Assembly: GCF_050920415.1 (NCBI RefSeq)
Contig: NZ_CP169309.1
Source of the DNA: Escherichia coli
GTDB taxonomy: Bacteria; Pseudomonadota; Gammaproteobacteria; Enterobacterales; Enterobacteriaceae
DNA length: 64,000 nucleotides
Strand: one strand, 5' to 3'
Below the pieces are notes generated by a model. The model did not search any database, was not told the origin of the DNA, and saw only the letters and a list, made by a program, of their open reading frames with translations. The position numbers and the translations under genes are program-made. Within the stretch, counting starts at the first letter, position 1. Each line of letters begins with the position of its first letter. This document shows, one piece after another, positions 1 through 64,000 of this stretch.

Positions 1-797
1 GAGGCCAATGGCAGCGGGAAGTGCAGGGCTTTGGCTGTATCGGCAACCAGACCAAGATCCTTAACAAAAATATCGACGGCTGAATGCGGGGTGTAATCGC
101 CATCCACCACATGACGCATCCGGTTTTCGAACATCCAGGAATTTCCGGCAGCATTGGTCACGACGTCATACATCACATCCAGCGGGATCCCCGCACGGGC
201 TGCAAGTGCCATCGCTTCGGCTCCGGCAGCAATATGTACGCCCGCTAACAACTGGTGAATAATTTTTACGGTCGAACCTAGTCCCGGTTCTGCACCTATG
301 CGATAAACTTTTCCGGCAACGGCTTCCAGCACGGGTGCCAGTCGTTCAAAGGCAATATCGCTACCGGAGGCCATGACAGTCATTTCACCGTTAGCGGCTT
401 TTACTGCACCACCAGAAACTGGCGCATCCAGCATTTCCAGATCGAATCCAGCCAGAGCGGTAGCAATTTCTTGCGCATCAGCACTAGCGATAGTGGAAGA
501 AACCATTACTGCCGTACCGGGTTTCAGATGTTGTGCAACGCCTGTTTCACCAAACAGCACCTGTTTAACCTGGGCTGCATTGACCACCAGCACCAGCAGA
601 GCGTCCAGTTTTTCGGCAAACGTCGCGGCGTTATCAGAAACCCCGCAAGCACCTGCCTCTTTCAACGTAGCGCAGGCATTGCTGTTCAGGTCTGCGCCCC
701 AGGTAGAAAGACCTGCGCGGACACATGACAGTGCTGCTCCCATTCCCATTGACCCTAAGCCAACGATACCGACATGAAACTCAGATCCCGTTTTCAT
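1..797 (-). CDS. ygbJ: NAD-binding 3-hydroxyisobutyrate-dehydrogenase-family oxidoreductase (ygbJ-like), N-terminal part only; gene runs off the window start
   Basis: Minus-strand ATG at 797; N-terminus MKTGSEFHVGIVGLGSMGMGAA is a Rossmann GxGxxG dinucleotide-binding motif; position next to ygbI matches K-12 order. Confidence 0.8.
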   Translation of the reverse strand, partial: MKTGSEFHVGIVGLGSMGMGAALSCVRAGLSTWGADLNSNACATLKEAGACGVSDNAATFAEKLDALLVLVVNAAQVKQVLFGETGVAQHLKPGTAVMVSSTIASADAQEIATALAGFDLEMLDAPVSGGAVKAANGEMTVMASGSDIAFERLAPVLEAVAGKVYRIGAEPGLGSTVKIIHQLLAGVHIAAGAEAMALAARAGIPLDVMYDVVTNAAGNSWMFENRMRHVVDGDYTPHSAVDIFVKDLGLVADTAKALHFPLPLA

Positions 798-992
798 CTG
801 CTCTCCTTGTTAATTTAAGTGATATTTTGTTTGATATTGTGAATATAAGCGCTGGAAGATAACGATATGGTGAGCTGATTCACAAAAATTAACATTATGT
901 GTTATTTTATGTGAACTAAGCGTTAGTTGCGCCGCGCACGTTTCGCAGGCAAATAGCGTAGAATGTCAGCAGGACAAAGGAAGGAGCAAAAG

Positions 993-1760
993 TTGATACC
1001 CGTAGAGCGTCGCCAAATCATCCTTGAGATGGTAGCTGAAAAAGGCATTGTCAGTATTGCTGAACTAACGGACAGAATGAATGTGTCACATATGACCATT
1101 CGTCGGGATTTACAAAAACTGGAGCAGCAGGGAGCCGTTGTGCTGGTGTCCGGAGGCGTCCAGTCTCCGGGACGCGTGGCGCATGAACCTTCTCATCAGG
1201 TAAAAACTGCGCTGGCAATGACGCAAAAAGCGGCTATTGGCAAGCTGGCGGCAAGTCTTGTTCAGCCGGGAAGTTGTATCTATCTGGATGCGGGAACGAC
1301 CACGCTAGCGATAGCACAGCATCTGATTCACATGGAGTCACTGACTGTGGTCACAAACGATTTCGTTATTGCGGACTACTTGCTCGACAACAGTAATTGC
1401 ACAATTATTCACACTGGCGGTGCAGTGTGTCGGGAAAACCGTTCCTGTGTCGGGGAAGCCGCTGCGACCATGCTGCGCAGCCTGATGATTGATCAGGCTT
1501 TTATTTCTGCATCGTCATGGAGTGTGCGGGGGATTTCTACGCCAGCGGAAGATAAAGTCACGGTGAAACGGGCGATTGCCAGTGCCAGCCGCCAGCGAGT
1601 TTTGGTCTGTGATGCGACGAAATATGGTCAGGTGGCGACATGGCTGGCGTTACCATTAAGCGAGTTTGATCAGATTATTACAGACGACGGTTTGCCGGAG
1701 AGTGCCAGTCGCGCGCTGGCGAAGCAGGATCTCTCTTTGCTGGTAGCGAAAAATGAATAA
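993..1760 (+). CDS. ygbI: DeoR-family transcriptional regulator
   Basis: ORF 963..1760; HTH-containing N-terminus (IVSIAELTDRMNVSHMTIRRDLQKLEQQG). Probable TTG start at 993 preceded by AAGGAG gives 255 aa; ATG at 963 is the alternative. Confidence 0.85.
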   Translation: MIPVERRQIILEMVAEKGIVSIAELTDRMNVSHMTIRRDLQKLEQQGAVVLVSGGVQSPGRVAHEPSHQVKTALAMTQKAAIGKLAASLVQPGSCIYLDAGTTTLAIAQHLIHMESLTVVTNDFVIADYLLDNSNCTIIHTGGAVCRENRSCVGEAAATMLRSLMIDQAFISASSWSVRGISTPAEDKVTVKRAIASASRQRVLVCDATKYGQVATWLALPLSEFDQIITDDGLPESASRALAKQDLSLLVAKNE

Positions 1761-1783
1761 TGGCCTGCAATAACACCGGGTTA

Positions 1784-1820
1784 CTCATGCTTCACAGAAG
1801 AAGCATGAGACTACTTTATT
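1784..1820. terminator. Perfect 10-bp-stem hairpin (CTCATGCTTC-acagaa-GAAGCATGAG) followed by T-rich run, between convergent ygbI and pphB
   Basis: Inverted repeat read directly from sequence; T-rich tract downstream on + strand. Confidence 0.6.
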
Positions 1821-2467
1821 TTATAAAATGACAGCCGCCCGCTTTTCGGCGATCCGGTATCAATATAAATCTGGTTTGCGAACGTCTGGATGTTATCAAA
1901 CATCATATGACCGAAGATAAAGCAGTCGGCGCCGTTTATTTCCTGTAACTCGCCTTTGAGCGATTTCAGTACGCGATCAACAGGCCAGAGCAATTCTCTC
2001 TCCGCTATTTCTTTGCCAAAGAGATATTCATTCCCCGGATAATCTGCATGCGCGATGACATATTTTATTATGTCGTTAGTGATTTCAACAATATGCGGAA
2101 GATTATGAAAACGTAGCAACAGGTCTATTGCTTCTTTTTGTTCCGTATCACTTAACTCAAAGAACCAGTCGCCACCGCTGGCAAGCCACATATTGCCATC
2201 GCCGGTCGCGAACGCATCCAATGCCATCGCTTCATGGTTGCCTTTAACCGATGTAAACCAGGGCTGGTTTAGCAGGCGCAGCACGTTAAGACTCTCCGGC
2301 CCACGATCAATATTATCGCCGACAGAAATAAGTAAGTCGATTTCAGGGCAAAAAGAGAGTTGATGTAAGCGGGATTGTAATAATTGATAGTCACCATGAA
2401 TATCACCAACGGCCCATATATGGCGATAGTGATGGGCATTAATTTTTTGATAGCGTGTAGATGGCAT
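1811..2467 (-). CDS. pphB: Serine/threonine protein phosphatase 2 (calcineurin-like metallophosphatase)
   Basis: 218-aa ORF with GDIHGD and GNHE metallophosphatase motifs. Confidence 0.9.
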   Translation of the reverse strand: MPSTRYQKINAHHYRHIWAVGDIHGDYQLLQSRLHQLSFCPEIDLLISVGDNIDRGPESLNVLRLLNQPWFTSVKGNHEAMALDAFATGDGNMWLASGGDWFFELSDTEQKEAIDLLLRFHNLPHIVEITNDIIKYVIAHADYPGNEYLFGKEIAERELLWPVDRVLKSLKGELQEINGADCFIFGHMMFDNIQTFANQIYIDTGSPKSGRLSFYKIK

Positions 2468-2572
2468 GGTTTTACCCTGTAAAATAAGATTTCCTATTAT
2501 ACAGGGTATTTTTATTTGATTTGTCAGTTGTCGTTAATATTCCCGATAGCAAAAAACTATCGGGAATTGTTA

Positions 2573-5134
2573 TTACACCAGACTCTTCAAGCGATAAATC
2601 CATTCCAGCGCCTGACGCGGGGTAAGTGAATCCGGGTCAAGATTTTCCAGCGCTTCGACCGCTGGCGACGTTTCTTCCGGTACTGACAGCAAAGACATTT
2701 GCGTACCATCCACTTGCGTAGCGGCGGCGTTCGGCGAAATGCTTTCCAGTTCACGCAGTTTTTGCCGTGCGCGCTTAATCACCTCTTTTGGCACGCCCGC
2801 CAGAGCAGCAACCGCCAGGCCGTAGCTTTTGCTCGCCGCGCCATCCTGCACACTGTGCATAAAGGCGATGGTGTCGCCGTGCTCCAGTGCATCGAGATGC
2901 ACGTTGGCGACGCCTTCCATTTTCTCCGGCAGTTGAGTCAGTTCAAAGTAGTGGGTAGCAAACAACGTCAACGCTTTAATCTTATTCGCCAGATTTTCAG
3001 CGCACGCCCATGCCAGCGACAGACCATCGTAAGTGGACGTTCCGCGCCCAATCTCATCCATCAACACCAGGCTGTACTCCGTGGCGTTATGCAGAATATT
3101 GGCGGTTTCGGTCATCTCCACCATAAAGGTTGAACGCCCGGATGCCAGATCGTCAGCCGCGCCCACACGGGTAAAGATACGATCGATAGGTCCAATCTCG
3201 ACTTTTTGCGCCGGTACGTAGCTGCCGATATAGGCCATCAGCGCAATCAGTGCGGTCTGGCGCATATAGGTACTTTTACCGCCCATATTCGGACCGGTGA
3301 TGATCAACATGCGACGCTGCGGCGACAGGTTCAGCGGGTTAGCGATAAACGGCTCATTCAGTACCTGTTCAACCACCGGATGGCGACCTTCGGTAATGCG
3401 AATGCCCGGTTTATCAATGAAGGTCGGGCAGGTGTAGTTCAGGGTATAGGCTCGTTCCGCCAGGTTTACCAGTACGTCGAGTTCTGCCAGTGCGCTCGCG
3501 CTCTGTTGCAACGCTTCCAGATGCGGCAACAGCAGGTCGAACAACTCTTCATAAAGCTGTTTTTCCAGTGCCAGCGCTTTACCTTTCGAGGTGAGTACTT
3601 TGTCTTCATACTCTTTTAGCTCTGGAATAATGTAGCGTTCGGCGTTTTTCAGCGTCTGACGACGCATATAGTTGATGGGTGCCAGATGGCTTTGTCCACG
3701 GCTAATCTGAATGTAATAACCATGCACCGCGTTAAAGCCGACTTTCAGCGTGTCCAGGCCGGTACGTTCACGCTCGCGAACTTCCAGACGCTCCAAATAA
3801 TCTGTCGCGCCGTCAGCCAGCGCGCGCCACTCATCCAGCTCTTCGTTATAGCCTGATGCGATAACACCACCGTCGCGTACCAGCACCGGCGGTGTGTCGA
3901 TGATTGCTCGCTCCAGCAGATCGCGCAGCTCTGCAAACTCGCCCATTTTCTCACGCAGCGCCTGTACCGGTGCACTATCGACACTTTCTAACTGCGCGCG
4001 TAGTTCTGGCAGTTGCTGGAAAGCGTGACGCATACGGGCCAGATCGCGTGGGCGAGCAGTCCGTAAAGCCAGACGTGCCAGAATACGTTCCAGGTCGCCG
4101 ACCTGACGCAGTACCGGCTGCAGCTCAGCGGTGAAATCCTGCAATGCGCCAATAGTTTGCTGGCGCTCAAGCAACACGCGGGTATCGCGCACTGGCATAT
4201 GCAGCCAGCGCTTCAGCATACGACTCCCCATCGGCGTTACAGTGCAGTCGAGCACGGAAGCCAGCGTGTTTTCCGCACCGCCCGCCAGGTTCTGGGTAAT
4301 TTCCAGGTTACGGCGCGTCGCGGCATCCATAATGATACTGTCCTGCTCACGTTCCATAGTGATAGAACGAATGTGCGGCAGAGTCGTACGTTGAGTATCT
4401 TTCGCATACTGCAACAGACAACCGGCGGCACAAAGTCCGCGCGGCGCGTTCTCGACGCCAAAACCGACCAGATCGCGAGTGCCAAATTGTAGATTCAACT
4501 GCTGGCGCGCGGTGTCGATTTCAAACTCCCACAGCGGACGACGACGCAGGCCGCGACGACCTTCAATCAGCGACATTTCAGCAAAATCTTCTGCATACAG
4601 CAGTTCCGCCGGATTAGTGCGTTGCAGTTCTGCCGCCATCGTTTCGCGGTCAGCCGGTTCGCTCAGGCGAAAACGACCGGAACTGATATCCAGCGTCGCG
4701 TAGCCGAAACCTTTACTGTCCTGCCAGATAGCCGCCAGCAGGTTGTCCTGACGCTCCTGCAACAGCGCTTCATCGCTGATGGTGCCCGGCGTAACGATAC
4801 GCACAACTTTGCGCTCAACCGGACCTTTGCTGGTCGCCGGATCGCCAATTTGTTCGCAGATGGCAACGGACTCGCCCTGATTCACCAGTTTGGCGAGGTA
4901 GTTTTCCACCGCATGGTATGGAATCCCCGCCATCGGGATCGGCTCTCCCGCGGAAGCGCCGCGTTTGGTCAGTGAAATATCCAGCAGTTGTGACGCACGT
5001 TTTGCGTCGTCATAAAACAGTTCGTAAAAGTCACCCATCCGGTAGAATAGCAGGATCTCGGGATGCTGGGCTTTCAGCTTGAGATACTGCTGCATCATGG
5101 GCGTATGGGCATCGAAATTTTCTATTGCACTCAT
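2573..5134 (-). CDS. mutS: DNA mismatch repair protein MutS
   Basis: 853-aa ORF; Walker [10 protein letters not shown]; full-length MutS architecture. Confidence 0.97.
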
Positions 5135-5380
5135 GGGGTTATGTCCGGTTCCCTGATATTAAATGGGGTGTGATGGTTTTTATTTTCGTTGTAATCACAT
5201 AAGGCGCACATGATACCGGAGTTAATCATTTCAGGGGAAGAAGCGAACGGCGAGTTCTTGATGGTGATTCCGGGAAAGATGCTGTTTTGCAGCTTTTGCG
5301 TGATGCTTATGAAGCAAGTACGCAAAATTGTATCAGTTGGCGACCCCTTCTTCTTCAGAGCCATAGTCCCCTTTCAAATT

Positions 5381-5403
5381 AAGTTGTAATATAAATACAT
5401 CTT
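5381..5403 (+). promoter_or_regulatory. Candidate NsrR operator (11-1-11 inverted repeat AAGTTGTAATA-T-AAATACATCTT) upstream of ygbA
   Basis: Resembles NsrR consensus AAGATGCATTT-N-AAATGCATCTT; lies about 20 bp upstream of the ygbA start. Confidence 0.55.
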
Positions 5404-5420
5404 AAGAGTATGGAGGCAGC

Positions 5421-5774
5421 ATGTCTGGCAAGCGTATCTCTCGTGAAAAACTGACGATTAAAAAAATGATCGATCTTTATCAAGCGAAATGCCCGCAGGC
5501 GTCAGCGGAGCCGGAGCATTACGAAGCGTTGTTTGCCTACGCGCAAAAACGGCTGGATAAATGTGTGTTCGGCGAAGAGAAACCCGCCTGTAAGCAGTGT
5601 CCGGTGCACTGTTACCAGCCTGCAAAGCGTGAAGAGATGAAACAGATTATGCGTTGGGCCGGGCCGAGAATGCTGTGGCGTCATCCGATCCTAACCGTAC
5701 GCCATCTCATTGATGACAAGCGTCCGGTGCCGGAGTTGCCAGAAAAATATCGCCCGAAAAAACCTCGTGAATAG
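5421..5774 (+). CDS. ygbA: Nitrous-oxide-stimulated-promoter family small protein (cysteine-rich)
   Basis: 117-aa ORF with CPxxxxxxxxxC...CKQCPVHC cysteine pattern; position between mutS and fhlA. Confidence 0.85.
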   Translation: MSGKRISREKLTIKKMIDLYQAKCPQASAEPEHYEALFAYAQKRLDKCVFGEEKPACKQCPVHCYQPAKREEMKQIMRWAGPRMLWRHPILTVRHLIDDKRPVPELPEKYRPKKPRE

Positions 5775-5812
5775 TATACCGGACAGGCAGATCTGTCCGG
5801 CACCTCATGCAG

Positions 5813-7891
5813 TTAAACCAATGCCGATTTATCAATCCCCAGTCGTTTCATCCGTGATAGCAGTGTGGTGCGTTTTAGTCCCAGACGTTGCGCCGCGCCT
5901 TTCGGCCCGGCAACCACGCCGTTAGTCTCTTTTAATACACGCACAATTAGCTGATATTCATCTTCGCCCTCCTGAGCGACGACCGTTGCAGTCGGCGGCG
6001 TTTTAGGTTCCGGTAAAGCAATATCAGGCAATGACAGCTGCAGCACGTTGCCACGTGTCAGCAATACCGCGCGCTCAATGACGTTTTCCAGCTCGCGTAC
6101 ATTACCTGGCCACTCCATATTGCTCAACGCGCGCAATGTTTCGGCAGGAATGCTGTCGATATTACGCCCCAGACGGCGGGCAATTTTAAAAGTAAAGGCT
6201 TTCGCCAGCAGCGGAATATCTTCCGGACGCTCGCGTAGTGGCGGCAGGTGGATCGGGAATACGTTCAGACGGTAATAGAGATCGCTACGGAACTCGCGGT
6301 CGGCAACCATTTTTTTCAGATCGCGGTTAGTCGCGGCAATTAAACGCACGTCCGTCTGTATAATTTTATTACTGCCGAGACGTTCAAACTCCTGTTCCTG
6401 TAATACACGCAGCAACTTCGGTTGTAACTCCAGCGGCATATCACCCACTTCATCGAGGAACAGGGAGCTTTTATCCGCCAGTTCAAAACGACCGATACGC
6501 TGGGCGCTGGCTCCGGTAAACGCACCACGCTCATGGCCAAACAGATCGCTTTCCAACAATCCGGCAGGCATCGCCGCGCAGTTCATTTTTACCATGCGGC
6601 GATTATTACGCCCACTGAGATTATGGATCGCGCGGGCAATCAGCTCTTTACCAGTGCCAGTTTCACCGAGGATCAGAACTGTACTGTCACTTTGTGCCAC
6701 CATTTCAACTTGTTTAAGCACGCTGTACATGGCTTCACTGCGACCAATAATCTCGCCAAATTCACTATCAACATTGTTGAGCTGCTCGGTCAGGGCGAGA
6801 TTTTCATCAACCAGTCGTTCTTTCAGACGATGAATTTCCTGATAGGCAAGGGCGTTATCGACAGCGATTGCCACACGTTCGGCAATCTGGCGCAGTAAAT
6901 TCAGATTGGTCGTGGTAAACACTTTCTCTTCGCATTGCGCCAGTTTCAGCACGCCCAGCATGGTGTCGCCAGACATCAGCGGTAACAGGCACAAGGTTTG
7001 AATCTGGTTGCCCCAGGTGTCGAACAACATGCGTTCGTAGGGGGCTAAATTATCTCGCTCGTGGAGATTAATCAGCAGCATCTCTTTGCTTTTAAACACG
7101 CGTTCGGTGAGGGTTCCTGCTTCATCGACTTCGCTCTGTTCGTGAGCGGGATGCTGTTTATCAAGATAGTGAGTGGAGTAGATGTTGAGTTTGTTTTTAC
7201 GGTGGCTGCGTAAGACGATGCTGATATCGTCAATGTCGAAATAGTAATGGATTTCTTTGGCGACTTCGCTGACCAGTTCGTCCATATCCAGGCGAGAAAG
7301 CACCGCGTTGGTGATGGCAACCAGGATGCGGAAGTTATCGCGTTCCCGGCATAACAACTCATAGTCGACATTATTGACGACGCGGCTCTGGATTTGTTCG
7401 GTGACGACAGAAATGATCTGCGTAAAAGTTTGCAGGCGATTGAACTCTTTTTCACTCCACGGGCGATCGTCATAACGAATAAATTCACAGCCACCAAAAA
7501 TATGCCCTTCCGCCGCCAGTGGCATCAGGCAATAGTGACCAAATTTGGGGTATAGCCCACCAGCGGCCAGCTGCGGCCAGGTTTCACAAAATTCTTCGTA
7601 ACTGCAATGCAGTGTATCAGGGCGCGACAAAATGCTGCGCACCGGACCGTGTGCCAGAACAGTTTCGTCTTCATAATTTATGGGGGTGTCTTTTTCACGC
7701 GACGCGTAATAAGACGCACGTTGAGTATGCGCTTGCCACAACACAATAGCTGCATTGTCGGCGAGCGCAGAACGCTTTACCAATTGCGAAAGAGCCTCAC
7801 ACAGCGAGGCCAGATCGGGCTGCTGCAATAGTGTCCGAGTGATGTCGAACAACCCTTGTTGTCCGAGATCACTCATCGGTGTATATGACAT
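5813..7891 (-). CDS. fhlA: Formate hydrogenlyase transcriptional activator, sigma54-dependent enhancer-binding protein
   Basis: ORF 5813..7927 trimmed to the MSYTPMSDLGQQ start (692 aa); AAA+ sigma54 activator motifs GETGTGKE and GAFTGA; C-terminal HTH. Confidence 0.93.
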   Translation of the reverse strand: MSYTPMSDLGQQGLFDITRTLLQQPDLASLCEALSQLVKRSALADNAAIVLWQAHTQRASYYASREKDTPINYEDETVLAHGPVRSILSRPDTLHCSYEEFCETWPQLAAGGLYPKFGHYCLMPLAAEGHIFGGCEFIRYDDRPWSEKEFNRLQTFTQIISVVTEQIQSRVVNNVDYELLCRERDNFRILVAITNAVLSRLDMDELVSEVAKEIHYYFDIDDISIVLRSHRKNKLNIYSTHYLDKQHPAHEQSEVDEAGTLTERVFKSKEMLLINLHERDNLAPYERMLFDTWGNQIQTLCLLPLMSGDTMLGVLKLAQCEEKVFTTTNLNLLRQIAERVAIAVDNALAYQEIHRLKERLVDENLALTEQLNNVDSEFGEIIGRSEAMYSVLKQVEMVAQSDSTVLILGETGTGKELIARAIHNLSGRNNRRMVKMNCAAMPAGLLESDLFGHERGAFTGASAQRIGRFELADKSSLFLDEVGDMPLELQPKLLRVLQEQEFERLGSNKIIQTDVRLIAATNRDLKKMVADREFRSDLYYRLNVFPIHLPPLRERPEDIPLLAKAFTFKIARRLGRNIDSIPAETLRALSNMEWPGNVRELENVIERAVLLTRGNVLQLSLPDIALPEPKTPPTATVVAQEGEDEYQLIVRVLKETNGVVAGPKGAAQRLGLKRTTLLSRMKRLGIDKSALV

Positions 7892-7964
7892 TTTGTTCTT
7901 CCAGGAAAGCACCGCAAAGCGGTGCAAAAGGTCATTGACTAAATATAGGAGATTTAGAATTTTA

Positions 7965-8975
7965 TTAGCATATACGCGGAAGCGGTTCGGCGTGTGGTAA
8001 ATCGAGGGTTCGTTTCACGCCATACAGACCGGCAAGACGAACACCTTTACGTTCCACCACTTCACCAATCAGCGCCGCGTCTTTCCCCAGTGGATGGGAA
8101 TGTAACGCCGCCAGCACTTGCTCTGCTGCGTTGCGTTCAACGGCGATCACCAGTTTGCCTTCGTTGGCAAAGTTAAGGGCGTCCAGCCCCAGCAGTTCGC
8201 AAACGCCGCGCACGGCAGGTTTAACCGGCAGTGCCGCTTCTGAAATTTCAATACCACAACCGCAGGCTGCCGCGAACTCATGAACTACCGCGTTCACTCC
8301 ACCACGGGTGGCGTCACGCAGTGCCTTCACACCGGGAATATCACGCAGCGTCTGGATGAGCGGCGTCAGCACTGCGCAGTCGCTGACCAGTTCGCCATCC
8401 AGCCCCAGTTGCTCGCGCAGATTAAGAATAGTTGCTCCGTGGTCGCCGAGAGTTCCACTCACCAGCAGAACATCGCCTGCGGTTAGCGTCTGTGCGCCCC
8501 AGTGAATATTCGCCGGGATCGCGCCCATGCCAGCGGTGTTGATAAACAGTTTATCTGCCGCGCCGCGTTGCACCACTTTAGTGTCGCCAGTAACGATGGC
8601 AATGCCTGCCGCGCGGGCGGTTTCTGCCATGCTGGTCACCACGGCTTTTAGCGTCTCCATCGGCAATCCCTCTTCGAGGATAAAGCCACAAGAGAGATAG
8701 CGCGGAATAGCGCCACTGACCGCAACGTCATTCGCGGTGCCACAAATCGCCAGCTTGCCAATATTGCCACCAGGAAAGAACAGCGGGTCGATGACGTAGC
8801 TGTCGGTGGAGAACGCCAGCCGGTCGCCTTCTGCCACCAGCTGCGCCAGCTCAAGGCGCGCCTGGTCTTCCTGTTCTGCCAGCCACGGATTGGCAAAAGC
8901 TTCCATAAACAGGCTGTTGATTAATTGCTGCATCGCCTGGCCGCCGCTGCCGTGGGCGAGTTGGATATTATTCAC
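7965..8975 (-). CDS. hypE: [NiFe]-hydrogenase maturation protein HypE (carbamoyl dehydratase)
   Basis: 336-aa ORF; AIR-synthase-like fold; C-terminal PRIC. Confidence 0.95.
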   Translation of the reverse strand: MNNIQLAHGSGGQAMQQLINSLFMEAFANPWLAEQEDQARLELAQLVAEGDRLAFSTDSYVIDPLFFPGGNIGKLAICGTANDVAVSGAIPRYLSCGFILEEGLPMETLKAVVTSMAETARAAGIAIVTGDTKVVQRGAADKLFINTAGMGAIPANIHWGAQTLTAGDVLLVSGTLGDHGATILNLREQLGLDGELVSDCAVLTPLIQTLRDIPGVKALRDATRGGVNAVVHEFAAACGCGIEISEAALPVKPAVRGVCELLGLDALNFANEGKLVIAVERNAAEQVLAALHSHPLGKDAALIGEVVERKGVRLAGLYGVKRTLDLPHAEPLPRIC

Positions 8976-10093
8976 GCTTCACTCTCCTGCTGACGATACT
9001 GATACCACGCGGCGCATGCTCCTTCGGAGGAAACCATCAGCGCGCCAAACGCGGTTTGAGGATTACAGGTGTTACCAAACAGCGGGCATTGATGCGGCTT
9101 ACATTTGCCCGTCAATACTTCGCCACAACGTGCGCGCGGGTCATCGCAAACCTGCTGCGGTGCCGGGCGGAAATGCGCTTCGGCGTCAAATCGTTGATAG
9201 TCTGGCGTCAGGTGTACACCAGAAGATTCAATCACGCCTAAGCCGCGCCATTCGCTGTCGCCGTTGACGCAGAAGACATCCGCAATCGCCTGTTGCGCCA
9301 GCAGGTTACCGGCATCCGGCACCACGCGCCGATACTGATTTTCTACCTTGCTGTGGGCCGCTATTTTCTGCTCCACCAGCATGACCACGCCTTGTAGTAG
9401 ATCAAGCGGTTCGAATCCAGCAATCACCAGAGGACGATGAAAATCACTGGCGATAAAATTATAGGCGTCGGTGCCGATAACCATACTGACGTGACCCGGC
9501 GCGAGGAACGCATCGATACCGTTATCCGGCTGTTCCAGCAAACTGCGTAGCGTTGGGATCAGCGTAATATGCTGGCAGAAAAAGTAAAAATTTTGCACAT
9601 CGCGGGCTTTCGCCTGTTGCAGAGTGATGGCCGTCGTCGGCATGGTGGTTTCAAACCCTAAGCCGAAGAACACCACTTTACGAGTTGGATTCTCCTGCGC
9701 CAGTTTCAACGCATCCATTGGCGAGTAAACGATGCGAACATCGGCACCGCGCGCTTTTGCCTGTAACAGCGACCCCTGTTTCCCCGGCACGCGCATGGCG
9801 TCTCCAAAGGTACAGAAGATGACTTCCGGATGGCTGGCAATCTCCACGCAGGTGTCGATTCTTCCCATCGGCAGTACACATACCGGGCAACCCGGACCGT
9901 GGATAAACTCAACGTTTTCCGGCAGTAACTGGTCGAGGCCGAATTTAAAAATGGCGTGGGTATGACCGCCGCACACTTCCATAATCCGCAGAGGGCGTTC
10001 AGCGGTGTAAGAGAGATGTGAAGCACGTTCGCGCAGATGCTCAATTAACTGCATCACCTGTTCCGGCGCGCGATATTCATCAACAAAACGCAT
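8972..10093 (-). CDS. hypD: [NiFe]-hydrogenase maturation Fe-S protein HypD
   Basis: 373-aa ORF; conserved CGxH and GPGCPVC motifs; 4-bp overlap with hypE. Confidence 0.95.
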   Translation of the reverse strand: MRFVDEYRAPEQVMQLIEHLRERASHLSYTAERPLRIMEVCGGHTHAIFKFGLDQLLPENVEFIHGPGCPVCVLPMGRIDTCVEIASHPEVIFCTFGDAMRVPGKQGSLLQAKARGADVRIVYSPMDALKLAQENPTRKVVFFGLGFETTMPTTAITLQQAKARDVQNFYFFCQHITLIPTLRSLLEQPDNGIDAFLAPGHVSMVIGTDAYNFIASDFHRPLVIAGFEPLDLLQGVVMLVEQKIAAHSKVENQYRRVVPDAGNLLAQQAIADVFCVNGDSEWRGLGVIESSGVHLTPDYQRFDAEAHFRPAPQQVCDDPRARCGEVLTGKCKPHQCPLFGNTCNPQTAFGALMVSSEGACAAWYQYRQQESEA

Positions 10094-10365
10094 TATTTTT
10101 CCTCGCCATACAACAGCGCACCGACATCCGGCTCAACGTCAAACATGTTTTGTAAGGCGTCGAGAGTGTCGCGCGCTTCGGCTTCATTAATTACGCTCAT
10201 GGCAAAGCCAACGTGAACCAGTACCCACTGGCCCACGCGTGGCTGACCGTTTTCATCGCAGCTGCCGACTAACGTTAGATCGACGTCGCGCTGAATACCG
10301 CAGACGTCGACTTTCGCCTGGTTGCCGTCAATGGTGCGGATCTGGCCGGGAACGCCTATGCACAT
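10093..10365 (-). CDS. hypC: [NiFe]-hydrogenase maturation chaperone HypC
   Basis: 90 aa from the MCIGVPGQ start (Cys2); the supplied ORF has a 9-aa upstream extension. Confidence 0.9.
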
Positions 10366-11228
10366 CGCTGTGTCTCCAGCCAGTTCAGCCACTGGTCCAT
10401 CCCTTCGCCGCTGGTGGCGGAAATAAGGATGATTTCAATTTCTGGATTGACTTCGCGGGCGCAGGCGATGCACTTCTCAACGTCGAAATTGAGATACGGC
10501 AGCAGGTCAACTTTGTTGAGCAGCATCAGTGAGGCGGCGGCAAACATATGTGGATATTTCAGCGGTTTGTCTTCACCTTCGGTAACGGAAAGCACCGCCA
10601 CTTTGTGTTTTTCACCGAGATCGAAGCTCGCCGGACATACGAGGTTGCCAACGTTTTCGATAAACAGAATACCGTTATCGTCCAGTGGCAGGCGCGGCGC
10701 GGCGTCGGCAATCATCTGTGCGTCAAGATGGCAACCTTTACCGGTATTCACCTGAATCGCTGGCGTGCCGGTAGCGCGAATGCGCGCGGCATCGTTCACG
10801 GTTTGCTGGTCACCTTCAATAACTGCGCACGGAACGCTGTCTTTCAGGCGTATCAAGGTTTCCGTCAGCAGGGTGGTTTTACCGGAACCAGGGCTGGAAA
10901 CCAGGTTGAGTACCAACTGATTGCGGGCAGCAAAGCGCGCTCGGTTGCGTTCAGCCAGACGGTTGTTTTTGTCCAGCACGTCAATTTCGACTTCCAGCAT
11001 CCGACGCTGGCTCATGCCCGGCGCGTGAGTACCCGCTTCGCCATGACCGTAATGCAGGTCGCCTTCTTCAGTCTGGCTGGGGGTAAATTCAGGCGCTTTA
11101 ATGCCGGTGATTTTCATCTTCGGGCGTGCCGCCGGGGCAAATGGCGCGCTACGAAACGCGGAATGAGGGTTATGTTCATCACCCTCGATATACAGGTTGC
11201 CTTCACCGCAACCGCATGTTGTACACAT
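10356..11228 (-). CDS. hypB: [NiFe]-hydrogenase nickel-incorporation GTPase HypB
   Basis: 290-aa ORF; N-terminal [10 protein letters not shown] metal-binding motif; P-loop GSGKTT. Confidence 0.95.
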
Positions 11229-11231
11229 CGC

Positions 11232-11582
11232 TCACTCCTGGTCTATTTCTATCCGCCGAATCTGTAAACCGTCGTCTGCCACAATTTGTAGCATGTCGCC
11301 ATGACACTGTGGACAGCGTCGGACGCGCTGGGTTAATAGCGTCACATATTGTTGGCATGTTTCGCACCAGCATTCGGCCTCTTGTTCTTCGAGGTGCAGT
11401 TTACAACCTTCCGCCACGCTGCCGCGGCAAACCAGATCAAAACAAAAGGCAAGAGAGCTGGTTTCGACACAAGAAAATGCGCCAATTTTGAGCCAGACCC
11501 CAGTTACGCGTTTTGCGCCGTGTTTTGCGGCCTGCTGTTCGATCAATTCCAGTGCCCGTTGGCAGAGGGTTATTTCGTGCAT
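11232..11582 (-). CDS. hypA: [NiFe]-hydrogenase nickel insertion protein HypA
   Basis: 116 aa from MHEITLCQ; zinc site CxxC...CxxC; GGGAGG Shine-Dalgarno upstream. Confidence 0.92.
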   Translation of the reverse strand: MHEITLCQRALELIEQQAAKHGAKRVTGVWLKIGAFSCVETSSLAFCFDLVCRGSVAEGCKLHLEEQEAECWCETCQQYVTLLTQRVRRCPQCHGDMLQIVADDGLQIRRIEIDQE

Positions 11583-11613
11583 ATCGCCTCCCATTAACTA
11601 TTGCCAGCTACAA

Positions 11614-11628
11614 GCAATAATTGTGCCA
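11614..11628 (-). promoter_or_regulatory. sigma54 (-24/-12) promoter for hypA: TGGCAC-aatta-TTGC on minus strand
   Basis: Plus strand reads GCAATAATTGTGCCA; exact match to TGGCAC-N5-TTGC. Confidence 0.8.
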
Positions 11629-11654
11629 GTGTTGATTATCCCTGCGGTGAATAA

Positions 11655-11700
11655 TGTCGATGATGTCGAAATGACACGTCGACACGGCGACGAAATTCAT
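11655..11700. promoter_or_regulatory. Putative FhlA upstream activating sequence between the divergent hyp and hyc promoters (repeated TGTCGA/CGAAAT motifs)
   Basis: Repeated and inverted TGTCGA, TCGACA and CGAAAT(G/T) elements between two sigma54 promoters of FhlA-activated operons. Confidence 0.45.
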
Positions 11701-11741
11701 CTTTAGCTTAAAAATCGCTTTAATAACAATAAATTAAAAGT

Positions 11742-11757
11742 TGGCACAGAAAATGCT
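11742..11757 (+). promoter_or_regulatory. sigma54 (-24/-12) promoter for the hyc operon: TGGCAC-agaaaa-TGCT
   Basis: GG-N10-GC spacing exactly as consensus; about 37 bp upstream of the hycA start. Confidence 0.8.
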
Positions 11758-11793
11758 TAAAGCTGGCATCTCTGTTAAACGGGTAACCTGACA

Positions 11794-12255
11794 ATGACTA
11801 TTTGGGAAATAAGCGAGAAAGCCGATTACATCGCACAGCGGCATCGTCGCCTACAGGACCAGTGGCATCTCTACTGCAATTCGCTGGTTCAGGGGATCAC
11901 GTTATCGAAAGCGCGCCTGCATCACGCCATGAGCTGTGCGCCAGACAAAGAACTCTGTTTCGTCCTTTTTGAACATTTTCGCATTTACGTCACCCTGGCG
12001 GATGGCTTTAACAGCCACACCATCGAGTATTACGTCGAAACGAAAGAGGGTGAAGAAAAACAGCGGATTGCGCAGGCACAATTGAGCATTGACGGAATGA
12101 TAGATGGCAAGGTCAACATCCGCGATCGCGAACAGGTGCTGGAACACTATCTCGAAAAAATCGCTGGCGTTTACGACAGCTTATACACCGCCATTGAAAA
12201 CAATGTACCGGTGAATTTAAGCCAACTGGTAAAGGGACAAAGCCCGGCGGCATGA
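11794..12255 (+). CDS. hycA: Formate hydrogenlyase regulatory protein HycA
   Basis: 153-aa ORF, first gene of the hyc operon. Confidence 0.92.
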   Translation: MTIWEISEKADYIAQRHRRLQDQWHLYCNSLVQGITLSKARLHHAMSCAPDKELCFVLFEHFRIYVTLADGFNSHTIEYYVETKEGEEKQRIAQAQLSIDGMIDGKVNIRDREQVLEHYLEKIAGVYDSLYTAIENNVPVNLSQLVKGQSPAA

Positions 12256-12379
12256 GCTGAGGCTTTGCCCGTTTTGCAGGCGTTACGCCTGTTTGGGGAT
12301 GGGCGTGTCGATGAGTGTCGAAAATGACATTTCATCGGCATGTTTTCGTCAAAAATGACAATCACCTGAGGAATGCCTG

Positions 12380-12991
12380 GTGAATCGTTTTGTAATTGCT
12401 GACTCCACGCTCTGTATCGGCTGCCACACCTGTGAGGCCGCCTGTTCAGAGACGCATCGCCAGCACGGCCTGCAATCAATGCCGCGCCTGCGAGTGATGC
12501 TAAATGAAAAAGAATCTGCGCCGCAGCTCTGTCACCACTGTGAAGATGCACCCTGTGCGGTGGTCTGCCCGGTTAACGCTATCACCCGCGTTGATGGGGC
12601 AGTGCAGCTGAATGAAAGCCTGTGCGTAAGCTGCAAACTGTGCGGCATCGCCTGCCCGTTTGGCGCAATCGAATTTTCCGGCAGCCGTCCGCTGGATATT
12701 CCGGCAAACGCCAATACCCCGAAAGCGCCACCGGCACCGCCTGCTCCGGCGCGTGTCAGCACGTTGCTTGACTGGGTGCCGGGTATTCGCGCGATCGCCG
12801 TCAAATGTGACCTCTGTAGCTTTGATGAACAAGGTCCGGCCTGCGTGCGGATGTGCCCAACCAAAGCCCTGCATCTGGTGGATAACACCGATATCGCCCG
12901 TGTCAGCAAACGTAAGCGTGAGCTGACTTTTAACACGGATTTTGGCGATCTCACCTTGTTTCAGCAGGCTCAAAGTGGAGAGGCTAAATGA
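12380..12991 (+). CDS. hycB: Formate hydrogenlyase subunit 2, 4Fe-4S ferredoxin-type
   Basis: 203-aa ORF with multiple CxxCxxCxxxCP clusters; GTG start. Confidence 0.95.
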   Translation: MNRFVIADSTLCIGCHTCEAACSETHRQHGLQSMPRLRVMLNEKESAPQLCHHCEDAPCAVVCPVNAITRVDGAVQLNESLCVSCKLCGIACPFGAIEFSGSRPLDIPANANTPKAPPAPPAPARVSTLLDWVPGIRAIAVKCDLCSFDEQGPACVRMCPTKALHLVDNTDIARVSKRKRELTFNTDFGDLTLFQQAQSGEAK

Positions 12992-14814
12992 GCGCAATTT
13001 CCCTGATCAATAGCGGCGTGGCGTGGTTTGTTGCCGCCGCTGTTCTGGCATTTCTCTTTTCTTTTCAAAAGGCGTTAAGCGGCTGGATTGCCGGAATTGG
13101 CGGCGCGGTGGGTAGCCTGTATACGGCAGCCGCAGGCTTCACTGTGCTGACTGGCGCGGTTGGCGTGAGCGGCGCGTTGTCGCTGGTAAGCTACAATGTG
13201 CAAATCTCTCCGCTTAATGCGATTTGGCTGATAACCCTCGGCCTGTGCGGTCTGTTTGTCAGCCTCTACAACATTGACTGGCATCGCCATGCGCAGGTGA
13301 AGTGTAACGGCTTGCAGATCAATATGTTGATGGCTGCTGCCGTCTGTGCCGTCATTGCCAGCAATCTGGGCATGTTCGTAGTAATGGCAGAAATCATGGC
13401 CCTGTGTGCGGTGTTCCTCACCAGCAACAGCAAAGAGGGCAAACTGTGGTTTGTGCTGGGGCGTCTTGGCACTTTGCTGCTGGCGATTGCTTGCTGGCTG
13501 CTGTGGCAACGTTACGGCACGCTGGATCTGCGCCTGCTGGATATGCGCATGCAACAGCTGCCGCTTGGTTCCGATATCTGGCTGCTCGGTGTGATTGGTT
13601 TTGGCCTGCTGGCCGGGATTATCCCGCTGCACGGCTGGGTGCCGCAGGCACATGCTAACGCCTCTGCGCCAGCTGCGGCGCTGTTTTCCACGGTGGTGAT
13701 GAAAATTGGCCTGCTGGGTATTTTAACCCTGTCTCTGCTGGGCGGTAATGCGCCGCTGTGGTGGGGAATTGCACTTCTGGTACTCGGCATGATCACCGCG
13801 TTCGTCGGCGGTCTGTATGCGCTGATGGAGCACAACATTCAGCGTTTGCTGGCTTACCACACTCTGGAAAATATCGGCATCATCCTGCTGGGGCTGGGCG
13901 CTGGCGTAACGGGTATCGCGCTTGAACAACCGGCGCTGATTGCCCTTGGCCTGGTCGGTGGTCTGTACCATCTGCTTAACCATAGCCTGTTCAAGAGCGT
14001 ACTGTTCCTCGGGGCTGGGAGCGTCTGGTTCCGTACCGGTCATCGCGATATCGAAAAACTCGGCGGTATTGGCAAAAAAATGCCGGTTATCTCCATCGCC
14101 ATGTTGGTCGGTCTGATGGCAATGGCTGCGCTGCCACCGCTGAACGGTTTTGCCGGGGAATGGGTTATCTATCAATCCTTCTTCAAACTGAGCAATAGTG
14201 GCGCGTTTGTTGCTCGTCTTCTCGGGCCGCTGCTCGCCGTGGGGCTGGCAATTACCGGTGCGCTGGCAGTGATGTGTATGGCGAAAGTTTATGGCGTTAC
14301 TTTCCTTGGCGCGCCGCGTACCAAAGAAGCCGAAAACGCCACCTGTGCGCCGCTCCTGATGAGCGTAAGCGTAGTGGCACTGGCGATTTGCTGCGTGATT
14401 GGCGGTGTTGCTGCGCCGTGGCTGCTGCCGATGTTGTCTGCAGCCGTACCTCTGCCGCTGGAGCCTGCTAATACAACCGTTTCTCAACCAATGATCACGT
14501 TGCTGCTGATTGCCTGCCCACTTCTGCCATTCATCATTATGGCGATTTGCAAAGGCGACCGTCTGCCGTCGCGTTCCCGCGGCGCTGCCTGGGTATGTGG
14601 CTACGACCATGAAAAATCAATGGTGATTACCGCTCACGGTTTTGCCATGCCGGTGAAACAGGCATTTGCGCCAGTGCTGAAACTGCGCAAATGGCTGAAT
14701 CCGGTGTCGCTGGTACCAGGCTGGCAGTGCGAGGGGAGTGCGTTGCTGTTCCGCCGGATGGCGCTGGTTGAACTGGCGGTGCTGGTGGTGATTATTGTTT
14801 CACGAGGAGCCTGA
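12988..14814 (+). CDS. hycC: Hydrogenase-3 membrane subunit (NuoL-like antiporter module)
   Basis: 608-aa polytopic membrane ORF. Confidence 0.95.
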   Translation: MSAISLINSGVAWFVAAAVLAFLFSFQKALSGWIAGIGGAVGSLYTAAAGFTVLTGAVGVSGALSLVSYNVQISPLNAIWLITLGLCGLFVSLYNIDWHRHAQVKCNGLQINMLMAAAVCAVIASNLGMFVVMAEIMALCAVFLTSNSKEGKLWFVLGRLGTLLLAIACWLLWQRYGTLDLRLLDMRMQQLPLGSDIWLLGVIGFGLLAGIIPLHGWVPQAHANASAPAAALFSTVVMKIGLLGILTLSLLGGNAPLWWGIALLVLGMITAFVGGLYALMEHNIQRLLAYHTLENIGIILLGLGAGVTGIALEQPALIALGLVGGLYHLLNHSLFKSVLFLGAGSVWFRTGHRDIEKLGGIGKKMPVISIAMLVGLMAMAALPPLNGFAGEWVIYQSFFKLSNSGAFVARLLGPLLAVGLAITGALAVMCMAKVYGVTFLGAPRTKEAENATCAPLLMSVSVVALAICCVIGGVAAPWLLPMLSAAVPLPLEPANTTVSQPMITLLLIACPLLPFIIMAICKGDRLPSRSRGAAWVCGYDHEKSMVITAHGFAMPVKQAFAPVLKLRKWLNPVSLVPGWQCEGSALLFRRMALVELAVLVVIIVSRGA

Positions 14815-14816
14815 GA

Positions 14817-15740
14817 ATGAGTGTTTTATATCCGTTAATTCAGGCGCTGGTGTTATTTGCCGTTGCGCCGCTGCTCTCCGGTATTACCCGCGTGGCGCGC
14901 GCCCGCTTGCATAACCGTCGCGGGCCGGGCGTGTTGCAGGAGTATCGCGACATTATCAAACTGCTGGGTCGTCAGAGCGTTGGTCCCGATGCCTCCGGCT
15001 GGGTGTTCCGCCTGACACCGTACGTAATGGTTGGCGTCATGTTGACTATCGCTACCGCGCTGCCGGTAGTGACTGTCGGTTCTCCGCTGCCGCAACTGGG
15101 GGATTTGATCACTTTACTGTATCTCTTCGCCATTGCGCGTTTCTTCTTTGCCATTTCTGGTCTGGATACCGGTAGTCCGTTTACTGCTATTGGCGCGAGC
15201 CGTGAAGCGATGCTTGGCGTGCTGGTCGAACCGATGTTGCTGCTTGGTCTGTGGGTCGCCGCGCAGGTGGCCGGTTCCACCAACATCAGCAACATCACCG
15301 ACACCGTTTATCACTGGCCGCTGAGTCAGAGCATCCCGCTGGCGCTGGCGCTTTGTGCCTGTGCGTTCGCCACCTTTATCGAAATGGGCAAACTGCCGTT
15401 CGACCTGGCGGAAGCCGAGCAGGAGCTGCAGGAAGGTCCGCTCTCTGAGTACAGCGGCAGCGGCTTTGGTGTCATGAAATGGGGTATCAGCCTGAAACAG
15501 CTGGTGGTGTTACAGATGTTCGTCGGGGTGTTTATTCCGTGGGGACAAATGGAAACCTTCACTGCCGGTGGGCTGCTGCTGGCGCTGGTGATTGCCATCG
15601 TCAAACTGGTGGTCGGCGTACTGGTTATCGCGCTGTTCGAAAACAGCATGGCCCGTCTGCGTCTTGATATTACACCACGCATTACCTGGGCTGGTTTTGG
15701 CTTTGCATTTTTAGCGTTCGTCTCCTTGCTGGCGGCGTGA
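14817..15740 (+). CDS. hycD: Hydrogenase-3 membrane subunit (NuoH-like)
   Basis: 307-aa membrane ORF. Confidence 0.95.
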   Translation: MSVLYPLIQALVLFAVAPLLSGITRVARARLHNRRGPGVLQEYRDIIKLLGRQSVGPDASGWVFRLTPYVMVGVMLTIATALPVVTVGSPLPQLGDLITLLYLFAIARFFFAISGLDTGSPFTAIGASREAMLGVLVEPMLLLGLWVAAQVAGSTNISNITDTVYHWPLSQSIPLALALCACAFATFIEMGKLPFDLAEAEQELQEGPLSEYSGSGFGVMKWGISLKQLVVLQMFVGVFIPWGQMETFTAGGLLLALVIAIVKLVVGVLVIALFENSMARLRLDITPRITWAGFGFAFLAFVSLLAA

Positions 15741-15757
15741 TTAAAGAGAGTTTGAGC

Positions 15758-17467
15758 ATGTCTGAAGAAAAATTAGGTCAACATTATCTCGCCGCGCTGA
15801 ATGAGGCATTTCCGGGCGTCGTGCTGGACCACGCCTGGCAGACCAAAGATCAGCTGACTGTCACCGTAAAGGTGAACTATCTGCCGGAAGTGGTGGAGTT
15901 CCTCTACTACAAGCAGGGGGGCTGGCTGTCGGTGCTGTTTGGTAACGACGAACGCAAACTGAATGGTCATTACGCCGTTTATTACGTGCTGTCGATGGAG
16001 AAGGGCACCAAGTGTTGGATTACGGTTCGCGTCGAAGTTGACGCCAACAAACCAGAATATCCGTCCGTGACGCCGCGCGTTCCGGCGGCGGTGTGGGGCG
16101 AGCGTGAAGTGCGCGATATGTACGGTTTGATTCCGGTAGGGCTTCCGGATGAACGCCGTCTGGTGCTGCCGGATGACTGGCCGGATGAACTCTACCCGCT
16201 GCGTAAAGACAGCATGGATTATCGTCAACGTCCGGCACCAACTACTGATGCTGAAACCTACGAGTTCATCAACGAACTGGGCGACAAGAAAAACAACGTC
16301 GTGCCGATTGGTCCACTGCACGTCACTTCTGACGAACCGGGCCACTTCCGTCTGTTCGTTGATGGCGAAAACATTATCGACGCCGACTACCGCCTGTTCT
16401 ACGTCCATCGCGGCATGGAAAAACTGGCGGAAACCCGCATGGGTTACAACGAAGTGACCTTCCTCTCTGACCGAGTTTGTGGGATCTGCGGCTTTGCCCA
16501 CAGCACCGCTTACACCACATCGGTGGAAAACGCGATGGGTATTCAGGTGCCAGAACGTGCGCAGATGATTCGCGCCATTTTGCTGGAAGTGGAACGCCTG
16601 CACTCGCATCTGCTCAACCTTGGACTTGCCTGCCACTTCACTGGCTTTGACTCCGGTTTTATGCAGTTCTTCCGCGTGCGTGAAACCTCCATGAAAATGG
16701 CGGAGATCCTTACCGGTGCGCGTAAAACTTACGGTCTGAACCTGATCGGCGGGATTCGTCGCGATCTGCTGAAAGATGACATGATCCAGACCCGTCAACT
16801 GGCGCAGCAGATGCGTCGTGAAGTGCAGGAGCTGGTGGATGTGCTGCTGAGCACACCGAACATGGAACAGCGCACTGTCGGCATTGGTCGTCTGGACCCG
16901 GAAATTGCCCGCGACTTCAGTAACGTCGGCCCGATGGTCCGCGCCAGCGGTCACGCTCGCGATACCCGCGCTGATCACCCGTTTGTTGGTTATGGCCTGC
17001 TGCCAATGGAAGTCCACAGCGAGCAGGGCTGCGACGTGATTTCCCGTCTGAAAGTGCGTATCAACGAAGTCTATACCGCGCTGAACATGATTGACTACGG
17101 TCTGGATAACCTGCCGGGCGGCCCGCTGATGGTGGAAGGCTTTACCTACATTCCGCACCGTTTTGCGCTGGGCTTTGCCGAAGCGCCGCGTGGCGATGAT
17201 ATCCACTGGAGCATGACCGGCGACAACCAGAAGCTGTACCGCTGGCGCTGCCGTGCCGCGACCTACGCGAACTGGCCGACCCTGCGCTACATGCTGCGCG
17301 GCAACACCGTTTCTGATGCGCCGCTGATTATCGGTAGCCTGGACCCTTGCTACTCCTGTACTGACCGCATGACCGTGGTCGATGTACGTAAGAAGAAGAG
17401 CAAAGTGGTGCCGTACAAAGAACTTGAGCGCTACAGCATTGAGCGTAAAAACTCGCCGCTGAAATAA
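15758..17467 (+). CDS. hycE: Hydrogenase-3 [NiFe] large subunit
   Basis: 569 aa from MSEEKLGQ; N-terminal RxCGxC Ni-Fe ligand motif and C-terminal DPCYSCTDR; the C-terminal extension is the HycI cleavage substrate. Confidence 0.95.
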   Translation: MSEEKLGQHYLAALNEAFPGVVLDHAWQTKDQLTVTVKVNYLPEVVEFLYYKQGGWLSVLFGNDERKLNGHYAVYYVLSMEKGTKCWITVRVEVDANKPEYPSVTPRVPAAVWGEREVRDMYGLIPVGLPDERRLVLPDDWPDELYPLRKDSMDYRQRPAPTTDAETYEFINELGDKKNNVVPIGPLHVTSDEPGHFRLFVDGENIIDADYRLFYVHRGMEKLAETRMGYNEVTFLSDRVCGICGFAHSTAYTTSVENAMGIQVPERAQMIRAILLEVERLHSHLLNLGLACHFTGFDSGFMQFFRVRETSMKMAEILTGARKTYGLNLIGGIRRDLLKDDMIQTRQLAQQMRREVQELVDVLLSTPNMEQRTVGIGRLDPEIARDFSNVGPMVRASGHARDTRADHPFVGYGLLPMEVHSEQGCDVISRLKVRINEVYTALNMIDYGLDNLPGGPLMVEGFTYIPHRFALGFAEAPRGDDIHWSMTGDNQKLYRWRCRAATYANWPTLRYMLRGNTVSDAPLIIGSLDPCYSCTDRMTVVDVRKKKSKVVPYKELERYSIERKNSPLK

Positions 17468-17476
17468 GGAATCGCC

Positions 17477-18019
17477 ATGTTTACCTTTATCAAAAAAGTC
17501 ATCAAAACCGGCACGGCGACCTCGTCTTACCCGCTGGAGCCGATTGCGGTTGATAAAAACTTCCGTGGTAAGCCAGAGCAGAACCCGCAGCAGTGCATCG
17601 GCTGCGCAGCCTGCGTCAATGCCTGCCCGTCAAACGCCTTAACCGTTGAAACTGATCTCGCCACCGGTGAGCTGGCATGGCAGTTCAATCTCGGTCGCTG
17701 CATCTTCTGTGGACGCTGCGAAGAAGTCTGCCCGACGGCGGCGATCAAACTGTCGCAAGAGTACGAACTGGCGGTGTGGAAGAAAGAAGATTTCCTGCAA
17801 CAGTCTCGCTTCGCGCTGTGCAACTGCCGCGTCTGCAATCGTCCTTTCGCCGTCCAGAAAGAGATCGACTACGCCATTGCGCTGCTTAAGCACAATGGTG
17901 ACAACCGTGCGGAAAACCACCGCGAAAGCTTTGAGACTTGCCCGGAATGTAAGCGCCAGAAATGCCTGGTGCCGTCTGACCGTATTGAACTGACTCGCCA
18001 TATGAAAGAGGCCATCTGA
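17477..18019 (+). CDS. hycF: Formate hydrogenlyase Fe-S subunit (2x 4Fe-4S ferredoxin)
   Basis: 180-aa ORF with [12 protein letters not shown] and [12 protein letters not shown]. Confidence 0.95.
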
Positions 18020-18786
18020 TGAGCAATTTATTAGGCCCCCGTGACGCCAACGGCATTCCGGTCCCGATGACGGTGGATGAATCCATCGCCAGTATGAAGG
18101 CGTCGTTACTGAAAAAAATCAAACGTTCTGCCTACGTTTACCGCGTGGACTGCGGCGGCTGCAACGGCTGCGAAATTGAAATTTTCGCTACCTTATCGCC
18201 GCTGTTCGATGCAGAACGCTTCGGCATTAAAGTTGTGCCGTCTCCGCGTCATGCGGATATTTTACTGTTTACCGGCGCGGTCACCCGTGCAATGCGATCC
18301 CCTGCGCTGCGTGCGTGGCAGTCTGCGCCGGACCCGAAAATCTGTATCTCCTACGGCGCCTGCGGTAACAGCGGCGGGATCTTCCACGATCTCTACTGCG
18401 TGTGGGGGGGTACGGATAAAATCGTCCCGGTGGATGTCTACATTCCGGGGTGCCCGCCAACGCCTGCCGCCACGCTGTACGGCTTTGCAATGGCGCTCGG
18501 CCTGCTGGAGCAGAAAATTCACGCCCGTGGGCCGGGTGAACTGGATGAACAACCGGCAGAGATCCTGCATGGCGATATGGTGCAGCCGCTGCGTGTAAAA
18601 GTAGATCGCGAAGCACGCCGCCTGGCGGGTTATCGTTACGGTCGCCAGATTGCCGATGATTTCCTGACGCAGTTAGGGCAGGGTGAAGAGCAGGTTGCAC
18701 GCTGGCTGGAAGCGGAAAACGATCCGCGTCTGAACGAGATTGTCAGCCATCTGAATCATGTTGTTGAAGAGGCGCGTATTCGATGA
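18019..18786 (+). CDS. hycG: Hydrogenase-3 small subunit (NuoB-like)
   Basis: 255-aa ORF; CGGCNGC and GCPP motifs. Confidence 0.95.
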
Positions 18787-19193
18787 GTGAAAAGGTGGTG
18801 TTCAGTCAACTGAGCCGTAAATTTATTGATGAGAACGATGCTACGCCCGCCGAGGCGCAGCAGGTGGTCTATTATAGCCTGGCGATTGGTCACCACCTTG
18901 GGGTTATCGATTGCCTGGAAGCCGCGCTCACCTGCCCGTGGGATGAATATCTGGCATGGATTGCCACTCTGGAGGCGGGCAGTGAAGCCCGCCGTAAAAT
19001 GGAAGGCGTGCCGAAATATGGTGAGATCGTTATCGACATTAACCATGTGCCGATGCTGGCCAACGCATTCGATAAAGCCCGGGCAACGCAAACTTCGCAA
19101 CAGAAAGAATGGAGTACCATGCTGTTAAGTATGCTGCATGATATTTATCAGGAAAATGCCATCTATTTGATGGTGAGGAGACTGCGTGACTGA
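18783..19193 (+). CDS. hycH: Formate hydrogenlyase maturation protein HycH
   Basis: 136-aa ORF; 4-bp overlap with hycG. Confidence 0.9.
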
Positions 19194-19656
19194 CGTTTTA
19201 CTCTGTGTTGGCAATAGCATGATGGGCGATGATGGCGCAGGTCCGCTGCTGGCGGAAAAGTGCGCCGCCGCGCCGAAAGGTAACTGGGTGGTGATTGACG
19301 GCGGAAGCGCACCGGAAAACGACATTGTCGCCATCCGCGAACTGCGCCCGACACGACTGCTGATTGTCGACGCCACGGATATGGGGCTAAACCCCGGCGA
19401 GATCCGCATCATCGATCCGGATGACATCGCCGAGATGTTTATGATGACTACCCATAACATGCCGCTGAACTACCTTATCGACCAGTTGAAAGAAGATATT
19501 GGTGAAGTGATTTTCCTCGGTATCCAGCCGGATATCGTCGGTTTTTACTACCCGATGACCCAGCCGATTAAAGACGCCGTAGAAACCGTTTATCAACGTC
19601 TGGAAGGCTGGGAAGGGAATGGTGGATTTGCGCAGTTAGCGGTGGAAGAAGAGTAG
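19186..19656 (+). CDS. hycI: Hydrogenase-3 maturation endopeptidase HycI
   Basis: 156-aa ORF; GTG start overlapping the hycH end. Confidence 0.92.
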   Translation: MTDVLLCVGNSMMGDDGAGPLLAEKCAAAPKGNWVVIDGGSAPENDIVAIRELRPTRLLIVDATDMGLNPGEIRIIDPDDIAEMFMMTTHNMPLNYLIDQLKEDIGEVIFLGIQPDIVGFYYPMTQPIKDAVETVYQRLEGWEGNGGFAQLAVEEE

Positions 19657-19823
19657 TTCGTAGACAAACATATTCACGTTTTTGAATTTGGACGTGCTAT
19701 TGTGACGGTTAGACGGGTGTTTACATATTGTGAACACTCGTGTGATCAACTACTATAGAAAAATAAAACCGAAGGAACGGGTAGTCCAGGCTTAGTCATT
19801 CAGGCGCTGATAAGGAAGTTAAA

Positions 19824-20135
19824 ATGCACATCATTTCTAAAGCGCCATTTGAAGAGTCTGCGCGTAAATATCCTAACGACGCTCTGGCTCTACACTCATT
19901 GTATCGGGTTATTAAGGAAACGGATTTTTCTACGCCAGAAGAAATGCGAACGGCGTTTCCCAACCTCGACAATTTTAAATATCGCAATAAATGGTACGTT
20001 CTGGATGTAGGCGGGAACAATCTTAGGGTTATTGCCTACATAAACTTTGTTAATAAGCGGTTCTTTGTGAAGCACATAACGAATCATGCCGAGTATGACA
20101 AACTGACACGTTACTACAGAGAGAACAAAGAATGA
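19824..20135 (+). CDS. HigB-family type II toxin (RelE/ParE-superfamily mRNA interferase), accessory gene
   Basis: 103-aa ORF; FPNLDNFKY...VGGNNLRVIAY...HITNHAEYD pattern resembles HigB as I recall it; AAGGAAG Shine-Dalgarno; toxin-first order; 4-bp ATGA overlap with the downstream antitoxin. Confidence 0.75.
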   Translation: MHIISKAPFEESARKYPNDALALHSLYRVIKETDFSTPEEMRTAFPNLDNFKYRNKWYVLDVGGNNLRVIAYINFVNKRFFVKHITNHAEYDKLTRYYRENKE

Positions 20136-20551
20136 CTGCTAATGCTGCACGCGCTGTTAAAGCAACAAGAGAACTGGTCAATGCAGTCCCCTTTCTGGGA
20201 GGCAGTGACTCAGAAGATGATTATCGTGAAGCACTGGAACTGGTCGAATATTTGATTGAAGAAGATGACACCAATCCACTTATCGACTTTCTGGCGAGCC
20301 GTATTGCAGAATATGAAAACAACCACGAAAAGTTTGCAGAGTTCGATAAAGCCGTTGCAGCAATGCCGATTGGCGTGGCGTTACTTCGCACGCTGATTGA
20401 TCAACATAATCTGACCTATGCGGATTTGAAGAACGAAATCGGCTCTAAATCCCTGGTCAGTCAGATTTTGTCTGGACAAAGATCCCTGACGATATCCCAC
20501 ATTAAGGCACTTTCAGCCCGATTTGGCGTTAAGCCGGAATGGTTTCTTTGA
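20132..20551 (+). CDS. HigA-family antitoxin with C-terminal XRE-type helix-turn-helix
   Basis: 139-aa ORF; C-terminal SKSLVSQILSGQRSLTISHIKALSARFGV HTH; start overlaps toxin stop. Confidence 0.75.
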   Translation: MTANAARAVKATRELVNAVPFLGGSDSEDDYREALELVEYLIEEDDTNPLIDFLASRIAEYENNHEKFAEFDKAVAAMPIGVALLRTLIDQHNLTYADLKNEIGSKSLVSQILSGQRSLTISHIKALSARFGVKPEWFL

Positions 20552-20578
20552 TTTTTGACAGATGCCAAACGCCAGATT

Positions 20579-20658
20579 GCCCGATGTGCTGCGCTTATCG
20601 GGCCTACATGTCGCACGAACTATGTAGGCCGGATAAGGCGTTCACGCCGCATCCGGCA
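20579..20658. repeat. BIME: two REP elements in opposite orientation
   Basis: GCCCGATGTGCTGCGCTTATCGGGCCTACA and TGTAGGCCGGATAAGGCGTTCACGCCGCATCCGGCA are typical REP palindromes. Confidence 0.8.
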
Positions 20659-20665
20659 CGTTTGC

Positions 20666-23556
<2,891 letters not shown>

Positions 23557-23641
23557 CGGATTTTATCCTGTTATCAGTAGGGTAGAGGTAGTTGTTATCA
23601 GTCGACGTGACGGGAAATTGCCGATGCTGAAACGGAATTAA

Positions 23642-23653
23642 GAAACCGGTTTC
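23642..23653. promoter_or_regulatory. Perfect 12-bp palindrome GAAACCGGTTTC, candidate AscG (LacI-family) operator
   Basis: Perfect palindrome in the ascF-ascG divergent promoter region. Confidence 0.6.
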
Positions 23654-23715
23654 ACAAAATCATGAATAGTTGATACTGATTAAGCAAGAGAGTTAATTGC
23701 TCATTTTTTATATTT

Positions 23716-23729
23716 GTGAAACCGGTCAC
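23716..23729. promoter_or_regulatory. Second AscG-type operator-like site GTGAAACCGGTCAC
   Basis: Shares the AACCGGT core with the first palindrome, 74 bp away. Confidence 0.5.
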
Positions 23730-23815
23730 CTGAATATTTTTCCCGCTGCTTGCGCAAGGACAATCAGCCAACGGTGCAGTACACTGCGTTGATTGCGTGT
23801 AAAGGGATGAAAATG

Positions 23816-24826
23816 ATGACGACGATGCTGGAAGTGGCGAAGCGCGCCGGGGTTTCAAAAGCGACCGTTTCCCGCGTGCTTTCAGGTAATGGCTACGTCA
23901 GCCAGGAGACTAAAGATCGCGTGTTTCAGGCGGTGGAAGAGAGCGGCTACCGCCCAAATTTGCTGGCGCGCAATCTGTCAGCGAAGAGTACCCAGACGCT
24001 AGGGCTGGTAGTGACCAACACGCTTTACCACGGCATTTATTTTAGTGAATTACTGTTTCATACCGCGAGAATGGCGGAAGAGAAAGGGCGTCAGCTGCTA
24101 TTGGCAGATGGCAAACATAGCGCCGAAGAAGAACGCCAGGCGATTCAGTATCTACTGGATCTGCGCTGCGACGCCATTATGATTTACCCGCGCTTTTTAA
24201 GCGTAGATGAGATTGATGACATCATTGACGCACACAATCAGCCGATAATGGTGCTCAATCGCCGCCTGCGCAAAAACAGCAGCCATAGTGTCTGGTGCGA
24301 TCATAAACAGACCAGCTTTAACGCCGTGGCAGAGTTGATAAACGCCGGACATCAGGAGATTGCTTTCCTTACCGGTTCGATGGATTCCCCCACCAGCATT
24401 GAACGCCTTGCCGGATATAAAGACGCGCTGGCGCAGCATGGTATTGCACTCAATGAAAAACTTATCGCTAACGGTAAATGGACGCCTGCCAGCGGGGCCG
24501 AAGGGGTAGAAACGTTGCTCGAACGTGGGGCTAAATTTAGCGCGTTAGTTGCCAGTAACGACGATATGGCGATAGGTGCGATGAAAGCGTTGCATGACCG
24601 TGGTGTAGCGGTGCCGGGGCAAGTGTCGGTTATTGGATTTGATGATATCGCAATTGCCCCCTACACCGTTCCGGCGCTCTCCAGCGTAAAAATTCCGGTG
24701 ACTGAGATGATTCAGGAAATAATTGGGCGGCTGATATTTATGCTCGATGGTGGTGCTTACTCACCGCCGAAAACCTTCAGCGGAAAACTAATCCGCCGCG
24801 ACTCACTCATTGCTCTTTCGCGATAA
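23816..24826 (+). CDS. ascG: LacI/GalR-family repressor of the asc operon
   Basis: 336 aa from MTTMLEVAKRAGVSKATVSRV (HTH); supplied ORF has a 22-aa upstream extension. Confidence 0.9.
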   Translation: MTTMLEVAKRAGVSKATVSRVLSGNGYVSQETKDRVFQAVEESGYRPNLLARNLSAKSTQTLGLVVTNTLYHGIYFSELLFHTARMAEEKGRQLLLADGKHSAEEERQAIQYLLDLRCDAIMIYPRFLSVDEIDDIIDAHNQPIMVLNRRLRKNSSHSVWCDHKQTSFNAVAELINAGHQEIAFLTGSMDSPTSIERLAGYKDALAQHGIALNEKLIANGKWTPASGAEGVETLLERGAKFSALVASNDDMAIGAMKALHDRGVAVPGQVSVIGFDDIAIAPYTVPALSSVKIPVTEMIQEIIGRLIFMLDGGAYSPPKTFSGKLIRRDSLIALSR

Positions 24827-24839
24827 ACATTGTCATCAC

Positions 24840-24876
24840 ATGTCATCGTCACTAGTGTCGATGACATCGTTTTTTC
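24840..24876 (+). terminator. Rho-independent terminator after ascG
   Basis: ATGTCATCG-tcactagtgt-CGATGACAT hairpin followed by CGTTTTTT. Confidence 0.75.
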
Positions 24877-24975
24877 TGCATTGCAGAATTTAATTTCTTT
24901 AAATAACAATGAATTAAAAATTGGCATGATTTGTGAATGTATCGGCAGCATTAACTGTCATTGCTGGAGAATTTG

Positions 24976-25503
24976 ATGAACCGTTTCATCATTGCTGACG
25001 CGAGTAAATGTATTGGTTGTCGTACCTGTGAAGTGGCGTGCGTGGTTTCTCATCAGGAGAATCAGGACTGTGCATCGCTGACCCCGGAAACTTTTTTACC
25101 GCGAATCCATGTCATTAAAGGTGTGAACATTTCCACGGCGACAGTCTGCCGTCAGTGTGAAGATGCACCGTGCGCTAACGTCTGCCCGAATGGTGCTATC
25201 AGCCGTGATAAAGGGTTTGTTCATGTCATGCAGGAACGTTGCATTGGTTGCAAAACCTGCGTTGTGGCTTGCCCGTATGGTGCGATGGAAGTGGTAGTGC
25301 GTCCGGTGATTCGCAACAGCGGCGCAGGGCTTAACGTACGCGCTGACAAAGCCGAAGCTAATAAATGCGACCTCTGTAACCATCGTGAAGACGGCCCGGC
25401 GTGTATGGCTGCTTGCCCGACCCATGCGCTGATTTGTGTCGATCGTAATAAACTTGAACAACTGAGCGCAGAAAAACGCCGCCGCACGGCGCTGATGTTC
25501 TAA
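24976..25503 (+). CDS. hydN: Electron transport protein HydN (4Fe-4S ferredoxin-type)
   Basis: 175 aa from [15 protein letters not shown]; four CxxCxxCxxxCP-type clusters. Confidence 0.93.
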
Positions 25504-25655
25504 AAATCTTACAGAACTGTTCTGGCATCAAAGGAATTCCCGGAAATATTCGTAGAATACGGAGCGGGCGGTATCGCCAACCTGTGACTACCGGATGCGA
25601 CGCGGTCGTGTCCGGCTGGGCGGGTTACGCAATTCATGATGGCGGGAATAACTCA

Positions 25656-27908
25656 ATGGCAAAAAACACATCTTGCGGTGTCCAACTGCGTATTCGTGGC
25701 AAAGTGCAGGGCGTCGGTTTTCGTCCCTTTGTCTGGCAACTGGCACAGCAATTAAATCTTCACGGCGATGTCTGTAATGACGGCGATGGCGTGGAAGTCC
25801 GGTTGCTGGAAGATCCGGAAATGTTTCTTGTTCAATTGCATCAGCACTGCCCGCCGCTGGCGCGTATTGATAGCGTCGAATGTGAGCAGTTTATCTGGAT
25901 GCAGCCGCCCACTGAGTTCACCATCCGCCAGAGCGCGGGCGGCGTCATGAATACGCAAATTGTTCCCGATGCCGCAACTTGCCCTGCCTGTCTTGCCGAA
26001 ATGAATACTCCAGGCGAACGGCGTTATCGTTATCCGTTTATCAACTGTACCCACTGCGGCCCGCGTTTCACCATTATTCGCGCGATGCCTTACGACCGTC
26101 CATTTACCGTGATGGCGGCGTTTCCGCTTTGTCCGGCCTGCGATAAAGAATATCGCGACCCGCTCGATCGTCGCTTCCACGCCCAGCCGGTGGCCTGCCC
26201 GGAGTGTGGCCCGCATCTTGAATGGCTAAGTCATGGTGAACATGCAGAACAAGAGGCGGCATTACAGGCAGCTATCGCACAGTTAAAAATGGGCAACATT
26301 GTCGCCATCAAAGGGATTGGCGGATTTCATCTCGCCTGCGATGCGCGTAACAGTAACGCGGTGGCGACACTTCGGGCACGCAAACATCGCCCGGCGAAAC
26401 CGCTGGCGGTCATGTTGCCAGTGACAGAAGATTTACCAGACGCTGCCCGTCAGTTGCTCACCACGCCCGCCGCGCCGATTGTGCTGGTGGATAAAAAATA
26501 TGTTCCGGAACTTTGTGACGATATCGCCCCTGGCCTTAACGAAGTCGGGGTGATGTTGCCTGCGAATCCGCTCCAGCATTTGCTGTTACAGGAACTGCAA
26601 TGCCCGCTGGTGATGACCTCCGGCAACCTGAGCGGTAAACCACCGGCTATCAGCAACGAACAGGCGCTGGAGGATTTGCAGGACATTGCCGACGGATTCT
26701 TGATTCATAACCGCGACATCGTGCAGCGGATGGATGATTCAGTGGTGCGCGAAAGTGGCGAAATGTTGCGCCGCTCGCGGGGGTATGTACCGGATGCGCT
26801 GGCTTTGCCTCCGGGCTTTAAAAATATTCCTCCTGTGTTGTGTCTCGGTGCGGATCTGAAAAATACCTTCTGTCTGGTGCGTGGTGAACAGGCGGTGTTG
26901 AGTCAACATTTGGGCGATTTAAGTGACGATGGCATTCAGATGCAGTGGCGCGAAGCGTTGCGTCTGATGCAAAACATCTACGATTTTACTCCACAGTTTG
27001 TGGTGCATGATGCGCATCCGGGCTATGTCTCCAGCCAGTGGGCGCGTGAGATGAATCTGCCGACGCAAACGGTGCTGCATCACCATGCCCACGCGGCGGC
27101 GTGTCTGGCAGAACATCACTGGCCGCTGGATGGCGGTGATGTCATTGCTTTGACGCTCGACGGTATTGGTATGGGCGAGAACGGCGCTTTATGGGGCGGC
27201 GAGTGCTTGCGGGTGAACTATCGCGAATGCCAGCACCTGGGCGGTTTGCCTGCGGTGGCGCTTGTTGGTGGCGATTTGGCTGCAAAGCAGCCGTGGCGTA
27301 ACCTGCTGGCGCAGTGCCTGCGCTTTGTGCCGGAGTGGCAGAATTACTCTGAAACGGCAAGTGTGCAACAGCAAAACTGGAGCGTGCTGGCGCGGGCCAT
27401 TGAGCGTGGAATCAATGCTCCGCTGGCATCATCGTGTGGGCGGTTGTTCGATGCCGTATCGGCTGCGCTGGGCTGTGCGCCAGCCACGTTAAGTTATGAA
27501 GGTGAAGCGGCTTGTGCTCTGGAGGCGCTCGCAGCTTCGTGCCACGGAGTGACGCATCCGGTGACGATGCCGCTGGTGGACAATCAACTGGATCTCGCCA
27601 CTTTCTGGCAGCAGTGGCTGAACTGGCAGGCTCCGGTTAATCAACGCGCGTGGGCGTTTCATGATGCACTGGCGCAGGGTTTTGCCGCGTTGATGCGTGA
27701 GCAGGCCACGATGTGCGGTATCACTACGCTGGTATTTAGCGGTGGGGTTATTCATAACCGTTTGCTGCGTGCACGTCTGGCGCATTATCTTGCTGATTTT
27801 ACGTTGCTCTTCCCGCAGAGTTTACCTGCGGGGGATGGCGGGTTGTCTCTGGGGCAGGGGGTTATTGTTGCGGCCCGTTGGGTGGCGGGTGAAGTCCAGA
27901 ACGGATAA
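25656..27908 (+). CDS. hypF: Carbamoyltransferase HypF ([NiFe]-hydrogenase maturation)
   Basis: 750 aa from [10 protein letters not shown]; acylphosphatase domain, two CxxC zinc-finger pairs, YrdC and Kae1-like domains. Confidence 0.95.
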
Positions 27909-27930
27909 ACGTGTTGCATTTGGGCGCAGT

Positions 27931-27961
27931 GCCGGATGCGGCGTGAACGCCTTATCCGGCC
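27931..27961. repeat. REP element
   Basis: GCCGGATGCGGCGTGAACGCCTTATCCGGCC between convergent hypF and norW. Confidence 0.75.
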
Positions 27962-28001
27962 TTGTATTATCCCTCCAGGCATTTTGGGTACAGTAGCCCG
28001 C

Positions 28002-29135
28002 CTACATCGGCAAGGTTTTCAACATTCCAAACGCCTCTTTCATCCGATCCTCACTGACTACAAAGGCGCGAAGCTGGTCGGCATCGTCAACGCCGCGCGC
28101 CACCATTCCCTGGCTTTCGGTACAAATCTGCCAGCGCAAATCCTGACGCTGGGTTTCGCCTGCCAGATGCAGCGGTAATTCCGGCGTTTTGATTTTCACC
28201 AGCATCGCCGGTAGTTTCAGCGGCGTGTTATTGCCGAGAAGATTTTTTGCCAGCACCATCGCGCTAAGTTGAATCGGCTGGAGGAACGGCAATACCTGAC
28301 CGTTAATTTCTGCGCAATCGCCCAGCGCGTAAATATCGGCATTACTGGTTTGCAGATAGCTATCGACGCAAACGCCGCGATTAATCGTCAGCCCGGCGCG
28401 TCGTGCCAGGGCGGTTTCCGGGCGCAGTCCGGTGGCGGCAATTACCGCATCCACTTCGATGCTGCGCTGGCGGTCCAGCGTTGCCAGAATGCCATAATTC
28501 GTTTTTTCCAGCCCCTGCAACTGAGATTTCAACAGCAGATGAACGCCCATCTCCGTCAACCGATGCTGTAAGCGACTGCTTACTTCCGGTGGCATTAACG
28601 ACGCCAGAATACTGGCAGCGTTGTCGATTAGCGTGACCGCTTTGCCTGCCCGACAAAAATCCATCGCCAGCTCGCTACCAATCAAGCCACCGCCTACAAT
28701 CAACACCCGTCGGGCATCCCGCAGTTGTGTTTCACAGGCGCGATATTCTTGCTGACTATTTAACGTCAGCATTAACTCACGCCCAGGCACCGGCGGGACA
28801 AAGGCGCTGGCTCCGGTAGCCAGCACTAGCTTGTCGTATTGCCACTGATTATTCTGGCTTTTCACCACATGGGCTTCGGCATCGATATCCGTCACCCAGG
28901 TGTGCGGAAACAGGCGCAGATTAAACTGCTCGGCAAATTCACCCGCCGTCTGGCGGGTAAGGTCGTCGGCACGTTGCCCCTGACTGATCACATGGCTAAG
29001 ATCAGGTTTGTTGTACTCATCCATGCTGTCGGCGGCAATCAGGGTCAATGGAATACTGGCGTCCTGTTTGCGAATATTTTTCACCAGTTGGCGGGCGGCG
29101 AAGCCCGAACCAATGATCACAATGCCGTTGCTCAT
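28002..29135 (-). CDS. norW: NADH:flavorubredoxin reductase
   Basis: 377-aa ORF; FAD/NAD Rossmann motifs GSGFAA and GGGLIG. Confidence 0.95.
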
Positions 29136-30571
29136 TTTGCCTCCGATGCCAGTTCGTCAAAGACGTCTTTGCCAAGGGAGCATTCCGGGCACAGGAAGTT
29201 ATCCGGGACTTCACTCCACGGCGTTCCTGGCGCAACGTCCTGCATTGGCTCGCCTTTTGCCGGATCGTAAATCCACTGGCAGACGCTGCACTGCATCCGT
29301 GGGCCGAGGTCAGCCGTCGTGGTGGCACAGGTTTCTTCTTTAACCACCGTATTCACCGTGCTTTGCGGCAGCGGCGAAAGCGCCCACTGACGGGCAATTT
29401 CACGACCGTGTTCACGGCATAATTCCAGTGCATCCTGGTCCGGTCGCCATTTGGCTTTCAGGCTAAGCGACATTTCGAAACCCGCATCTTGCAGGCGCGT
29501 GGAAAGACGATCCACGGCACCGCCGCTCCAGCCGTGAGAGCCGAAAGCACTGGCGCGTTTGTTACGGAAGCGTAATCCGGTCATCTCCTCCACCAGCCCG
29601 GCGATTTTCGGCATCATCACGTTATTCATCGTCGAAGTGCCAACCAGCACGCCTTTTGAGCGGAAGACATTGGTCAAGATTTCGTTTTTATCGCTTCGGG
29701 CGACGTTGAAAATTTTCACCGCCACGCGCGGGTCGGTTTCCGCAATCCCCTGGGCGATAGCGTCAGCCATCATGCGGGTGTTATTCGACATGGTGTCGTA
29801 GAAAATGGTGATTCTGTCTTCCTGATAATCCGCCGCCCATTTCAGGTACAGCTCGACAATTTGCGTCGGGTTATCGCGCCATACCACGCCGTGAGAGGTG
29901 GCAATCATATCGACCGGCAAGTTAAAGCCCAGGATCTCGGTGATTTTCGGCGTTACCAGGCGGCTGAACGGTGTCAGGATATTGGCGTAGTAACGCTGAC
30001 ACTGCTCGAAAAGCTCGGTCTGATCCACTTCATCGTTGAAGAGATGCTCGTCGCAGTAGTGCTGACCGAAAGCATCGTTACTGAACAGCACCGCGTCGCC
30101 CGTCAGGTAAGTCATCATGCTGTCCGGCCAGTGCAGCATTGGCGTTTCGACAAAAATGAGCTGTTTGCCGTTGCCGATATCCAGCGTGTCACCAGTTTTC
30201 ACCACATTAAAATTCCACTCCGGATGATGGTGATGACCATTTATTGAGTCGATAGCGTTGGCAGTACAATAGATCGGCGTATCGGGAATTTGCGCCATCA
30301 GTTCGGTCAGCGCCCCGGCGTGGTCCTCTTCAGCATGGTTAATCACGATGTAATCGATATCCGCCAGATCGATTTCATTACGCAGGTTCTGCACAAATTC
30401 GCGGCTGAATTTATGGTCGACGGTGTCGATCAGCACGTTTTTTTCTTCACGAATGAGGTAGCTGTTGTAGCTGCTGCCGCGCAGCGTTTTATATTCCGTG
30501 CCGTGAAAATCACGCACTTCCCAGTCACGTTGACCAACCCAATGAATGTTATTTTTCACCACAATAGACAT
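29132..30571 (-). CDS. norV: Anaerobic nitric oxide reductase flavorubredoxin
   Basis: 479-aa ORF; metallo-beta-lactamase plus flavodoxin domains and C-terminal rubredoxin CxxC...CPxC. Confidence 0.95.
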
Positions 30572-30617
30572 AGCAACCTCAATTTATTCAGCGTGTTCTA
30601 AAAAGATGTCTTGCTAA

Positions 30618-30634
30618 TTGCAGATTGCGTGCCA
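30618..30634 (-). promoter_or_regulatory. sigma54 promoter of norVW: TGGCAC-gcaat-CTGCA on minus strand
   Basis: Plus strand TTGCAGATTGCGTGCCAG; GG-N10-GC spacing as consensus. Confidence 0.8.
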
Positions 30635-30689
30635 GTTTTTTATCTGATTGTTTTTACTATACAAATAAAATTATGCTCATTAATGAGTA

Positions 30690-30745
30690 GTCAAAATGAC
30701 TATCAATCAAATGGTCGATATGACAATATCTATAGTCAAATTGAC
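30690..30745. promoter_or_regulatory. Three NorR enhancer sites (GT-N7-AC inverted repeats)
   Basis: GTCAaaaTGAC (30690-30700), GTCgatatGAC (30714-30724), GTCAaatTGAC (30735-30745); centres 24 and 21 bp apart, upstream of the norV sigma54 promoter and overlapping the norR promoter. Confidence 0.8.
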
Positions 30746-30757
30746 AGTGAGGCAAAG

Positions 30758-32272
30758 ATGAGTTTTTCCGTTGATGTGCTGGCGAATATCGCCATCGAAT
30801 TGCAGCGTGGGATTGGTCATCAGGACCGTTTTCAGCGCCTGATCACCACGCTGCGTCAGGTGCTAGAGTGCGATGCGTCTGCGTTGCTACGTTACGACTC
30901 GCGGCAGTTTATTCCGCTTGCCATCGACGGGCTGGCGAAGGATGTTCTCGGTAGACGCTTTGCGCTGGAAGGGCATCCACGGCTGGAAGCGATTGCCCGC
31001 GCCGGGGACGTGGTGCGCTTTCCCGCAGACAGCGAATTGCCCGATCCCTATGACGGTTTGATTCCAGGGCAGGAGAGTCTGAAGGTTCACGCCTGTGTTG
31101 GTCTGCCCTTATTTGCCGGGCAAAACCTGATCGGCGCACTGACGCTCGATGGGATGCAGCCCGATCAGTTCGATGTTTTCAGCGACGAAGAGTTACGGCT
31201 GATTGCTGCGCTGGCGGCGGGAGCGTTAAGCAATGCGTTGCTGATTGAACAACTGGAAAGCCAGAATATGCTGCCAGGCGATGCCACGCCGTTTGAAGCG
31301 GTGAAACAGACGCAGATGATCGGCCTGTCGCCAGGCATGACGCAATTGAAAAAACAGATTGAGATTGTGGCGGCGTCCGATCTCAACGTCCTAATCAGTG
31401 GTGAGACGGGAACGGGTAAGGAATTGGTGGCGAAAGCGATTCATGAAGCCTCGCCGCGGGCGGTGAATCCGTTGGTCTATCTCAACTGTGCCGCACTGCC
31501 GGAAAGTGTGGCGGAAAGTGAGTTGTTCGGGCACGTGAAAGGGGCGTTTACTGGCGCTATCAGTAACCGCAGCGGGAAGTTTGAAATGGCGGATAACGGC
31601 ACGCTGTTTCTGGATGAGATCGGCGAGTTGTCGTTGGCATTGCAGGCCAAGCTGCTGAGGGTGTTGCAGTATGGCGATATTCAGCGCGTTGGCGATGACC
31701 GCAGTTTGCGGGTCGATGTGCGCGTGCTGGCGGCGACTAACCGCGACTTGCGCGAAGAGGTGCTGGCAGGGCGATTTCGTGCTGACTTGTTTCATCGCCT
31801 GAGTGTGTTTCCGCTTTTGGTGCCGCCGCTGCGTGAGCGGGGTGATGACGTCATTCTTCTGGCGGGGTATTTCTGTGAGCAGTGTCGTTTGCGGCTGGGG
31901 CTCTCCCGCGTGGTATTAAGTGCCGGGGCGCGGAATTTATTGCAACACTATAGTTTTCCGGGGAACGTGCGCGAACTGGAACATGCTATTCATCGGGCGG
32001 TGGTGCTGGCGAGAGCCACCCGCAGCGGCGATGAAGTGATTCTTGAAGCGCAACATTTTGCTTTTCCTGAGGTGACGTTGCCGCCGCCAGAAGCGGCGGC
32101 GGTGCCCGTTGTTAAGCAAAACCTGCGTGAAGCGACAGAAGCGTTCCAGCGTGAAACTATTCGCCAGGCGCTGGCACAAAATCATCACAACTGGGCTGCC
32201 AGCGCACGGATGCTGGAAACCGACGTCGCCAACCTGCATCGGCTGGCGAAACGTCTGGGGCTGAAGGATTAA
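30758..32272 (+). CDS. norR: NO-responsive sigma54-dependent transcriptional activator NorR
   Basis: 504 aa from [12 protein letters not shown]; GAF domain, AAA+ GETGTGKE and GAFTGA motifs, C-terminal HTH. Confidence 0.93.
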
Positions 32273-33234
32273 ATAATCCCGGCCTGATAGAAATCCTGCA
32301 GGTTAATTGCGCCGGTAAGTTTGCCGTTTTCATCCACCACTGGTGCGGCGGTGATTTTGCGCTTCATCAGGATCTCTTTGGCGTCGATGGCGCGACTTTG
32401 CGATAGCAACGTCGTGCCGCCTGCCGTCATCGCTTCATTAACTGGCGTGGTGAGTGCACCGCCGCCAACCAGCCAGCGACGTAAATCCCCGTCGGTAAAG
32501 ACGCCTTTCACCAGTCGTTGATCGTCGCACACTGCTACCAGTCCCAGACCGGTGCGACTGAGTTCCAGCATCGCATCCATCACGCTGGCGGTTAACGCCA
32601 CCTGCGGGATGGCGTCATCACGGCGCATCAGATGATGCACTTTGTTCAGCAAGCGAGCGCCCAGTGCCCCAGCTGGGTGGGAGCGGGCAAAATCTTCTTC
32701 ATTAAATCCGCGCGCCTGCATGACCGCCATCGCCAGCGCGTCGCCCATCATCAGGGTATTGACGGTGCTGGAGGTCGGTGCAAGATGCATCGGGCAGGCT
32801 TCGCGTTCTACAGAGATATCCAGCACCGCTTTCGCCGCCAGGCCCAGCGGTGATGTCGGTTTACCGGTCATCGCCAGCAGCGCGATAGATTTGTCTTCCA
32901 GACGCGGAATAATCAGATCCAGTTCCTTTGCGCCACCGGAGTAAGAGATAAACAGCATCACATCGCGGCTTTCAATCATCCCCAGATCGCCGTGCAGTGC
33001 CTCTGCCGGATGGACAAAAAAAGCCGGTGTGCCGGTACTGGCAAGCGTTGCGGCGATTTTCTTACCAATGTGGCCCGATTTGCCAATTCCCGAAACCACC
33101 ACTTTGCCTTCGCAGTGCAGGATGATATTGGCGGCGCGAACAAAATCATCGCCCAGACGTTCTGGTAAACGGCTTGCTTCCTGCAACTCCAGCATTAACG
33201 TCTGACGTCCCGCGTTCAGTAGTGCTTCACTCAT
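32269..33234 (-). CDS. gutQ: D-arabinose 5-phosphate isomerase (SIS + CBS domains)
   Basis: 321-aa ORF; SIS motif VSGIGKSG; 4-bp overlap with norR end. Confidence 0.93.
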
Positions 33235-34000
33235 TGCTCTCTCCGGTTATGATCACGTCGATCCCTTTTTCTTCCAGCGCCTGACGAAACGCTGGATCGA
33301 TACCTGCGTCGGTAATCAGTTTATCGACGCTTTCAAGACTACAAACCACGTTGGGGCTTTTACGGCCAAACTTCGATGAGTCAGCCATCAAAATAACTTC
33401 GCGCGCGGCATTACACATCGCTTTACTGACGGTATAGACCTCGTTGAAGGTGGTTACGCCTGCATTGAGATCGATGCCATCGGTGCCCATAAACAATTTA
33501 TCGAAGCTGAAATGTTCGAAGGCGTTCTCTGCCAGCTGCCCGTGAAATGAGGCCGATTTTTTACGAAATGTGCCGCCTGGCATCAGGATAGTTTGTTCGT
33601 TATCCAGTTCGGATAGCGCATTGACGATGTGCAGGCTGTTGGTCATTACTGTGATGTTATTAAAGCGCGAGAGCAGGGGGACCATCTGCAAAACGGTGCT
33701 GCCAGCATCAAGAATGATCGAATCGCCATCATGGATAAAACTAACGGCAGCTTCTGCAATCAGCTCTTTCTTGTGGGTGTTGATGAGTGTTTTATGATCG
33801 ATAGGCGGATCGGATTCCTCTTTATTCAACACCACTCCGCCATAAGTACGAATGACGGTTCCTGCATGTTCCAGAATGACCAGATCTTTGCGAATGGTTG
33901 TGCCTGTGGTGTCAAAGTATTGCGCCAATTCTTCAACCGAGCATTTACCCTGCTTTTGCAGATACTCCAGAATGGCGGCCTGACGCTGACGAGGTTTCAT
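33227..34000 (-). CDS. srlR: DeoR-family glucitol operon repressor
   Basis: 257-aa ORF; N-terminal HTH, DeoR C-terminal domain. Confidence 0.93.
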
Positions 34001-34066
34001 GGGCGTGATTACCTGATTTAGGTTTCAAAATGATAACTTCGCAAGCAAGTAACATTCACAACGAAA

Positions 34067-34426
34067 TTATCCACGTTTCAGTTTAAGCGCCAATGATAGA
34101 GCATTCTGTGATAGTGGATCATGGGGAAAGATCACATCGGGCTGTAAATCAGCAGAATGCATGCCCGTAATTGCGGGAATTTTTTGCGGTCGGGCGAAGA
34201 CAGTCAGTCCTTTCATAAACAAGGTGTCGACGATGCGCTGCTGATCGTCCAGGGCGATGGCGACCACGACCCGCGGTTTAAAGCGCCCGCTGGAACGGCC
34301 CACGCCAACCCGCCCTTGCTGGCATAGTGTGTCGAAGGCACGGTTAAAACGAGAAATTTGCCAGCCGCCTAAGGCCAGTTGCGCACACCAGGCGATAACG
34401 GCGACGGTGATGAGTGCGGATACCAT
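34067..34426 (-). CDS. gutM: Glucitol operon activator GutM
   Basis: 119-aa ORF with N-terminal hydrophobic segment. Confidence 0.9.
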   Translation of the reverse strand: MVSALITVAVIAWCAQLALGGWQISRFNRAFDTLCQQGRVGVGRSSGRFKPRVVVAIALDDQQRIVDTLFMKGLTVFARPQKIPAITGMHSADLQPDVIFPHDPLSQNALSLALKLKRG

Positions 34427-34457
34427 AACTTTTCCTTAATGTAGTGGCGGAAGTCCT

Positions 34458-34487
34458 GTAGGCCTGATAAGCGTAGCGCATCAGGCA
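34458..34487. repeat. REP element
   Basis: GTAGGCCTGATAAGCGTAGCGCATCAGGCA. Confidence 0.75.
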
Positions 34488-34500
34488 TTCTATTAGTCTC

Positions 34501-34525
34501 GCGGAGATCCTTAACGGATCTCCGC
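34501..34525 (-). other. Perfect 10-bp-stem hairpin immediately downstream of srlD, no U-tract (intra-operon stabiliser or attenuator-like)
   Basis: GCGGAGATCC-ttaac-GGATCTCCGC. Confidence 0.6.
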
Positions 34526-34531
34526 TGTTGA

Positions 34532-35686
<1,155 letters not shown>

Positions 35687-35696
35687 GTTTCAGCCT

Positions 35697-37234
<1,538 letters not shown>

Positions 37235-37274
37235 TTATTGTTTTATTACCAAATGGCAACCTAATCTAATCAGA

Positions 37275-37338
37275 TTGAAAGATTTAAAAGTGTTATTTTG
37301 ATCTCAAAATGAAAGATAAATATTTTAATTTGAAAGTT
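37275..37338. promoter_or_regulatory. srl promoter region: three direct TGAAAG-containing repeats plus a CRP-like site (TGTTA-N6-TCTCA, 37291-37306)
   Basis: TTGAAAGAT (37275-37283), ATGAAAGAT (37309-37317), TTGAAAGTT (37330-37338); candidate DeoR-family (SrlR) direct-repeat operators. Confidence 0.4.
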
Positions 37339-37471
37339 TGTATAAAAGGATAGTGAGGCGGATGAGTTGAGTTATGTAAAGTCTGTATCGGGCAGTGACT
37401 ACCGCTTCCTTGTGCAGGGCGGGATGCTTTACCATACTTGCCCCTGGTTGAATTTGTTAAATGGACCCCTC

Positions 37472-38557
37472 ATGTTCAAGCGTCGTTATGTAACATTGCT
37501 TCCCCTTTTTGTGTTGCTTGCCGCCTGTAGCAGCAAGCCAAAACCTACTGAGACTGAAACGACCACCGGAACGCCGTCTGGCGGCTTCCTGCTTGAGCCG
37601 CAGCACAATGTGATGCAGATGGGCGGCGATTTCGCTAACAACCCGAATGCCCAGCAGTTCATCGACAAAATGGTGAGCAAACACGGTTTCAATCGTCAGC
37701 AGTTGCAGGAAATTCTCTCCCAGGCGAAACGTCTGGATTCGGTATTGCGGCTGATGGATAACCAGGCACCAACCACATCGGTGAAACCGCCATCAGGTCC
37801 GAACGGCGCATGGCTGCGTTATCGCAAAAAATTTATTACGCCGGACAACGTGCAAAACGGCGTGGTTTTCTGGAATCAGTATGAAGACGCGTTGAATCGT
37901 GCGTGGCAGGTGTATGGTGTACCGCCGGAAATTATCGTCGGGATTATCGGCGTCGAAACTCGCTGGGGACGCGTGATGGGGAAAACCCGTATCCTCGATG
38001 CGCTGGCAACGCTGTCATTTAACTACCCACGCCGCGCGGAGTATTTCTCTGGTGAGCTGGAAACCTTCTTGCTGATGGCGCGCGACGAGCAGGACGATCC
38101 GCTCAATCTGAAAGGCTCGTTTGCCGGTGCGATGGGCTACGGTCAGTTTATGCCATCGTCTTATAAACAATATGCGGTAGATTTCAGCGGCGACGGGCAT
38201 ATCAACCTGTGGGATCCGGTTGATGCCATCGGTAGTGTGGCGAACTATTTTAAAGCGCACGGCTGGGTGAAAGGTGATCAGGTTGCGGTGATGGCAAACG
38301 GTCAGGCTCCAGGCTTACCGAATGGCTTCAAAACCAAGTACAGCATTTCACAACTTGCTGCAGCTGGACTAACGCCACAGCAGCCGCTGGGCAATCATCA
38401 GCAGGCCAGCTTACTGCGCCTGGATGTTGGCACCGGTTACCAGTACTGGTACGGTTTGCCGAACTTCTACACTATCACCCGTTACAATCACAGCACCCAT
38501 TACGCAATGGCCGTCTGGCAGTTAGGACAAGCCGTGGCACTGGCGCGCGTTCAGTAA
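37472..38557 (+). CDS. mltB: Membrane-bound lytic murein transglycosylase B (lipoprotein)
   Basis: 361 aa from MFKRRYVTLLPLFVLLAAC (lipobox LLAAC). Confidence 0.93.
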   Translation: MFKRRYVTLLPLFVLLAACSSKPKPTETETTTGTPSGGFLLEPQHNVMQMGGDFANNPNAQQFIDKMVSKHGFNRQQLQEILSQAKRLDSVLRLMDNQAPTTSVKPPSGPNGAWLRYRKKFITPDNVQNGVVFWNQYEDALNRAWQVYGVPPEIIVGIIGVETRWGRVMGKTRILDALATLSFNYPRRAEYFSGELETFLLMARDEQDDPLNLKGSFAGAMGYGQFMPSSYKQYAVDFSGDGHINLWDPVDAIGSVANYFKAHGWVKGDQVAVMANGQAPGLPNGFKTKYSISQLAAAGLTPQQPLGNHQQASLLRLDVGTGYQYWYGLPNFYTITRYNHSTHYAMAVWQLGQAVALARVQ

Positions 38558-38566
38558 CTCTTTGCA

Positions 38567-38598
38567 AGAGGGGGGTTAAACTTCCCTCTGTTTTCTTA
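38567..38598 (+). terminator. Rho-independent terminator after mltB
   Basis: AGAGGG...CCCTCT stem followed by GTTTTCTT. Confidence 0.65.
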
Positions 38599-38835
38599 CT
38601 GTTTATTCGAATGACGTAATTGCTTGATTTTTTTCGACAGCGATATCGCATATCCCAGGCAGACAACGCCTAACGCAGCCTGACCGAAGTCGAAAGGTTC
38701 AAGGTAGCCAGAAGATAAAATTTTACATATCACTGAAACCAGTGCACCGATGCCACCAATGATGACCCAAATACGCATTTGCGTGGTTTGTTTAAGCGCG
38801 TTTTGTGGCGTGTTATCCGTTTTCTTTGTTGCCAT
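38596..38835 (-). CDS. Hypothetical small membrane protein (79 aa, two predicted TM helices)
   Basis: ATG at 38835 preceded by AGGGAGAG Shine-Dalgarno; MATKKTDNTPQNALKQTTQMRIWVIIGGIGALVSVICKILSSGYLEPFDFGQAALGVVCLGYAISLSKKIKQLRHSNKQ; the longer 165-aa track ORF would overlap the pncC start. Confidence 0.5.
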   Translation of the reverse strand: MATKKTDNTPQNALKQTTQMRIWVIIGGIGALVSVICKILSSGYLEPFDFGQAALGVVCLGYAISLSKKIKQLRHSNKQ

Positions 38836-39017
38836 TGCTATTCTCTCCCTGTGAATACATATCAATGTGAACGCGGCATGGTAGCGCTTTTTCTTTACCG
38901 ACTGGTCGCAACAGTCTTTTTCCGGAACGCAACTCGTAAAATGAATCGCTCGTCCCCATCTTCTGCGGGAAAGTGCTATCTTGTCCGGCATATATTTTTT
39001 GACTGACTGAGGTTGTG

Positions 39018-39511
39018 ATGATTGACAGTGAACTGATGCAGTTAAGCGAACAGGTAGGGCAGACGCTGAAAGCCCGTGGCGCAACCGTAACAACTGCCGA
39101 GTCTTGTACCGGCGGTTGGGTAGCGAAAGTGATTACCGATATTGCCGGTAGTTCCGCCTGGTTTGAACGCGGATTTGTCACCTACAGTAACGAAGCCAAA
39201 GCGCAGATGATCGGCGTACGCGAAGAGACGCTGGCGCAGCATGGCGCGGTGAGCGAACCCGTCGTGGTGGAAATGGCGATAGGCGCACTGAAAGCGGCTC
39301 GTGCTGATTATGCTGTGTCTATCAGCGGTATCGCCGGGCCGGATGGCGGTAGTGAAGAGAAACCTGTCGGCACTGTCTGGTTTGCTTTTGCCACTGCCCG
39401 CGGCGAAGGCATTACCCGCCGGGAATGCTTCAGCGGTGATCGTGATGCGGTGCGTCGTCAGGCTACTGCGTATGCATTGCAAACCTTGTGGCAACAATTT
39501 CTACAAAACAC

Positions 39512-39515
<4 letters not shown>
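39018..39515 (+). CDS. pncC: NMN amidohydrolase (CinA-like)
   Basis: 165-aa ORF (ATG at 39018; GTG at 39015 alternative). Confidence 0.92.
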
Positions 39516-40656
<1,141 letters not shown>

Positions 40657-40672
40657 TCGTCTTGTTTGATAC

Positions 40673-40706
40673 ACAAGGGTCGCATCTGCGGCCCTTTTGC
40701 TTTTTA
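40673..40706 (+). terminator. Rho-independent terminator after recA
   Basis: AAGGGTCGCA-tc-TGCGGCCCTT hairpin followed by TTGCTTTTT. Confidence 0.75.
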
Positions 40707-40723
40707 AGTTGTAAGGGTATGCC

Positions 40724-41224
40724 ATGACAGAATCAACATCCCGTCGCCCGGCATATGCTCGCCTGTTGGATCGTGCGGTACGCATTCTGGCGGTGCGCGA
40801 TCACAGTGAGCAAGAACTGCGGCGTAAACTCGCGGCACCGATTATGGGCAAAAATGGCCCGGAAGAGATTGATGCCACGGTAGAAGATTACGAGCGTGTT
40901 ATTGCCTGGTGCCATGAACATGGCTATCTCGATGACAGCCGATTTGTTGCGCGCTTTATCGCCAGCCGTAGCCGCAAAGGTTATGGACCTGCGCGTATTC
41001 GTCAGGAACTGAATCAGAAAGGTATTTCCCGCGAAGCGACAGAAAAAGCGATGCGTGAATGTGACATCGACTGGTGCGCACTGGCGCGCGATCAGGCGAC
41101 GCGAAAATATGGCGAACCTTTGCCAACTGTCTTTTCAGAAAAAGTTAAGATCCAGCGTTTTCTGCTCTATCGCGGCTATCTGATGGAGGATATCCAGGAT
41201 ATTTGGCGAAATTTTGCCGACTGA
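40724..41224 (+). CDS. recX: RecA regulator RecX
   Basis: 166-aa ORF immediately downstream of recA. Confidence 0.93.
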
Positions 41225-41351
41225 ACGCATACGGTATTTTACTTCCCAGTCAAGAAAACTTATCTTATTCCCACTTTTCAGTTACCAGCCCGGCGGTTAA
41301 GACACGCTGTAGCTGGTGGCGATATTTCGTTAGCTTGATTTCAGGATAATT

Positions 41352-43982
41352 ATGAGCAAGAGCACCGCTGAGATCCGTCAGGCGTTTCTCGACTTTTTCC
41401 ATAGTAAGGGACATCAGGTAGTTGCCAGCAGCTCCCTGGTACCCCATAACGACCCAACTTTGTTGTTTACCAACGCCGGGATGAACCAGTTCAAGGATGT
41501 GTTCCTTGGGCTCGACAAGCGTAATTATTCCCGCGCTACCACTTCCCAACGCTGCGTGCGTGCGGGTGGTAAACACAACGACCTGGAAAACGTCGGTTAC
41601 ACCGCGCGTCACCATACCTTCTTCGAAATGCTGGGCAACTTCAGCTTCGGCGACTATTTCAAACACGATGCCATTCAGTTTGCATGGGAACTGCTGACCA
41701 GTGAAAAATGGTTTGCCCTGCCGAAAGAGCGTCTGTGGGTTACCGTCTATGAAAGCGACGACGAAGCCTACGAAATCTGGGAAAAAGAAGTAGGGATCCC
41801 GCGCGAACGTATTATTCGCATCGGCGATAACAAAGGTGCGCCATACGCATCTGACAACTTCTGGCAGATGGGTGACACTGGTCCGTGTGGCCCGTGCACC
41901 GAAATCTTCTACGATCATGGCGACCACATTTGGGGTGGCCCTCCGGGAAGTCCGGAAGAAGACGGCGACCGTTACATTGAGATTTGGAACATCGTCTTCA
42001 TGCAGTTCAACCGCCAGGCAGATGGCACGATGGAACCGCTGCCGAAGCCGTCTGTAGATACCGGTATGGGTCTGGAGCGTATTGCTGCGGTGTTGCAACA
42101 CGTTAACTCTAACTATGACATTGACCTGTTCCGCACGCTGATCCAGGCAGTAGCGAAAGTCACTGGCGCGACCGATCTGAGCAATAAATCACTGCGCGTA
42201 ATCGCTGACCACATTCGTTCTTGTGCGTTCCTGATCGCGGATGGCGTAATGCCGTCCAACGAAAACCGTGGTTATGTACTGCGTCGTATCATTCGTCGCG
42301 CAGTGCGTCACGGCAATATGCTGGGCGCGAAAGAAACTTTCTTCTACAAACTGGTTGGTCCGCTGATCGACGTTATGGGCTCTGCGGGTGAAGACCTGAA
42401 ACGCCAGCAGGCACAGGTTGAGCAGGTGCTGAAGACTGAAGAAGAACAGTTTGCCCGCACTCTGGAGCGCGGTCTGGCGCTGCTGGACGAAGAGCTGGCG
42501 AAACTTTCTGGCGATACGCTGGATGGCGAAACTGCTTTCCGTCTGTACGACACCTACGGTTTCCCAGTTGACCTGACGGCTGATGTTTGTCGTGAACGCA
42601 ACATCAAAGTTGACGAAGCTGGTTTTGAAGCAGCAATGGAAGAGCAGCGTCGTCGTGCGCGCGAAGCCAGCGGCTTTGGTGCCGATTACAACGCAATGAT
42701 CCGTGTTGACAGTGCATCTGAATTTAAAGGCTATGACCATCTGGAACTGAACGGCAAAGTGACTGCGCTGTTTGTTGATGGTAAAGCGGTTGATGCCATC
42801 AATGCAGGCCAGGAAGCGGTAGTCGTGCTGGATCAAACGCCATTCTATGCGGAATCTGGCGGTCAGGTTGGCGATAAAGGCGAACTGAAAGGCGTTAACT
42901 TCTCCTTTGCGGTGGAAGATACGCAGAAATACGGCCAGGCGATTGGTCACATCGGTAAACTTGCTGCGGGTTCTCTGAAAGTGGGCGACGCGGTGCAGGC
43001 TGATGTTGATGAGGCTCGTCGCGCTCGTATTCGTCTGAATCACTCCGCAACGCACCTGATGCACGCTGCGCTGCGCCAGGTTTTGGGTACTCATGTATCG
43101 CAGAAAGGTTCACTGGTTAACGACAAAGTGCTGCGCTTCGACTTCTCACACAACGAAGCGATGAAACCAGAAGAGATTCGTGCGGTTGAAGACCTGGTGA
43201 ACGCGCAGATTCGCCGTAACTTGCCGATCGAAACCAACATCATGGATCTCGAAGCGGCGAAAGCGAAAGGTGCGATGGCTCTGTTTGGCGAGAAGTATGA
43301 TGAGCGCGTACGCGTGCTGAGCATGGGCGATTTCTCCACCGAGCTGTGTGGCGGTACTCACGCAAGCCGCACCGGTGATATTGGTCTGTTCCGCATCATC
43401 TCTGAATCGGGTACTGCTGCAGGTGTTCGTCGTATCGAAGCGGTAACCGGAGAAGGCGCTATCGCCACCGTTCATGCAGACAGCGATCGCTTAAGCGAAG
43501 TCGCACATCTGTTGAAAGGCGATAGCAATAATCTGGCTGATAAAGTGCGCTCAGTACTGGAACGTACGCGTCAGCTGGAAAAAGAGTTACAACAGCTTAA
43601 AGAACAAGCTGCCGCACAGGAGAGCGCAAATCTTTCCAGTAAGGCAATTGATGTTAATGGTGTTAAGCTGTTGGTTAGCGAGCTTAGCGGTGTTGAGCCG
43701 AAAATGTTGCGTACCATGGTTGACGATTTAAAAAATCAGCTGGGGTCGACAATTATCGTGCTGGCAACGGTAGCCGAAGGTAAGGTTTCTCTGATTGCAG
43801 GCGTATCTAAGGACGTCACAGATCGTGTGAAAGCAGGGGAACTGATTGGTATGGTCGCTCAGCAGGTGGGCGGCAAGGGTGGTGGACGTCCTGACATGGC
43901 GCAAGCCGGTGGTACGGATGCTGCGGCCTTACCTGCAGCGTTAGCCAGTGTGAAAGGCTGGGTCAGCGCGAAATTGCAATAA
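41352..43982 (+). CDS. alaS: Alanine--tRNA ligase
   Basis: 876-aa ORF with class II aaRS catalytic domain, editing domain and C-terminal DHHA1-like region. Confidence 0.97.
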
Positions 43983-43996
43983 TATAAGCGTCAGGC

Positions 43997-44023
43997 AATG
44001 CCGTGGACTCGCTTCACGGCATT
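43997..44023 (+). terminator. Hairpin downstream of alaS (AATGCCGTG...CACGGCATT), weak U-tract
   Basis: 9-bp perfect stem; no strong T-run. Confidence 0.4.
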
Positions 44024-44216
44024 CGCATTAACGCTATCGACAACGATAAAGTCAGGTTGAAGTTGTGTATATCGGCTAAACTTAGGTTTAACAGAATGTA
44101 ATGCCATGACTGCTTACATGTAATGTGTTTGTCATTGCTTACTTTTTGGCGTTATATGATGGATAATGCCGGGATACAGAGAGACCCGACTCTTTTAATC
44201 TTTCAAGGAGCAAAGA

Positions 44217-44402
44217 ATGCTGATTCTGACTCGTCGAGTTGGTGAGACCCTCATGATTGGGGATGAGGTCACCGTGACAGTTTTAGGGGTAAAGGGCAAC
44301 CAGGTACGTATTGGCGTAAATGCCCCGAAGGAAGTTTCTGTTCACCGTGAAGAGATCTACCAGCGTATCCAGGCTGAAAAATCCCAGCAGTCCAGTTACT
44401 AA
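44217..44402 (+). CDS. csrA: Carbon storage regulator CsrA
   Basis: 61-aa [51 protein letters not shown]. Confidence 0.98.
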
Positions 44403-44626
44403 TCTTTCCGCGTCTCATCTTTATCGGTGAGACGCACCCTCAAAATTCCTCCTTCACTCCATTGTTTTTTCGCTTTACTCCCGTTCATTCAACTTTAGTC
44501 TCCATTTTTTGCATTACTGCTATCTGTCAGACCTCCGTTTTTCTGTTGATAAAACACTCTTTTTGACGTTTTTACAGACTAATTGAGCGTGAAGTGTGCA
44601 AACGATAAAAGTGTGGGAAAAATTGT

Positions 44627-44654
44627 TTGACTTATAAGTCTCAGAAAGTAATAT
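44627..44654 (+). promoter_or_regulatory. Candidate sigma70 promoter of the serV-argVYZQ tRNA operon
   Basis: -35 TTGACT (44627-44632), 16-bp spacer, -10 TAATAT (44649-44654). Confidence 0.6.
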
Positions 44655-44716
44655 GTGCGCCACGCAGCGACGATGAGCGATAAACAAGTTCTTCGAAGCA
44701 CTCGTAAGAGGCGTGT

Positions 44717-44809
44717 GGTGAGGTGGCCGAGAGGCTGAAGGCGCTCCCCTGCTAAGGGAGTATGCGGTCAAAAGCTGCATCCGGGGTTCGAATCCCCGCC
44801 TCACCGCCA
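44717..44809 (+). tRNA. serV: tRNA-Ser (anticodon GCU)
   Basis: 93-nt cloverleaf GGTGAGGTGGCCGAG...CGCCTCACCGCCA, long variable arm, anticodon loop CTGCTAA, encoded CCA. Confidence 0.95.
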
Positions 44810-44812
44810 TTT

Positions 44813-44889
44813 GCATCCGTAGCTCAGCTGGATAGAGTACTCGGCTACGAACCGAGCGGTCGGAGGTTCGAATCCTCCCGGATGCACCA
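44813..44889 (+). tRNA. argV: tRNA-Arg (anticodon ACG)
   Basis: 77 nt GCATCCGTAGCTCAGCTGGATAGAGTACTCGGCTACGAACCGAGCGGTCGGAGGTTCGAATCCTCCCGGATGCACCA. Confidence 0.95.
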
Positions 44890-45088
44890 TATTCTACGAA
44901 ATCTTCAGCGATGAAGGTGTCGAAGAGGTGGCGGTACTAACTGCAAGCACCAGGGAGGATAACGTTGCTTTAGCAACGGCCCGAAGGGCGAGCCGTAAGG
45001 CGAGTAATCCTCCCGGATGCACCATCTCTTACTTGATACGGCTTTAGTAGCGGTATCAAAAAATCTGCAGTAAAGTAAGTTTCCCGAT

Positions 45089-45165
45089 GCATCCGTAGCT
45101 CAGCTGGATAGAGTACTCGGCTACGAACCGAGCGGTCGGAGGTTCGAATCCTCCCGGATGCACCA
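45089..45165 (+). tRNA. argY: tRNA-Arg (anticodon ACG)
   Basis: Identical 77-nt sequence to the first copy. Confidence 0.95.
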
Positions 45166-45362
45166 TATTCTACGAAATCTTCAGCGATGAAGGTGTCGAA
45201 GAGGTGGCGGTACTAACCGCAAGCACCAGGGAGGATAACGTTGCTTTAGCAACGGCCCGAAGGGCGAGCCGTAAGGCGAGTAATCCTCCCGGATGCACCA
45301 TCTCTTACTTGATACGGCTTTAGTAGCGATATCGATATCAGCAGTAAAATAAATTTCCCGAT

Positions 45363-45439
45363 GCATCCGTAGCTCAGCTGGATAGAGTACTCGGCTACGA
45401 ACCGAGCGGTCGGAGGTTCGAATCCTCCCGGATGCACCA
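45363..45439 (+). tRNA. argZ: tRNA-Arg (anticodon ACG)
   Basis: Identical 77-nt sequence. Confidence 0.95.
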
Positions 45440-45637
45440 TATTCTCCGAAATCTTCAGCAATGAAGATATCGAAGAGGTAGCGGAATTAACCGCAGGCAC
45501 CAGGAGGGATAACGTTGCGCCAGCAACGGCCCGAAGGGCGAGCCGCAAGGCGAGTAATCCTCCCGGATGCACCATCTCTTACTTGATATGGCTTTAGTAG
45601 CGGTATCAATATCAGCAGTAAAGTAAGTTCTCCCGAT

Positions 45638-45714
45638 GCATCCGTAGCTCAGCTGGATAGAGTACTCGGCTACGAACCGAGCGGTCGGAGGTTCGAATCC
45701 TCCCGGATGCACCA
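45638..45714 (+). tRNA. argQ: tRNA-Arg (anticodon ACG)
   Basis: Identical 77-nt sequence. Confidence 0.95.
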
Positions 45715-45994
45715 TATTCTCCGTAATCTTCAGCGATGATGGTATGGAAGAGGCGATGGTAATCACCGTCTGCTCCAGGGAGGATAACGTTGCGGCAGCA
45801 ACGGCCCGAAGGGCGAACGCCAGTGAGTCATCCTCCCGGATGCACCATCTTCTCCAAAAAATCCCCTTCAAAAATATCTCATTTCTAAATAGCTACTTTA
45901 TCCATTTCCTGAATATTCTTCTCCTTCGCCATCAGCGACAAAATCAAGCAATTACGCTAAAGTAGCGTCATATTTTTCGACTTGCGAGAAGACC

Positions 45995-46561
45995 ATGTAC
46001 GAGCGTTATGCAGGTTTAATTTTTGATATGGATGGCACAATCCTGGATACGGAGCCTACGCACCGTAAAGCGTGGCGCGAAGTATTAGGACACTATGGTC
46101 TTCAGTACGATGTTCAGGCGATGATTGCGCTTAATGGCTCGCCCACGTGGCGCATTGCTCAGGCGATTATTGAACTGAATCAGGCCGATCTCGACCCGCA
46201 TGCGCTGGCGTGTGAAAAAACAGAAGCAGTCAGAAGCATGTTACTCGATAGCGTCGAACCACTCCCCCTTGTTGAAGTGGTGAAAAGCTGGCACGGACGT
46301 CGACCAATGGCTGTAGGAACGGGGAGTGAAAGCGCCATCGCTGAGGCACTGCTAACGCACCTGGGATTACGCTGTTATTTTGACGCCGTCGTTGCTGCCG
46401 ATCACGTCAAACATCATAAACCTGCGCCAGACACATTTTTGTTGTGCGCGCAGCGTATGGGCGTGCAACCAACGCAGTGTGTGGTCTTTGAAGATGCCGA
46501 TTTCGGTATTCAGGCGGCCCGTGCTGCAGGCATGGACGCTGTGGATGTTCGCTTGCTGTGA
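45995..46561 (+). CDS. yqaB: HAD-family sugar phosphatase (fructose-1-phosphate phosphatase)
   Basis: 188-aa ORF; HAD motif I FDMDGT. Confidence 0.92.
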   Translation: MYERYAGLIFDMDGTILDTEPTHRKAWREVLGHYGLQYDVQAMIALNGSPTWRIAQAIIELNQADLDPHALACEKTEAVRSMLLDSVEPLPLVEVVKSWHGRRPMAVGTGSESAIAEALLTHLGLRCYFDAVVAADHVKHHKPAPDTFLLCAQRMGVQPTQCVVFEDADFGIQAARAAGMDAVDVRLL

Positions 46562-46986
46562 GTGAAGTTTTATCGCTTTTCTCGTTGTTTGCCAGTAGTT
46601 TCCTCAGCGCTACACTATTACCCGGTAATTCCGAAGTCGTGCTGGTTGCAATGTTGCTTTCCGGGGTAAGTCATCCCTGGGTTTTAGTTTTAACAGCAAC
46701 AATGGGTAATAGCCTTGGAGGGTTAACTAACGTTATCCTTGGGCGTTTCTTTCCATTGCGTAAAACATCGCGCTGGCAAGAGAAAGCTACCGGCTGGCTG
46801 AAACGCTATGGTGCAGTCACGCTATTATTAAGCTGGATGCCCGTGGTTGGCGATTTACTGTGTCTGTTAGCGGGATGGATGCGCATCTCCTGGGGGCCAG
46901 TAATCTTTTTTTTGTGCCTTGGTAAAGCGTTACGTTATGTTGCAGTTGCAGCAGCGACCGTTCAGGGCATGATATGGTGGCACTAA
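46558..46986 (+). CDS. yqaA: DedA/SNARE-associated-family inner membrane protein
   Basis: 142-aa membrane ORF; 4-bp overlap with yqaB. Confidence 0.9.
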   Translation: MSEVLSLFSLFASSFLSATLLPGNSEVVLVAMLLSGVSHPWVLVLTATMGNSLGGLTNVILGRFFPLRKTSRWQEKATGWLKRYGAVTLLLSWMPVVGDLLCLLAGWMRISWGPVIFFLCLGKALRYVAVAAATVQGMIWWH

Positions 46987-47031
46987 TTGTAGGCCTGCAC
47001 ACATGGTCACCATTACAGTTATGCTAATTAA

Positions 47032-48615
<1,584 letters not shown>

Positions 48616-48623
48616 CAGAAAAG

Positions 48624-48696
48624 AAAAAGGCCACTCGTGAGTGGCCAAAATTTCATCTCTGAATTCAGGGATGATGATAACAAATGCGCGTCTTTC
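48624..48696 (-). ncRNA. micA: MicA (SraD) small RNA, sigmaE-dependent, Hfq-binding
   Basis: Minus-strand sequence GAAAGACGCGCATTTGTTATCATCATCCCTGAATTCAGAGATGAAATTTTGGCCACTCACGAGTGGCCTTTTT matches MicA as I recall it, including the terminal hairpin plus U-tract. Confidence 0.9.
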
Positions 48697-48702
48697 ATAT
48701 AC

Positions 48703-48731
48703 TCAGACTCGCCAGGGAAGAAAGAGTTCAG
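48703..48731 (-). promoter_or_regulatory. sigmaE-type promoter of micA (-35 TGAACTC, -10 TCTGA)
   Basis: Minus-strand CTGAACTC...GTCTGAG just upstream of the MicA 5' end. Confidence 0.7.
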
Positions 48732-48764
48732 AAAATTTTTAAAAAAATTACCGGAGGTGGCTAA

Positions 48765-49280
48765 ATGCCGTTGTTAGATAGCTTCACAGTCGATCATACC
48801 CGGATGGAAGCGCCTGCAGTTCGGGTGGCGAAAACAATGAACACCCCGCATGGCGACGCAATCACCGTGTTCGATCTGCGCTTCTGCGTGCCGAACAAAG
48901 AAGTGATGCCAGAAAGAGGGATCCATACCCTGGAGCACCTGTTTGCTGGTTTTATGCGTAACCATCTGAACGGTAATGGCGTTGAGATTATCGATATCTC
49001 GCCAATGGGCTGCCGCACCGGTTTTTATATGAGTCTGATTGGTACGCCAGATGAGCAGCGTGTTGCTGATGCCTGGAAAGCGGCAATGGAAGACGTGCTG
49101 AAAGTGCAGGATCAGAATCAGATCCCGGAACTGAACGTCTACCAGTGTGGTACTTATCAGATGCATTCGTTGCAGGAAGCGCAGGATATTGCGCGTAATA
49201 TCCTGGAACGTGACGTACGCATCAACAGCAACGAAGAGTTGGCGCTGCCGAAAGAAAAGTTGCAGGAATTGCACATCTAG
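48765..49280 (+). CDS. luxS: S-ribosylhomocysteine lyase (AI-2 synthase)
   Basis: 171-aa ORF; HxxEH metal motif (HTLEHL). Confidence 0.97.
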
Positions 49281-49293
49281 TCAATTGAAGAGG

Positions 49294-49324
49294 CCGGGCA
49301 GGTGATATCACCGCCCGGTTTTTA
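49294..49324. terminator. Strong near-palindromic hairpin (CCGGGCAGGTGATATCACCGCCCGG) plus T-run; luxS terminator, directly abutting the stop codon of the accessory HD/kinase gene on the opposite strand
   Basis: 25-nt near-perfect palindrome followed by TTTTTATT. Confidence 0.8.
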
Positions 49325-50437
49325 TTACCTGTCAGTCACCCGATATTCCACGCTATGTGCTTCATCAGGTTGAGGAACTTCCAGCCTTGAGGCCATCCGC
49401 ATCACGACCGCTTCAGGAACGGCATACTCGCGCCTGGCATTTTGCTGCTTCCATTGCGCCCACGGTACTTCCAGATAAACGATTTTTACTCGTGCACCGT
49501 AAGCCGTAAACAGACTGATGAGCTGGCTACGCAACTGGCGGGTAATGTTCGTTGCATTCCAGATGAACGGCTTCTTCTGGCGTAAAAAAACGCGCGCTTC
49601 TTCTTTTGCCTGTTGCACAATACGCCCGGTGGCGGTTTTGTCGTCCGGACTGGCATTGATTCGCCGCCGCATATCATCAAGGCTGATAACGTTCACTCTC
49701 TGGCACTGTTCACTGATAAAGCGATCTTTGCCCATACCCGGTAAACCACACAGCAAAATAACCTCAAAAGATTCAGCCTCCCAGGGAACAAAATCAGGAG
49801 AACTTTGTTCATGGGTCAGGTAATGCCAGCGTGCGGAATCCGAAGCGAATGAACGCACTTTTCCCCAGCATTGTTGCTCCTGGCAAAATAGCTCGAACAG
49901 ATCGATGCGTTCCAGCATTGATTGCTGATCATGACAATGGCGACCAAGCAGATCGGCACGAGCAAGCAAAGCGAGCAGACGCGTGTCGATACGCATTGCA
50001 GCCGTGAGCAGCAAACGCTCCGGTTCCGGACGTTCCAGTAACCATAGCGGTAACCCATGCAGACGCACCAGTGCAACAATTTGCTCGCGTAGCACGAACG
50101 GCGTCGGGATATCGCGCCATAAAATTTGTCGGGCCGTCAATTCACCCCGACGAGCATGACCAGGAGACTGAATACGTCCGTTTTCCTGCACGGTAGTACT
50201 GCGCTTTTCAACGTCATGCAATAACGCCGCCGCCCATAAAATTTCCTGCTGCTGAGCGGGGAGTTGCTGAAACTCAGCCATCGCAACGAGTGCGTTCAGC
50301 ACCATTTCAGTATGCACACCAACGTCGCCTTCACCATGATGCTCCGGGTCTTGCGGCGTGTTATGCATATCCTCAACCCAGCTAAAACGCTGGCGTAGCG
50401 TCGACCAGCGTTTGTCGTCGGTAAGTTGCCAAATCAT
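49325..50437 (-). CDS. HD-domain phosphohydrolase fused to P-loop polynucleotide-kinase-like domain; putative RNA end-healing enzyme, accessory gene
   Basis: 370-aa ORF; HD motif (H..., LLHDVEK around residues 33-80); Walker A GLPGMGKD (res 231-238) and Walker-B-like VISLDD; ATGA start/stop overlap with the upstream ligase gene. Confidence 0.7.
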
Positions 50438-51141
50438 GACTGTTCTCCATAAGCGAACTCATGGGCCATCCGCGCCCGTCGCCAGTGGCGTTTCCAGTGC
50501 TCGGTGGTTTTGACATGATTTTTGCGTACATACTTGAAGACGTTATGCGAAAAGTCAGCGACGGAAAACGCATCACTATTCCGGCTGACAATGCCTTCCA
50601 GCGTACAGGGTTGCCCGGTTTGCGTATCCCAGGGATCGAACGCGCCGCGCGCATTGGTCAGCGCCAGAAAATCACGTTGCCAGCTTTTTTCATCATTCCC
50701 CGGCTGCGGGCCGGAGATTTCGGGAACGCAGGGGAAATCAAACAGAGCGGCGTAAAACTGCACCTCTTCCCAGCTCAGCCACATATCCTGGCAGCGAACG
50801 GCAAACAGATAAAAATCCTGCTCCAGGGCGCGATATTCAATCGAATGAACGGCATAAAGATTTTCACCAAACAACTCCAGATCGCCGAGATCGTTTTTCA
50901 GCAGTTGCCAGCGTTGGCGAATTTTATAGGTCCATGCCGATTGTGTAGGCGCGGCATGGGAACGGGCAAACACGCCGTAGCGGTTAAGGCAGTTATTTTC
51001 ACCGTCGAGTTTTTCTGTGTGCACCAATTGCGTGATGGCCTGTAAATCCTGCCAGTAATCGGTGTTAATACGGTCATCGCTGGTGGTGCCAGGGGAGAAA
51101 GGATAATGCCAGGTTCTCCCGTATTTACGTTGGGTATTCAT
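50434..51141 (-). CDS. ATP-dependent RNA-ligase-family protein (covalent nucleotidyltransferase), accessory gene
   Basis: 235-aa ORF; motif I KLDGEN (Lys44), motif III-like FGENLYAV, motif IV EGIVSR, motif V FKYVRK. Confidence 0.7.
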
Positions 51142-51361
51142 AATAATCCATTATTTTTTGTGTAATAAACGTACGCCCGCGAGGGTGCGAGTTATGGGGT
51201 TAAAAAAAATGTGAGTATCACCCGCGAAAGCGAGGGCGAAGAAAAAAGAGAGTTAACAACCTGAGCGAATGCTCAGAACCGGTTAATGGTGAATGGAAGA
51301 GTTTGGGGCGGCGAAAAGATACACCGTTTGAGATGATAAAACAACCGTTTACAGAATGAGC

Positions 51362-51389
51362 AAATAAAAAGGGAGCCGCAGCTCCCTTT
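51362..51389 (-). terminator. Rho-independent terminator after emrB
   Basis: Minus-strand GGGAGC-tgcg-GCTCCC hairpin followed by TTTTTATTT. Confidence 0.8.
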
Positions 51390-51396
51390 GACAACC

Positions 51397-52935
51397 TTAG
51401 TGCGCACCGCCTCCGCCGCCACCTGCGCCAAATGGCGGTTTAGCAAACCACACCAGCCCCAGCAGGACGAGGAATATCCCGGCTGACATCCAGAAGATCT
51501 CATTGGCGGAAATAATCAGCCCCTGATTGGTGATCTGCTGGGCAATCCAGCCTGATGCCTGTTGTTGCGTCATCCCCAGCCCTTCCAGTTGGCTGTACAT
51601 CGCCTGAGCGTTCGGGTTAAACGGGTTTACCGACTCGGTTAACTGTGCGTGGTGCATCGACTCGCGGTTAGTCCACATGGTGGTGGTGATGGATGTGCCG
51701 ATAGACCCCGCCAGCGTTCGCGTAAAGTTAGAGAGGCTCGATGCCGCCGCCAGTCGTTCCGGTGGCAAACCAGACAGCGTAATGGTGGTCAGCGGCATAA
51801 AGAAGCAGGCCACTGCGAAGCCCTGGATAAACTGCGGCCAGGCCGACGCACCAAAATCCATACCCGGTTCAAAGGTATAGGCACGCCAGTAGAAGCAGAC
51901 GGCATACATAATAAAGCTGAAGGTTACCAGCCGCCGCATATCCAGTTTATGCGCGAAGCGGCCGATAATCGGCGACAGGATCACCGGAATAATCCCTACC
52001 GGCGCAGAGGCCAAACCTGCCCAGGTCGCCGTGTAACCGTAGACCTCCTGCAACAACTGCGGCAGCAGAACAATCGCGCCGAAGTAGAGCATATACGCGA
52101 GGCTGATACACAAGCAGCCGATGGTGAAGTTGCGCGACTTAAACAACGACAGATCGACTATCGGGTTATCGTCGGTCAGCTCCCAGACAATCAGGAAGCA
52201 GATAGCCACCACCGCCACCACGGTGAGGATGATTATTTCCTGCGATGAGAACCAGTCCAGCTCTTTACCGCGGTCGAGCATAATCTGCAGGCTGCCGATA
52301 CCAATCACCAGCAGTGCCAGCCCCACGGCATCAATCCGCCGCCGTTCGGTGCGGGTTTCGCGTCCGCGCAGGGTTTGCAGTGTCATCAACACCACCGCCA
52401 CGCCAATCGGCACGTTGATGAAGAATATCCAGCCCCAGTGGTAATTATCGCTGATATAACCGCCGAGGATCGGGCCGCAAATTGGCGCGACAATCACCGT
52501 CATCGACCACAACGCCAGCGCGATCGAGCGTTTTGCTGGCGGGTAGTTATTCAGCAATAGACTTTGCGAAAGCGGGATCAACGGCCCGGCGACAATTCCC
52601 TGAATCACGCGGAAGAAGATCAGCATATTCAGGCTGCTGGAGACACCACACGCCCACGACGCAATAGCAAAGGCGATGGTCGACCAGAGGAACAGCTTCA
52701 CTTCCCCAACGCGCTTTGCCAGCCAGCCGGTAAGCGGGATCGAGATGGCATTCGCCACCCCGAAAGAAGTGATTACCCACGTTCCCTGGCTGAGCGATGA
52801 GCCCAGATTCCCGGCGATAGTGGGGATCGCCACGTTAGCAATGGTGGAGTCCAGCACCTGCATGAATGTCGCCAGTGACAGCGCAATCGTCATAATGACC
52901 AGTTGCGCGCCTTCCAGCGGTTTTTGCTGTTGCAT
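51397..52935 (-). CDS. emrB: Multidrug efflux MFS transporter EmrB (14-TMS DHA2 family)
   Basis: 512 aa from MQQQKPLEGAQLVIMTIALSLATF; C-terminal glycine run. Confidence 0.95.
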   Translation of the reverse strand: MQQQKPLEGAQLVIMTIALSLATFMQVLDSTIANVAIPTIAGNLGSSLSQGTWVITSFGVANAISIPLTGWLAKRVGEVKLFLWSTIAFAIASWACGVSSSLNMLIFFRVIQGIVAGPLIPLSQSLLLNNYPPAKRSIALALWSMTVIVAPICGPILGGYISDNYHWGWIFFINVPIGVAVVLMTLQTLRGRETRTERRRIDAVGLALLVIGIGSLQIMLDRGKELDWFSSQEIIILTVVAVVAICFLIVWELTDDNPIVDLSLFKSRNFTIGCLCISLAYMLYFGAIVLLPQLLQEVYGYTATWAGLASAPVGIIPVILSPIIGRFAHKLDMRRLVTFSFIMYAVCFYWRAYTFEPGMDFGASAWPQFIQGFAVACFFMPLTTITLSGLPPERLAAASSLSNFTRTLAGSIGTSITTTMWTNRESMHHAQLTESVNPFNPNAQAMYSQLEGLGMTQQQASGWIAQQITNQGLIISANEIFWMSAGIFLVLLGLVWFAKPPFGAGGGGGGAH

Positions 52936-52951
52936 CACACGCACCTCTGGA

Positions 52952-54124
52952 TTAGCCAGCGTTAGCTTTTACGATATCGTCGATCAGTTTATTGACAGGT
53001 GCCAGGCTGATTTCACGCGCGGTGCTTACCGCGACCGGTGTGGAACGTACTTTATTTGCCAGTACCTGACCGTCACGGTTAGTGGTATTGACGCTCACCA
53101 GCGTGGATAAACCGATACGCAGCGGGTATTGTTCCAGCTGTTTCTGGTCCAGTTCAATACGAACAGGCAGACGCTGAACGACTTTGATCCAGTTACCGGT
53201 GGCGTTTTGCGCCGGAAGCAGCGAGAACGCGCTACCTGTGCCCATATCCAGACCAACCACTTTACCGGTGTATTTCACATCATCGCCGTAAATATCGGTG
53301 GTGATGGTGACCGGCTGACCGATACGCATATTGGCAATCTGCGTCTCTTTAAAGTTGGCATCCACCCACATATTGGTGGCTGGAACGACCGCCATCAGCG
53401 GCGTCGTTGGGCTAATTTGTGCCCCAGGCTGTACCGCGCGGCGGGAGACATAACCGGTCATCGGACTGACAATACGGGTACGCTCCAGCGCCAGCCAGGC
53501 GTTACGTACTTCGGTGGCAGCCTGTTGCACGGCAGGCTGATCTTCCAGTTTAGTCCCCAGAATCATCGCCTGATTGGCATTGTATTGTTGAATGGCGACA
53601 TCCAGTTGCGCCTGGGCACTGGTCACCGCGTCGCGGGCGTGTTGCAGCTCTTCGCGACCAATCAGGTTGGCATTGCCCAGCGGCACACGGCGGTTGTAGT
53701 CGCTTTGTGCTTTCGCGAGGGCGATTTTTTGCACCTCAATATTCGCCTGCAACTGTTTGCTGTTAATCATCAGCTGGTGGGTTTGGCGCACGCTGGAAGC
53801 CAGTGCCGTTTTGGCTTTTTCAAACGCCTGGCGAGCATCTGTCGGGTCGAGAGTGACCAGCACATCGCCTTCTTTTACAAAATCGGTGTTATCGGCCCAG
53901 ACTTTCGTCACGCTGCCAGACACCTGAGACATAATTTGAATCTGATTTCCTGCCACGTATGCGTCATCGGTTTCTTCGAAATGACGCAGTACCAAAAACC
54001 AATAAATCCCTATCGCTACGGCAATAATTATAAAGAGCAAGGTGAGAAGGAGGAGCAGACGCTTACGTTTGCCGCTCTTCTTTACCGGTTGCTGCGGGGT
54101 TTGAGTCTCCGCATTTGCGCTCAT
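52952..54124 (-). CDS. emrA: Multidrug efflux periplasmic adaptor (membrane fusion protein) EmrA
   Basis: 390 aa from MSANAETQTPQQPVKK; single N-terminal TM then coiled-coil/biotinyl-like domains. Confidence 0.95.
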   Translation of the reverse strand: MSANAETQTPQQPVKKSGKRKRLLLLLTLLFIIIAVAIGIYWFLVLRHFEETDDAYVAGNQIQIMSQVSGSVTKVWADNTDFVKEGDVLVTLDPTDARQAFEKAKTALASSVRQTHQLMINSKQLQANIEVQKIALAKAQSDYNRRVPLGNANLIGREELQHARDAVTSAQAQLDVAIQQYNANQAMILGTKLEDQPAVQQAATEVRNAWLALERTRIVSPMTGYVSRRAVQPGAQISPTTPLMAVVPATNMWVDANFKETQIANMRIGQPVTITTDIYGDDVKYTGKVVGLDMGTGSAFSLLPAQNATGNWIKVVQRLPVRIELDQKQLEQYPLRIGLSTLVSVNTTNRDGQVLANKVRSTPVAVSTAREISLAPVNKLIDDIVKANAG

Positions 54125-54172
54125 ATTGTTCTCCACGATCTTCTTAACTCATCGGCTGAGCCGACCTGCTTG

Positions 54173-54203
54173 CCAAAAAGGCCAGCATGTTGCGATGCTG
54201 GCC
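54173..54203 (-). other. Hairpin with U-tract between mprA and emrA (intra-operon attenuator/partial terminator)
   Basis: GGCCAGCAT-cgcaac-ATGCTGGCC followed by CTTTTTGG on the minus strand. Confidence 0.55.
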
Positions 54204-54250
54204 AGTCATTTTTTCTTTTATAAATCTGGATTTTTGAGCGAGATGACGCG

Positions 54251-54781
54251 TTAGCTCATCGCTTCGAGAACCACACCGTCTTGTTCCATCTGGTCGAGAC
54301 GGGAGAGCAATTTGCGGGTGATTTGCTCGAGTTGATCTTTTTCTGTTGTGCTGAGCGCGGACCAGAGTTGATGCAGGCAGTTATGCTGCGGTGGTAAAAC
54401 CTCGCGCAAAAACTCGTGACCTTTTTCCGTTAATTGCAGATGCAGGCAGCGGCGATCGTTATCGCTTTCACGACGTTCGATCCAACCGCGTTTTTCCAGT
54501 TCATCGGCAATACGCGTCGCGTTGGTACGGGATGATCCAAGAGCACAACTCAATTCAGAAGGCTGAATACTGTGGTTTTCCTGAGACTCCAGCGTAATCA
54601 ACGCCATAAACAACGTCTCGTTAATCCCCTGAGCCTTCAGCATTTTATTGCGGTTCTCCAGCAGCTTGCTTTGCATGTGCATGCAAAGACGAGTCAGAAG
54701 GATCTCCTGATAAGGAAAATCTTCGTGGCGGCTGGCGCGAAATTTTAGCATTTGTTCAATGGGCGTAAACGAACTATCCAT
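54251..54781 (-). CDS. mprA: MarR-family transcriptional repressor of emrAB
   Basis: 176-aa ORF with winged-helix MarR core. Confidence 0.95.
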
Positions 54782-54871
54782 TTGGGTATGACCTCATTAA
54801 TTTCAGCCGATATAGTAACGACAGTGACAAATAAAGTAAATGTATTGTTTTAGAAAAATGATTCTTGTGGG

Positions 54872-55207
54872 TTATATAATCGCCATCACTTTCCAGGCGA
54901 GCCCATAGGCCAGCGCACTAAGCAGTGTTGGGATGATAATGCTGCGTGTTTTATAGAAACTGGCACCCAGTACCGCGAAGCCGACCAGAGTGGGCACGAA
55001 ACGGCGTGTATCGTGCATCACTTCTGGTGCGGTAGAGACAACCAGCAGAGCGCATATCGAGGCGATGCCAATGGTGTCGAGCAAAATACCTACCGCGCCA
55101 CGTTTGGTTGGGCGGGCATTACCCACACGCAGGCGCAGCGGCAAATAGCGGAAGCAATAATTCGCCGCGCCAACCAGTAACCCAAGCAGCAGAACCTCAT
55201 AGCTCAT
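54872..55207 (-). CDS. ygaH: Branched-chain amino acid (L-valine) exporter small subunit (AzlD-like)
   Basis: 111-aa membrane ORF overlapping ygaZ end. Confidence 0.9.
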
Positions 55208-55934
55208 CGGGCGCTCCTTGCCAGAATGCCTGGATTAACGCAGTGAGGCAGCCACAGACAATGCCTGCCAGAATGGCGACGGGAATAGAAAATAGCGTTA
55301 CGCCTGCAAGGGCACCAACTAACGCTGCGGTAACGCAAAGAGATTGTTTGCGCTGGAAAGAGGCGAGCAGGAAACTCATAAAGAGTGCCGGAAGCATAAA
55401 ACCTAATGCTGCTTCAACGGCGGGATATCCTTGCAGCAAGCCGCTGCCGGAGAATGCCCCTATTACCGTACCAAATACCCACGATGACCATGAACTGAAG
55501 GCAATGCCGATCATCCAGTTCTCGCTCCAGCGGCGATTATTGCGTACCAGTTTTGCGGTTGCGGCGGCAAAAACCTCATCCGTCAGGCCAAACGCCCACA
55601 GGGCAGTTTTCGATTTTTGCAGACGCTGAATAATACGGCTACGCAGTGACGGGCCATACAAAACATGGCGAACATCCATTGCCATGACGGTCAGTGCAGC
55701 AACCCACAAACTACTCCCGGCTGCCAGCATCGCGGTAATGACGAACTGGCTCGCGCCTGCATAAATGATGCAGGAGAAAAAAACGCTTTCGAGAGGAGAG
55801 AATCCCAGACGGGTCGCATTCAGACCGAACGCAAAGGCCACCGGAATATAACTAATAACAATCGGTAAACTGTCTTTGCATCCTTCCATGAAGGTCGCCG
55901 AACCAGGAGCAGGCTGTGGAGTAGGGCTTTCCAT
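55197..55934 (-). CDS. ygaZ: Branched-chain amino acid (L-valine) exporter large subunit (AzlC-like)
   Basis: 245-aa membrane ORF. Confidence 0.9.
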
Positions 55935-56057
55935 AGAGTGTACGCTTAACGATTGTTAATATTATAAATAGACTGAATGAATATCTTAACCTTATCAGAC
56001 TGATGGGCTTCTTAACACCCTTATAAGTGTAAAGCCACGAAAACGGTTGCTGATTGC

Positions 56058-57242
56058 TTAATTTGCGGCTTCCTGACGATGAAAACCTCGCCACCAGACC
56101 AGTAAGTTAACCAGGGCAATCGTCGCGCCAGCCAGACAAACGCCAGCCCAACCGCCATGTTGCCAGGCTGAGGCTGAAATTAGCGAACCGGCGGCACCGC
56201 CAATGAAGTAGCTGGTCATGTAACCTGCGGTCAGGCGATTACGCGCATCAGGGTGTATTCGATAAATTACCGTCTGGTTAGTGATATGCACGCCCTGCAC
56301 GGTGAGATCCAGCACCAGGATGCCGATAATCAGCGCCAGTACGGAAGTGTGACCAAACCAGATCGCCAGCCATGAAAGTAACAGCAGCAGCAGACCGAAA
56401 GTTGTGGTGTGGTGCGATTTGCCCTTATCGGCAAATCCGCCCGCCGGACGAGCGCCCAACGCTCCGGCTGCTCCCGCAAGTCCAAACAGACCAATGACGC
56501 CATCGCTGTAATTAAAAGGCGGAGCGGCGAGCAAAAAGGCCATCGAGGTCCAGAGAATGCTGAAGTTGGCAAAGGTCAGGCAGCCCAGCAACGCGCGGGT
56601 GCGCAGAATTTTATCGCTGATAAACATGCTGAAAACGGAACCAAGCAACTGTGGGTAGTTGAGGTGGGTTTCTGATTTCATTTGTGGCAGACCACGCCAT
56701 AATGCCAGCGCCATCAGTGCCATTAACACCGAGGCAACCCAAAAGACGGTGCGCCAGCCGCCGAGGTTTGCCAGCAACCCGGCAACGGTTCGTGCCAGCA
56801 AGATCCCCAACAGCAGCCCGCTCATAATGGTGCCGACCACTTTGCCGCGTTTGTCCGGTGAAGCCAGCGTCGCTGCCAGCGGAACCAGAATTTGTGCCAC
56901 GACCGAGAATAAACCGGTTAATGCCGTACCGAGGATCATCATCGCCAGCGACTGACTGCTGGCGGTAATCAACATACCGCCCGCTGCCAGTAAGGTCATC
57001 GAGACAATCAGGCGGCGGCGTTCAAACATATCACCGAGGGGAACAAGAAACAGCAGACCTGCGGCATACCCCAACTGCGCGGCGGTAACAATAAAGCCCG
57101 CCGAACTGGCGGAAAGGGAAAAGTTACGCGCGATGGTGTCGAGCAATGGCTGGGCGTAATAGTTACTGGCTACCGCCAGACCGGTGGCGATAGACATCAG
57201 CACGATCAGCGCCGGGCTAAGCTCATGATTAGGTTTAGTCAT
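56058..57242 (-). CDS. ygaY: MFS transporter, intact (K-12 ortholog is a pseudogene)
   Basis: Uninterrupted 394-aa 12-TMS-like ORF. Confidence 0.85.
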   Translation of the reverse strand: MTKPNHELSPALIVLMSIATGLAVASNYYAQPLLDTIARNFSLSASSAGFIVTAAQLGYAAGLLFLVPLGDMFERRRLIVSMTLLAAGGMLITASSQSLAMMILGTALTGLFSVVAQILVPLAATLASPDKRGKVVGTIMSGLLLGILLARTVAGLLANLGGWRTVFWVASVLMALMALALWRGLPQMKSETHLNYPQLLGSVFSMFISDKILRTRALLGCLTFANFSILWTSMAFLLAAPPFNYSDGVIGLFGLAGAAGALGARPAGGFADKGKSHHTTTFGLLLLLLSWLAIWFGHTSVLALIIGILVLDLTVQGVHITNQTVIYRIHPDARNRLTAGYMTSYFIGGAAGSLISASAWQHGGWAGVCLAGATIALVNLLVWWRGFHRQEAAN

Positions 57243-57343
57243 TATTTTTGTTCATCAGGTGATGATTAAGCTGGAAATCAATAATAGCGGATGTTGATGA
57301 ATATGGGATGAAAGATAGATTGTTGAAATGTGCGGTGTGGTTT

Positions 57344-57424
57344 GTAGACATGATAAGACGCGCCAGCGTCGCATCAGGCATTGTGTACAGAGCGGCGGAT
57401 GAGGCAAAAACGCCTTATCCGCCC
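57344..57424. repeat. REP-type palindromic elements (pair) between ygaY and proX
   Basis: GTAGACATGATAAGACGCGCCAGCGTCGCATCAGGCA and GCGGATGAGGCAAAAACGCCTTATCCGCCC. Confidence 0.7.
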
Positions 57425-57433
57425 GAGTAAAAA

Positions 57434-58426
57434 TTACTTCTGCGCTGCCAGCGCCTCATTCACCCAGCCATCGAACTGCTGCTGGTGGGCTTTGATCCAG
57501 CCATCAACGTGGCCCTGAATATCGCCTTCTGAGGCTTTGCCGTCATGCATAATGGCGTTCTGGGCGTTAATATCTGCCACTGGTAACTGCATAATGGCAA
57601 ACAGTTTCGCTGCTGCCGGGTTTTTCTCGGCCCAGGCTTTGTTGGCAACGATATGCATGGTACTGACCGGGAAGCCGTAATTCGCGCCATTCGGCAGTTT
57701 GGTATCGGCATTTTTATCGCCCGGCAGTGCGGAGAACGGCACCTGCAACCAGACCACATCTTTCCCCGGTTTCAGTTCGTTACTCACCCAGTACGGCGTC
57801 CAGGTGTAGTAAAACACCGGCTTACCCTCTTTGTAACGACTGATGGTGTCAGCCATCATCGCTGCGTAGTTCCCCTGATTATGCGTCACGGTATTGGTCA
57901 GTCCATACGCGGCAAGCTGGTGGTTGATCGCACCTTCGCAGCCCCAGCCTGGGTTACAGCCGGTTAAATCCGCTTTACCGTCGCCGTTGGTATCGAACAG
58001 TTTGGCGATCTTCGGATCTTTAAGTTGCGCGATGTTGGTAATTTTATACTGGTCGGCGGTTTTCTTATCGATCAGGTAACCCTGTGCCGCGCCGTTAACA
58101 AATACTCCTTCACGATAAAATTTCTTATCGCCACCGGCAGCTTCGTACATGTTGTCATGCAGTGGCGTCCAGTTCACTGCGGTGAAGGTTGCATCGCCGG
58201 AAGCAAGCGAGGTGTAGCCAACGTTGTAATCCACTTCGCTGGGTTTATTGACGGTATAACCTAATTTCTCCAGCGCGCGGCTGACCAGCAGCGTCTGGAA
58301 AGTTTCTTCGGTGATGGTGCTCTGAACCGGATTAACAGTAATGCCTTTGCCCGGCAGGTCGGCAGCAAAAGTTTGTGTAGAGATAAGCGTGGCAAACGCT
58401 GTCGCAAAAAGTACGCTATGTCGCAT
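57434..58426 (-). CDS. proX: Glycine betaine/proline ABC transporter periplasmic binding protein
   Basis: 330 aa from [26 protein letters not shown] (signal peptide). Confidence 0.95.
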
Positions 58427-58483
58427 TGTTATTCCTTTTTTTGGCAGGGTGATAATGCCCGGCGTCACCGGGCAAGTGCAGAG

Positions 58484-59548
58484 TTACTTAATGAATGGGC
58501 GGGTCAGCAGACCGACAGGTCCAGTGGTGTACCAGCGACGGTTGCCGCGACTGCGTGAGTCGCGCCCAACGGCCTGCGTCAGGCGGTCGAGGATAATGGC
58601 GAGGATCACAATCCCGACGCCGCCAACGGTGGCAAGCCCCATATCCAGACGACCGATACCGCGAAGTACCATCTGACCCAGCCCGCCGACGGCAATCATC
58701 GAGGCGATGACCACCATAGAAAGGGCCAGCATCAGCGTCTGGTTAACGCCCGCCATTATGGTCGGCATCGCCAGCGGTAACTGAACTTTGAACAGCATTT
58801 GACGCGGGCTGGCACCGAATGAGCGCGAGGCTTCAATTAAATCCGCCGGAACCTGATTAATACCAAGAATCGTCAGACGGATAATCGGCGGCAGAGCAAA
58901 GATTATAGTCACCACTACGCCCGGCACGTTGCCGATACCAAACAGCATGACGATTGGCACCAGATAAACAAACGCTGGCGTGGTCTGCATGGCATCAAGC
59001 AGTGGACGAATAATTTTCGCCGCTCGCGGACTTCTCGCCAGCCAGATCCCCAACGGCAAACCTATGACGATACAGAACAGCAGGGCGGTTAACACCAGCG
59101 CCAGGGTAACCATGGCCTGCGACCAGGCACCGATTGCGCCGATGGCAATCAGCGAAACCAGAGTCGCCACGCCCATTCCGACCCCGGAAATCTGCCAGGC
59201 GATGAGAGCGAAAACGATAATCGCCACCGGCGCGGGCATACCCAGCAGCAATTGCTGGAAACCGTTGAGGATGTAATCAACCGGAACGCGCACGCCCTGA
59301 AAGACGGGACGAAAATGGGTAACGACCCAGTCGATCCCTTCAGTGACCCAACTGTCGAGCGGGATTAGCGTTTTATGGAACGGATCGAGAATATTAAAAT
59401 GCTCGACGTTTGGCGCAGGCGTACTGGTCAGCCAGTCAGCGCCACCGCCGTCAGTCGGTGCAGTCGCCGGTGTACCCCAGGCGTCTGCAGATTGTGCAGC
59501 ACTGTCCGCCGCTGGCGTGGTATCCCACGGATTATTTTGATCAGCCAT
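58484..59548 (-). CDS. proW: Glycine betaine/proline ABC transporter permease
   Basis: 354-aa membrane ORF; 8-bp overlap with proV end. Confidence 0.95.
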
Positions 59549-60743
59549 TATTTACCCCCTCACGATCTAAAGCGCGCAGCAGCATTCCTTTCGAAATGAT
59601 GCCGACATACTGTTGGTCCTCGTCGACCACGGGCACCGCACAGGGCGCTTGTCCGACATGAGAGAGCAACTCGCTAAGAGGCGTTTGCGCATCGACTGCT
59701 AATGGCGCATCAATCAGCGCCGCATCAAGACCTTGCTGCTGCGTTAACGCGGTTTTAAGCGAATCGATAGACACAGCGCCGACAAACTTATTACCGCGTT
59801 CGATAACGTAGCCATATTCGCGGTCTTCATCCTGCAATAATTTCAATGCCGAACGTGGGCCGAAGCCAGGGGTTTTACGAATTAAGCCATTCGGTGTCCG
59901 ACGGGCAATATCTTTCGCACTGAATACCTGACTAATATCAACGCCACGGAAGAAGGTACGGACATAATCATTCGCCGGATTATTGAGAATTTCATCCGGT
60001 GTGCCAACCTGCACCACTTCACCATTTTGCATAATGGCAATTCGGTCGCCAATACGCATAGCTTCGTCGAGATCGTGGGAAATAAAGACAATGGTACGTT
60101 GATGTTTCGCCTGTAATTTTACCAGCTCATCCTGCATCTCAGTGCGAATTAATGGATCAAGCGCCGAGAAGGCTTCGTCCATTAATAATATATCCGGATT
60201 AATTGCTAATGCGCGGGCTAATCCGACGCGTTGACGCATCCCACCAGAGAGTTCGTCCGGGTAGCTATGGGCATAATTTTCCAGCCCGACCTGACGCAGT
60301 GCATCAAGGGCTTTTTCCCGGCGTTCTTCGGCATTAATTCCGGCCAATTCCATACCGAATGCAGTATTGTCCAGCACGGTCATATGCGGCATTAAGGCAA
60401 AGGACTGGAAGACCATCGCAATCTTTTTTCTGCGCACCTCACGGAGTTCGGCGTCGGATATTTTGGCAATATCCACACCATCAATCAGCACTTGCCCGCG
60501 GGTGGGTTCAATCAGGCGATTGAGAAGGCGTACCATTGTGGATTTACCCGAACCGGATAATCCCATGATGACAAATATCTCGCCTTCTTCAATGGCCAGA
60601 CTGGCGTCTTTTACGCCAAGCGATAGCCCGGTTTTTTCCAGAATTTGTTCTTTTGAAAGTCCTTGTTCGATATATTTGAACGCTCGCTGAGGATGCTCGC
60701 CAAATATTTTATAGAGATTTTTAATTTCTAATTTAATTGCCAT
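59541..60743 (-). CDS. proV: Glycine betaine/proline ABC transporter ATP-binding protein with tandem CBS domains
   Basis: 400-aa ORF; Walker [13 protein letters not shown] signature LSGGMRQR. Confidence 0.96.
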
Positions 60744-60811
60744 GCAATAGAAAGATTCCTGTTATTTGTTTATGTCGATACATTACCCAATGGAAATAGT
60801 CACTTTTTTCT

Positions 60812-60839
60812 ACCCTAACATACTGAGAATCTGAGGCAA
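60812..60839 (-). promoter_or_regulatory. proU P2 promoter (-35 TTGCCT, 16-bp spacer, -10 TAGGGT)
   Basis: Minus-strand TTGCCTcagattctcagtatgtTAGGGT about 70 bp upstream of the proV ATG; AT-rich region further upstream. Confidence 0.75.
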
Positions 60840-61098
60840 CCCCTGATGGCAAATGTGGCATGAATATTGATGCGAGCAAATCGCCGGAATTTCCCATGAT
60901 ATAAGGGCTGAGAGCAAATCGAGAAAGTTGATATTTTTTTGTCATAGATAGCGAAAAAACGCCTGAATATTGTGGTTTCAGGCGAATAATGCAACAGAGT
61001 ATCAGTGTAGATCACCACAAAATATTTGCGTGATAAAAAGCTATTTGGCGGGAATTATTTCCCCTGCTGAAGTTGGTGAAATTTTGAAAAATAACCGG

Positions 61099-62067
<969 letters not shown>

Positions 62068-64000
62068 TTAAAGCGCGCAGGAGACGCAGCCTTCAATTTC
62101 AGTACCTTCCAGCGCCATCTGACGCAGGCGGATGTAGTAGAGCGTTTTGATACCTTTGCGCCAGGCGTAAATCTGCGCTTTGTTGATATCGCGAGTGGTG
62201 GCGGTATCGGGGAAAAACAGTGTCAGCGACAGTCCTTGATCGACATGGCGAGTCGCTTCGGCGTAGGTGTCGATGATCTTTTCTGCGCCGATTTCGTAAG
62301 CGTCCTGATACAGCGCCAGATTCTCGTTAGTCATAAACGGGGCAGGGTAGTAAACGCGTCCTGTTTTGCCTTCTTTGCGTATCTCTACTTTCGCCACAAT
62401 CGGATGAATACTCGACGTGGCATGGTTGATATAAGAGATGGAACCGGTTGGCGGCACCGCCTGGAGATTTTGGTTGTATATGCCATAGCGCATCACGTCG
62501 TCGCGCAGTTGCGCCCACATTTCGCGGGTAGGTAACGTGATGCTGCTACGAGCAAACAACTCGCCAACTTTCGCCGTTTTCGGTTGCCAGTTACCTTGCA
62601 GATATTGGCTAAAATATTCACCGCTGGCATAGCGTGACTGTTTGAACCCGGCGAAGGTTTCACCGCGTTCGCGCGCCAGCAACATTGAGGTACGCAGCGC
62701 GTGCCAGGTGATGGTGTAGAAATAGAGATTGGTGAAATCCAGTGCTTCCGGCGAACCATAGGCGATGCCTTCTCGCGCCAGATAACCGTGTAAATTCATC
62801 TGCCCCAGACCGATAGCGTGTGAGGCGGCATTTCCGGCTTCGATGGACGGCACGCTGCGAATATGACTCATATCTGACACCGCAGTTAAACCGCGCACGG
62901 CAGTCTCTACCGTGCGGGCAAAGTCGGGGGAATCCATGGTGTGGGCAATATTCAACGAACCTAAATTGCAGGAAATATCATGGCCTGTGCGGGCATAGTC
63001 GAGATTCTCGTCATACTCTGAGGCGCTGTTAATCTGTAAAATTTCTGAGCAGAGATTGCTCATATTTATACGCCCGGCAATAGGGTTAGCACGGTTAACC
63101 GTGTCTTCATACATGATGTAGGGATAGCCGGATTCAAACTGGATCTCCGCCAGCCGCTGGAAGAAATCACGGGCGTTGATGTATTTTTTACGGATGCGTT
63201 CATCGGCTACCAGTTCGGCATAGTGTTCGCTGATGGCGATATCGGCAAACGGCTTGCCATAAACTCGCTCAACGTCATAGGGCGAAAACAGCGCCATCTG
63301 CGCATTCTCTTTTGCCAGATGGAAGGTGATATCCGGGATAACCACGCCCAGCGACAGTGTTTTAATGCGGATTTTCTCGTCGGCATTTTCCCGTTTCGTA
63401 TCGAGAAAACGCAGAATATCGGGATGATGGGCATGTAAATAGACTGCGCCAGCACCCTGACGCGCGCCGAGCTGGTTGGCATAAGAAAATGCGTCCTCCA
63501 GCATTTTCATCACCGGAATCACGCCAGAGGATTGATTTTCAATACGTTTAATTGGTGCGCCCGCTTCCCTCAGATTCGACAGCAAAAATGCCACGCCGCC
63601 GCCGCGTTTCGACAGTTGTAGTGCGGAATTTACTGCCCGGCCAATCGACTCCATATTGTCTTCAATACGCAGCAAAAAACAGGAAACCAGTTCGCCGCGC
63701 TGCCGCTTACCGCAGTTGAGGAATGTCGGTGTTGCAGGCTGAAAGCGTCCTGACAGCATCTCATCGGTCAGTTGCGTAGCCAGTGTTTTATCGCCTTGTG
63801 CCAGCGTCAGCGCCACCATCGTGACTCGATCGGCAAAATCTTCCAGATAACGCTTACCGTCGAATGTCTTCAACGTATAGCTGGTGTAAAACTTCCATGC
63901 TCCGAGGAATGTCTGAAAACGAAAACCGCTGGCGTGTGCGTGGGCAAACAGTGTAATGACAAAATCGCGAGAGTAGCGATTAAGGACGCTTTCATCATAG
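62068..64000 (-). CDS. nrdE: Class Ib ribonucleotide reductase alpha subunit, C-terminal ~640 aa; N-terminus lies beyond the window end
   Basis: Minus-strand frame stays open to position 64000; catalytic motifs NLCSEI and C-terminal CxxC (EGCVSCAL). Confidence 0.93.

Follow-up and report, generated by a model that had tools for sequence, protein, structure and literature searches.

What happens to a transcript of the glucitol/sorbitol operon of Escherichia coli when it passes from srlD, the last structural gene, into gutM, the first regulatory gene? All genes of this operon were located on the minus strand of the window, which is the whole 64-kb stretch of DNA that was analyzed, and all of them matched NCBIfam equivalogs far over the cutoffs (Table 1). 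The 105-nt spacer between srlD and gutM carries two stem-loop structures, a perfect hairpin and a REP. The reading preferred here, which is considered moderately probable, is that this spacer acts as punctuation inside the operon. It would define and protect the 3' end of the srlAEBD mRNA and allow a fraction of the transcripts to reach gutM-srlR-gutQ. This would be an ordinary case of the well-known operon punctuation without a new mechanism, albeit with a mild twist: a private hairpin and a REP stand in tandem, and across the family, different hairpins have refilled this slot. Against this reading, it has to be considered that REPs, as mobile elements, could settle in any spacer that is long enough.

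In the sense of the mRNA, the region reads UGA, UCAACA, GCGGAGAUCC-GUUAA-GGAUCUCCGC, GAGACUAAUAGAAU, GCCUGAUGCGCUACGCUUAUCAGGCCUAC, AGGACUUCCGCCACUACAUUAAGGAAAAGUU, and AUG, which is the srlD stop codon, 6 nt, the hairpin, a 14-nt linker, the REP, 31 nt, and the start codon of gutM. An earlier note on this DNA had placed a hairpin and a REP between the two genes; coordinates and sequences proved to be exact, including both arms and the loop of the perfect 10-bp hairpin, and the NCBIfam matches confirmed the flanking genes. The region is 100% identical to that of E. coli strain MFDS1022581 and about 97% identical to that of K-12. Both structures were present in the MFE and in the centroid fold of the whole spacer. 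In 34415-34545 (minus strand), the MFE structure paired the last srlD codons GGUGAUGUUCUG with the post-REP segment CAGGACUUCCGCC, and this predicted helix would enclose both hairpins in a three-way junction. Almost no sequence variation exists there, and the 3' strand of this helix would be missing from the trimmed RNA. Open reading frames overlapping the spacer, 34344-34481 on the minus and 34257-34439 on the plus strand, were treated as mechanical.

Table 1. Positions of the genes of the glucitol/sorbitol operon and of the elements in the srlD-gutM spacer within the 64-kb window.
Feature	Position	Strand	Basis	Remark
srlA	36653-37216	minus	NCBIfam equivalog	
srlE	35697-36656	minus	NCBIfam equivalog	
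srlB	35315-35686	minus	NCBIfam equivalog	
srlD, sorbitol-6-phosphate dehydrogenase	34532-35311	minus	NCBIfam NF009050, 503 bits	last structural gene
srlD stop codon UGA	34534-34532	minus		
srlD-gutM spacer	34427-34531	minus		105 nt
Perfect hairpin	34501-34525	minus	sequence and fold	10-bp stem, 5-nt loop; window letters GCGGAGATCC (34501-34510), loop TTAAC (34511-34515), GGATCTCCGC (34516-34525)
GATC (Dam) sites	34506-34509, 34517-34520, 34530-34533			three in 28 bp (34506-34533); two in the hairpin arms, the third overlapping the srlD stop
−35-like TTAAGG	34514-34509		relaxed promoter scan	hairpin loop/3' arm
−10-like TAGAAT	34492-34487		relaxed promoter scan	linker
AU-rich single-stranded linker	34487-34500	minus	unpaired in MFE and centroid folds	14 nt
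Single REP with CTAC tail	34458-34486	minus	exact sequence match	window letters GTAGGCCTGATAAGCGTAGCGCATCAGGC(A), 34458-34486(7)
Equivalent of the K-12 3' end	34457	minus	Term-seq (PMC7815308), mapped via alignment	...CAUCAGGC(C/A)UACA-3'
C-rich, G-poor tail	34427-34456	minus	C/G ratio	GGACUUCCGCCACUACAUU, then gutM Shine-Dalgarno AAGGA
gutM, glucitol operon activator	34067-34426	minus	NCBIfam NF007592, 228 bits	first regulatory gene 3' of the spacer
srlR	33227-34000	minus	NCBIfam equivalog	
gutQ	32269-33234	minus	NCBIfam equivalog	

The hairpin, which starts 6 nt past the UGA of srlD, folded with −20.8 kcal/mol and a z value of −7.2, and none of 200 shuffled sequences was as good. Perfect hairpins with stems of at least 10 bp and loops of 3 to 8 nt were counted in the whole 64-kb window: 3 were observed, compared to 0.37 expected from dinucleotide shuffles. 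The same shuffle count yields a chance of about 6 × 10−4 for such a perfect hairpin in a given 105-nt spacer. For the exact hairpin pattern, 0 matches were expected, and the window contained one match when up to 3 mismatches were allowed. This hairpin is more than a chance product. The remaining two of the three perfect hairpins were found at 1784-1809 (CTCATGCTTC/GAAGCATGAG, 6-nt loop) and 2539-2567 (ATTCCCGATAG/CTATCGGGAAT, 7-nt A-rich loop).

A search for copies of the hairpin by word-11 blastn (E ≤ 10) in 5,426 complete E. coli genomes located it in 5,408 of them (99.7%), each time as a single copy and without exception at the 3' end of srlD. Its flanks, UCAACA and GAGACU, lack the GTAG/CTAC tetranucleotide, so that neither copy number nor flank is that of a REP. 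The hairpin is a private, locus-specific structure. It cannot be counted among the REPs, and hairpin and REP together do not make a BIME, as the spacer has one REP only, which is paired with a single-copy hairpin of non-REP type. A decayed inverted REP, which would make the pair a degenerate BIME, was considered and rejected. The naRNA4 covariance model aligned the hairpin to the inverted Y-REP, weakly, with about 45% identity in the cmscan alignment, and the hairpin is single-copy and without GTAG.

The second structure of the spacer showed the opposite distribution. The REP had been reported before at 34458-34487, and its sequence, its position, and its many genomic copies were confirmed: a 36-mer covering it occurred at least at 40 places per genome in 5,425 of the 5,426 genomes. 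It is a stem-loop-forming imperfect palindrome with dispersed copies, is extragenic at this site, and ends with ...GGCCTAC. Given at least 40 copies per genome and the CTAC end, this is a bona fide REP, which presumably matches the short Z2-type consensus. It begins 45 nt past the srlD stop and folded with −13.2 kcal/mol (z = −3.3) into a stem of 8 + 2 bp with bulges, while the K-12 variant was more stable with −17.9 kcal/mol. REP annotation in RefSeq NC_000913.3 was uninformative in this respect, as REP325 itself is unlisted in the copy used. REP positions differ among strains (Harris et al. 2026 preprint).

Known RNA families did not account for the spacer. The Rfam search of it returned sub-threshold matches only. 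A match to the NiCo-AnGGAG riboswitch (RF03164; 34494-34570, minus strand) reached 25.4 bits compared to a gathering score of 64.5; it was driven by the hairpin and the trailing GAGAC, had broken helices, one of them with 5 non-pairs, extended into the srlD coding sequence, and was judged to be spurious. The weak similarity to naRNA4, which is derived from REP325, with 23.4 bits compared to 59.5 reflects a similarity to REPs, and a match to snoR2 was noise.

Evaluation of whether the hairpin acts as RNA or as DNA needs to consider its natural variants. An Escherichia alignment comprised eleven distinct spacers from E. coli phylogroups, E. whittamii, and unnamed clades. The loop varied freely in this alignment (GUUAA, AUUAA, UUUAA, and UUAAA), and the 20 stem positions showed three substitutions only: the last C of the 3' arm to U in K-12 and O157, the last C of the 5' arm to U in the U15A type, and an A to G in the 3' arm of Escherichia sp. 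E1V33. On the mRNA strand, each of these created a G.U wobble, and 100% of the alignment cells thus remained paired; on the opposite strand, each would be an A.C mismatch. In a crude neutral model, the probability of three wobble-compatible substitutions by chance is estimated as roughly 0.25 cubed, about 0.02. Two-sided covariation was not found among the eleven spacers because the divergence within Escherichia is too low. The variation in the stem points to selection on the RNA structure of the sense transcript, and this is modest evidence.

Since these substitutions pair on the mRNA strand only, they also argue against a palindrome that acts as DNA, either as an operator for a protein or as a Dam/SeqA-sensitive site. 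Such a role might be suggested by the perfect 10-bp inverted repeat and by three GATC sites in 28 bp. The second GATC, however, results automatically from the palindrome; a GATC is lost in the Escherichia sp. E1V33 variant; and the C-to-T and A-to-G variants break the symmetry of the DNA but leave the pairing of the RNA intact. An operator shared with the srlA promoter was rejected, as the half-site GGAGATCC is absent near 37217-37366 and thus not repeated there. A function at the DNA level is therefore regarded as extremely unlikely.

To understand the effect of the spacer on the transcript, these structures can be combined with published data from K-12. The earlier note had proposed that both elements could set a differential stability between the mRNA of the structural genes and that of the regulators, to be seen as a drop in RNA-seq coverage and by mapping of 3' ends, and had named uniform coverage across the spacer as the opposite outcome. 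Term-seq in LB at an OD of 0.4 identified one curated 3' end in the spacer, at MG1655 position 2828590(+), with an average read count of 4,666 (Adams et al. 2021; PMC7815308, supplementary files 1 and 3). By its coordinates and the printed flanking sequence, this end (...CAUCAGGCAUACA-3') is 3 to 5 nt past the REP stem and precedes the AUG of gutM by 31 nt. DirectRNA-seq of the same study, determined in 800-nt windows with uninduced K-12 cells in LB, gave coverage values without bicyclomycin (BCM) of 585 on the upstream and 197 on the downstream side, and with BCM of 309 and 199 (PMC7815308). Coverage was therefore not uniform; it fell about 3-fold across the spacer, and less so with BCM. The ratio of downstream to upstream coverage was 0.34 without and 0.64 with BCM, with the provision that the 800-nt windows overlap a Rho region inside srlR. 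In addition, a northern band of "the size of srlAEBD" was observed, pcnB affects gutM and srlR differentially, and REP fragments are principal substrates for the addition of poly(A) (Maes et al. 2017, PMC5389530). TERMITe contains no srl entry. The connection of the REP and the hairpin with the K-12 3' end and the coverage drop is correlative.

These data agree with a differential level of the structural and the regulatory part of the message as proposed, although a part of the drop should come from Rho-dependent termination and not from decay alone. The Rho score of the 2828590 end was 1.91, which was flagged "significant Rho termination region: Yes," yet is under the guide value of 2.0 used by the authors (PMC7815308). 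A stronger Rho region exists inside srlR at 2829346 (697/76 without and 386/156 with BCM, score of 3.7; PMC7815308). Since the 800-nt windows overlap this region, termination near the REP is inseparable from termination in srlR. Concerning the individual elements, the 3' end just past the REP supports a role of this structure, but no end was listed at the perfect hairpin in the K-12 data from LB (PMC7815308). The mapped end follows the REP and not the hairpin, so that a contribution of the hairpin itself is putative. The proposal was essentially right in the outcome and incomplete in the mechanism, in that Rho probably contributes and the end is located at the REP.

The K-12 data also bear on the question if the hairpin might be an intrinsic, Rho-independent terminator. 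Like such terminators, it is a GC-rich hairpin, here with a 10-bp stem, positioned directly behind the stop codon of a gene, and Hafnia and Ewingella possess terminator-like hairpins with U-rich tails at the equivalent position. It differs from them because a U tract is missing, as had been noticed before: its tail GAGACUAAU contains 2 U in 9 nt, and the tail of the REP, ACAGGACUU, is no U tract either. Neither structure has a U tract, which means that there should be no intrinsic termination at the spacer. A consensus scan of the spacer found no terminator-like site, no Term-seq 3' end was listed at the hairpin, and the neighboring end at the REP had an intrinsic-terminator score of 1.51, below the threshold of 3 (PMC7815308). 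The probability of an intrinsic terminator is close to nil.

The sequence downstream of the REP is consistent with an involvement of Rho. Directly 3' of the REP, in 34460-34401, the C/G ratio was 1.64, which is the local maximum around the spacer, and it reached 1.6 to 2.0 in the 3' half of gutM. Judged from this composition, the C-rich, G-poor tail at the end of the spacer is a candidate start of a Rho-loading region. Dar & Sorek (2018) have described Rho-dependent transcripts that end directly 3' of stable U-less stem-loops, where PNPase and RNase II are blocked; the rut sites are located just 3' of these stem-loops. REP325 within yjdMN functions as a partially Rho-dependent attenuator and as a stabilizer of the upstream message; on the other hand, effects of REPs depend on their context, and longer half-lives are not a general consequence of terminal REPs (Harris et al. 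2026 preprint). The C-rich tail leads into the Shine-Dalgarno sequence of gutM, and a pairing of the latter with the 3' arm of the hairpin (UCUCC) was considered. This pairing would comprise 5 bp at best, is lost in the present strain and in K-12 (Shine-Dalgarno sequence AAGGAA), and was rejected.

In the preferred reading, RNA polymerase coming from the srlA promoter would read through the spacer. Rho might load on the C-rich, poorly translated RNA 3' of the REP and terminate transcription within gutM or srlR. Subsequently, PNPase and RNase II would trim the RNA in 3'-to-5' direction and come to a halt shortly before the REP stem, a few nucleotides on its 3' side, leaving a stable srlAEBD message, so that the REP may be the cause of the observed end. 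The unique hairpin, being the more stable one and located 14 nt upstream of the REP, could be a second roadblock, a backup that may shield the srlD coding sequence when poly(A) polymerase (PAP I) and the degradosome have breached the REP. The net effect would be a high dosage of the enzyme and the transporter but a low dosage of the activator and the repressor, all from a single promoter. This module would explain abundant sorbitol transporter and dehydrogenase compared to scarce GutM and SrlR. An RNase III site was considered as well, since YmdB overexpression reduces srlABDE according to the literature. For this enzyme, however, a stem of 10 bp is short, and the source paper gives no RNase III site.

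The proximity of the hairpin to the srlD stop codon allows another explanation, by which the structure acts on translation. Ribosomes terminating at the srlD UGA would have to unwind the stem and might stall, followed by cleavage of the mRNA and rescue by tmRNA, and less SrlD would result. Translation is down-regulated by REPs whose distance from a stop codon is below 16 nt, according to the account of Liang, Rudd & Deutscher (2015) given in PMC12306157, and a stem of about −20 kcal/mol starting 6 nt past the UGA is inside the 15-nt limit of that account. This effect was demonstrated for REPs, however, and the srlD-proximal hairpin is a non-REP structure, while the true REP is 45 nt away and thus not within 15 nt of the stop. 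Of the 81 species compared, 71 had their first stable hairpin beginning at most 15 nt past the srlD stop, with a median of 6 nt, but this proximity is partly forced where the spacers are compact. Moreover, lowering the last and most needed enzyme would be of no obvious benefit. On this balance, an effect via translation is quite unlikely.

A third possibility is that the spacer mainly provides an internal constitutive promoter for gutM-srlR-gutQ, and that hairpin and REP are incidental or parts of a leader. Genomic SELEX with the RpoD holoenzyme yielded a peak in the srlD>gutM spacer, which was assigned to "gutM-srlRQ," but no promoter sequence was given for it (Shimada et al. 2014). A filter used for file 3 of Adams et al. 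kept post-stop 3' ends only when a TSS was present at most 200 nt upstream, and this implies a TSS within the last ~127 nt of srlD or within the spacer. A relaxed promoter scan found TTAAGG-16-TAGAAT on the minus strand with 8 of 12 matches to the consensus, and TAGAAT or TAAAAT was retained in every aligned Escherichia sequence. This motif and the SELEX peak hint at a weak internal gutM promoter. On the other side, the putative −35 site fits in 3 of 6 positions only, the standard promoter scan returned nothing in the spacer, and nothing was listed close to this locus in the Cappable-seq supplements. Some species have spacers of 41 to 46 nt, too short for a promoter, and nevertheless kept a hairpin, and a promoter cannot account for stem substitutions that preserve the pairing in the RNA only. 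An internal promoter as the main function is therefore unlikely; it is compatible with punctuation of the message, and both may coexist.

How far the arrangement is kept outside Escherichia was followed by a GutM profile search of GTDB species representatives, which gave 80 loci, with 81 srlD-gutM spacers analyzed. The spacers were between 41 and 612 nt long and could not be aligned between genera. A simple hairpin of −11.4 kcal/mol or lower was nevertheless present in 81 of 81 (median, −23.7 kcal/mol) and was more stable than in shuffles of its own spacer in 70 of 74 cases; the distance of the first stable hairpin from the srlD stop has been given above. By a rough motif test, 58 of the 81 loci had REP-like motifs and 23 had none. 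A single REP was found in Salmonella and some Citrobacter, and REP pairs in Citrobacter, Klebsiella, Enterobacter, and Leclercia. Private GC hairpins were present in Trabulsiella, Pluralibacter, and some Kosakonia; CCCUCUCCC/GGGAGAGGG hairpins in several Enterobacter, in Lelliottia, and in Silvania; and hairpins with U-rich tails in Hafnia and Ewingella, as mentioned. Amplified REP arrays occurred in Enterobacter sp. JUb54, Kosakonia cowanii, and Phytobacter ursingii. The tandemly amplified REP-pair units in these three comprised 315, 612, and 550 nt, respectively, and the spacer of Serratia oryzae contained a 409-nt array of another repeat.

Structure and position but not the sequence are kept in the srlD-gutM spacer. 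A hairpin that is always present with a sequence that is never shared illustrates a function that was kept through structure and position. The slot filled by the Escherichia hairpin is the one that private or terminator-like hairpins fill in other genera, and the Escherichia REP looks like an addition to this slot. The comparison also bears on the view that the spacer has no selected function at all, with the REP as neutral insertion of a mobile repeat and the hairpin as a relic or chance palindrome. The REP content of the spacer turned over completely between genera, with arrays in some; REP sites vary by strain (Harris et al. 2026 preprint); and one strain, XD35, tolerates an IS5-like insertion in the hairpin. 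This view is very unlikely nevertheless: the z value of −7.2 with 0 chance matches expected, the retention of the hairpin by 99.7% of the E. coli genomes and by further Escherichia species, with stem changes that are all wobble-compatible, the stable hairpins in all 81 species, about 23 of them without REP motifs, and the coincidence of the K-12 3' end and the coverage drop with the elements do not fit to it. In E. coli XD35 (NZ_CP089142.1; 151-327 of the extracted locus L089), the IS5-like ISEc68 is inserted in the 3' arm of the hairpin, directly after ...GTTAAGGA. It parts srlD from the REP and gutM, which makes this strain a natural disruption mutant.

A more far-reaching version of the punctuation model may be proposed, although with considerable doubt: the spacer might be a selected "valve" slot, in which Enterobacteriaceae keep a stable hairpin within about 6 nt of the srlD stop while the filler is repeatedly replaced. 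As fillers, terminator-like hairpins, unique GC hairpins, single REPs, BIME-like pairs of REPs, and amplified arrays were seen. If this were true, Escherichia with its private hairpin and a recruited REP would represent an exaptation of a REP caught in the act. Together with the putative promoter TTAAGG-16-TAGAAT in the linker, one 105-nt module would then end the structural message, restart low-level transcription of GutM and SrlR, and set the ratio of activator, repressor, and enzyme.

A comparison with known systems helps to classify the spacer. REPs as stabilizers within the malE-malF operon were reportedly described by Newbury et al. in 1987, and BIME-associated attenuation is said to have been shown by Espeli et al. 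in 2001. The srl spacer shares with these intra-operon stabilizers and attenuators, including REP325 of yjdMN, a REP between codirectional genes, an expression that is higher on the upstream side, a 3' end at the REP, and a read-through that seems to be partly sensitive to inhibition of Rho. It differs in that a single REP is present and not a pair or an array, that a stronger non-REP hairpin in single copy stands before this REP, and that the genes 3' of the REP encode the activator and the repressor of the operon itself. With the class of Dar & Sorek (2018), it has in common stable U-less stem-loops, an exact steady-state 3' end a few nucleotides downstream, which published Term-seq places directly after the REP, more C than G directly behind, and an apparent increase of read-through by BCM. 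Here, the difference is the location inside and not at the end of an operon, the two hairpins in tandem, and a Rho dependence that is modest (score of 1.91) and not spatially resolved. The locus may serve as a natural test bed, since stabilization by a REP, Rho-dependent attenuation, and a structure proximal to a stop codon come together in one spacer.

The next spacer of the operon, between gutM and srlR, had other features. It comprises 66 nt (34001-34093 on the minus strand when the gutM 3' end is included), and its sequence, TTTCGTTGTGAA...TTGCGAAnTTATCATTTCGAAAC, is conserved across genera. A promoter-like TTGGCG-16-GATAAT precedes it, and from these features the spacer is probably the promoter/operator of srlR. 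It is AT-rich and weakly structured, which is the opposite pattern to that of the srlD-gutM spacer.

Follow-up and report, generated by a model that had tools for sequence, protein, structure and literature searches.

The window, as we call the whole 64,000-nucleotide stretch of Escherichia coli DNA that was analysed, carries a small open reading frame among the core genes srlA, mltB, pncC and recA. The ORF lies on the minus strand in the spacer between mltB and pncC, which spans positions 38558-39017 and is 460 bp long (mltB ends at 38557 and the ATG of pncC lies at 39018), and its product is the 79-aa protein MATKKTDNTPQNALKQTTQMRIWVIIGGIGALVSVICKILSSGYLEPFDFGQAALGVVCLGYAISLSKKIKQLRHSNKQ. 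To verify the window coordinates, we compared them with the PGAP annotation of E. coli MFDS1022581, a strain of 100% identity, in which RefSeq/PGAP lists the ORF as a "hypothetical protein" (WP_000201677.1), as it likewise does in all carriers listed. The initial annotation of this locus had described an enlarged spacer of about 460 bp, holding a minus-strand ORF at 38596-38835 with a strong Shine-Dalgarno sequence and two hydrophobic helices, and each of these elements was found in the sequence and the hydropathy profile; its suggestion that the gene might be unannotated was corrected by the PGAP entry. The features of the locus are as follows:

37472..38557, plus strand: mltB, encoding lytic murein transglycosylase B, the convergent neighbour of the small ORF (PGAP coordinates)
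38567..38599, plus strand: intrinsic terminator hairpin of mltB, AGAGGGGGGTTAAACTTCCCTCT followed by a T-rich tail (10-pair stem)
38590..38967, no strand: presence/absence haplotype relative to K-12 (alignments, sliding identity)
38596..38835, minus strand: coding sequence of the small protein, 79 aa plus stop, with ATG at 38835 and TAA at 38596-38598 (PGAP CDS WP_000201677.1 of the identical strain)
38628..38634, minus strand: A7 homopolymer on the coding strand (T7 on the plus strand), in the codons Ser-Lys-Lys-Ile-Lys at the start of the basic C-tail (read from the sequence)
38836..38920, minus strand: 5' region of the small gene, the expected location of its promoter (promoter scan)
38843..38850, minus strand: Shine-Dalgarno sequence AGGGAGAG, with its GGAG core 9 nt from the ATG (read from the sequence)
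38900..38921, plus strand: terminator-like hairpin GACTGGTCGCAACAGTC followed by T5 (structure scan, alignment)
38922..39017, no strand: conserved intergenic block next to pncC (CTCGTAAAAT ... GAAAGTGCTATCTTGTCCGGCAT ... GAGG) (alignments)
39018..39515, plus strand: pncC, encoding NMN amidohydrolase with a CinA domain, the divergent neighbour of the small ORF (PGAP)

In the mechanical ORF list mltB begins at a TTG at 37367 (396 aa, with 37367-37471 as the extra part), and in PGAP it begins at the ATG at 37472 (361 aa, starting MFKRRYVTLLP... and showing a lipoprotein-like signal); the 396-aa version is probably artefactual.

A 165-aa reading of the small ORF itself that begins at TTG 39093 was discarded, since stop codons interrupt that frame in other Escherichia alleles; the ATG at 38835 is therefore the start codon. 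Two plus-strand ORFs of 75 and 34 aa were also rejected, being open merely through low divergence and devoid of a coding substitution pattern. Alignment of the Citrobacter, Salmonella and Pseudocitrobacter orthologues revealed a purine-rich GGAG or GAGAG at the position matching the Shine-Dalgarno sequence, and the DNA farther upstream could not be aligned between genera. The promoter scan found no convincing sigma-70 promoter upstream of the small gene (0 promoter-like sites in 38836..38920), the best -10 candidate being an extended -10-like TGATATGTA at about 38864-38856, which suggests that expression of the gene is probably conditional or low. SOS regulation through LexA was rejected for want of a LexA box upstream of the gene: no CTG-N10-CAG was found in 38558-39017, and the search did pick up the recA box CTGTATGAGCATACAG at 39518, which served as positive control.

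The A7 run near the 3' end of the gene is the exact point at which the reading frame switches in several alleles, giving ...SKKNQAITSFE in E. coli (P0160) and Escherichia sp. E1130 (P0016), ...SKKNQAIT in E. marmotae (P0013) and ...SKKSSNYAIRINSK... in P0009-P0012 and P0014. Both -1 and +1 shifts are represented among these variants, whose C-termini are altered or lengthened and which come from E. coli, E. marmotae and the cryptic clades; the run is a recurrent frameshift site in several independent lineages. Salmonella Typhi-type alleles (P0063, P0071) likewise carry a C-terminal frameshift.

In K-12 MG1655, pncC (b2700) and mltB (b2701) are adjacent with no annotated gene between them, as the initial annotation had stated on the basis of the gene numbering, and the gap is 144 bp. 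The two spacers are not identical: in the alignment K-12 is short by net 316 bp, being without the whole small ORF, its Shine-Dalgarno sequence and the proximal upstream DNA, and it keeps both the mltB terminator hairpin and the promoter/leader block next to pncC. The stretch absent from K-12 runs from 38590 to about 38900, and the ~65 bp beyond it show only ~70-80% identity to K-12 (alignments, sliding identity).

The mltB terminator hairpin forms the left edge of the segment missing from K-12, and it is kept in K-12 and in the carrier PT62. It lies 7 nt past the stop codon of the small ORF, so that the convergent mltB and small gene share a terminator. The second hairpin, GACTGGTCGCAACAGTC, sits between the start of the small ORF and pncC and could halt mltB read-through or antisense transcripts ahead of pncC; in K-12 the mltB hairpin is directly followed by a related sequence. 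The block next to pncC (38922..39017) is common to all genera and presumably constitutes the pncC promoter and leader. A motif upstream of the small ORF, GATGGGGA(C/T)G, lies in the GATGGGGACGAGCG block (minus strand, 38945-38967) and is nearly invariant in the alignment of all ORF-bearing genera, its place being taken by GATGGTGTTGGCG in K-12, which has no ORF; this motif could regulate the small gene rather than pncC.

The predicted membrane protein and its family

The small protein begins with a polar, Lys/Arg-rich segment (residues 1-21), which is followed by a clear and strongly hydrophobic TM1 (residues 22-40; Kyte-Doolittle 15-residue mean peaking at 2.5 over residues 22-36) and, after a loop, by a shorter and only moderately hydrophobic TM2 (residues 53-66; peak of 1.9 over residues 53-67) that carries a conserved LGxxCLGY motif. 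The loop (residues 41-52, SSGYLEPFDFGQ) is acidic and aromatic and is among the best-conserved parts of the family, and the C-tail SKKIKQLRHSNKQ is basic. By the positive-inside rule, such charges would place the termini in the cytoplasm and the loop in the periplasm. From its hydropathy and charge, the product is predicted to be an N-in/C-in two-helix inner-membrane hairpin, in which the Lys/Arg-rich residues 1-21 and the basic tail would be cytoplasmic and the loop would be periplasmic. AlphaFold, given a 13-sequence alignment, modelled a helix at 9-42, a loop at 43-46 and a helix at 47-78, with a mean pLDDT of 68. The GG in TM1 and the LGxxCLGY in TM2 would suit a tight packing of the two helices.

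The window ORF is a member of a narrow, unnamed enterobacterial family that has neither a Pfam nor an NCBIfam model. A word-indexed search found Escherichia proteins only, and HMM and profile searches then widened the family to Salmonella enterica, several Citrobacter species, Pseudocitrobacter and one Affinibrenneria genome (Pectobacteriaceae). The exhaustive HMM search of 1.84 billion representative proteins returned only 9 clusters; similarity within the family extends over 86-100% of the length at E = 1e-44 to 1e-25, and this exhaustive search recovered the same set. Intact members are 79-84 aa long. The window protein has the same sequence as P0156 (E. coli / E. fergusonii) and shares 82-99% identity with the other Escherichia members and ~50% with those of Salmonella and Citrobacter, and it carries all of the motifs conserved in the alignments, namely LKQ..Q.R.W, the GG in TM1, the SSGYxEPxDxGQ loop, LGxxCLGY in TM2 and the KKI..L tail. 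Other E. coli alleles are recorded as WP_000985460.1 and WP_000201679.1, and the UniRef members include A0A0L6ZXD7, A0A370V777, A0A6L5E3F1 and the Salmonella 'membrane protein' A0A379Q846. Salmonella members occur in thousands of contigs of many serovars and subspecies, three of the member proteins in at least 1000 contigs each.

Synteny was examined in loci of C. telavivensis, C. amalonaticus, S. enterica, E. fergusonii, E. marmotae and Pseudocitrobacter-like genomes; a profile scan of contigs gave 7 loci, among which the known carriers E. fergusonii and E. marmotae did not appear. In every enterobacterial locus examined, the gene lies directly upstream of pncC(cinA)-recA-recX-alaS and divergent from it, and it is usually convergent with mltB, the sole exception being the Affinibrenneria homologue, which has a different genomic context. 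In two Pseudocitrobacter-like loci (L008 and L013), a three-gene ABC operon of the ZnuA type is placed between the small gene and mltB and the adjacency to pncC is kept. This metal-uptake operon (ZnuA/ABC-3/ABC_tran) spans 3268-5715 in L008, L009 and L010 and 3268-5772 in L013.

Searches against curated collections returned nothing that would name the family. Pfam gave no significant match to the single protein or to all 13 aligned members (best, IncE at E = 0.027) and no match to its holin family models, NCBIfam gave only noise below threshold for 10 members, and neither PADLOC, PHROGs (at threshold) nor Rfam (at E <= 1) yielded a family. A sequence profile search of the PDB returned only GlpG at E = 3.5, and Foldseek, run with the AlphaFold hairpin against the PDB, gave nothing below E = 2.6, which is what one would expect of a bare helical hairpin. 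A literature search by gene neighbours, accession or locus tag found no relevant paper.

We also searched phage and plasmid collections with tblastn. Among 50,697 phage records there were only two matches, the unannotated ~1.9-kb records OR845620.1 and OR845594.1, which are filed as 'Escherichia phage ECO95 1-6-1' and hold halves of a Salmonella/Citrobacter-like homologue. The plasmid collection PLSDB gave one match, a 728-kb Salmonella 'plasmid' (NZ_LN868944.1) with a full homologue. All three look like chromosomal DNA in the wrong collection, and, as these were the sole phage and plasmid matches and PADLOC gave none, an origin in a mobile element was rejected.

Selection on the ORF and its distribution in E. 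coli

Pairwise dN/dS within Escherichia ranged from 0.08 to 0.29, and it ranged from 0.07 to 0.39 in those Citrobacter and Salmonella pairs for which dS could be estimated. Among seven Escherichia alleles, the 36 variable sites fell on codon positions 1, 2 and 3 at 8:5:23. The ORF is intact, with 79-83 codons, in 10 Escherichia and 8 other loci, and its frame is unbroken across four genera (Escherichia, Salmonella, Citrobacter and Pseudocitrobacter), the most distant intact orthologues sharing only ~30-50% amino-acid identity. These data demonstrate that ORF 38596-38835 is a genuine protein-coding gene under purifying selection. The initial annotation had proposed a small membrane-protein gene here, which the intact frame in related genomes and the third-position excess bear out.

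The gene is present in 573 of the 5426 complete E. coli genomes, in one chromosomal copy each and never on a plasmid, and K-12 and ~89-90% of complete E. coli genomes are without it, in line with its original description as possibly accessory. It is not a strain-specific novelty, since it is in place in every other named Escherichia species recovered, plus Salmonella and Citrobacter; intact orthologues at the same site were found in E. albertii, E. fergusonii, E. marmotae, E. whittamii and two cryptic-clade Escherichia genomes. Because the gene is kept in these other Escherichia and in Salmonella and Citrobacter, the K-12 state is best read as a loss. From this phylogenetic distribution, which covers few genomes per species, we infer that the gene was ancestral to the Escherichia/Salmonella/Citrobacter group and that the main E. 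coli lineage lost it by deletion.

Among the E. coli carriers, three classes of allele can be told apart, each closest to a different Escherichia species:

Window-type allele: 7 carrier genomes; nearest E. fergusonii; ORF identity 98.8%
NR319-type allele: most of the remaining 566 genomes; nearest E. albertii; ORF identity 99.6%, with 0 synonymous differences
PT62/CX12-type allele: a minority of the 566; nearest E. marmotae and Escherichia sp. MOD1-EC7003; ORF identity 97.9%

The NR319-type protein is also recorded from an O25b:H4 (ST131-type) genome. By its sequence, the window allele appears to be of the fergusonii type: identity between the window and E. fergusonii is mostly 97-100% per 100-nt window (lowest 94%) from about 37700 to at least 42500, and upstream of about 37700 the window is K-12-like. 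In NR319 (L002, ~900-2100), sliding identity delimited an albertii-like tract of ~1.2 kb in K-12-like flanks, and in PT62 (L025, 1501-1950) a marmotae-like tract of ~450 bp is set between flanks, in mltB and in pncC, with mostly 99-100% identity to K-12 (lowest 97.3%). Allele classes near three different species, embedded in K-12-like flanks, point to interspecies recombination, and the mosaic sequence suggests that this region beside recA received three independent interspecies imports, with tracts that we infer to be about 0.45 kb, about 1.2 kb and more than 4.8 kb long from E. marmotae-, E. albertii- and E. fergusonii-like donors, respectively. On the few genomes available per species, E. 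coli thus appears to have regained the gene at least three times by homologous recombination from marmotae-, albertii- and fergusonii-like donors.

The gene content upstream of mltB differs in E. fergusonii (L023 and L024, 5375-8094), which has no srlAEB there and instead carries a SIS/CBS-domain gene and a sigma-54 activator, resembling genes of the gutQ and gutM/srlR regions; the fergusonii-like tract of the window therefore ends inside mltB. In the S. enterica record LR134141.1 (L011, 4618-5149), srlA, which encodes the sorbitol PTS IIC component, is broken into two ORFs (105 and 86 aa), which looks like a frameshift or pseudogene.

Possible roles of the small protein

Taken as a whole, the observations are best explained by a selected small-gene family that is ancestral, was lost and regained in E. 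coli, and encodes a membrane-hairpin modulator, a reading that we believe somewhat more than we doubt. The small protein would use its TM helices and the conserved loop in the periplasm to bind a larger inner-membrane protein or complex, which it would modulate; its expression would be conditional, driven by a non-canonical promoter, and it would be dispensable under many conditions. Modulation of a larger membrane protein is, by analogy, the most likely role: the gene occurs as a single copy, keeps its synteny and evolves under purifying selection, conservation falls on glycines and small residues of the kind that pack helices and on a specific periplasmic loop, no tie to mobile elements was found, and many lineages dispense with the gene, all of which argue for an accessory or modulating function. 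As no match was obtained in Pfam, NCBIfam or the PDB, the mechanism is drawn from other small membrane proteins. Against this reading stand the lack of a recognisable sigma-70 promoter and also the frequent loss of the gene and the recurrent A7 frameshifts; the loss and the frameshifts show that it is easily dispensed with and would agree equally with a product that is toxic or mildly deleterious.

The main rival to this reading is a holin-like or toxic pore, in which the hairpin would oligomerise through its glycine-rich helices, in the style of a class II holin/pinholin or a type I toxin, would normally be silent and would possibly act with MltB. We consider it unlikely. The architecture, and the architecture only, is reminiscent of such proteins (two TM helices, N-in/C-in, with a highly basic C-tail), two members are named 'Holin' in UniRef, and weak profile matches were seen to the PHROG holin phrog_1129 (E = 0.0011 and 0.0027 for the two Escherichia members tested) and to the NCBIfam model holin_2 (NF037944; E = 0.0077 for one distant member, P0027). 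However, all of these matches fall below curated thresholds (16.4 bits for holin_2 against a cut-off of 50), and they were not reproduced by the Salmonella, Citrobacter and Pseudocitrobacter members; the PHROG lead, seen among 10 diverse members in only the two Escherichia members tested, was judged compositional. The convergence with mltB and the shared terminator could speak for a joint action of the two products, but an ABC operon parts the gene from mltB in L008 and L013, and MltB, a lipoprotein exported by the Sec/Lol pathway, needs no holin. Similarly, a normally silent pore would agree with the lack of an obvious constitutive promoter and with the repeated loss and C-terminal frameshifts, yet the gene is single-copy, syntenic across genera and under purifying selection, unlike mobile toxin loci, its product of 79 aa and two helices exceeds typical type I toxins, and there was no Rfam antitoxin-type RNA and no promoter-like site for an antisense transcript in a consensus scan, though such an RNA could escape the match. 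No annotated phage among the 50,697 records has a homologue, and no prophage genes or endolysin cassette lie nearby.

A bolder proposal, which we find distinctly improbable, is that, following an ancestral deletion in E. coli, the gene was independently recaptured at least three times through very short tracts of homologous recombination (from albertii, fergusonii and marmotae sources, one of the recaptures being in the O25b:H4/ST131-type background) for a selectable membrane phenotype, in which case it would be a lineage-specific fitness factor, possibly a pinholin-like protein that was domesticated as a partner of the adjacent MltB and controls the turnover of the envelope or the release of vesicles.

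It is very unlikely that the locus acts as DNA or RNA, either as an insulator/terminator module between mltB and pncC or as an RNA regulator, with the ORF being incidental. Plus-strand terminator-like hairpins at 38567-38589 and 38900-38916 do bracket the segment, and the block next to pncC is conserved; against this, the third-position excess and a dN/dS well below 1 constitute a coding substitution pattern, protein identity between genera is ~50% where the upstream DNA is unalignable, Rfam gave no match and K-12 functions without the segment. A chance or decaying ORF without function, for which its absence from ~89% of E. coli, the occurrence of frameshift variants and the lack of a known domain could be cited, is scarcely credible given a frame unbroken in Escherichia, Salmonella, Citrobacter and Pseudocitrobacter, purifying selection on the protein and a conserved Shine-Dalgarno sequence and start.

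The study of small membrane proteins has been systematically neglected, and this gene escaped attention because E. coli K-12 lacks it; it is nonetheless found in E. coli of the O25b:H4 type, which are of clinical importance. A net 316-bp presence/absence polymorphism between core genes, together with three imported alleles, makes an easy target for isogenic comparison, and the locus suits the study of short interspecies recombination tracts that restore lost genes. Should the product be merely a dispensable accessory peptide, the finding would amount to a routine annotation note.

Comparison with known small membrane proteins

Enterobacteria possess a number of small inner-membrane regulators, such as AcrZ, MgtS, MgrB, KdpF and CydX, most of which have one TM helix. 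The window protein resembles them in being encoded by a single chromosomal copy, in its size (below 100 aa), in its alpha-helical and membrane-embedded nature, in its small-residue helix-packing motifs and in its dispensability in the laboratory, but it has no sequence relationship to them and has two TM helices, where most of them have one.

Class II holins and pinholins, such as S21 of phage 21, share with it two TM helices, the N-in/C-in orientation, glycine-rich helices and a basic C-tail, whereas the window gene stands outside any phage or lysis cassette, has no homologue in the annotated phages searched and is syntenic across genera. Type I toxins are usually below 60 aa, with a single helix, and are often multicopy or mobile; those found near SOS genes, TisB and DinQ, have fewer than 40 aa and one helix. 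The window protein is likewise a small hydrophobic inner-membrane product encoded in an intergenic region close to recA, but it differs in having 79 aa and two helices, and its gene differs in having no LexA box, no antisense RNA signal in the Rfam and promoter scans, a strong and accessible Shine-Dalgarno sequence and no conserved long structured leader.

It is to the family of WP_000201677.1-like proteins that the window ORF corresponds without any difference, in length, topology and genomic position alike, and it belongs to an ordinary, uncharacterised family of small inner-membrane proteins rather than to a surprising or categorically new system.

Follow-up and report, generated by a model that had tools for sequence, protein, structure and literature searches.

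The repeated elements of an Escherichia coli tRNA-Arg(ACG) array are very probably tRNA-linked repeats

Introduction

In the stretch of Escherichia coli DNA analysed here (64 kb, hereafter the window), four tRNA-Arg(ACG) genes stand in tandem, and the spacers between them resemble one another and carry copies of the tRNA 3' end. What, then, are these spacers: debris of tRNA duplication, scars of integrated elements, coding sequence, or RNAs of a recognisable family?

Organisation of the array

The locus corresponds to the csrA–serV–argV/Y/Z/Q–yqaB region of E. coli. Its 1.9-kb stretch 44400–46300 is 100% identical to strain MFDS1022581, and just one of 5,426 complete E. coli genomes lacks a related locus. 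An earlier note on this DNA had described a tandem array of identical tRNA-Arg(ACG) genes with near-identical spacers of about 198 bp, and this description is borne out. Specifically, all four genes share the same 77-nt sequence (ARAGORN, Rfam and sequence comparison), the inter-tRNA lengths are 199, 197 and 198 nt, the four units share 91% of their columns on average, and Tandem Repeats Finder returned a period of 274 bp with 3.8 copies and 92% matches over 44812-45850.

Each unit is made up of the tRNA (77 nt), an element of 133–135 nt which starts directly after CCA, and a leader of 62–64 nt (Table 1). Each element ends by repeating the final 19–20 nt of tRNA-Arg. The presence of such tRNA 3'-end fragments had also been noticed before, but the elements that bear them are four and not three, the fourth being the trailer after the last tRNA, which still lies inside the 44813-45850 interval of the earlier note. 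The 19-mer AATCCTCCCGGATGCACCA occurs in seven exact copies, four in the tRNAs and three at 45006-45024, 45282-45300 and 45556-45574. With a single mismatch (cATCC...), an eighth copy maps to 45829-45847, where the TLR 4 repeat reads cATCCTCCCGGATGCACCA. The true length of the repeat is 20 nt, including the T that follows CCA (AATCCTCCCGGATGCACCAT), and this 20-mer gives eight matches (four in the tRNAs and four downstream, one of these with a mismatch) compared with 0.00 expected in shuffled sequences.

Table 1. Features of the serV-argVYZQ region and other RNA matches in the window. TLR, tRNA-linked repeat; the TLR assignment is the very probable one argued in the text.
Feature	Position	Strand	Support
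Candidate sigma-70-like promoter 5' of serV, TTGACT-16-TAATAT	44627..44654	+	Consensus scan only
tRNA-Ser(GCU), serV	44717..44809	+	ARAGORN, Rfam; synteny with K-12 serV
tRNA-Arg(ACG) copy 1, argV position	44813..44889	+	ARAGORN, Rfam
Probable TLR 1, 135 nt, K-12 raV orthologue	44890..45024	+	Rfam RtT 31.5 bits (cut-off 45), fold z = -5.1
Position-1 type leader of next tRNA, 64 nt (...AAAAAATCTGCAG...)	45025..45088	+	
tRNA-Arg(ACG) copy 2, argY position	45089..45165	+	ARAGORN, Rfam
Probable TLR 2, 135 nt, no K-12 counterpart	45166..45300	+	99.3% identity to TLR 1
Position-2 type leader, 62 nt	45301..45362	+	
tRNA-Arg(ACG) copy 3, argZ position	45363..45439	+	ARAGORN, Rfam
Probable TLR 3, 135 nt, K-12 raZ orthologue	45440..45574	+	Rfam RtT 43.9 bits, fold z = -5.4
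Position-3 type leader, 63 nt	45575..45637	+	
tRNA-Arg(ACG) copy 4, argQ position	45638..45714	+	ARAGORN, Rfam
Probable TLR 4, 133 nt, most diverged, K-12 raQ orthologue	45715..45847	+	Rfam RtT 27.9 bits, z = -2.9
Terminator-like hairpin and T-run before yqaB	45954..45978	+	Consensus scan only
MicA sRNA	48625-48696	-	Rfam 83.9 bits
naRNA4/REP-type element	57347-57424	-	Rfam 63.5 bits

The candidate promoter at 44627..44654 is the sole site found on the + strand by the consensus scan of 44300-46100. MicA and the naRNA4/REP-type element are the only other matches of the window at Rfam gathering level. On the minus strand, ARAGORN also called a 'tRNA-Arg(tcg)' at 44833-44904 and at 45109-45180, antisense to the real tRNA-Arg genes, and weak Rfam Plastid-ycf2 matches fell on the same antisense strand. 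We discarded all these calls as artefacts of the near-palindromic tRNA arms.

Identity of the spacer elements

According to the account given by Stenum et al. (2021; PMC8144298), tRNA-linked repeats (TLRs) were first described by Egan and Landy in 1978 and catalogued by Rudd in 1999. E. coli K-12 carries 22 TLRs at ten loci, and their hallmark is a 3'-terminal stretch of 18–19 bp identical to the upstream tRNA or rRNA (PMC8144298). The strain table in the supplement of the same paper contains the entry 'Δ(argY/Z/Q, raQ/Z/V)' among the 22 K-12 TLRs; the TLRs of the Arg operon were therefore already named, as raV, raZ and raQ. Hence the spacer elements of the Arg array are already known, as a family catalogued in K-12 by 1999 and with named members at this very locus, a fact that had escaped the earlier note. 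The names are assigned to individual spacers from the supplement together with the positions of the long spacers in K-12, rather than from EcoGene coordinates.

The elements of the window show the features of this family. Each begins immediately 3' of the CCA of a tRNA-Arg, and the 3' repeat is identical at 19 of 19 positions in three of them (20 of 20 with the following T) and at 18 of 19 in the fourth. Moreover, they correspond to the catalogued raV, raZ and raQ of K-12, with which they share the locus, the positions, the tRNA-operon setting and the tRNA-identical 3'-terminal 19-20 nt. In K-12 the long spacers follow argV, argZ and argQ, with a bare 62-nt spacer after argY, whereas the window strain carries a TLR at all four positions, the additional one after argY being a 99.3% duplicate of the first. 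Identity to the K-12 elements at the same positions ranges from 85 to 94% (93.3% for TLR 1 against K-12 position 1).

Taken together, the four spacer and trailer elements are, with high probability, the TLRs of the serV-argVYZQ operon, namely the counterparts of raV, raZ and raQ plus an extra copy at argY, which would be released as processed RNAs and whose repeats would drive change of the array at the DNA level.

Relationship to the Rfam RtT family

The relevant Rfam model is RtT (RF00391), built on the repeats of the tyrT operon, with a curated gathering threshold of 45 bits. This model matches all four elements, with 43.9, 31.5, 30.6 and 27.9 bits and E-values from 1e-6 to 1e-2, and none of the four reaches the threshold. 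The best score is that of TLR 3 (E = 1.2e-6), whose match, 45378-45574, begins inside the upstream tRNA. The Arg TLRs of K-12 score 31, 29.2 and 22.8 bits and those of E. cloacae 37.8 and 36.7 bits, while the five copies of the K-12 lys operon score 46.7-60 bits and the K-12 tyrT copies 133–137 bits.

Direct alignment of the Arg and Tyr elements revealed a near-identical core, ACGTTGC-loop-GCAACGRCCCGAAGGGYGA…GAGTAATCCTYCC, and each of the two types ends with the 3' end of its own tRNA. The alignment, the folds and the pair counts all point to the structure that characterises RtT, with conserved core hairpins and, as one strand of the closing helix, the copied tRNA 3' end. RtT (rttR) of the tyrT-tyrV operon and the Arg-type elements thus have in common the core hairpins, the GAGUAAUCC junction and the manner of closing the helix, here with a copy ending in ...CCACCA. 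They differ in that the Arg type lacks the GGUUCGA...GAGCGnAGCGAGA segment upstream of the core, has other 5' hairpins, scores 28-44 bits as against the 133-137 of the tyrT copies, and carries a 3' repeat which matches tRNA-Arg and not tRNA-Tyr.

In the canonical elements (Tyr, Lys, Pro) the T-stem 5' strand is copied 5' of the core, together with TTCGA. For this reason a canonical element looks like the 3' part of a tRNA with the core inserted in the T-loop, and the Arg(ACG) type is a shortened version of it (GGAGG-AU-core).

The Arg TLRs are not annotated in the RefSeq records sampled. Since they are unannotated there and missed by the Rfam RtT model by a few bits, automated pipelines can be expected to go on flagging them as odd; describing them is of little value as a discovery and of modest value as annotation.

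Predicted fold and covariation

The MFE z-scores of the four elements against shuffled controls are -5.1, -5.7, -5.4 and -2.9. The predicted fold comprises two 5' hairpins and a cloverleaf-like four-way junction, in which the copied tRNA 3' strand (AUCCUCCCGG) would form the closing helix with the upstream CCAGGGAGGAU. The copied segment includes the end of the T-loop, the 3' strand of the T-stem, the 3' strand of the acceptor and ACCA. Inside the junction are predicted the hairpins CGUUGC-loop-GCAACG and GCCC-GAA-GGGC, and a variable third one, GCC-GNAA-GGC. When two tRNAs and the spacer were folded jointly, the MFE structure mispaired the two identical tRNAs, an outcome that carries no information on the fold in vivo.

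A metagenome scan gave 45 loci, which together with the genome loci provided 53 distinct Arg-type TLRs. On the Arg-type alignment, RNAalifold did not recover the closing helix and proposed instead a trivial AUCC/GGAU hairpin inside the repeat; therefore, we tested the single-sequence structure explicitly, by applying the MFE structure of one window copy to 37 distinct Arg-type TLRs, whose sequences are related. In this set, 89% of the cells are paired, compared with 31–50% in slid controls, and compensatory changes occur at fourteen pairs, as exemplified by G-C/C-G flips in the third core hairpin and by the change of CGUUGC/GCAACG to CAUCGC/GCGAUG. The covariation score over these related sequences is 0.193, against 0.04–0.08 in the slid controls; the closing helix had no room to vary among these Arg-type sequences, as the search pattern had dictated its 3' strand. 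These compensatory base changes support a folded RNA for the Arg-type TLRs.

Distribution of the core beyond the Arg locus

Species-representative genomes were scanned with the core pattern GCNNCGRCCCGAAGGGYGA, which returned at least 120 loci. Of the 134 matches listed, 102 are chance matches with no tRNA nearby, and among the matches listed these fall mostly in GC-rich genomes. The informative ones, at least about 30 among the matches listed, lie 50–480 nt downstream of a tRNA, which among these same matches is Tyr, Lys, Arg(ACG), Pro or Arg(CCG); the hosts among them are Enterobacterales, Gilliamella (Orbales), Marinobacterium (Oceanospirillales) and a Halieaceae MAG. In most of the tRNA-linked matches the core is followed by 18–22 nt that repeat the 3' terminus of that tRNA, a few having no full copy, and most exceed the RtT threshold, including the five in the K-12 lys operon.

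Marinobacterium lutimaris (L070) carries two RtT matches of 89 and 101 bits, at 8770-8895 and 8947-9071 on the minus strand, behind tRNA-Arg(CCG). At the 3' end of the element just 11 nt match the upstream tRNA before the two diverge (…CTCCATCTGCACCA), and the M. lutimaris element is an exception to the identical 3' end that marks the TLRs.

A second setting is found in Pseudocitrobacter faecalis (L108 349-438; also L041, L134 and L098). Here, in an rrn operon, the core stands after the first 5S rRNA and before tRNA-Thr, and its two flanks, GAGAGTAGGAC ... AACTGCCAGGCATCAAATT, together make up a copy of the 5S 3' end split in two. The arrangement fits the 5S-linked TLRs (rrA/rrB/rrF) and again shows a core inserted in a copy of a 3' end.

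In Pectobacterium zantedeschiae (L105 about 1010-1190, minus strand; also L104, L110 (Kluyvera)), three tandem repeats of ~72 nt start right after a stop codon. In each, the hairpins of TLR type (CAACGTTGC-loop-GCAACGGCCCGAAGGGTG) come first, followed by a GC-rich hairpin and by AAAAACG...CGTTTTT, which resembles a terminator. Neither a tRNA nor any other known RNA was found near these tandem repeats; the core thus also occurs outside tRNA and rRNA operons.

Variation of the array among strains

To follow the array within the species we compared 24 E. coli genomes, that is, the window strain, K-12 and 22 genomes taken at even steps through the collection. The tRNA-Arg genes number four in 22 of them and three in the other two. 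The TLRs number four in three genomes, three in eight, two in six, one in six and none in one, strain 317 having zero TLRs at the Arg locus. The short spacers read exactly tRNA-CCA followed by TCTCTTACTTG..., with the tRNA directly joined to the leader and the 135 nt between the 20-nt repeats precisely lost. Where spacer 1 is short, it consists of nothing but the position-1 type leader, and leaders keep their positional identity across strains. With these exact junctions and counts (three to four tRNA-Arg genes and zero to four TLRs among the 24 genomes), two suggestions of the earlier note are supported, namely that the array is prone to copy-number change and that the tRNA 3'-end copies could serve as recombination substrates.

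Imprecise remnants were also observed. In O157:H7 PV15-279 (L003) and in LH85-a (L182), spacer 3 has shrunk to 102 nt and of the hairpins retains just the first. In the trailer of LF82 (L008), 22 nt have been deleted internally, and with them the 5' strand of the closing helix. In LF82, yqaB is annotated as a pseudogene. In E. coli FDAARGOS_1291 (L014 1187-2395), an IS4-like ISVsa5 transposase lies between csrA and serV, upstream of the promoter region, and the array of this strain also has four TLRs.

In the window, TLR1 and TLR2 are 99.3% identical, compared with about 93–94% between them and the position-1 TLRs of other strains. This greater likeness within the array indicates, as far as sequence identity can tell, that TLRs are copied between array positions. 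The 20-bp direct repeats on either side of each TLR, the identical 77-bp tRNA genes and the similar leaders would all drive change at the DNA level, of three putative kinds: TLRs would be lost precisely, TLRs would be copied from one position to another, and whole tRNA units would be gained or lost. The strain comparison gives a clear picture of how the array evolves, with precise deletion points, copying between positions and from none to four TLRs.

As for function, the supplement of PMC8144298 lists a constructed strain in which all 22 K-12 TLRs are deleted. Together with the lost copies and the remnants, this strain argues against an important function and for dispensable TLRs.

Alternative readings

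The same observations bear on a different account, in which unequal crossing-over and partial duplication of the tRNA left the spacers behind as a neutral by-product, and any RNA made from them has no selected structure or role. It would fit the frequent loss, the remnants and the copy-number change among strains, as well as the absence of a known TLR function and the presence of the strain lacking all 22 TLRs in the strain table (both PMC8144298). On the other hand, the non-tRNA part of the elements has no detectable similarity to tRNA-Arg. The earlier note had read each unit as a full tRNA plus a truncated pseudo-tRNA, and this proposal is not supported: a short internal complement and the terminal 19-20 nt are all that could be related to tRNA-Arg in the spacer, with no similarity detectable elsewhere, and what the spacer carries instead is the conserved TLR/RtT core. 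A pseudo-tRNA was rejected as the 5' parts of the TLRs, aligned locally to positions 1-58 of tRNA-Arg, scored no better than shuffled sequences, and neither ARAGORN nor Rfam gave a tRNA match inside the spacers. In addition, a near-identical core stands behind Tyr, Lys, Pro and Arg(CCG) tRNAs and 5S rRNA in Enterobacterales, Orbales, Oceanospirillales and a Halieaceae MAG, and the stems stay paired through compensatory substitutions while the loops vary. We therefore regard a neutral by-product as possible but unlikely. Unequal crossing-over, which the note had taken as the probable origin of the array, is insufficient alone, because it leaves unexplained the presence of one core behind Tyr, Lys, Pro and Arg tRNAs and behind 5S rRNA across several gammaproteobacterial orders.

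Far less probable is that the tRNA 3'-end repeats are attL/attR-type scars left by the integration of a phage or island, with the spacer as a remnant of the element. A displaced copy running from T-loop to CCA behind an intact tRNA gene is, as generally known, the classical signature of integration, and the repeat does begin in the T-loop, so that in this respect the Arg TLRs and att repeats are alike. Unlike att sites, however, the DNA between the repeats measures just 115 nt and contains neither integrase nor cargo, its ORFs being short and inconsistent; csrA and yqaB are the flanking genes; an array can hold as many as four copies, one for each tandem tRNA; the same conserved structured core recurs behind different tRNAs and 5S rRNA; and the interior complement to the repeat is predicted to form a helix with it.

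That the spacers encode a small arginine-rich peptide, like the Tpr 'protamine-like protein' annotated in the tyrT repeats, is scarcely credible and was rejected: the Tpr sequence (...CRRQRPEGRSAQR) does correspond to the conserved core and same-frame ORFs exist in TLR3 and TLR4 (MRQQRPEGR...), but in TLR1 and TLR2 the frame is closed by a TAG in the loop of hairpin A (TTG CTT TAG), the start, length and frame of the ORF differ among the four copies, and the variation tracks RNA pairing rather than codon positions.

Proposed processing of the TLR RNA

Taking the elements as TLRs, how would their RNA be made? By consensus matches, the operon would yield a single precursor, bounded by the promoter-like site (44627–44654) and the terminator-like hairpin (45954–45968). 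RNase P would cleave at the tRNA 5' ends, and RNase E in the U/A-rich stretch after every real CCA (between CCA and UAUUCU) and every pseudo-CCA (between CCA and UCUCUUACUU). Subsequently, 3' exonucleases would trim back to the helix-plus-CCA end, and each TLR would be freed as a structured RNA of ~135 nt with a tRNA-like, nuclease-resistant 3' end.

Co-transcription of the Arg TLRs with the tRNAs, and their release by tRNA-type 3'-end processing at the pseudo-CCA, are likely by analogy with the mapped ends of rttR, from the tyrT operon, and of the 5S-linked RrB. Transcription and processing into a discrete RNA have been demonstrated for rttR and for RrA/B/F. Specifically, rttR is annotated in K-12 as starting 7 nt after tyrV and ending exactly at the pseudo-CCA. 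The 5' end of RrB is an RNase E site 3 nt after the 5S rRNA and its 3' end lies 3 nt after the repeat, which its authors proposed to be an RNase E recognition determinant (PMC8144298). The earlier suggestion that the pseudo 3' ends could act as processing sites agrees with these mapped or proposed ends of relatives.

The comparison with RrA, RrB and RrF, the 5S-linked TLRs of rrnA/B/D, extends further (PMC8144298). Like the Arg TLRs, they finish in a duplicate of the 3' terminus of the stable RNA before them; they are co-transcribed with it, and their ends map beside RNase E-type sites. They bind Hfq and CsrA in vitro, whereas the 19 TLRs of tRNA operons, the Arg ones included, score <0.01 in the CsrA-binder prediction. 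Another RNA to be compared is 3'ETS-leuZ (Lalaouna et al. 2015, cited through PMC8144298), an sRNA sponge derived from the trailer of a tRNA precursor and left over when RNase E processes a tRNA operon transcript. It base-pairs with RyhB and RybB and, in the account of PMC8144298, is not described as a TLR. A claim linking rtT to the stringent response has been retracted.

Residual interest lies in TLR function and in the wide distribution of the conserved core. Speculatively, and with odds that we judge to be rather low, the TLRs, including the Arg copies, could be structured RNAs under selection in several orders of Gammaproteobacteria, combining a mimic of the 3' end of the upstream RNA with a conserved three-hairpin core. 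If so, the module would give any co-transcribed RNA a tRNA-like, exonuclease-resistant 3' end, and a TLR might also serve as a titrant or a readout of the enzymes that mature RNA 3' ends (RNase E, RNase T/PH, CCA-adding enzyme), scaled to the transcription of stable RNA. In that case the core found in Pectobacterium, in tandem repeats that follow the stop codon of an mRNA, would be the sign of an RNA module of more general nature, perhaps a mobile one.

Finally, as seen over 44300-44716, the tRNA operon lies directly 3' of csrA, and 5S-linked TLRs are reported to bind CsrA in vitro. This adjacency is probably a coincidence, because the TLRs of tRNA operons are predicted not to bind CsrA.

Follow-up and report, generated by a model that had tools for sequence, protein, structure and literature searches.

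The minus strand of the gshA-luxS spacer in an Escherichia coli chromosome segment carries the micA small RNA gene

Which element occupies the spacer between gshA and luxS on the strand opposite to both genes, how might it be transcribed, and which messages could it act on? We examined this question in a 64-kb stretch of DNA, called the window here and always meaning the whole stretch analysed, which represents an ordinary E. coli chromosome segment (mutS-hyp-hyc-asc-nor-srl-recA-alaS-csrA-tRNAs-yqaBA-gshA-luxS-emrBAR-proVWX-nrdEF). MicA has been known since 2001, with ompA as a target since 2005, sigma-E dependence since 2006-2007 and an antisense relation to luxS since 2010. The original prediction, made from the letters of the DNA alone, had recognized MicA (SraD) on the minus strand of this spacer, ending in a hairpin with a U-tract, preceded by sigmaE-like promoter elements and lying antisense to the luxS 5' region. 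Its coordinates, hairpin and promoter all proved right. The locus was already known, and the finding is correct but ordinary, with nothing new.

Identity, structure and promoter of the minus-strand RNA

Pfam matches identified the flanking genes as gshA and luxS (Table 1), which RefSeq annotates likewise in the closest genomes, and placed the element in the spacer that had been named. In K-12 MG1655, the ncRNA gene micA (b4442) lies between luxS and gshA on the strand opposite to both, and the same location was found in the window. Alignment to MicA in an sRNA database, proposed with the original prediction as a check, was carried out with Rfam 15 over the whole window. It revealed a full-length match to RF00078 (MicA) from 48696 to 48625 on the minus strand, covering model positions 1-75 of 75 without truncation and scoring 83.9 bits against a gathering score of 41 (E = 1.4e-11). 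The covariance model is strand-specific, and it was the minus strand that matched. From the G at 48696 onward this strand reads GAAAGACGCGCATTTGTTATCATCATCCCTGAATTCAGAGATGAAATTTTGGCCACTCACGAGTGGCCTTTTTCTTTT, and the RNA is base-for-base equal to annotated K-12 micA. The K-12 annotation comprises 73 nt, corresponding to 48696..48624 and thus one more U than the Rfam match; position 48624, from which the original prediction had started the feature, agrees with the end of this annotation. A permissive Rfam rescan of 48300-49000 (E <= 1) returned no other RNA family of note, and an isrD match on the MicA terminator was dismissed as chance level, having reached 17.5 bits against a gathering score of 37.

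In the predicted fold the 5' end stays unpaired; a stem-loop of 5+3 bp (nt 23-44) comes next, and then a G+C-rich hairpin of 7 bp that runs into U's. The fold has an energy of -21.2 kcal/mol (z = -3.05 vs shuffles). In this model, the first stem-loop would partly cover the seed in the free MicA RNA. The second stem-loop is the terminator: its hairpin GGCCACTCACGAGTGGCC forms seven pairs, five of them G-C, and runs into TTTTTCTTTT, giving the U-tail. According to the terminator scan, this minus-strand hairpin is the sole terminator-like site in 48300-49100, and it is the terminal hairpin with U-tract that had been pointed out.

Table 1. Coordinates of micA, its promoter and the neighbouring genes in the window.
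Feature	Position	Strand	Basis or remark
MicA sRNA gene	48625..48696	minus	72 nt by Rfam match; start is the G at 48696
5' seed, MicA nt 7-24 (CGCGCAUUUGUUAUCAUC)	48673..48690	minus	unpaired in predicted fold
Stem-loop 1, MicA nt 23-44	48653..48674	minus	MFE fold and Rfam consensus structure
A/U-rich linker AAUUUU between stem-loops	48647..48652	minus	sequence present; published Hfq-protected site
Rho-independent terminator	48620..48646	minus	hairpin GGCCACTCACGAGTGGCC (48646-48629), then T-run; terminator scan
Sigma-E type -35 element TGAACTC	48724..48730	minus	spacing and position match published promoter (PMC1851643)
Sigma-E type -10 element TCTGA	48703..48707	minus	pentamer same as in K-12 rpoH upstream site
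UP-element-like A/T-rich tract TTTTTTTAAAAATTTTC	48731..48750	minus	upstream of -35; read from sequence
T instead of K-12 A in promoter spacer	48714	minus	position -18; sole difference in 181 aligned bases
Long luxS 5' leader, published P1 start (G at -332, inside gshA) to AUG	48433..48764	plus	antisense across all micA
gshA	47059-48615	plus	Pfam Glu_cys_ligase 9.4e-170
luxS	48765-49280	plus	Pfam LuxS 1.2e-59

Upstream of the RNA, the minus strand displays the layout TGAACTC, 16 nt, TCTGA, 6 nt and the G of +1 at 48696. Sigma-E promoters have the consensus GGAACTT at the -35 and a TCNNA-like -10. The composite motif GAACT-N17-TCTGA occurred once in the 64-kb window, compared to 0.06 occurrences expected from dinucleotide shuffles, so that the sigmaE-like -35 and -10 reported upstream of MicA correspond to a site that is unique in the window. 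For a positive control, we applied this motif to the 6 kb around K-12 rpoH, where it hit exactly one site, GAACTTGTGGATAAAATCACGGTCTGA, upstream of rpoH. Judging by its position and sequence, this site is probably P3, the sigma-E promoter. The study by Udekwu and Wagner reported that the micA promoter shares 85% (-35) and 100% (-10) identity with P3. In their analysis, the two elements are separated by 16 bp, the discriminator measures 6 bp, the AA of the -35 (also essential) and the C of the -10 do not vary, and a conserved AT-rich stretch precedes the -35 (PMC1851643). All of these features were seen in the window, at the published spacing and with both elements and the invariant bases in place. 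Relaxing the motif to GAACT-N17-TCNRA yielded one extra site at 54476-54502, which is within chance (0.77 expected) and was discarded. Sigma-E dependence in vivo has been demonstrated for the K-12 micA promoter, which differs from that of the window in one spacer base (PMC1851643; PMC4618604); by analogy, micA would probably be sigma-E-dependent in this strain as well.

K-12 MicA (SraD, psrA10, b4442) and the RNA of the window are identical in sequence, with the same start, end, -35 and -10 elements, spacing and neighbours. Across the gshA-luxS spacer 1 of 149 nt differs from K-12, against 48 of 1557 in gshA and 14 of 516 in luxS; the single spacer change is the T of 48714, where K-12 has A on the minus strand. 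Strain MFDS1022581 was 100% identical to the window over the two stretches compared, 601 nt and 2101 nt long, and micA together with its promoter was present in 5423 of 5426 complete E. coli genomes. Because the covariance model, the identity to K-12, the conserved synteny and the conserved promoter agree, we identify 48696..48625 of the minus strand as the micA gene of the E. coli chromosome, encoding the ~72-nt and probably Hfq-dependent sRNA MicA (SraD), with a probability of about 0.97. No feature of the sequence argues against micA.

Under the match to the micA query (window 48620-48741), the listed RefSeq (PGAP) records had no feature, and only the curated K-12 record NC_000913.3 was seen annotating micA. 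In every non-K-12 record listed, micA is a feature left blank by RefSeq/PGAP.

Conservation across Enterobacterales and alternative readings of the locus

Homologues were collected from genome contigs by an exact 19-mer from the MicA seed, which returned at least 120 loci; owing to this selection, some of the conservation in the 5' part is built in. Among the matches listed, 109 loci carry the MicA 5' 26-mer, and all of these belong to Enterobacterales. Eleven listed matches without the 26-mer were excluded as chance; most belong to unrelated taxa, Ruminococcus, Mucilaginibacter and Lokiarchaeota among them, and have no similarity outside the 19-mer. For the listed Enterobacterales loci whose DNA reaches the neighbours, luxS was divergent upstream in 106 of 106 and gshA convergent downstream in 103 of 103. 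We aligned the 102 distinct sequences from these loci. The bases A-32, A-31, C-30, T-11, C-10 and A-7 were invariant in all 102, and the promoter columns were free of gaps; therefore, the 16/6 spacing is fixed.

The promoter spacer, in comparison, averages 62% identity. As the sole difference from K-12 in the micA locus, the T-for-A change at -18 could in principle cause micA to be transcribed differently here, either more weakly or independently of sigma-E. We consider this very unlikely, given that -18 sits outside both promoter elements, that the spacer length is unaltered and that this column is among the most variable in the 102 sequences, with a top base frequency of 0.33.

The RNA fold is conserved along with the promoter. 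Across the 102 sequences, stem cells were paired in 95.7% of cases, compared to 31-59% for partners slid by 1-3 columns. Seven of the eight pairs of stem-loop 1 were kept in 85-100% of the sequences and the outermost one (nt 23-44) in 57%, while the innermost pair changed in a compensatory manner from G-C to A-U in 7 of the 102. The six outer stem pairs of the terminator did not vary at all; the seventh occurs as A-U, U-A or G-C, again compensatory, and is U-A in the window. Covariation is sparse, affecting 2 of 15 pairs, because the MicA RNA hardly varies. MicA of Salmonella, Citrobacter, Enterobacter, Yersinia, Serratia, Pantoea and other genera shares the seed, the two stem-loops, the core of the sigma-E promoter and the synteny, whereas the loop sequences of both hairpins differ from those of the window. 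Most genera have A-U as the seventh pair of the terminator, as opposed to U-A in the window and in Escherichia, Citrobacter and Salmonella-like sequences. In some genera, the target-binding region of MicA contains an extra ATC unit, with ATCATCATCATC in place of ATCATCATC (for example L041:2159-2288, L095:3357-3486, L096:924-1053 and L110:10609-10738); variation of this ATC repeat is also mentioned in a 2015 MicA review (PMC4618604).

Could the conserved block be explained by its neighbours, as a gshA terminator joined to the luxS 5' leader and promoter region, with no independent RNA gene in between? The hairpin lies 14 nt past the gshA stop codon and might act on transcripts of gshA too, those of luxS do cross the region (PMC2956633), and the plus strand carries a weak sigma-70-like match at 48674-48703. 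The hairpin with its T-run was, however, reported by the terminator scan on the minus strand only, the plus-strand stem being followed by AAAATTTC. In addition, the sigma-E motif with its invariant core and fixed spacing is placed on the minus strand exactly upstream of the conserved block, and the strand-specific Rfam model likewise selects the minus strand. For the identical K-12 sequence, published work already documents a minus-strand transcript of ~72 nt that starts at the position equal to 48696. We regard the absence of an RNA gene as extremely improbable. The two roles are not exclusive, since the overlap with the luxS leader is real.

The RNA might also be thought to serve as the mRNA of a small protein, since a minus-strand open reading frame (48698..48552, 48 aa, MKDAHLLSSS...) has an ATG that overlaps the transcription start and stays open for 48 codons in the window. 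The mapped +1, however, is the G of this ATG, and the start codon is thus absent from the transcript. Among the homologues the start codon varies between ATG, GTG, CTG and TTG, the frame meets a stop within 10-27 codons in 46 of 102, and the length, measured from +1 to where the terminator stem ends, is spread over all three frame classes (43, 40 and 19 of 102). Moreover, the 48-aa frame continues past the terminator and on into sequence antisense to gshA. With the start codon split by +1 and neither frame nor stops conserved, we rejected the small protein, which has practically no chance of being real.

Pairing with ompA and antisense overlap with luxS

Having assigned the RNA, we analysed the complementarity of its 5' end to ompA. 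RNAduplex, applied to the 24-nt 5' end, paired MicA nt 7-24 with K-12 ompA -22..-5 in 4+12 bp, leaving one A bulged, at -21.7 kcal/mol. In the energy control, 15 of 2000 shuffles did as well, a moderate significance only, which is expected of a seed so short and A/U-rich. This unstructured 5' region contains the 4+12 nt interaction known since 2005, which compensatory mutations confirmed (PMC4618604). The pairing was computed against K-12 ompA, the gene of this strain lying outside the window; in E. coli the ompA leader is at least 99% identical to K-12 in 5387 of the 5425 matching records (5425 of 5426 genomes). Using full-length MicA against the ompA leader gave a loop-ridden duplex of -44.5 kcal/mol that 41 of 1000 shuffles equalled, and this uninformative RNAduplex result was set aside.

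Published work on the identical RNA offers a framework for how MicA may act in this strain. Hfq binds at the AAUUUU linker, where a footprint was reported, and at the U-tail; lamB, ompX, phoPQ and others are further targets; and RNase III, RNase E and PNPase take part in MicA-related decay (PMC4618604). The MicA of the window has the AAUUUU linker (48652-48647) as well as the U-tail, and judging from the K-12 and Salmonella experiments, Hfq binding at these two sites, repression of the further targets and decay through the three nucleases would be expected here too. In the proposed mechanism, the 5' end (nt ~7-24) would pair with the ribosome-binding regions of ompA and other envelope-related mRNAs, and this pairing should block translation and promote mRNA decay, thereby lowering outer-membrane protein synthesis under envelope stress. 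Other sigma-E-driven, Hfq-dependent sRNAs follow the same logic, using their 5' end to repress mRNAs of outer-membrane proteins or lipoproteins (PMC4618604), but their sequences, loci and target sets are unrelated to MicA, and neither of them gave an Rfam match here. VrrA from Vibrio cholerae is sigma-E-dependent too and represses ompA translation by pairing at the 5' region (PMC2628432); being ~140 nt long, not homologous to MicA and not strictly requiring Hfq, it is a functional analogue rather than a family member.

The second relation of MicA concerns the adjacent gene. The MicA +1 precedes the luxS AUG by 69 nt, and the two genes diverge. A luxS start of sigmaS type (P1) was mapped by Udekwu 2010 at -332 from the AUG (PMC2956633), and in the window this start falls on G48433. 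The stretch 48390-48440, which covers promoter region and start, matches K-12 in all of its 51 bases. The published P1 promoter region (…TCTATGATTGATACTG; 48390-48433, plus strand) lies inside the 3' end of gshA, with several substitutions in the gshA codons just downstream. From this arrangement, a P1 transcript would span all of micA, with the geometry for a perfect duplex present. Transcripts starting inside gshA would read through micA, so that MicA would act as a cis-encoded antisense RNA matching the long leader perfectly, and RNase III could cut the duplex formed. Long luxS mRNAs were found to be converted to a shorter species in a MicA- and RNase III-dependent manner (PMC2956633), and similar processing may occur in this strain. 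The original prediction that MicA, being antisense to the luxS 5' region, could affect luxS is correct but had been published (Udekwu 2010, PMC2956633). The same study observed no detectable change in LuxS protein, and the 2015 MicA review calls the luxS effect unclear (PMC4618604).

We also considered the sigma-70-like site on the plus strand as a proximal luxS promoter. It is weak, with ~0.8 such sites expected by chance, and its position misfits the published proximal luxS 5' end, which overlaps MicA by 14-15 nt at ~48682-48683 (PMC2956633); this candidate was rejected.

A further-reaching proposal is that sigma-E-driven MicA reshapes the luxS transcript pool under envelope stress enough to alter LuxS or AI-2 output. 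We consider this unlikely. The coupling has already been published as a hypothesis, and the one reported test at the protein level was negative. If true, it would couple envelope stress to quorum sensing and to activated-methyl-cycle metabolism, and would amount to a resolved function, not a new element. On the practical side, a Salmonella biofilm study suggests that deletions or insertions in the luxS upstream region can disturb micA (PMC2987988).

Further features of the window

Downstream of luxS, the window differs from K-12 by a 2.1-kb two-gene insert that begins ~40 bp past the luxS stop and leaves micA untouched. The two genes lie between luxS and emrB at 49325-51141 on the minus strand and are absent from K-12. 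The product of one is a 370-aa protein that has a kinase-like AAA_33 domain and, at its N-terminus, a weak HD match below the Pfam cut-off; the second gene overlaps the first by 4 nt, and its 235-aa product is an RNA_ligase (PF09414) protein. The two resemble an RNA-repair pair that combines end-healing and sealing. The insert was detected in 999 of 5426 complete E. coli genomes, being at least 99% identical to the window allele in 3 and 90-95% identical in 970.

Between hycI and ascB (~19824-20551, plus strand), the annotation of the closest genome places a HigB-family toxin gene and a helix-turn-helix, antitoxin-like gene. Rfam also matched naRNA4 (CssrE, nucleoid-associated RNA) at 57347-57424 on the minus strand with 63.5 bits against a gathering score of 59.5; this match lies in the interval that separates proX from an MFS transporter gene. 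The tRNA array at 44717-45711 on the plus strand is composed of one tRNA-Ser followed by four identical tRNA-Arg genes, with an even spacing of ~275 nt between the Arg genes, whereas in the K-12 array one of the intervals, that from argY to argZ, is shorter at 139 nt.

Follow-up and report, generated by a model that had tools for sequence, protein, structure and literature searches.

An intact LIG / HD-Pnk operon between emrB and luxS in Escherichia coli and its likely place in nucleic acid end repair

The emrB-luxS segment of the Escherichia coli strain considered here is an intact two-gene LIG / HD-Pnk operon on the minus strand. It occupies 2112 bp (49284-51395) of the window, which is the whole 64,000-nucleotide stretch of DNA that was analysed. 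A scan of the minus strand finds exactly two open reading frames, both with an ATG start. The upstream gene encodes LIG (50434-51141, 235 amino acids), a minimal ATP-dependent RNA-ligase-type adenylyltransferase. The downstream gene encodes HD-Pnk (49325-50437 including the stop codon, 370 amino acids), in which an HD phosphoesterase is fused to a polynucleotide 5'-kinase. The two genes share four bases, and this ATGA stop/start overlap (50434-50437), evident from the scan and from reading the sequence, couples the two genes. A first-pass annotation had described the same pair, the same overlap and the same coordinates. In other Enterobacteriaceae the tblastn matches for LIG and HD-Pnk abut or lie no more than 9 bases apart. 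RefSeq names the products "RNA ligase family protein" and "AAA family ATPase", respectively.

The operon is set apart from its neighbours on both sides. Upstream, the intrinsic terminator hairpin of emrB (51368-51389, minus strand) parts emrRAB from LIG. Downstream, a palindrome (49289-49323) lies between the stop codons of the convergent luxS and HD-Pnk genes. On the plus strand this is the luxS terminator (-23.8 kcal/mol, z-score -4.8, followed by UUUUUAUUA), and on the minus strand it forms a hairpin (-19.7 kcal/mol) right after the HD-Pnk stop. The first-pass annotation had placed both terminators correctly, including the adjoining of the palindrome and the HD-Pnk stop.

LIG matches the Pfam RNA_ligase family (PF09414, 5e-28) over residues 38-205. 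Its motif I reads K44-L-D46-G47-E-N49 (Lys44 codon at 51010-51012), and K44, D46 and G47 are invariant among 58 relatives. In the alignment of these relatives all of the nucleotidyltransferase motifs are invariant, IV and V included, and LIG has motifs III, IV and V together with the nucleotidyltransferase fold. The fold, predicted with high confidence, is nearest to the RNA ligases Rnl5, Rnl2, Rnl3 and REL1, and not to DNA ligases. A profile search of the PDB with LIG gave weak true matches (about E 1e-4); the hemocyanin matches obtained with the LIG sequence alone are spurious. All of this agrees with the proposal made from the motifs that LIG is a minimal enzyme of the RNA ligase family. 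However, it falls outside Rnl1-Rnl5 as those families are defined because it has the nucleotidyltransferase core only. The accessory domains that mark them (C-terminal in Rnl1 and Rnl2, N-terminal in Rnl5, dimerisation in Rnl3) were sought in the 235 residues and are absent, and neither the alignment nor the predicted fold contains an OB domain or a C-terminal domain. Besides the core there are only a C-terminal tail (HVxTxxHW) and, at the N terminus, a short conserved stretch (KYxRTxHxPxSPG..DD). Since there is no nucleic-acid-binding accessory domain, LIG probably recognises its substrate with the help of HD-Pnk, to which its translation is coupled, or through the fold of a specific RNA target. 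There are also long multidomain relatives in which a LIG-type ligase shares one polypeptide with a 2H phosphoesterase and a kinase of the tRNA-ligase type.

The two halves of HD-Pnk are an HD phosphoesterase domain (about residues 1-210; 49808-50437, minus strand) and a P-loop polynucleotide 5'-OH kinase domain (about residues 224-370; 49328-49768, minus strand). Pfam matches are strong for AAA_33 (2.2e-31) and weak for HD (0.0016), and among NCBIfam models the kinase part of bacter_Pnkp (2e-9) and HDIG (2.7e-5) are found. The candidate metal ligands of the HD domain are H34, H42, H74-D75, H94, H127 and D162. The kinase domain has the P-loop G234-x-G236-K237-D238, the catalytic D254, R257 and R336. 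The metal ligands are invariant across HD-Pnk relatives, as are K237, D238, D254, R257 and R336. The AlphaFold2 model (pLDDT 91.5) matches CthPnkp, T4 Pnk and Pnkp1, plus a structure of the tRNA-nucleotidyltransferase family, and the kinase half is identified as a T4/Clostridium-type polynucleotide 5'-kinase. These matches, folds and invariant residues bear out the order of domains given in the first-pass annotation, an N-terminal HD domain before a C-terminal P-loop kinase. The profile searches and structure predictions that it recommended have likewise recovered the ligase, HD and kinase families, with scores far beyond chance apart from the weak Pfam HD match, and RNA ligase and polynucleotide kinase folds for LIG and HD-Pnk, respectively. 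Every motif that it quoted is present, including KLDGEN with Lys44 and VISLDD. One assignment has to be revised. VISLDD was taken as Walker-B-like, but is instead the catalytic Asp motif of the kinase, with invariant D254 and with R257 close by.

A candidate sigma-70 promoter (51316-51344, minus strand) precedes the operon, with a -35 element TTGTTT (51339-51344), a 17-bp spacer and a -10 element TATCTT (51316-51321). A consensus scanner did not report it because the -35 element is weak. Nevertheless, its position is kept across genera, and Superficieibacter has TTGCAA, 17 bp and TATTAT in the same place. The promoter is followed by a 5' leader of about 170 nucleotides (51142-51309, minus strand), and both are conserved within the Enterobacteriaceae. 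In nhmmer searches every match to the leader precedes LIG at the emrB-luxS site, and all are from this family (E 1e-20 to 1e-48). One hairpin in it (51260-51277) covaries: its positions are 98.9% paired, with three pairs changed on both sides. The z-score of the leader fold is -2.3. A further complementarity, between TCCATT (51292-51297) and AATGGA (51147-51152), overlaps the ribosome-binding region. This possible anti-Shine-Dalgarno-like helix is 92% paired with zero compensatory changes, and so its formation is at present conjectural. The pairing computation for the leader contained one meaningless extra pair. A search of Rfam with the leader and the rest of the cassette gave no match at E values up to 1. 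SOS regulation of the operon was considered and rejected: there is no LexA box in the 255 bp upstream, although the search did recover its positive control, the known recA box at 39518.

The cassette is present in 999 of 5426 complete E. coli genomes, always as one chromosomal copy at the emrB-luxS site, and is missing from the other 82%. In 998 of the carriers the match covers 80% or more of the coding span of 1817 bases. In K-12 MG1655 the gap between emrB and luxS is 63 bp and geneless, as the first-pass annotation had stated, and the segment found here has almost no similarity to that spacer. Salmonella, Citrobacter, Klebsiella spallanzanii, Kosakonia, Phytobacter, Superficieibacter and an Enterobacter species carry the cassette at this site too. 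The survey of this junction that had been proposed shows it to be variable in E. coli and occupied in several genera of the Enterobacteriaceae. The description of the segment as a strain-variable island holds for the variability, but not for the insertion that the word island implies. A mobile-element insertion was rejected on three grounds: no direct or inverted repeats were found flanking the segment, the K-12 spacer is wholly replaced rather than interrupted, and the site is common to several genera. Inheritance with repeated loss is preferred because of this shared site and the lack of flanking repeats. In other words, the cassette looks like an old, often-lost segment and not a recent insertion.

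No RNA-repair genes adjoin the cassette at the E. coli locus. The neighbourhoods in other taxa, in contrast, give independent support that points to an RNA-repair role. They come from a scan of species genomes with a closer 11-sequence alignment, from which the best 80 loci were taken; these belong to Enterobacterales and Bacteroidota, and Runella and Deinococcus are not among them. HD-Pnk lies directly downstream of LIG in all 80. Pairs from the Cytophagales and Chitinophagales are 62-67% (LIG) and 50-59% (HD-Pnk) identical to those of E. coli. RtcB is encoded within 8 kb of the cassette in 14 of the 80 loci. The gene order rtcB (TIGR03073), prfH (TIGR03072, 311 bits), LIG, HD-Pnk occurs at five Serratia loci and one Bacteroides locus, and RtcB2-PrfH is a repair system for ribosomes cleaved by colicin E3 (PMC9223846). 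Several Bacteroidota loci have a WYL/WCX regulator and a weak match to an Rsr/Ro-like protein nearby. The unnamed genes between rtcB and LIG in this phylum have no Pfam or NCBIfam match. Phage families match both LIG and HD-Pnk. A role as an anti-phage defence system was rejected, as no PADLOC anti-phage defence model matches either protein.

What might the cassette do? We think it fairly probable that it is a heal-and-seal system for broken nucleic acid ends, most likely RNA ends. A transesterifying ribonuclease, such as a ribotoxin, a toxin-antitoxin RNase or an anticodon nuclease, would leave 2',3'-cyclic-phosphate and 5'-OH ends. The HD domain of HD-Pnk would strip the cyclic phosphate or monophosphate to give a 3'-OH end, and its P-loop domain would phosphorylate the 5'-OH end. 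LIG, charged with AMP on Lys44, would then pass the AMP to the 5'-phosphate and join the ends. Sealing, the choice of RNA as natural substrate and the trigger in the cell are the parts of this scheme that we infer. In its favour are the intact, overlapping frames, the invariant catalytic residues, the RNA ligase and polynucleotide kinase folds, the constant pairing of the genes, the RNA-repair neighbours in other taxa, the fused relatives, the phage matches and the signs of purifying selection. Against it stand the failure of homologous ligases to join any substrate tried, the Deinococcus and Runella findings on DNA given below, the lack of RNA-repair neighbours in E. coli, the many E. coli genomes without the cassette, its damaged copies in a few strains, and the absence of a defence-model match.

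A different, rather unlikely reading is that the cassette processes and seals DNA breaks, as has been proposed for Deinococcus LigB and HD-Pnk. HD-Pnk would clean the 3'-phosphate and 5'-OH DNA ends that oxidation or radiation leaves behind, and sealing would fall to the ligase, perhaps helped by an accessory factor. Irradiation induces the D. radiodurans operon DRB0100 (LigB/DdrP)-DRB0099-DRB0098 (HD-Pnk), and mutation of DRB0098 makes cells sensitive to ionising radiation (PMC6300522, PMC1997131), which points to DNA damage. DRB0098 also has 5'-kinase activity and phosphorylates DNA 5'-OH ends (PMC1997131). The Runella HD-Pnk, for which end healing has been shown, is called a DNA/RNA end-healing enzyme in the title given in the reference list of PMC6097658. 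However, DRB0100 did not ligate DNA (PMC1997131). In addition, the fold and the Pfam family of LIG are closest to RNA ligases, the operon lacks the LexA box that was found at recA, and the recurrent neighbours, rtcB, prfH and the WYL regulator, belong to RNA repair and not to DNA repair.

The DRB0100 result raises another question. What if LIG does not join strands at all? The adenylylated 5'-phosphate end, or another phosphorylated molecule that has received the AMP, could be the final product and serve as a protective or signalling cap, with HD-Pnk supplying the 5'-phosphate acceptor; or an unusual end could be needed, such as the 2'-phosphate used by fungal Trl1. We would give this only a slender chance. 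Both DRB0100 and the Runella LIG self-adenylylate, yet they joined no DNA or RNA substrate tried, including standard 3'-OH/5'-PO4 ends, alone or with their operon partners, and in Runella genes for a Tpt1 2'-phosphotransferase and a HIT-domain protein accompany the cassette (PMC1997131, PMC6097658). That LIG consists of the nucleotidyltransferase domain only would also fit. Against this, motifs IV and V are invariant, and in classic ligases these motifs also serve later reaction steps. The relatives that also contain a kinase and a 2H phosphoesterase look like heal-and-seal enzymes with all their parts, and the failures in vitro could be explained simply by an absent partner or an unsuitable substrate. 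Finally, the E. coli cassette could be a decaying remnant with no current function. Most complete genomes do without it, and there are damaged copies: LIG is annotated as frameshifted in strain JCM 5491, NCTC9022 and UPEC_U013 have the same 10-base-shorter match among the matches listed, and a deletion truncates the locus in Ecol_542. Nevertheless, we regard decay as very improbable. Both frames are intact in the window, as they are in the common allele, with the catalytic residues all kept. Nearly every carrier has most of the coding span, and other genera have kept the promoter and the leader. Codon changes between two E. coli alleles are more often synonymous than non-synonymous (38 versus 22 in HD-Pnk, 22 versus 9 in LIG) and none falls at an invariant residue, a pattern that indicates purifying selection on both genes. 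One apparent lesion, the HD motif LLHYVEK in a cluster representative (P0126), prompted the idea that this motif is generally inactivated in the common allele. This was rejected because a complete genome with the 94%-identity allele reads LLHDVEK.

A more ambitious version of the heal-and-seal reading, and a speculative one that we would not expect to hold, is that LIG / HD-Pnk serves as a second-line module that repairs the translation apparatus, with the structured leader gating its expression in the Enterobacteriaceae. If so, its targets would be ends that RtcB cannot join, at breaks where the cyclic phosphate is already open or gone, or rRNA embedded in the ribosome. The leader, about 170 nucleotides long and previously undescribed, would mask the ribosome-binding site until damage to translation or RNA is sensed. 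Such a module would explain the place of the cassette in the rtcB-prfH operons of Serratia and Bacteroides and the failure of the naked ligase on simple oligonucleotides.

The pair of enzymes has been described before, and the operon in the window is not a system of a new kind. What it offers is a genetically tractable setting. About one fifth of complete E. coli genomes carry the cassette intact and always at the same chromosomal position, alongside natural non-carriers, and this bears on what a widespread minimal ligase actually joins. The linkage to rtcB-prfH elsewhere and the conserved leader suggest substrates and conditions that can be tested, including colicin-E3-type ribosome damage and toxin-antitoxin RNases.

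The architecture is that of the published LIG / HD-Pnk cassette of Runella slithyformis (Munir and Shuman, J Bacteriol 2017, as cited in PMC6097658). According to that later account, the HD domain is N-terminal to the P-loop 5'-OH kinase and a small frame for a putative ATP-dependent ligase lies immediately upstream and overlaps, just as in E. coli. The E. coli locus differs in being a bare pair downstream of emrRAB, without the Tpt1 and methyltransferase-HIT genes that adjoin the Runella cassette, and in having its own leader, conserved only within the Enterobacteriaceae. The Deinococcus operon also has a ligase with only an adenylylation domain upstream of an HD-plus-kinase protein, but it has a PARG/macro gene (DRB0099) in the middle and is radiation-induced, whereas E. 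coli has neither the middle gene nor an SOS box. The E. coli proteins are likened to those of Runella and Deinococcus by published architecture and not by direct sequence alignment, although peptides deduced from the published DRB0100 primers (PMC1997131), an N-terminal M-R-V-K-Y-P and V-V-T-E-K40-L-D-G, fit the family motifs and their spacing.

The cassette would, by analogy, work like the T4 Pnkp/Rnl1 pair but is not a member of that system. The first-pass annotation had drawn this parallel. Its logic stands, given the domains and Lys44, but sealing was overstated, since the homologous ligases joined no substrate tried. T4 Pnkp has its kinase N-terminal to a DxDxT (HAD-type) 3'-phosphatase and Rnl1 has a C-terminal domain, whereas here the phosphatase is an N-terminal HD domain and the ligase has no C-terminal domain. 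The bacterial Pnkp/Hen1 systems also differ. In Pnkp/Hen1 the kinase, metallophosphoesterase and ligase form one protein with a Hen1 methyltransferase partner; there and in Pnkp1/Rnl/Hen1 the phosphoesterase is binuclear, the ligase requires Hen1 and a 2'-O-methyl mark is added. Neither Hen1 nor a metallophosphoesterase is encoded at the cassette locus, and the bacter_Pnkp match to HD-Pnk covers only positions 8-137 of the 851-position profile (36 bits against a cut-off of 750). Lastly, RtcB and RtcB2-PrfH resemble the cassette in the repair of ribotoxin-cut RNA and are physically linked to it in Serratia and one Bacteroides. However, RtcB uses GTP to join 3'-phosphate ends directly to 5'-OH ends, an unrelated chemistry, whereas LIG / HD-Pnk would first make them into 3'-OH and 5'-phosphate ends.

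LIG, an RNA-ligase-type protein of 235 aa (50434-51141), and HD-Pnk, an HD phosphoesterase/P-loop kinase of 370 aa encoded downstream of it (49325-50437), lie on the minus strand between emrB and luxS. RefSeq names them 'RNA ligase family protein' and 'AAA family ATPase'. An ORF scan and reading of the sequence bear out the first-pass annotation, which had described two minus-strand ORFs sharing an ATGA overlap (50434-50437, minus strand). All of the motifs that it quoted are also found; the LIG Lys44 codon is at 51010-51012 on the minus strand. The palindrome on the luxS side (49289-49323) and the emrB terminator (51368-51389) fold as had been claimed. In K-12 strain MG1655, emrB and luxS are convergent, 63 bp apart and have no cassette between them, in agreement with the adjacency stated in the first-pass annotation. 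Window positions 49284-51395 (2112 bp) and the 63-bp K-12 spacer have few bases in common.

The assignment of LIG to the RNA ligase family is corroborated by a match to Pfam RNA_ligase (PF09414) at 5e-28 over residues 38-205. The family is large, and its conservation is unusually high. In a clustered protein database LIG has 2157 matches, and even the Bacteroidota members share 62-67% identity with the E. coli protein. An exhaustive search of 50%-identity representatives returned 1319 proteins at E <0.001. Across an alignment of 58 sequences, reaching down to ~30% identity, the invariant residues are K44, D46 and G47 (motif I), E93 (motif III), E182 and G183 (motif IV) and K203 (motif V). The N-terminal segment K-Y-x-R-T-x-H-x-P-x-S-P-G..D-D and the C-terminal tail H-V-x-T-x-x-H-W are conserved as well. 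The nearest solved structures by sequence are marginal (E ~1e-4). Unlike Rnl1 to Rnl5, LIG has none of their defining accessory domains, which makes it a distinct, minimal branch of RNA-ligase-like nucleotidyltransferases.

HD-Pnk had been read as an HD domain joined to a polynucleotide-kinase-type P-loop domain, and profile searches concur. It matches Pfam AAA_33 at 2.2e-31 and Pfam HD weakly, together with the kinase part of bacterial Pnkp and an HDIG domain in NCBIfam. An alignment of 26 sequences conserves the HD-type metal ligands (H34, H42, H74-D75, H94, H127, D162) and the kinase residues (P-loop G234-x-G236-K237-D238, D254, R257, R336). The VISLDD stretch, labelled Walker-B-like in the first pass, is not a Walker B motif of the usual kind. 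It aligns with the S-S-D motif of the Clostridium thermocellum Pnkp kinase domain and contains the invariant D254, which we take to be the catalytic Asp of polynucleotide kinases. One cluster representative (P0126, 2310 member sequences), a 94%-identical E. coli HD-Pnk, has LLHYVEK rather than LLHDVEK. This D75Y change in the HD motif could be uncommon, or could reflect an error of assembly. General inactivation is not indicated, because the motif is intact in Ecol_AZ161, the one complete genome checked with the 94%-identity allele.

The presence of the cassette is strain-variable, as had been supposed: 999 of 5426 complete E. coli genomes carry it, each as a single chromosomal copy. Scanning one genome for each species turned up relatives in 309 of them. 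Among the best 80 of these (45 Enterobacterales and 35 Bacteroidota, from 36 genera), HD-Pnk is directly 3' of LIG in every one. The site is constant in Enterobacteriaceae, with emrR-emrA-emrB on one side and luxS-gshA on the other, in Escherichia, Salmonella, Citrobacter, Klebsiella spallanzanii, Kosakonia, Phytobacter, Superficieibacter and an Enterobacter species. An inserted porin gene separates the cassette from luxS in one Citrobacter locus. No flanking repeats were found around the segment. Between the window and an E. coli genome with the 94%-identity allele, cassette DNA is 94-95% identical and the flanking genes 96.6-97.5%. A recent island does not fit the shared site across genera, the lack of repeats and this divergence pattern. 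The segment, first described as an island, is better understood as an ancestral locus that has often been lost, and the data fit an old resident that has been lost in many lineages including K-12.

Window positions 49281-49345 and 51355-51400 were compared with K-12 (L002) and Salmonella (L003). The emrB terminator at the empty K-12 spacer, GCCAGTTC..GAACTGGC, is like that of cassette-bearing Salmonella, whereas cassette-bearing E. coli, Klebsiella, Kosakonia and Phytobacter have the hairpin AAGGGAnC..GnTCCCTT. In a few strains the LIG gene is frameshifted or truncated. It is frameshifted in E. coli JCM 5491 (L087), where the match is 10 bases shorter; NCTC9022 and UPEC_U013 give this shorter match too. 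In Ecol_542 (L088), a deletion removes emrRAB and fuses the LIG remnant to an MFS transporter gene.

The ~225 nt from the emrB terminator to the LIG ATG are conserved across Enterobacteriaceae genera and are found only at the emrB-luxS site (nhmmer, E 1e-20 to 1e-48). Promoter-like elements and leader together occupy 51142-51344. Positional conservation points to a candidate -35 (TTGTTT, 51339-51344) and, after a 17-bp spacer, a candidate -10 (TATCTT, 51316-51321), both on the minus strand; Superficieibacter has TTGCAA and TATTAT at the equivalent position. The leader of ~170 nt upstream of LIG contains a covarying minus-strand hairpin (51260-51277): its pairing stands at 98.9%, and three of the pairs have changed on both sides. 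Anti-SD-like complementarity between TCCATT (51292-51297) and AATGGA (51147-51152), also minus strand, is 92% paired. This helix could mask the ribosome-binding region, but it shows no compensatory change and so is unproven. The leader has no Rfam match; it could be a regulatory element of this operon that is so far undescribed.

The surroundings of the cassette differ in other taxa. In five Serratia loci (L017-L019, L021, L022) and one Bacteroides locus (L081), rtcB, prfH, LIG and HD-Pnk form one co-oriented run (~6200-9800, locus coordinates), in which rtcB is of the release-factor-H-coupled type (TIGR03073) and prfH matches TIGR03072 at 311 bits. RtcB2-PrfH rescues colicin E3-cut ribosomes (PMC9223846), and the run links the cassette to this repair module. 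Of the best 80 loci, 14 have an RtcB-family gene no more than 8 kb away, and several Bacteroidota loci have a WYL/WCX regulator and a weak Rsr/Ro-like protein nearby. Five Bacteroidota loci (L028, L039, L050, L052, L053) have larger neighbourhoods with RtcB, LIG, HD-Pnk, a ~700-aa AAA/FtsH-like protein, unannotated proteins of 392 and 288 aa, a WYL-WCX-PhyH regulator and a weak Rsr/Ro-like vWA protein; in three of the five a HigA-family antitoxin gene adjoins a small unannotated ORF. Phage protein families match both LIG and HD-Pnk, and neither protein matches PADLOC defence models. Long multidomain relatives combine the LIG type with a 2H phosphoesterase, a second RNA-ligase domain and a tRNA-ligase-type kinase. 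P0285, P0296 and P0373 have the second ligase domain and a P-loop kinase, P0373 and P0285 also the 2H domain, and P0285 a CX5R phosphatase-like motif. Presumed eukaryotic from size and composition, these three resemble 'Swiss-army-knife' RNA-repair architectures.

Elsewhere in the window, a HigB-family toxin and HTH antitoxin pair, a ribosome-dependent mRNA endonuclease module, lies ~30 kb from the cassette in the hycI-ascB interval (~19824-20551, plus strand; annotation of an identical RefSeq strain). Rfam gathering-level matches mark MicA between luxS and gshA (48625-48696, minus strand) and five tRNAs downstream of csrA (44717-45711, plus strand), which coincide with annotated tRNA-Ser and four tRNA-Arg genes in the identical strain. 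naRNA4 (CssrE; 57347-57424, minus strand) scores 63.5 bits, just over the 59.5 threshold.

The evidence best supports a pathway that heals and seals broken RNA. In it, the HD domain would turn 2',3'-cyclic or 3'-phosphate ends into 3'-OH, the kinase domain would phosphorylate 5'-OH ends, and the ligase, via Lys44-AMP, would seal the healed ends. The first-pass proposal of such a pathway is reasonable. For the E. coli cassette the present analysis establishes how the genes are organised, which domains and catalytic residues they encode, that the two are obligately paired, and their genomic context. End-healing and auto-adenylylation have been demonstrated by others in homologues. That the ends are joined, that RNA is the natural substrate and what the trigger is are what we infer. 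The Runella slithyformis ligase formed enzyme-AMP and did not ligate the 3'-OH/5'-PO4 DNA or RNA tested (PMC6097658). Deinococcus radiodurans DRB0100 is adenylylated on K40 and ligated neither DNA nor RNA, and its operon partner DRB0098 has 5'-kinase activity (PMC1997131). Since LIG lacks a nucleic-acid-binding module and both homologues failed on simple substrates, it is expected to depend on HD-Pnk, or else on a particular folded target; the anticodon loop of a tRNA and ribosomal RNA inside the ribosome are examples. A less likely rival reading is that LIG is an adenylyltransferase that does not join ends at all.

Another rival to RNA repair is DNA-break repair, as proposed in Deinococcus, where the DRB0100-DRB0098 operon is radiation-induced and a DRB0098 mutant radiation-sensitive (PMC6300522; the operon is also discussed in PMC11833690). 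Upstream of the E. coli operon no LexA box was found by a search that does find the recA box. A third, unlikely rival is that the cassette is a decaying remnant. It is decaying in some strains (JCM 5491, Ecol_542); the window and the genome with the 94%-identity allele differ mostly by synonymous changes, with dN/dS ~0.15-0.2 as a rough estimate from counts. The main value of the cassette is that it makes an orphan ligase accessible in E. coli as a tractable model, with the rtcB-prfH linkage and the conserved operon leader as further leads.

The cassette is a member of an already published family, on the strength of its architecture and motifs, and of close relatives that belong to the same bacterial orders. 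The Runella repair cluster has the same LIG/HD-Pnk arrangement (PMC6097658). The Deinococcus operon encodes an adenylylation-domain-only ligase (DRB0100), a PARG (DRB0099) and an HD plus kinase protein (DRB0098) (PMC1997131). Published primers (PMC1997131) encode two fragments of DRB0100, N-terminal M-R-V-K-Y-P and, surrounding K40, V-V-T-E-K-L-D-G; both fit the motifs and spacing of the LIG family, as judged from these fragments rather than a full alignment. The Deinococcus operon differs in that its PARG gene separates the ligase and HD-kinase genes.

Follow-up and report, generated by a model that had tools for sequence, protein, structure and literature searches.

A predicted weak conserved promoter and a candidate structured leader upstream of the RNA ligase/HD-Pnk cassette of Escherichia coli

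How is an RNA-repair gene pair inserted next to emrB in Escherichia coli expressed? The question is raised by a 255-bp spacer (positions 51142-51396 of the window, by which we mean the whole stretch of 64,000 nucleotides of contig NZ_CP169309.1 that was analysed) between the emrB, emrA and emrR genes (from 51397, minus strand) and an RNA ligase family gene directly downstream of the spacer (50434-51141, minus strand, 235 aa). It had been predicted from the sequence that the spacer acts as the control region of the cassette, with repeated CCCGCGA motifs and a hairpin as its salient features. Our analysis supports the role assigned to the spacer as a whole and points to other features within it. 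The inventory comprises a terminator, a weak conserved promoter and a structured untranslated leader of about 170 bases, the last two being predicted. Our search of the literature on transcription of this locus found nothing. Unless stated otherwise, the spacer features described below are on the minus strand.

The gene pair and its occurrence

The 235-aa protein matches Pfam PF09414 (E = 5e-28) and carries the RefSeq label 'RNA ligase family protein'. The second gene of the cassette, HD-Pnk (49325-50437, minus strand), encodes a protein of 370 aa with an N-terminal HD domain and a C-terminal P-loop polynucleotide kinase domain (Pfam AAA_33, 2e-31; HD, 1.6e-3). The protein also has NCBIfam matches to Pnkp, HDIG and CCA-enzyme, and its kinase domain resembles the C. 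thermocellum Pnkp structures. The ligase stop codon and the HD-Pnk start codon overlap in the sequence ATGA. A PF09414 ligase ORF located immediately 5' of, and overlapping, an ORF for an HD plus P-loop kinase protein is the arrangement of the Runella-type cassette, and the two genes lie side by side in each of the 80 loci retrieved from Enterobacterales and Bacteroidota. A PADLOC search for defence systems gave no match for either protein. Beyond the cassette lie luxS (48765-49280, plus strand), the MicA sRNA (48625-48696, minus strand; Rfam 83.9 bits) and gshA (47059-48615, plus strand).

The pair of Runella slithyformis, in which an ATP-dependent ligase-like ORF is located upstream of HD-Pnk with overlapping ORF ends (Munir and Shuman 2017, as described in PMC6097658), has the same genes, gene order, overlap and HD plus P-loop kinase architecture as the cassette in the window, and the enterobacterial ligase is 62-67% identical to its Bacteroidota homologues. 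According to PMC6097658, the Runella ligase self-adenylylates and sealed none of the substrates tried, and the end-healing and sealing biochemistry is that of the Runella enzymes only; the pair is a widespread RNA-repair module whose natural substrate is unknown (PMC6097658). The published account deals with the enzymes and describes neither a promoter nor a leader. The Bacteroidota, Serratia, Xenorhabdus and Providencia cassettes are not preceded by any counterpart of the enterobacterial leader.

The spacer and the two genes together form a 2.1-kb indel, whose ends lie just past the stop codon of emrB and just short of that of luxS. Of 5426 complete E. coli genomes, 998 (about 18%) carry it, among them CFT073, Nissle 1917, ST131 and O145, and in each of these carriers the cassette is chromosomal, single-copy and located at the luxS-emrB site. 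With one site per genome in the 998 genomes, a repeated or mobile element of the REP/MITE type was ruled out. The cassette-free genomes have an unrelated luxS-emrB spacer of 63 bp with a different terminator. The ligase gene is frameshifted in CFT073 and ATCC 25922, so that the locus may be decaying in a part of the E. coli population.

Homologous spacers, located upstream of the cassette and downstream of emrB, were found in six or more genera of Enterobacteriaceae. They come from Klebsiella spallanzanii, Kosakonia, three Phytobacter species, two Superficieibacter species, Enterobacter sp. BIGb0383, an uncultured Enterobacteriaceae genome, a Salmonella-labelled contig and ten metagenome contigs, and all 10 of the metagenome matches to the pattern of the hairpin H1 (see below) lie in an emrB-leader-ligase-Pnk context. 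Searches with the leader in plasmids, phages and viral contigs gave no match, and the leader is present in none of the 70 cassette loci searched that are not linked to emrB. Likewise, neither an HMM of the leader nor a covariance model of its 5' module matches upstream of the Serratia, Xenorhabdus, Providencia, Enterobacillus and Bacteroidota cassettes. Only emrB-linked cassettes were matched by these models, and the 5'-module model matches the 64-kb window once.

Terminator and predicted promoter downstream of emrB

The spacer had been described as bounded by the emrB terminator. However, it starts at the emrB stop codon, and the intrinsic terminator of emrB (51368-51389) is located inside it, starting 7 nt past the stop. 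This terminator has the form AAAGGGAGC-UGCG-GCUCCCUUU followed by UUAUUU, with 9 pairs (5 of them G-C) in the terminator scan and a fold of -15.1 kcal/mol. Its arms covary in other genera (GGGATC/GATCCC, GGGGACC/GGGTCC and GGGGCC/GGCCTC), and it accompanies the leader in all lineages except L089, which has a different terminator at this place. Because the terminator intervenes, read-through from emrB, which had been considered as a driver of the cassette, is unlikely, and a conserved promoter of the sigma70 type is predicted just downstream of it.

The footprint of this promoter lies 23 bases past the terminator, and in it the pattern TTG-N20-TAT..T is invariant at fixed spacing in 13 spacers. 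The predicted -35 hexamer is TTGTTT (51339-51344), of which TTG (T57, T58 and G59) is invariant in 13 of 13 aligned spacers, and the predicted -10 hexamer, 17 bp past the -35, is TATCTT (51316-51321), of which TAT..T (T80, A81, T82 and T85) is invariant. In the window, TTGTTT-17-TATCTT agrees with the consensus at 7 of 12 positions, which is below the threshold of the promoter scan, and it was not called. Its counterpart in Superficieibacter (L013), TTGCAA-17-TATTAT, agrees at 9 of 12 positions and was called. By inspection, the -35 counterpart TTGCAA is also present in Enterobacter BIGb0383. The promoter block is intact in two lineages in which the surroundings have changed, namely L089, where the leader is preceded by extra DNA and by a different emrB terminator of the K-12 type, and L095, where it is located about 2 kb away from emrB. 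As predicted here, the E. coli promoter is weak, with its key positions kept across genera.

In every lineage the -10 hexamer is followed by an almost unchanged GC-rich discriminator which includes the predicted start (CGCCGCCCC, 51305-51313), and GCCGCCCC, located at this predicted start, is invariant. A G is present 7-8 nt past the -10 hexamer in every lineage, from which we infer a transcription start at about G51309. A second promoter of the leaderless type, using AATAAT in the start region, was called in L013 only and was rejected, its -35 not being conserved elsewhere by inspection.

Two observations of the original prediction on expression signals agree with our results. The consensus scan finds no sigma70 promoter of at least 9 of 12 positions on the minus strand of the spacer, and the sole element resembling a Shine-Dalgarno (SD) sequence is a GGA placed 5 nt before the ATG of the ligase. 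As a strong promoter and a good SD are lacking, it is reasonable to expect weak or conditional expression. SOS control, which had been put forward as one such condition, finds no LexA box in the spacer to act through: the operator CTGT-N8-ACAG, with up to one mismatch allowed, has no match within 51142-51396. A sigma54 promoter (TGGCAC-N5-TTGC, up to two mismatches) is likewise absent from 51142-51396; the nearest sigma54-like match (51097-51111) is located inside the ligase ORF.

Conservation and folding of the predicted leader

Transcription from the predicted start would give the ligase/HD-Pnk mRNA a 5' leader of 168 nt (51142-51309). Identity of the leader between genera is about 75-80%, and 75-79% between E. 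coli and the main group of homologues, compared with 55-58% (maximum 0.63) for shuffled controls aligned likewise, and the four-fold degenerate sites of ligase and HD-Pnk are 33-55% identical between E. coli and the other genera, which is near saturation. Because its identity is far above that of both the four-fold sites and the shuffled controls, the leader is under purifying selection. The near-invariant stretches are the first ~65 nt past the -10 and the ~20 nt before the ATG, and the middle of the leader, with the CCCGCGA copies, is the least conserved in sequence. The most conserved parts, i.e. the promoter footprint, GCCGCCCC, CUUCCAUUCAC, the flanks of H1 and the start region, were not visible to the original prediction.

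The leader is C-rich and G-poor, with a C/G ratio of 1.96 in the window and 1.5-2.2 in all lineages, and it falls within the top ~1% of 180-nt windows (99th percentile 1.77). Long untranslated RNA that is rich in C and poor in G is the classical substrate of Rho, and the predicted leader has these features expected of a rut site. Comparison of its ORFs across lineages reveals no leader peptide or conserved upstream ORF. A CsrA site was considered and rejected, as only one GGA is present in the leader by inspection. The U-run followed by a UUAACCC(C) block (51196-51209) contains AACCC common to Escherichia, Klebsiella, Kosakonia and Phytobacter.

Scanning of the region 48500-52000 with Rfam 15 (cmscan, E <= 10) gave no cis-regulatory RNA family that matches the leader. 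The matches in this region were MicA, which is located outside the leader, a fragment of STnc290 and a chance match to a snoRNA on the plus strand; the STnc290 match covers the terminator only and scores 18.9 bits, where the gathering score is 60. Folding of the whole leader gives a z-score of only -1.86. The covariation score of the leader is 0.094, compared with 0.055 in shuffles, and none of 500 shuffles reaches it; its power is low because there are only about 8 independent lineages. Taken from the sequence comparison, the predicted leader is a previously undescribed, conserved structured element that is exclusive to the cassette.

The CCCGCGA copies described originally are present on the plus strand at 51176-51182 and 51221-51227, within the extended copies CCCGCGAGGG (51176-51185) and CCCGCGAAAG (51221-51230), although the positions first given (about 51172-51181 and 51224-51240) were a few bases off. 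As a repeated regulatory motif they do not stand out from chance. An exact direct repeat of at least 7 nt occurs in 97% of dinucleotide shuffles of the 255 bp, and five repeated 7-mers are found in the real sequence versus 4.2 in shuffles. Perfect 6-bp stem-loops, on the other hand, number 4 in the spacer versus 0.35 expected. On the transcribed minus strand each copy supplies the 3' arm of a GC hairpin (UCGCGGGUG and UCGCGGGCG), the copies being complementary to UCGCGGG in the 3' arms of the hairpins H2 and H3, and in other genera the shape of H2 is kept while its sequence is not.

The CTGAGC-n4-GCTCAG hairpin noted in the original prediction was confirmed at 51261-51276 (CTGAGC-ATTC/GAAT-GCTCAG). 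As RNA it forms H1, UCUGAGC-AUUC-GCUCAGG (51260-51277, -9.6 kcal/mol), which is followed by a conserved GUUGUU. In the alignment 99.4% of the H1 cells are paired and 3 pairs are altered on both sides (UCUGAGC/GCUCAGG versus GUCGGGC/GCCCGGU), and the loop varies in length (4-6 nt) and in sequence. The G.U pairs of H1 fit RNA of the minus strand only and appear as mismatches on the other strand. Because the spacing of the half-sites varies and wobble pairs are present, H1 is better explained as an RNA hairpin than as a DNA operator.

H2, CGCCC-U-CG-CUUU-CG-C-GGGUG (51219-51238, -9.7 kcal/mol), has the second CCCGCGA copy in its 3' arm. The MAFFT alignment is unreliable for H2, and folding of each sequence was therefore used, which predicts a hairpin at the equivalent place in nearly all of the 22 sequences with differing arms (CACCC/GGGUG, GCCC/GGGC, CCCG/CGGG and UUUCCCG/CGGGAAA). 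The inner pairs of H2 in the E. coli alleles L004 and L106 change to G.U only, and such C-to-U-only variation with G.U pairs fits RNA of the minus strand. H3, CGCACCCUCGCGGGCG (51174-51189, -5.9 kcal/mol), contains the first CCCGCGA copy. Both H1 and H2 are called terminator-like in Kosakonia (L008), and H1 also in L089 and L019; in the window, the U-tracts of both are insufficient for a terminator call by the scan. By inspection, no segment upstream of H1 is complementary to its 5' arm, as would be looked for in an antiterminator.

The 3' end of the leader consists of an A-rich linker and the start region (ACACAAAAAAUAAUGGAUUAUU, 51142-51165) with the weak SD GGA at 51147-51149, and AAUAAUGGAUUAU(C/U)AUG is almost invariant across genera. 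Most lineages have an out-of-frame AUG (51149-51151 in the window), located 10 nt upstream of the ligase start; it is missing in L012, L091 and L095 and therefore does not mark a conserved upstream ORF. Near the other end, a near-invariant block predicted to be single-stranded, CUUCCAUUCAC (51289-51299), contains UCCAUU, which is complementary to AAUGGA (51147-51152) of the start region. For 6 of 11 lineages the minimum-energy fold contains this pairing. We gave it little weight, because no compensatory change is seen in it and L012/L091, L085/L096 and L095 break it.

A further long-range helix, P1, is predicted both from the single sequence and from the alignment and pairs CGCCC (51306-51310) with GGGCG (51174-51178). 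GGGCG is either the 3' arm of P1 or, alternatively, part of H3. Only three substitutions in the leader are private to Escherichia sp. MOD1-EC7003 (L005), and two of them, C to U at 51307 and G to A at 51177, restore a P1 pair and break H3; by a rough estimate, the chance of such a complementary pair is ~0.1-1%. P1 and the UCCAUU:AAUGGA helix would be alternative states, since the two helices cross.

Proposed control and competing explanations

We consider it probable, with appreciable room for doubt, that the cassette has a weak promoter of its own and a cis-acting leader which limits its expression. Transcription of emrB meets the strong intrinsic terminator at 51368-51389, and transcription of the cassette would start anew at about G51309 from TTGTTT-17-TATCTT, producing an untranslated leader of ~168 nt. 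The leader may keep expression low, and up to three routes could contribute. Transcription may terminate prematurely at the hairpin and U-rich sites H1 and H2; Rho may act on the long untranslated C-rich leader RNA; and the ribosome-binding site would be poor, with GGA only and an out-of-frame AUG 10 nt upstream, and possibly masked by the UCCAUU near the 5' end. HD-Pnk would then be translated by coupling to the ligase through the ATGA overlap, with its own GGAG.

One competing explanation is that the cassette has no independent promoter and is either silent or expressed by emrRAB read-through only, the conservation reflecting shared descent or hitch-hiking. The weak E. coli hexamers (7/12), missed by the scan, and the ligase pseudogene of some strains are consistent with it. 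However, the conserved terminator of -15 kcal/mol stands in between, the leader is far more conserved than the synonymous sites, the promoter positions are invariant with hexamers nearer to the consensus in another genus, and L089 and L095 keep an intact promoter block despite the DNA that separates their leader from emrB; we regard this explanation as improbable. About equally improbable is that the promoter and H1 constitute a separate sRNA gene, with an RNA of ~55-60 nt (GCCCC...CUCUUCCAUUCACC...H1-GUUGUU) whose CU-rich stretch would pair in trans with ribosome-binding sites, the cassette being reached only by read-through of H1. The conservation of the first ~65 nt past the -10, which is the highest in the spacer, the terminator-like calls for H1 and its tail in three lineages and the anti-SD-like CUCUUCC would suit such a gene, but the tail after H1 in the window, UUGUUAAC, is no terminator by the rule of the scan and a poor 3' end of the Hfq type, the element is never found without the cassette, and conservation runs on to the ATG. 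The original prediction also implied that a transcription factor binds the CCCGCGA(R)(R)G copies and the CTGAGC palindrome as its DNA operators; the two copies 45 bp apart and the perfect inverted repeat of H1, flanked by the palindrome AACCGGTT, speak for this. We consider such operators very improbable: the repeat is at chance level, the H2 copy loses its sequence in other genera and keeps its hairpin, the H1 half-sites are spaced by 4 to 6 bp with G.U in place of Watson-Crick pairs, which fits RNA and not a dimeric DNA binder, the cassette has no regulator gene, and the spacer has no LexA or sigma54 site.

A different role for the leader, which we think rather unlikely, is that of an RNA switch (riboswitch-like, or a sensor of protein or RNA) in which the GCCC of the 5' end and CGCACC, the 5' arm of H3, compete for GGGCG. 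The P1 state would enclose H1, H2 and UCCAUU and leave the start region free, the H3 state would let UCCAUU mask AAUGGA, and the choice between the two would depend on a ligand, a factor or the state of the 5' end. In keeping with such a switch, P1 is predicted from one sequence as well as from the alignment, L005 places two of its three private substitutions in a complementary P1 pair, single changes in L006 and L091 leave the P1 pair as U.G, P1 and UCCAUU:AAUGGA are mutually crossing, and conservation is found mostly in junctions, with a variable H1 loop, a pattern typical of aptamers. Yet with a start at G51309 P1 would have only 4 bp to close a loop of ~125 nt, and L013, L014, L087, L019 and L089 do not form it as aligned (87% paired). 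P1 shows a single covarying event overall; there is no matching Rfam family, the element is narrowly distributed and nothing seen suggests a ligand. It is unlikely that the leader is an undescribed structured RNA, dedicated to an operon for RNA repair, which responds to an RNA-damage signal by moving between P1-open and UCCAUU-masked states; such a signal may be a metabolite, a fragment of damaged RNA, a protein or the chemical state of the leader's own 5' end.

The preferred reading, an own weak promoter followed by a restrictive leader, has parallels among known systems. The leaders of rpoS, mgtA and corA are long enterobacterial 5' UTRs under Rho-dependent or intrinsic attenuation. Like them, the leader described here is predicted to be a hairpin-containing RNA of ~170 nt, rich in C and poor in G, with a sigma70 promoter before it and a first gene of weak translation after it; unlike them, it has no leader peptide and no relationship to them in sequence or in Rfam. 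RNA thermometers and translational riboswitches are leaders which control translation with an anti-SD segment. The complementarity of the CU-rich UCCAUU to the SD-like AAUGGA, both highly conserved, is reminiscent of these, but the helix has only 6 bp, closes ~140 nt and shows no compensatory change. Another RNA-repair operon, rtcBA, is controlled by a sigma54 promoter and the activator RtcR. Both rtcBA and the cassette encode RNA-repair enzymes that are expected to be needed conditionally; however, the spacer has no sigma54 site and no activator gene is adjacent to the cassette. On these comparisons, control of the cassette appears to combine sigma70 with a cis-acting leader, unlike that of rtcBA.

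A control region of this type is plausible and ordinary in kind. A promoter of its own and a probably restrictive leader would indicate where the inducing condition should be sought, which in turn may serve as a pointer to the substrate. The -10 hexamer, H1, H2, the pair 51307/51177 and UCCAUU/AAUGGA are defined elements that can be mutated. If the leader is a sensor RNA, the cassette would be a rare RNA-repair system under control of an RNA element; if not, the leader would be one more routine entry among the catalogued 5' leaders of enterobacteria.

A relationship by descent between the leader and the region upstream of the Enterobacillus cassette was considered and rejected; neither nhmmer nor the covariance model detects homology, and the likeness of the two regions was therefore not counted. 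By eye, the Enterobacillus region has TTGTCA-17-TATTAT (10/12), then GCCGCCCC, a hairpin that follows ACCGGG, and UUAACCCC.

Gene neighbourhood in Serratia and Enterobacillus

The ligase and HD-Pnk genes of Serratia lie immediately 3' of two further genes, one encoding a ligase of the RtcB family (TIGR03073) and the other release factor H (prfH, TIGR03072), and the four form a cluster (positions 718-4316 of the Serratia locus L016; also present in L017, L018, L020 and L021). The company of the RtcB-family ligase and prfH in this cluster hints at a role of the cassette in ribosome or rRNA repair.

The genomic context of the Enterobacillus cassette (loci L015 and L088) differs from that of the emrB-linked cassettes. 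Upstream of it, a promoter, TTGTCA-17-TATTAT (10/12), is followed by GCCGCCCC (L015:2216-2260; also in L088), an arrangement shared with the emrB-linked leaders. Homology of this upstream region to those leaders was not confirmed by HMM and covariance-model searches.

Variant loci and a structure search with the ligase

RefSeq annotates the ligase gene as frameshifted in CFT073 (L102) and in Seattle 1946, which is ATCC 25922 (L004). The leader is undamaged in both strains. Decay of the cassette may be under way in a fraction of E. coli strains. In an E. coli-like metagenome contig (L095:6182-8267), approximately 2 kb of additional DNA separates the promoter-leader block from emrB, and the start region has AAAGGA, a better Shine-Dalgarno sequence, in place of AAUGGA.

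A phmmer search of PDB sequences with the ligase protein matched no ligase structure. The only matches were cephalopod hemocyanin chains, to residues 78-166 (E = 4e-9), and no stretch of this match passes on its own. Judged by sequence comparison, the ligase family has no detectable solved relative.

Neighbouring elements and regulatory-site matches in the window

A GC-rich hairpin, CCGGGCGGTGATATCACCTGCCCGG, lies between the convergent stop codons of HD-Pnk and luxS (49281-49324). Because its T-run is confined to the luxS side, it resembles the terminator of luxS, shared by the cassette. On the other side of luxS, between this gene and gshA, MicA sRNA is encoded on the minus strand (48625-48696; Rfam RF00078, 83.9 bits), the neighbour expected from K-12-type loci.

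The LexA box search of the window returned a perfect CTGT-N8-ACAG palindrome, CTGTATGAGCATACAG (39518-39533). This site has the appearance of a true LexA box, perhaps the one belonging to recA, and has no relation to the cassette control region. The sole zero-mismatch match to the sigma54 consensus within the window is TGGCACAATTATTGC, on the minus strand at 11614-11628.

Follow-up and report, generated by a model that had tools for sequence, protein, structure and literature searches.

A probable constitutive and leaky intrinsic terminator between mprA and emrA of Escherichia coli, and its conservation in Enterobacteriaceae

The stretch of Escherichia coli DNA analyzed here, to which we refer as the window, is 64 kb long and carries on its minus strand the gene of the repressor MprA followed by the pump genes emrA and emrB. 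mprA, annotated as emrR in RefSeq, lies at 54251..54781 (minus strand) and encodes a protein of 176 aa; emrA lies at 52952..54124 (minus strand) and encodes 390 aa counted from the ATG at 54124. In a match at 100% identity the gene order is proX, an MFS transporter gene, ygaZ, ygaH, emrR (mprA), emrA and emrB, all on the minus strand of the window. As a multidrug efflux pump, EmrAB-TolC is relevant in the clinic; capsule and virulence genes are likewise under the control of MprA/EmrR. A hairpin with a U-tract had been placed between the two genes by a first-pass annotation, in an interval (54125-54250) that turns out to be the entire 126-nt mprA-emrA intergenic region, with the flanking genes as named there.

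Read in the sense of the genes, the intergenic region and the start of emrA are composed of CGCGUCAUCUCGCUCAAAAAUCCAGAUUUAU AAAAGAAAAAA UGACU GGCCAGCAU CGCAAC AUGCUGGCC UUUUUGG CAAGCAG GUCGGC UCA GCCGAU GAGUUAAGAAGAUCGU GGAG AACAAU AUG. The annotated hairpin proved exact in sequence: on the minus strand it spans 54203..54180, with the 5' arm GGCCAGCAU at 54203..54195, the loop CGCAAC at 54194..54189 and the 3' arm AUGCUGGCC at 54188..54180, and it is immediately followed by UUUUUGG (54179..54173), that is, by the U-tract UUUUU at 54179..54175 plus GG. The stem consists of nine perfect pairs, six of which are G-C, and closes a loop of 6 nt; the isolated hairpin has a predicted free energy of -15.5 kcal/mol, and when it is folded within a transcript that stops at the U-tract its pairs have probabilities of 0.87-1.0. 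These values lie within what is expected of intrinsic terminators, namely a GC-rich stem of about 5-14 bp, a loop of 3-8 nt and, on the transcribed strand, a U-run that sets in within 0-2 nt of the stem, and here UUUUU directly abuts the last stem pair. The hairpin is in sense orientation, 47 nt past the mprA stop codon and 55 nt ahead of the emrA ATG, so placed as to close the mprA mRNA, and it is the top terminator-like site returned by a pattern scan of 51000-56000 (9 pairs, 6 G-C, loop 6). A bidirectional terminator was considered and is not supported: on the plus strand the T-run begins 5 nt past the stem, and the 3' ends listed for MG1655 include none on the minus strand here.

Two further features flank the terminator hairpin. 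The first is an A-rich tract, AAAAGAAAAAA, located at 54209..54219 (minus strand), 5 nt 5' of the stem, in a region that is A-rich in nearly all orthologues; counting the following U, the tract can be read as four ARN triplets. The tract may aid termination or may act as an Hfq site of the (ARN)n type, and the combination of this tract and the U-tailed hairpin looks like a 3'-UTR module for Hfq binding. The other feature is a second hairpin, GUCGGC-UCA-GCCGAU, which lacks a U-tract and lies at 54151..54165 (minus strand), about 9 nt past the UUUUUGG tail and 16 nt before the emrA Shine-Dalgarno sequence GGAG (54131..54134, minus strand). It has a predicted free energy of -7.0 kcal/mol and is kept in essentially all of 77 orthologues, with 98.1% of the alignment cells paired and two pairs changed on both sides; compensatory changes include CCGGC/GCCGG in two loci of our sample (L075 and L079) and a closing G-C for G-U in another (L065). 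This hairpin might be a 5' stabilizer or a translation element for emrAB. The Shine-Dalgarno sequence itself sits inside a ribosome-binding block, GAUCGUGGAGA, identical in 75 of the 77 orthologues, as is expected of a translated downstream cistron.

In order to estimate how often such a pattern occurs by chance, the 64-kb window was scanned for perfect hairpins of at least 9 bp with a loop of 3-8 nt, and 30 dinucleotide shuffles served as control. The window contains 9 of them per strand, compared with 2.1 +/- 1.6 in the shuffles, and 3 (both strands together) that are then followed by at least 5 T in 8 nt, compared with 0.13 +/- 0.34; a chance origin of the combination of hairpin and U-run is excluded. 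A second terminator-like structure of the same transcription unit, AAAGGGAGC-UGCG-GCUCCCUUU plus UUAUUUGC (51360..51389, minus strand; the hairpin proper at 51389..51368), is found 8 nt past the emrB stop codon and presumably marks the end of the emr operon. Besides these two sites in the emr operon, the only terminator-like site of equal quality in the window is a perfect 9-bp hairpin on the plus strand at 2541-2565, TCCCGATAG-CAAAAAA-CTATCGGGA, which is followed by ATTGTTAT.

Conservation was analyzed by scanning one genome per species with MprA, which yielded 80 loci of Enterobacteriaceae, including Escherichia, Salmonella, Citrobacter, Enterobacter, Klebsiella, Raoultella, Kosakonia, Leclercia, Lelliottia, Kluyvera and others. 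The terminator hairpin was found in all 80. Its position is also stable: among the 79 loci with emrA, the intergenic region measures 114-133 nt, except for one with an insertion of about 63 nt; the stem starts 41-52 nt past the stop codon, the exceptions being L019, which carries that insertion (107 nt), and L080 (28 nt), and 54-62 nt separate its end from the emrA ATG. Variation is almost absent from the outer eight pairs, GGCCAGCA/UGCUGGCC, and the loop is free both in sequence and in length, so that the conserved 8-nt half-sites lie 1 to 10 nt apart. The changes that do occur in the stem are complementary (GGCCUGCAU/AUGCAGGCC in L074; AGCC/GGCU in L075 and L079). At the ninth position of the stem, E. 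coli has U-A and the other Escherichia have U-G; Citrobacter sedlakii has C-G, and Klebsiella has G-C together with an additional tenth pair, A-U. In our alignment (A1) 92.4% of the cells are paired and seven pairs are changed on both sides; none of 500 shuffles reaches any of the observed measures, and controls in which the register was slid gave 13-51% paired cells, all far below the observed value. In the terminator helix, changes on both sides occur at 5 of the 10 stem pairs counted. Covariation of this kind indicates that the structure, rather than the sequence of the loop, has been conserved.

Within E. coli, 5417 of 5426 complete genomes contain a match at 95-100% identity to a 601-nt query centered on the site, with emrR and emrA as the RefSeq annotations, so that the window is E. 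coli chromosome. In 2700 genomes the 86-nt core is identical, and the remaining ones show differences at 1-2 positions; the core differences that were sampled lie just 5' of the stem and none falls in it. Both queries match a median of one place per E. coli genome (the highest number being 2), always in the chromosome, so the element is not a repeat of the REP/BIME class, whose consensus its sequence does not resemble.

The site has an RNA 3' end in vivo. In the Term-seq data of Adams et al. (2021, eLife, PMC7815308; Supplementary file 1), a 3' end is reported for growth in LB to OD 0.4 at position 2811376(+) of MG1655, and the sequence printed for it is ATTTATAAAAGAAAAAATGACTGGCCAGCATCGCAACATGCTGGCCTTTTTGGCAAGCAGG, i.e. 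...GCTGGCCTTTTT|GGCAAGCAGG. With 10 nt printed downstream of the end, position 2811376 is the fifth U of the run and corresponds to 54175 of the window. The first-pass annotation had proposed 3'-end mapping as a check, naming an absence of transcript ends at this place as what would speak against it, and the published end is present. The peak is modest, with an average of 861 reads and the class 'orphan', and it was called in one of three conditions (LB OD 0.4). Supplementary file 2 of the same work lists no Rho-termination region between 2,811,000 and 2,811,599 of MG1655, absence from such a list being weak evidence. A more recent study of the sRNA UhpU (PNAS 2025, PMC12704781) names the site a Rho-independent terminator and reports that the main mprA RNA on northern blots is a ygaH'-mprA species of about 900 nt, and not the annotated 3.5-kb mprA-emrAB mRNA. 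5' RACE in that study placed the start site in codon 49 of ygaH, with a predicted transcript of 888 nt; in the window, 889 nt separate the first base of that codon (55063) from 54175, both included. The element described here is thus the same as the published one (PMC7815308, PMC12704781), with an identical Term-seq sequence and the 3' end at the fifth U, and the terminator, for which in vivo 3'-end and northern evidence already existed, adds no new biology in E. coli. What is added here is modest: the covariation over 80 loci, the weaker tail in most genera, the lack of a conserved antiterminator and the second hairpin.

The literature consistently places emrAB in MprA's own transcription unit, driven by a promoter upstream of mprA, and describes its expression as rising upon inactivation of mprA. 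A promoter scan predicted no sigma-70-like promoter in the mprA-emrA intergenic region. TTGGCA- and TATAAA-like hexamers were also inspected by hand as an internal emrA promoter and rejected, since they lack a proper partner. As emrAB belongs to MprA's unit, no intergenic promoter is predicted and the ribosome-binding block of emrA is kept as in a translated downstream cistron, the pump genes must be reached by read-through, which we infer to be the sole route to their expression. The earlier suggestion of a partial terminator therefore divides in two: the terminator is borne out by the 3' end at 54175 and by the main isoform of about 900 nt, and its partial character follows indirectly, from the place of emrAB in the MprA unit and from the lack of a predicted promoter.

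Taken together, the hairpin and its U5 tract are very probably a constitutive, leaky Rho-independent (intrinsic) terminator within the mprA-emrAB operon. RNA polymerase would start at one or more MprA-repressed promoters upstream of mprA, transcribe mprA and then encounter the GC-rich 9-bp hairpin with its U5. Most complexes would be released at U5, giving short mprA-only mRNAs that end at 54175, and a minority would read through past the second hairpin and the emrA ribosome-binding site, giving the 3.5-kb mprA-emrAB mRNA. In this way a single promoter would produce more repressor message than pump message, and the output of both would scale with promoter activity at a fixed ratio. As a consequence, the 'emrRAB operon' would mostly yield a repressor-only message, and the level of the pump would depend on read-through plus derepression.

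Two points of this interpretation, that the 3' end arises by termination rather than by trimming and that the efficiency is fixed rather than regulated, are best judged against the other readings of the same hairpin. The hairpin could be a barrier that stabilizes mRNA, in which case transcription would continue into emrAB or end diffusely, the long RNA would be cut or degraded 3' to 5' and the exonucleases would be halted at the stem, leaving a stable mprA mRNA that ends at its foot. Such a reading draws on the stem being almost invariant in the 80 loci, yet followed by a poor U-tract in most genera (UUUCUGA in 63, UGUCUGAU in 4), and on d'Aubenton-Carafa scores of about -7 to -24 in many loci; the Term-seq peak is a modest one, and trimming by a 3'-exonuclease can likewise leave a 3' end at the base of a stable hairpin. 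We nevertheless consider it unlikely as the main explanation, because in E. coli the end falls at the fifth U of an unbroken U5 abutting the stem, which is the canonical position of intrinsic termination, no Rho-termination region is listed nearby (PMC7815308) and Rho-independent termination is how the authors of PMC12704781 read the site. One role does not preclude the other, since terminator hairpins also stabilize mRNA. It is decidedly less plausible that the hairpin is a palindromic DNA operator, GGCCAGCA...TGCTGGCC, bound by a dimeric factor, perhaps MprA, that would form a roadblock or give emrAB a second control point. Both 8-nt half-sites are indeed nearly invariant in nucleotides across genera, but a spacing that varies from 1 to 10 nt would not be tolerated by a dimer of fixed geometry and is tolerated by an RNA loop, and the half-site changes in L074, L075 and L079 are complementary; variable spacing and complementary changes together favor an RNA hairpin, and an RNA 3' end maps at the adjoining U-tract. 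Of all the readings weighed, the operator is the least probable.

Between these two in probability, and still improbable, stands a regulated attenuator, in which an upstream structure, a leader peptide, a ligand or an sRNA would decide whether the terminator forms and the pump would be uncoupled from the repressor on demand; an attenuator had also been suggested in the first-pass annotation. In E. coli the last codons of mprA (GCGAUG) can pair with CAUCGC, which spans the inner part of the 5' arm and the loop, and in the nascent RNA such upstream pairing of the 5' arm gains about -5 kcal/mol. This pairing is however weak in comparison with the -15.5 kcal/mol of the terminator, and it relies on bases of the nonconserved loop; across loci, upstream pairing of the 5' arm gains a median of about 4 kcal/mol and forcing the arm free costs a median of 3.6-4 kcal/mol, with inconsistent partners, against 14-20 kcal/mol for the terminator. 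RNAalifold on 47 orthologues retains only the two hairpins and no alternative helix. One long-range helix that appears in the single-sequence minimum free energy structure (z = -2.15), between UCCAGAUUU upstream of the terminator and the region of the emrA Shine-Dalgarno sequence, is lost in that consensus, and in Klebsiella its CCAG becomes CUGG without compensation. An ORF of 21 codons on the minus strand (ATG at 54209; 54209..54144) crosses the hairpin and could be thought of as a leader peptide, MTGQHRNMLAFLASRSAQPMS, followed by a stop; it lacks a Shine-Dalgarno sequence, and other Escherichia as well as strains of E. coli have CTG, CCG or ATA in place of its ATG (which is missing from E. 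albertii, E. whittamii and E. coli Combat2C1), so that the ORF at 54144-54209 is probably meaningless. A permissive Rfam search of 53500-55000 returned matches at chance level only, the best one over the site being isrD with 17 bits against a gathering value of 37 (E = 2.7). With no conserved alternative helix, no Rfam match and an overlapping small ORF that is not conserved, the proposal of an attenuator is not supported. We infer that termination is the origin of the 3' end and that its efficiency is fixed.

The tail of the terminator is less uniform than its stem. The tail UUUUUGGC is present in five Escherichia sequences (the window and L001-L004) and in three Kosakonia-like loci. In the other 72 of the 80 loci the U-tract is interrupted, as UUUCU in 68 (63 of them UUUCUGA(C/U)) and as UGUCUGAU in four, from Citrobacter braakii, Klebsiella indica, Raoultella planticola and Enterobacter sp. 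JUb54. A d'Aubenton-Carafa-type score, whose values are meaningful only relative to one another, is +12 to +14 in Escherichia, about -7 in many Enterobacter and Salmonella loci and -8 to -24 in the UGUCU group; in some Klebsiella and Citrobacter loci a longer stem makes up for the tail. It is therefore probable that the strength of termination is not the same in all genera despite the invariant stem. Since the tail is interrupted in 72 of 80 loci and the stem is strictly kept, the conserved role of the element could be other than efficient termination; in most genera it would be either a weaker terminator or a structure whose conserved role is mainly that of a stabilizing 3' hairpin, and the stability-barrier reading draws its principal support from here. 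The weaker U-tract in most relatives is a modest comparative addition that can be tested.

A broader scenario, which we put forward tentatively and consider rather doubtful as a whole, is that of an ancient intercistronic element, common to the Enterobacteriaceae, whose termination strength has been tuned by lineage. The weak UUUCUGA (or UGUCUGA) tail would leave mprA and emrAB largely co-transcribed in most genera, and the U5-6 of Escherichia and, separately, of a few Kosakonia-like species would uncouple the repressor from the pump; the second hairpin (54165..54151) would then be a 5' stabilizer or a translation-control element of the read-through or processed emrAB mRNA. If true, this would fit an Escherichia-specific ygaH'-mprA/UhpU circuit. 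A simple link between the U5 tail and ygaH was looked for and rejected: ygaH precedes mprA in all eight U5 loci, but also in 26 loci whose tail is weak. Overall, ygaH lies directly upstream of mprA in 34 of the 80 loci, including Citrobacter, Klebsiella, Raoultella, Trabulsiella and Kosakonia (among loci L008-L079, about 90 nt upstream), so the ygaZH-mprA adjacency extends beyond Escherichia, a small qualification to the acquisition story of PMC12704781.

Partial intrinsic terminators inside operons have well-known precedents in E. coli, among them the rplL-rpoB attenuator and the T1 terminator of rpsU-dnaG. Like these, the mprA-emrA element is a hairpin with a U-tract inside an operon that would lower the expression of the distal gene relative to the proximal one under a shared promoter; unlike them, its proximal gene is the operon's own repressor, so that the terminator would bias an autoregulatory loop. 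The REP sequence of malE-malF and the stem-loops of Rhodobacter puf block 3' exonucleases after processing and have no adjoining U-tract. The mprA-emrA hairpin shares with them a stable stem-loop after the first cistron and more upstream than downstream message, but it differs in that U5 abuts the stem and that the RNA ends at the last U. The terminators of trp, of T-boxes and of riboswitches likewise lie upstream of regulated structural genes, whereas at mprA-emrA no conserved antiterminator, leader peptide or aptamer was found.

Sequence changes in this intergenic region are seen in some individual genomes. The intergenic insertion of about 63 nt mentioned above, in Enterobacteriaceae bacterium RIT714 (L019, 3072-3134), lies upstream of the terminator and contains the inverted repeat GTTGCAG...CTGCAAC; it may be a small mobile repeat. 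According to a CCCP evolution study (bioRxiv 10.1101/392977; Griffith et al., Appl Environ Microbiol 2019), six mutations arose in the mprA-emrA intergenic region of E. coli W3110, and if these fall in the hairpin or in the U-tract they would constitute genetic evidence that the terminator limits pump expression. Finally, in the urinary-tract isolate E. coli M45 (L082, NZ_CP080119.1), an IS1 at 2554-3330 is inserted exactly at the U-tract, at a point corresponding to 54172/54173 of the window, with a 9-bp target duplication, CCTTTTTGG. The terminator is intact upstream of the element, which separates it from the second hairpin and from emrA, and in this strain emrAB may have been decoupled from mprA by the IS1.
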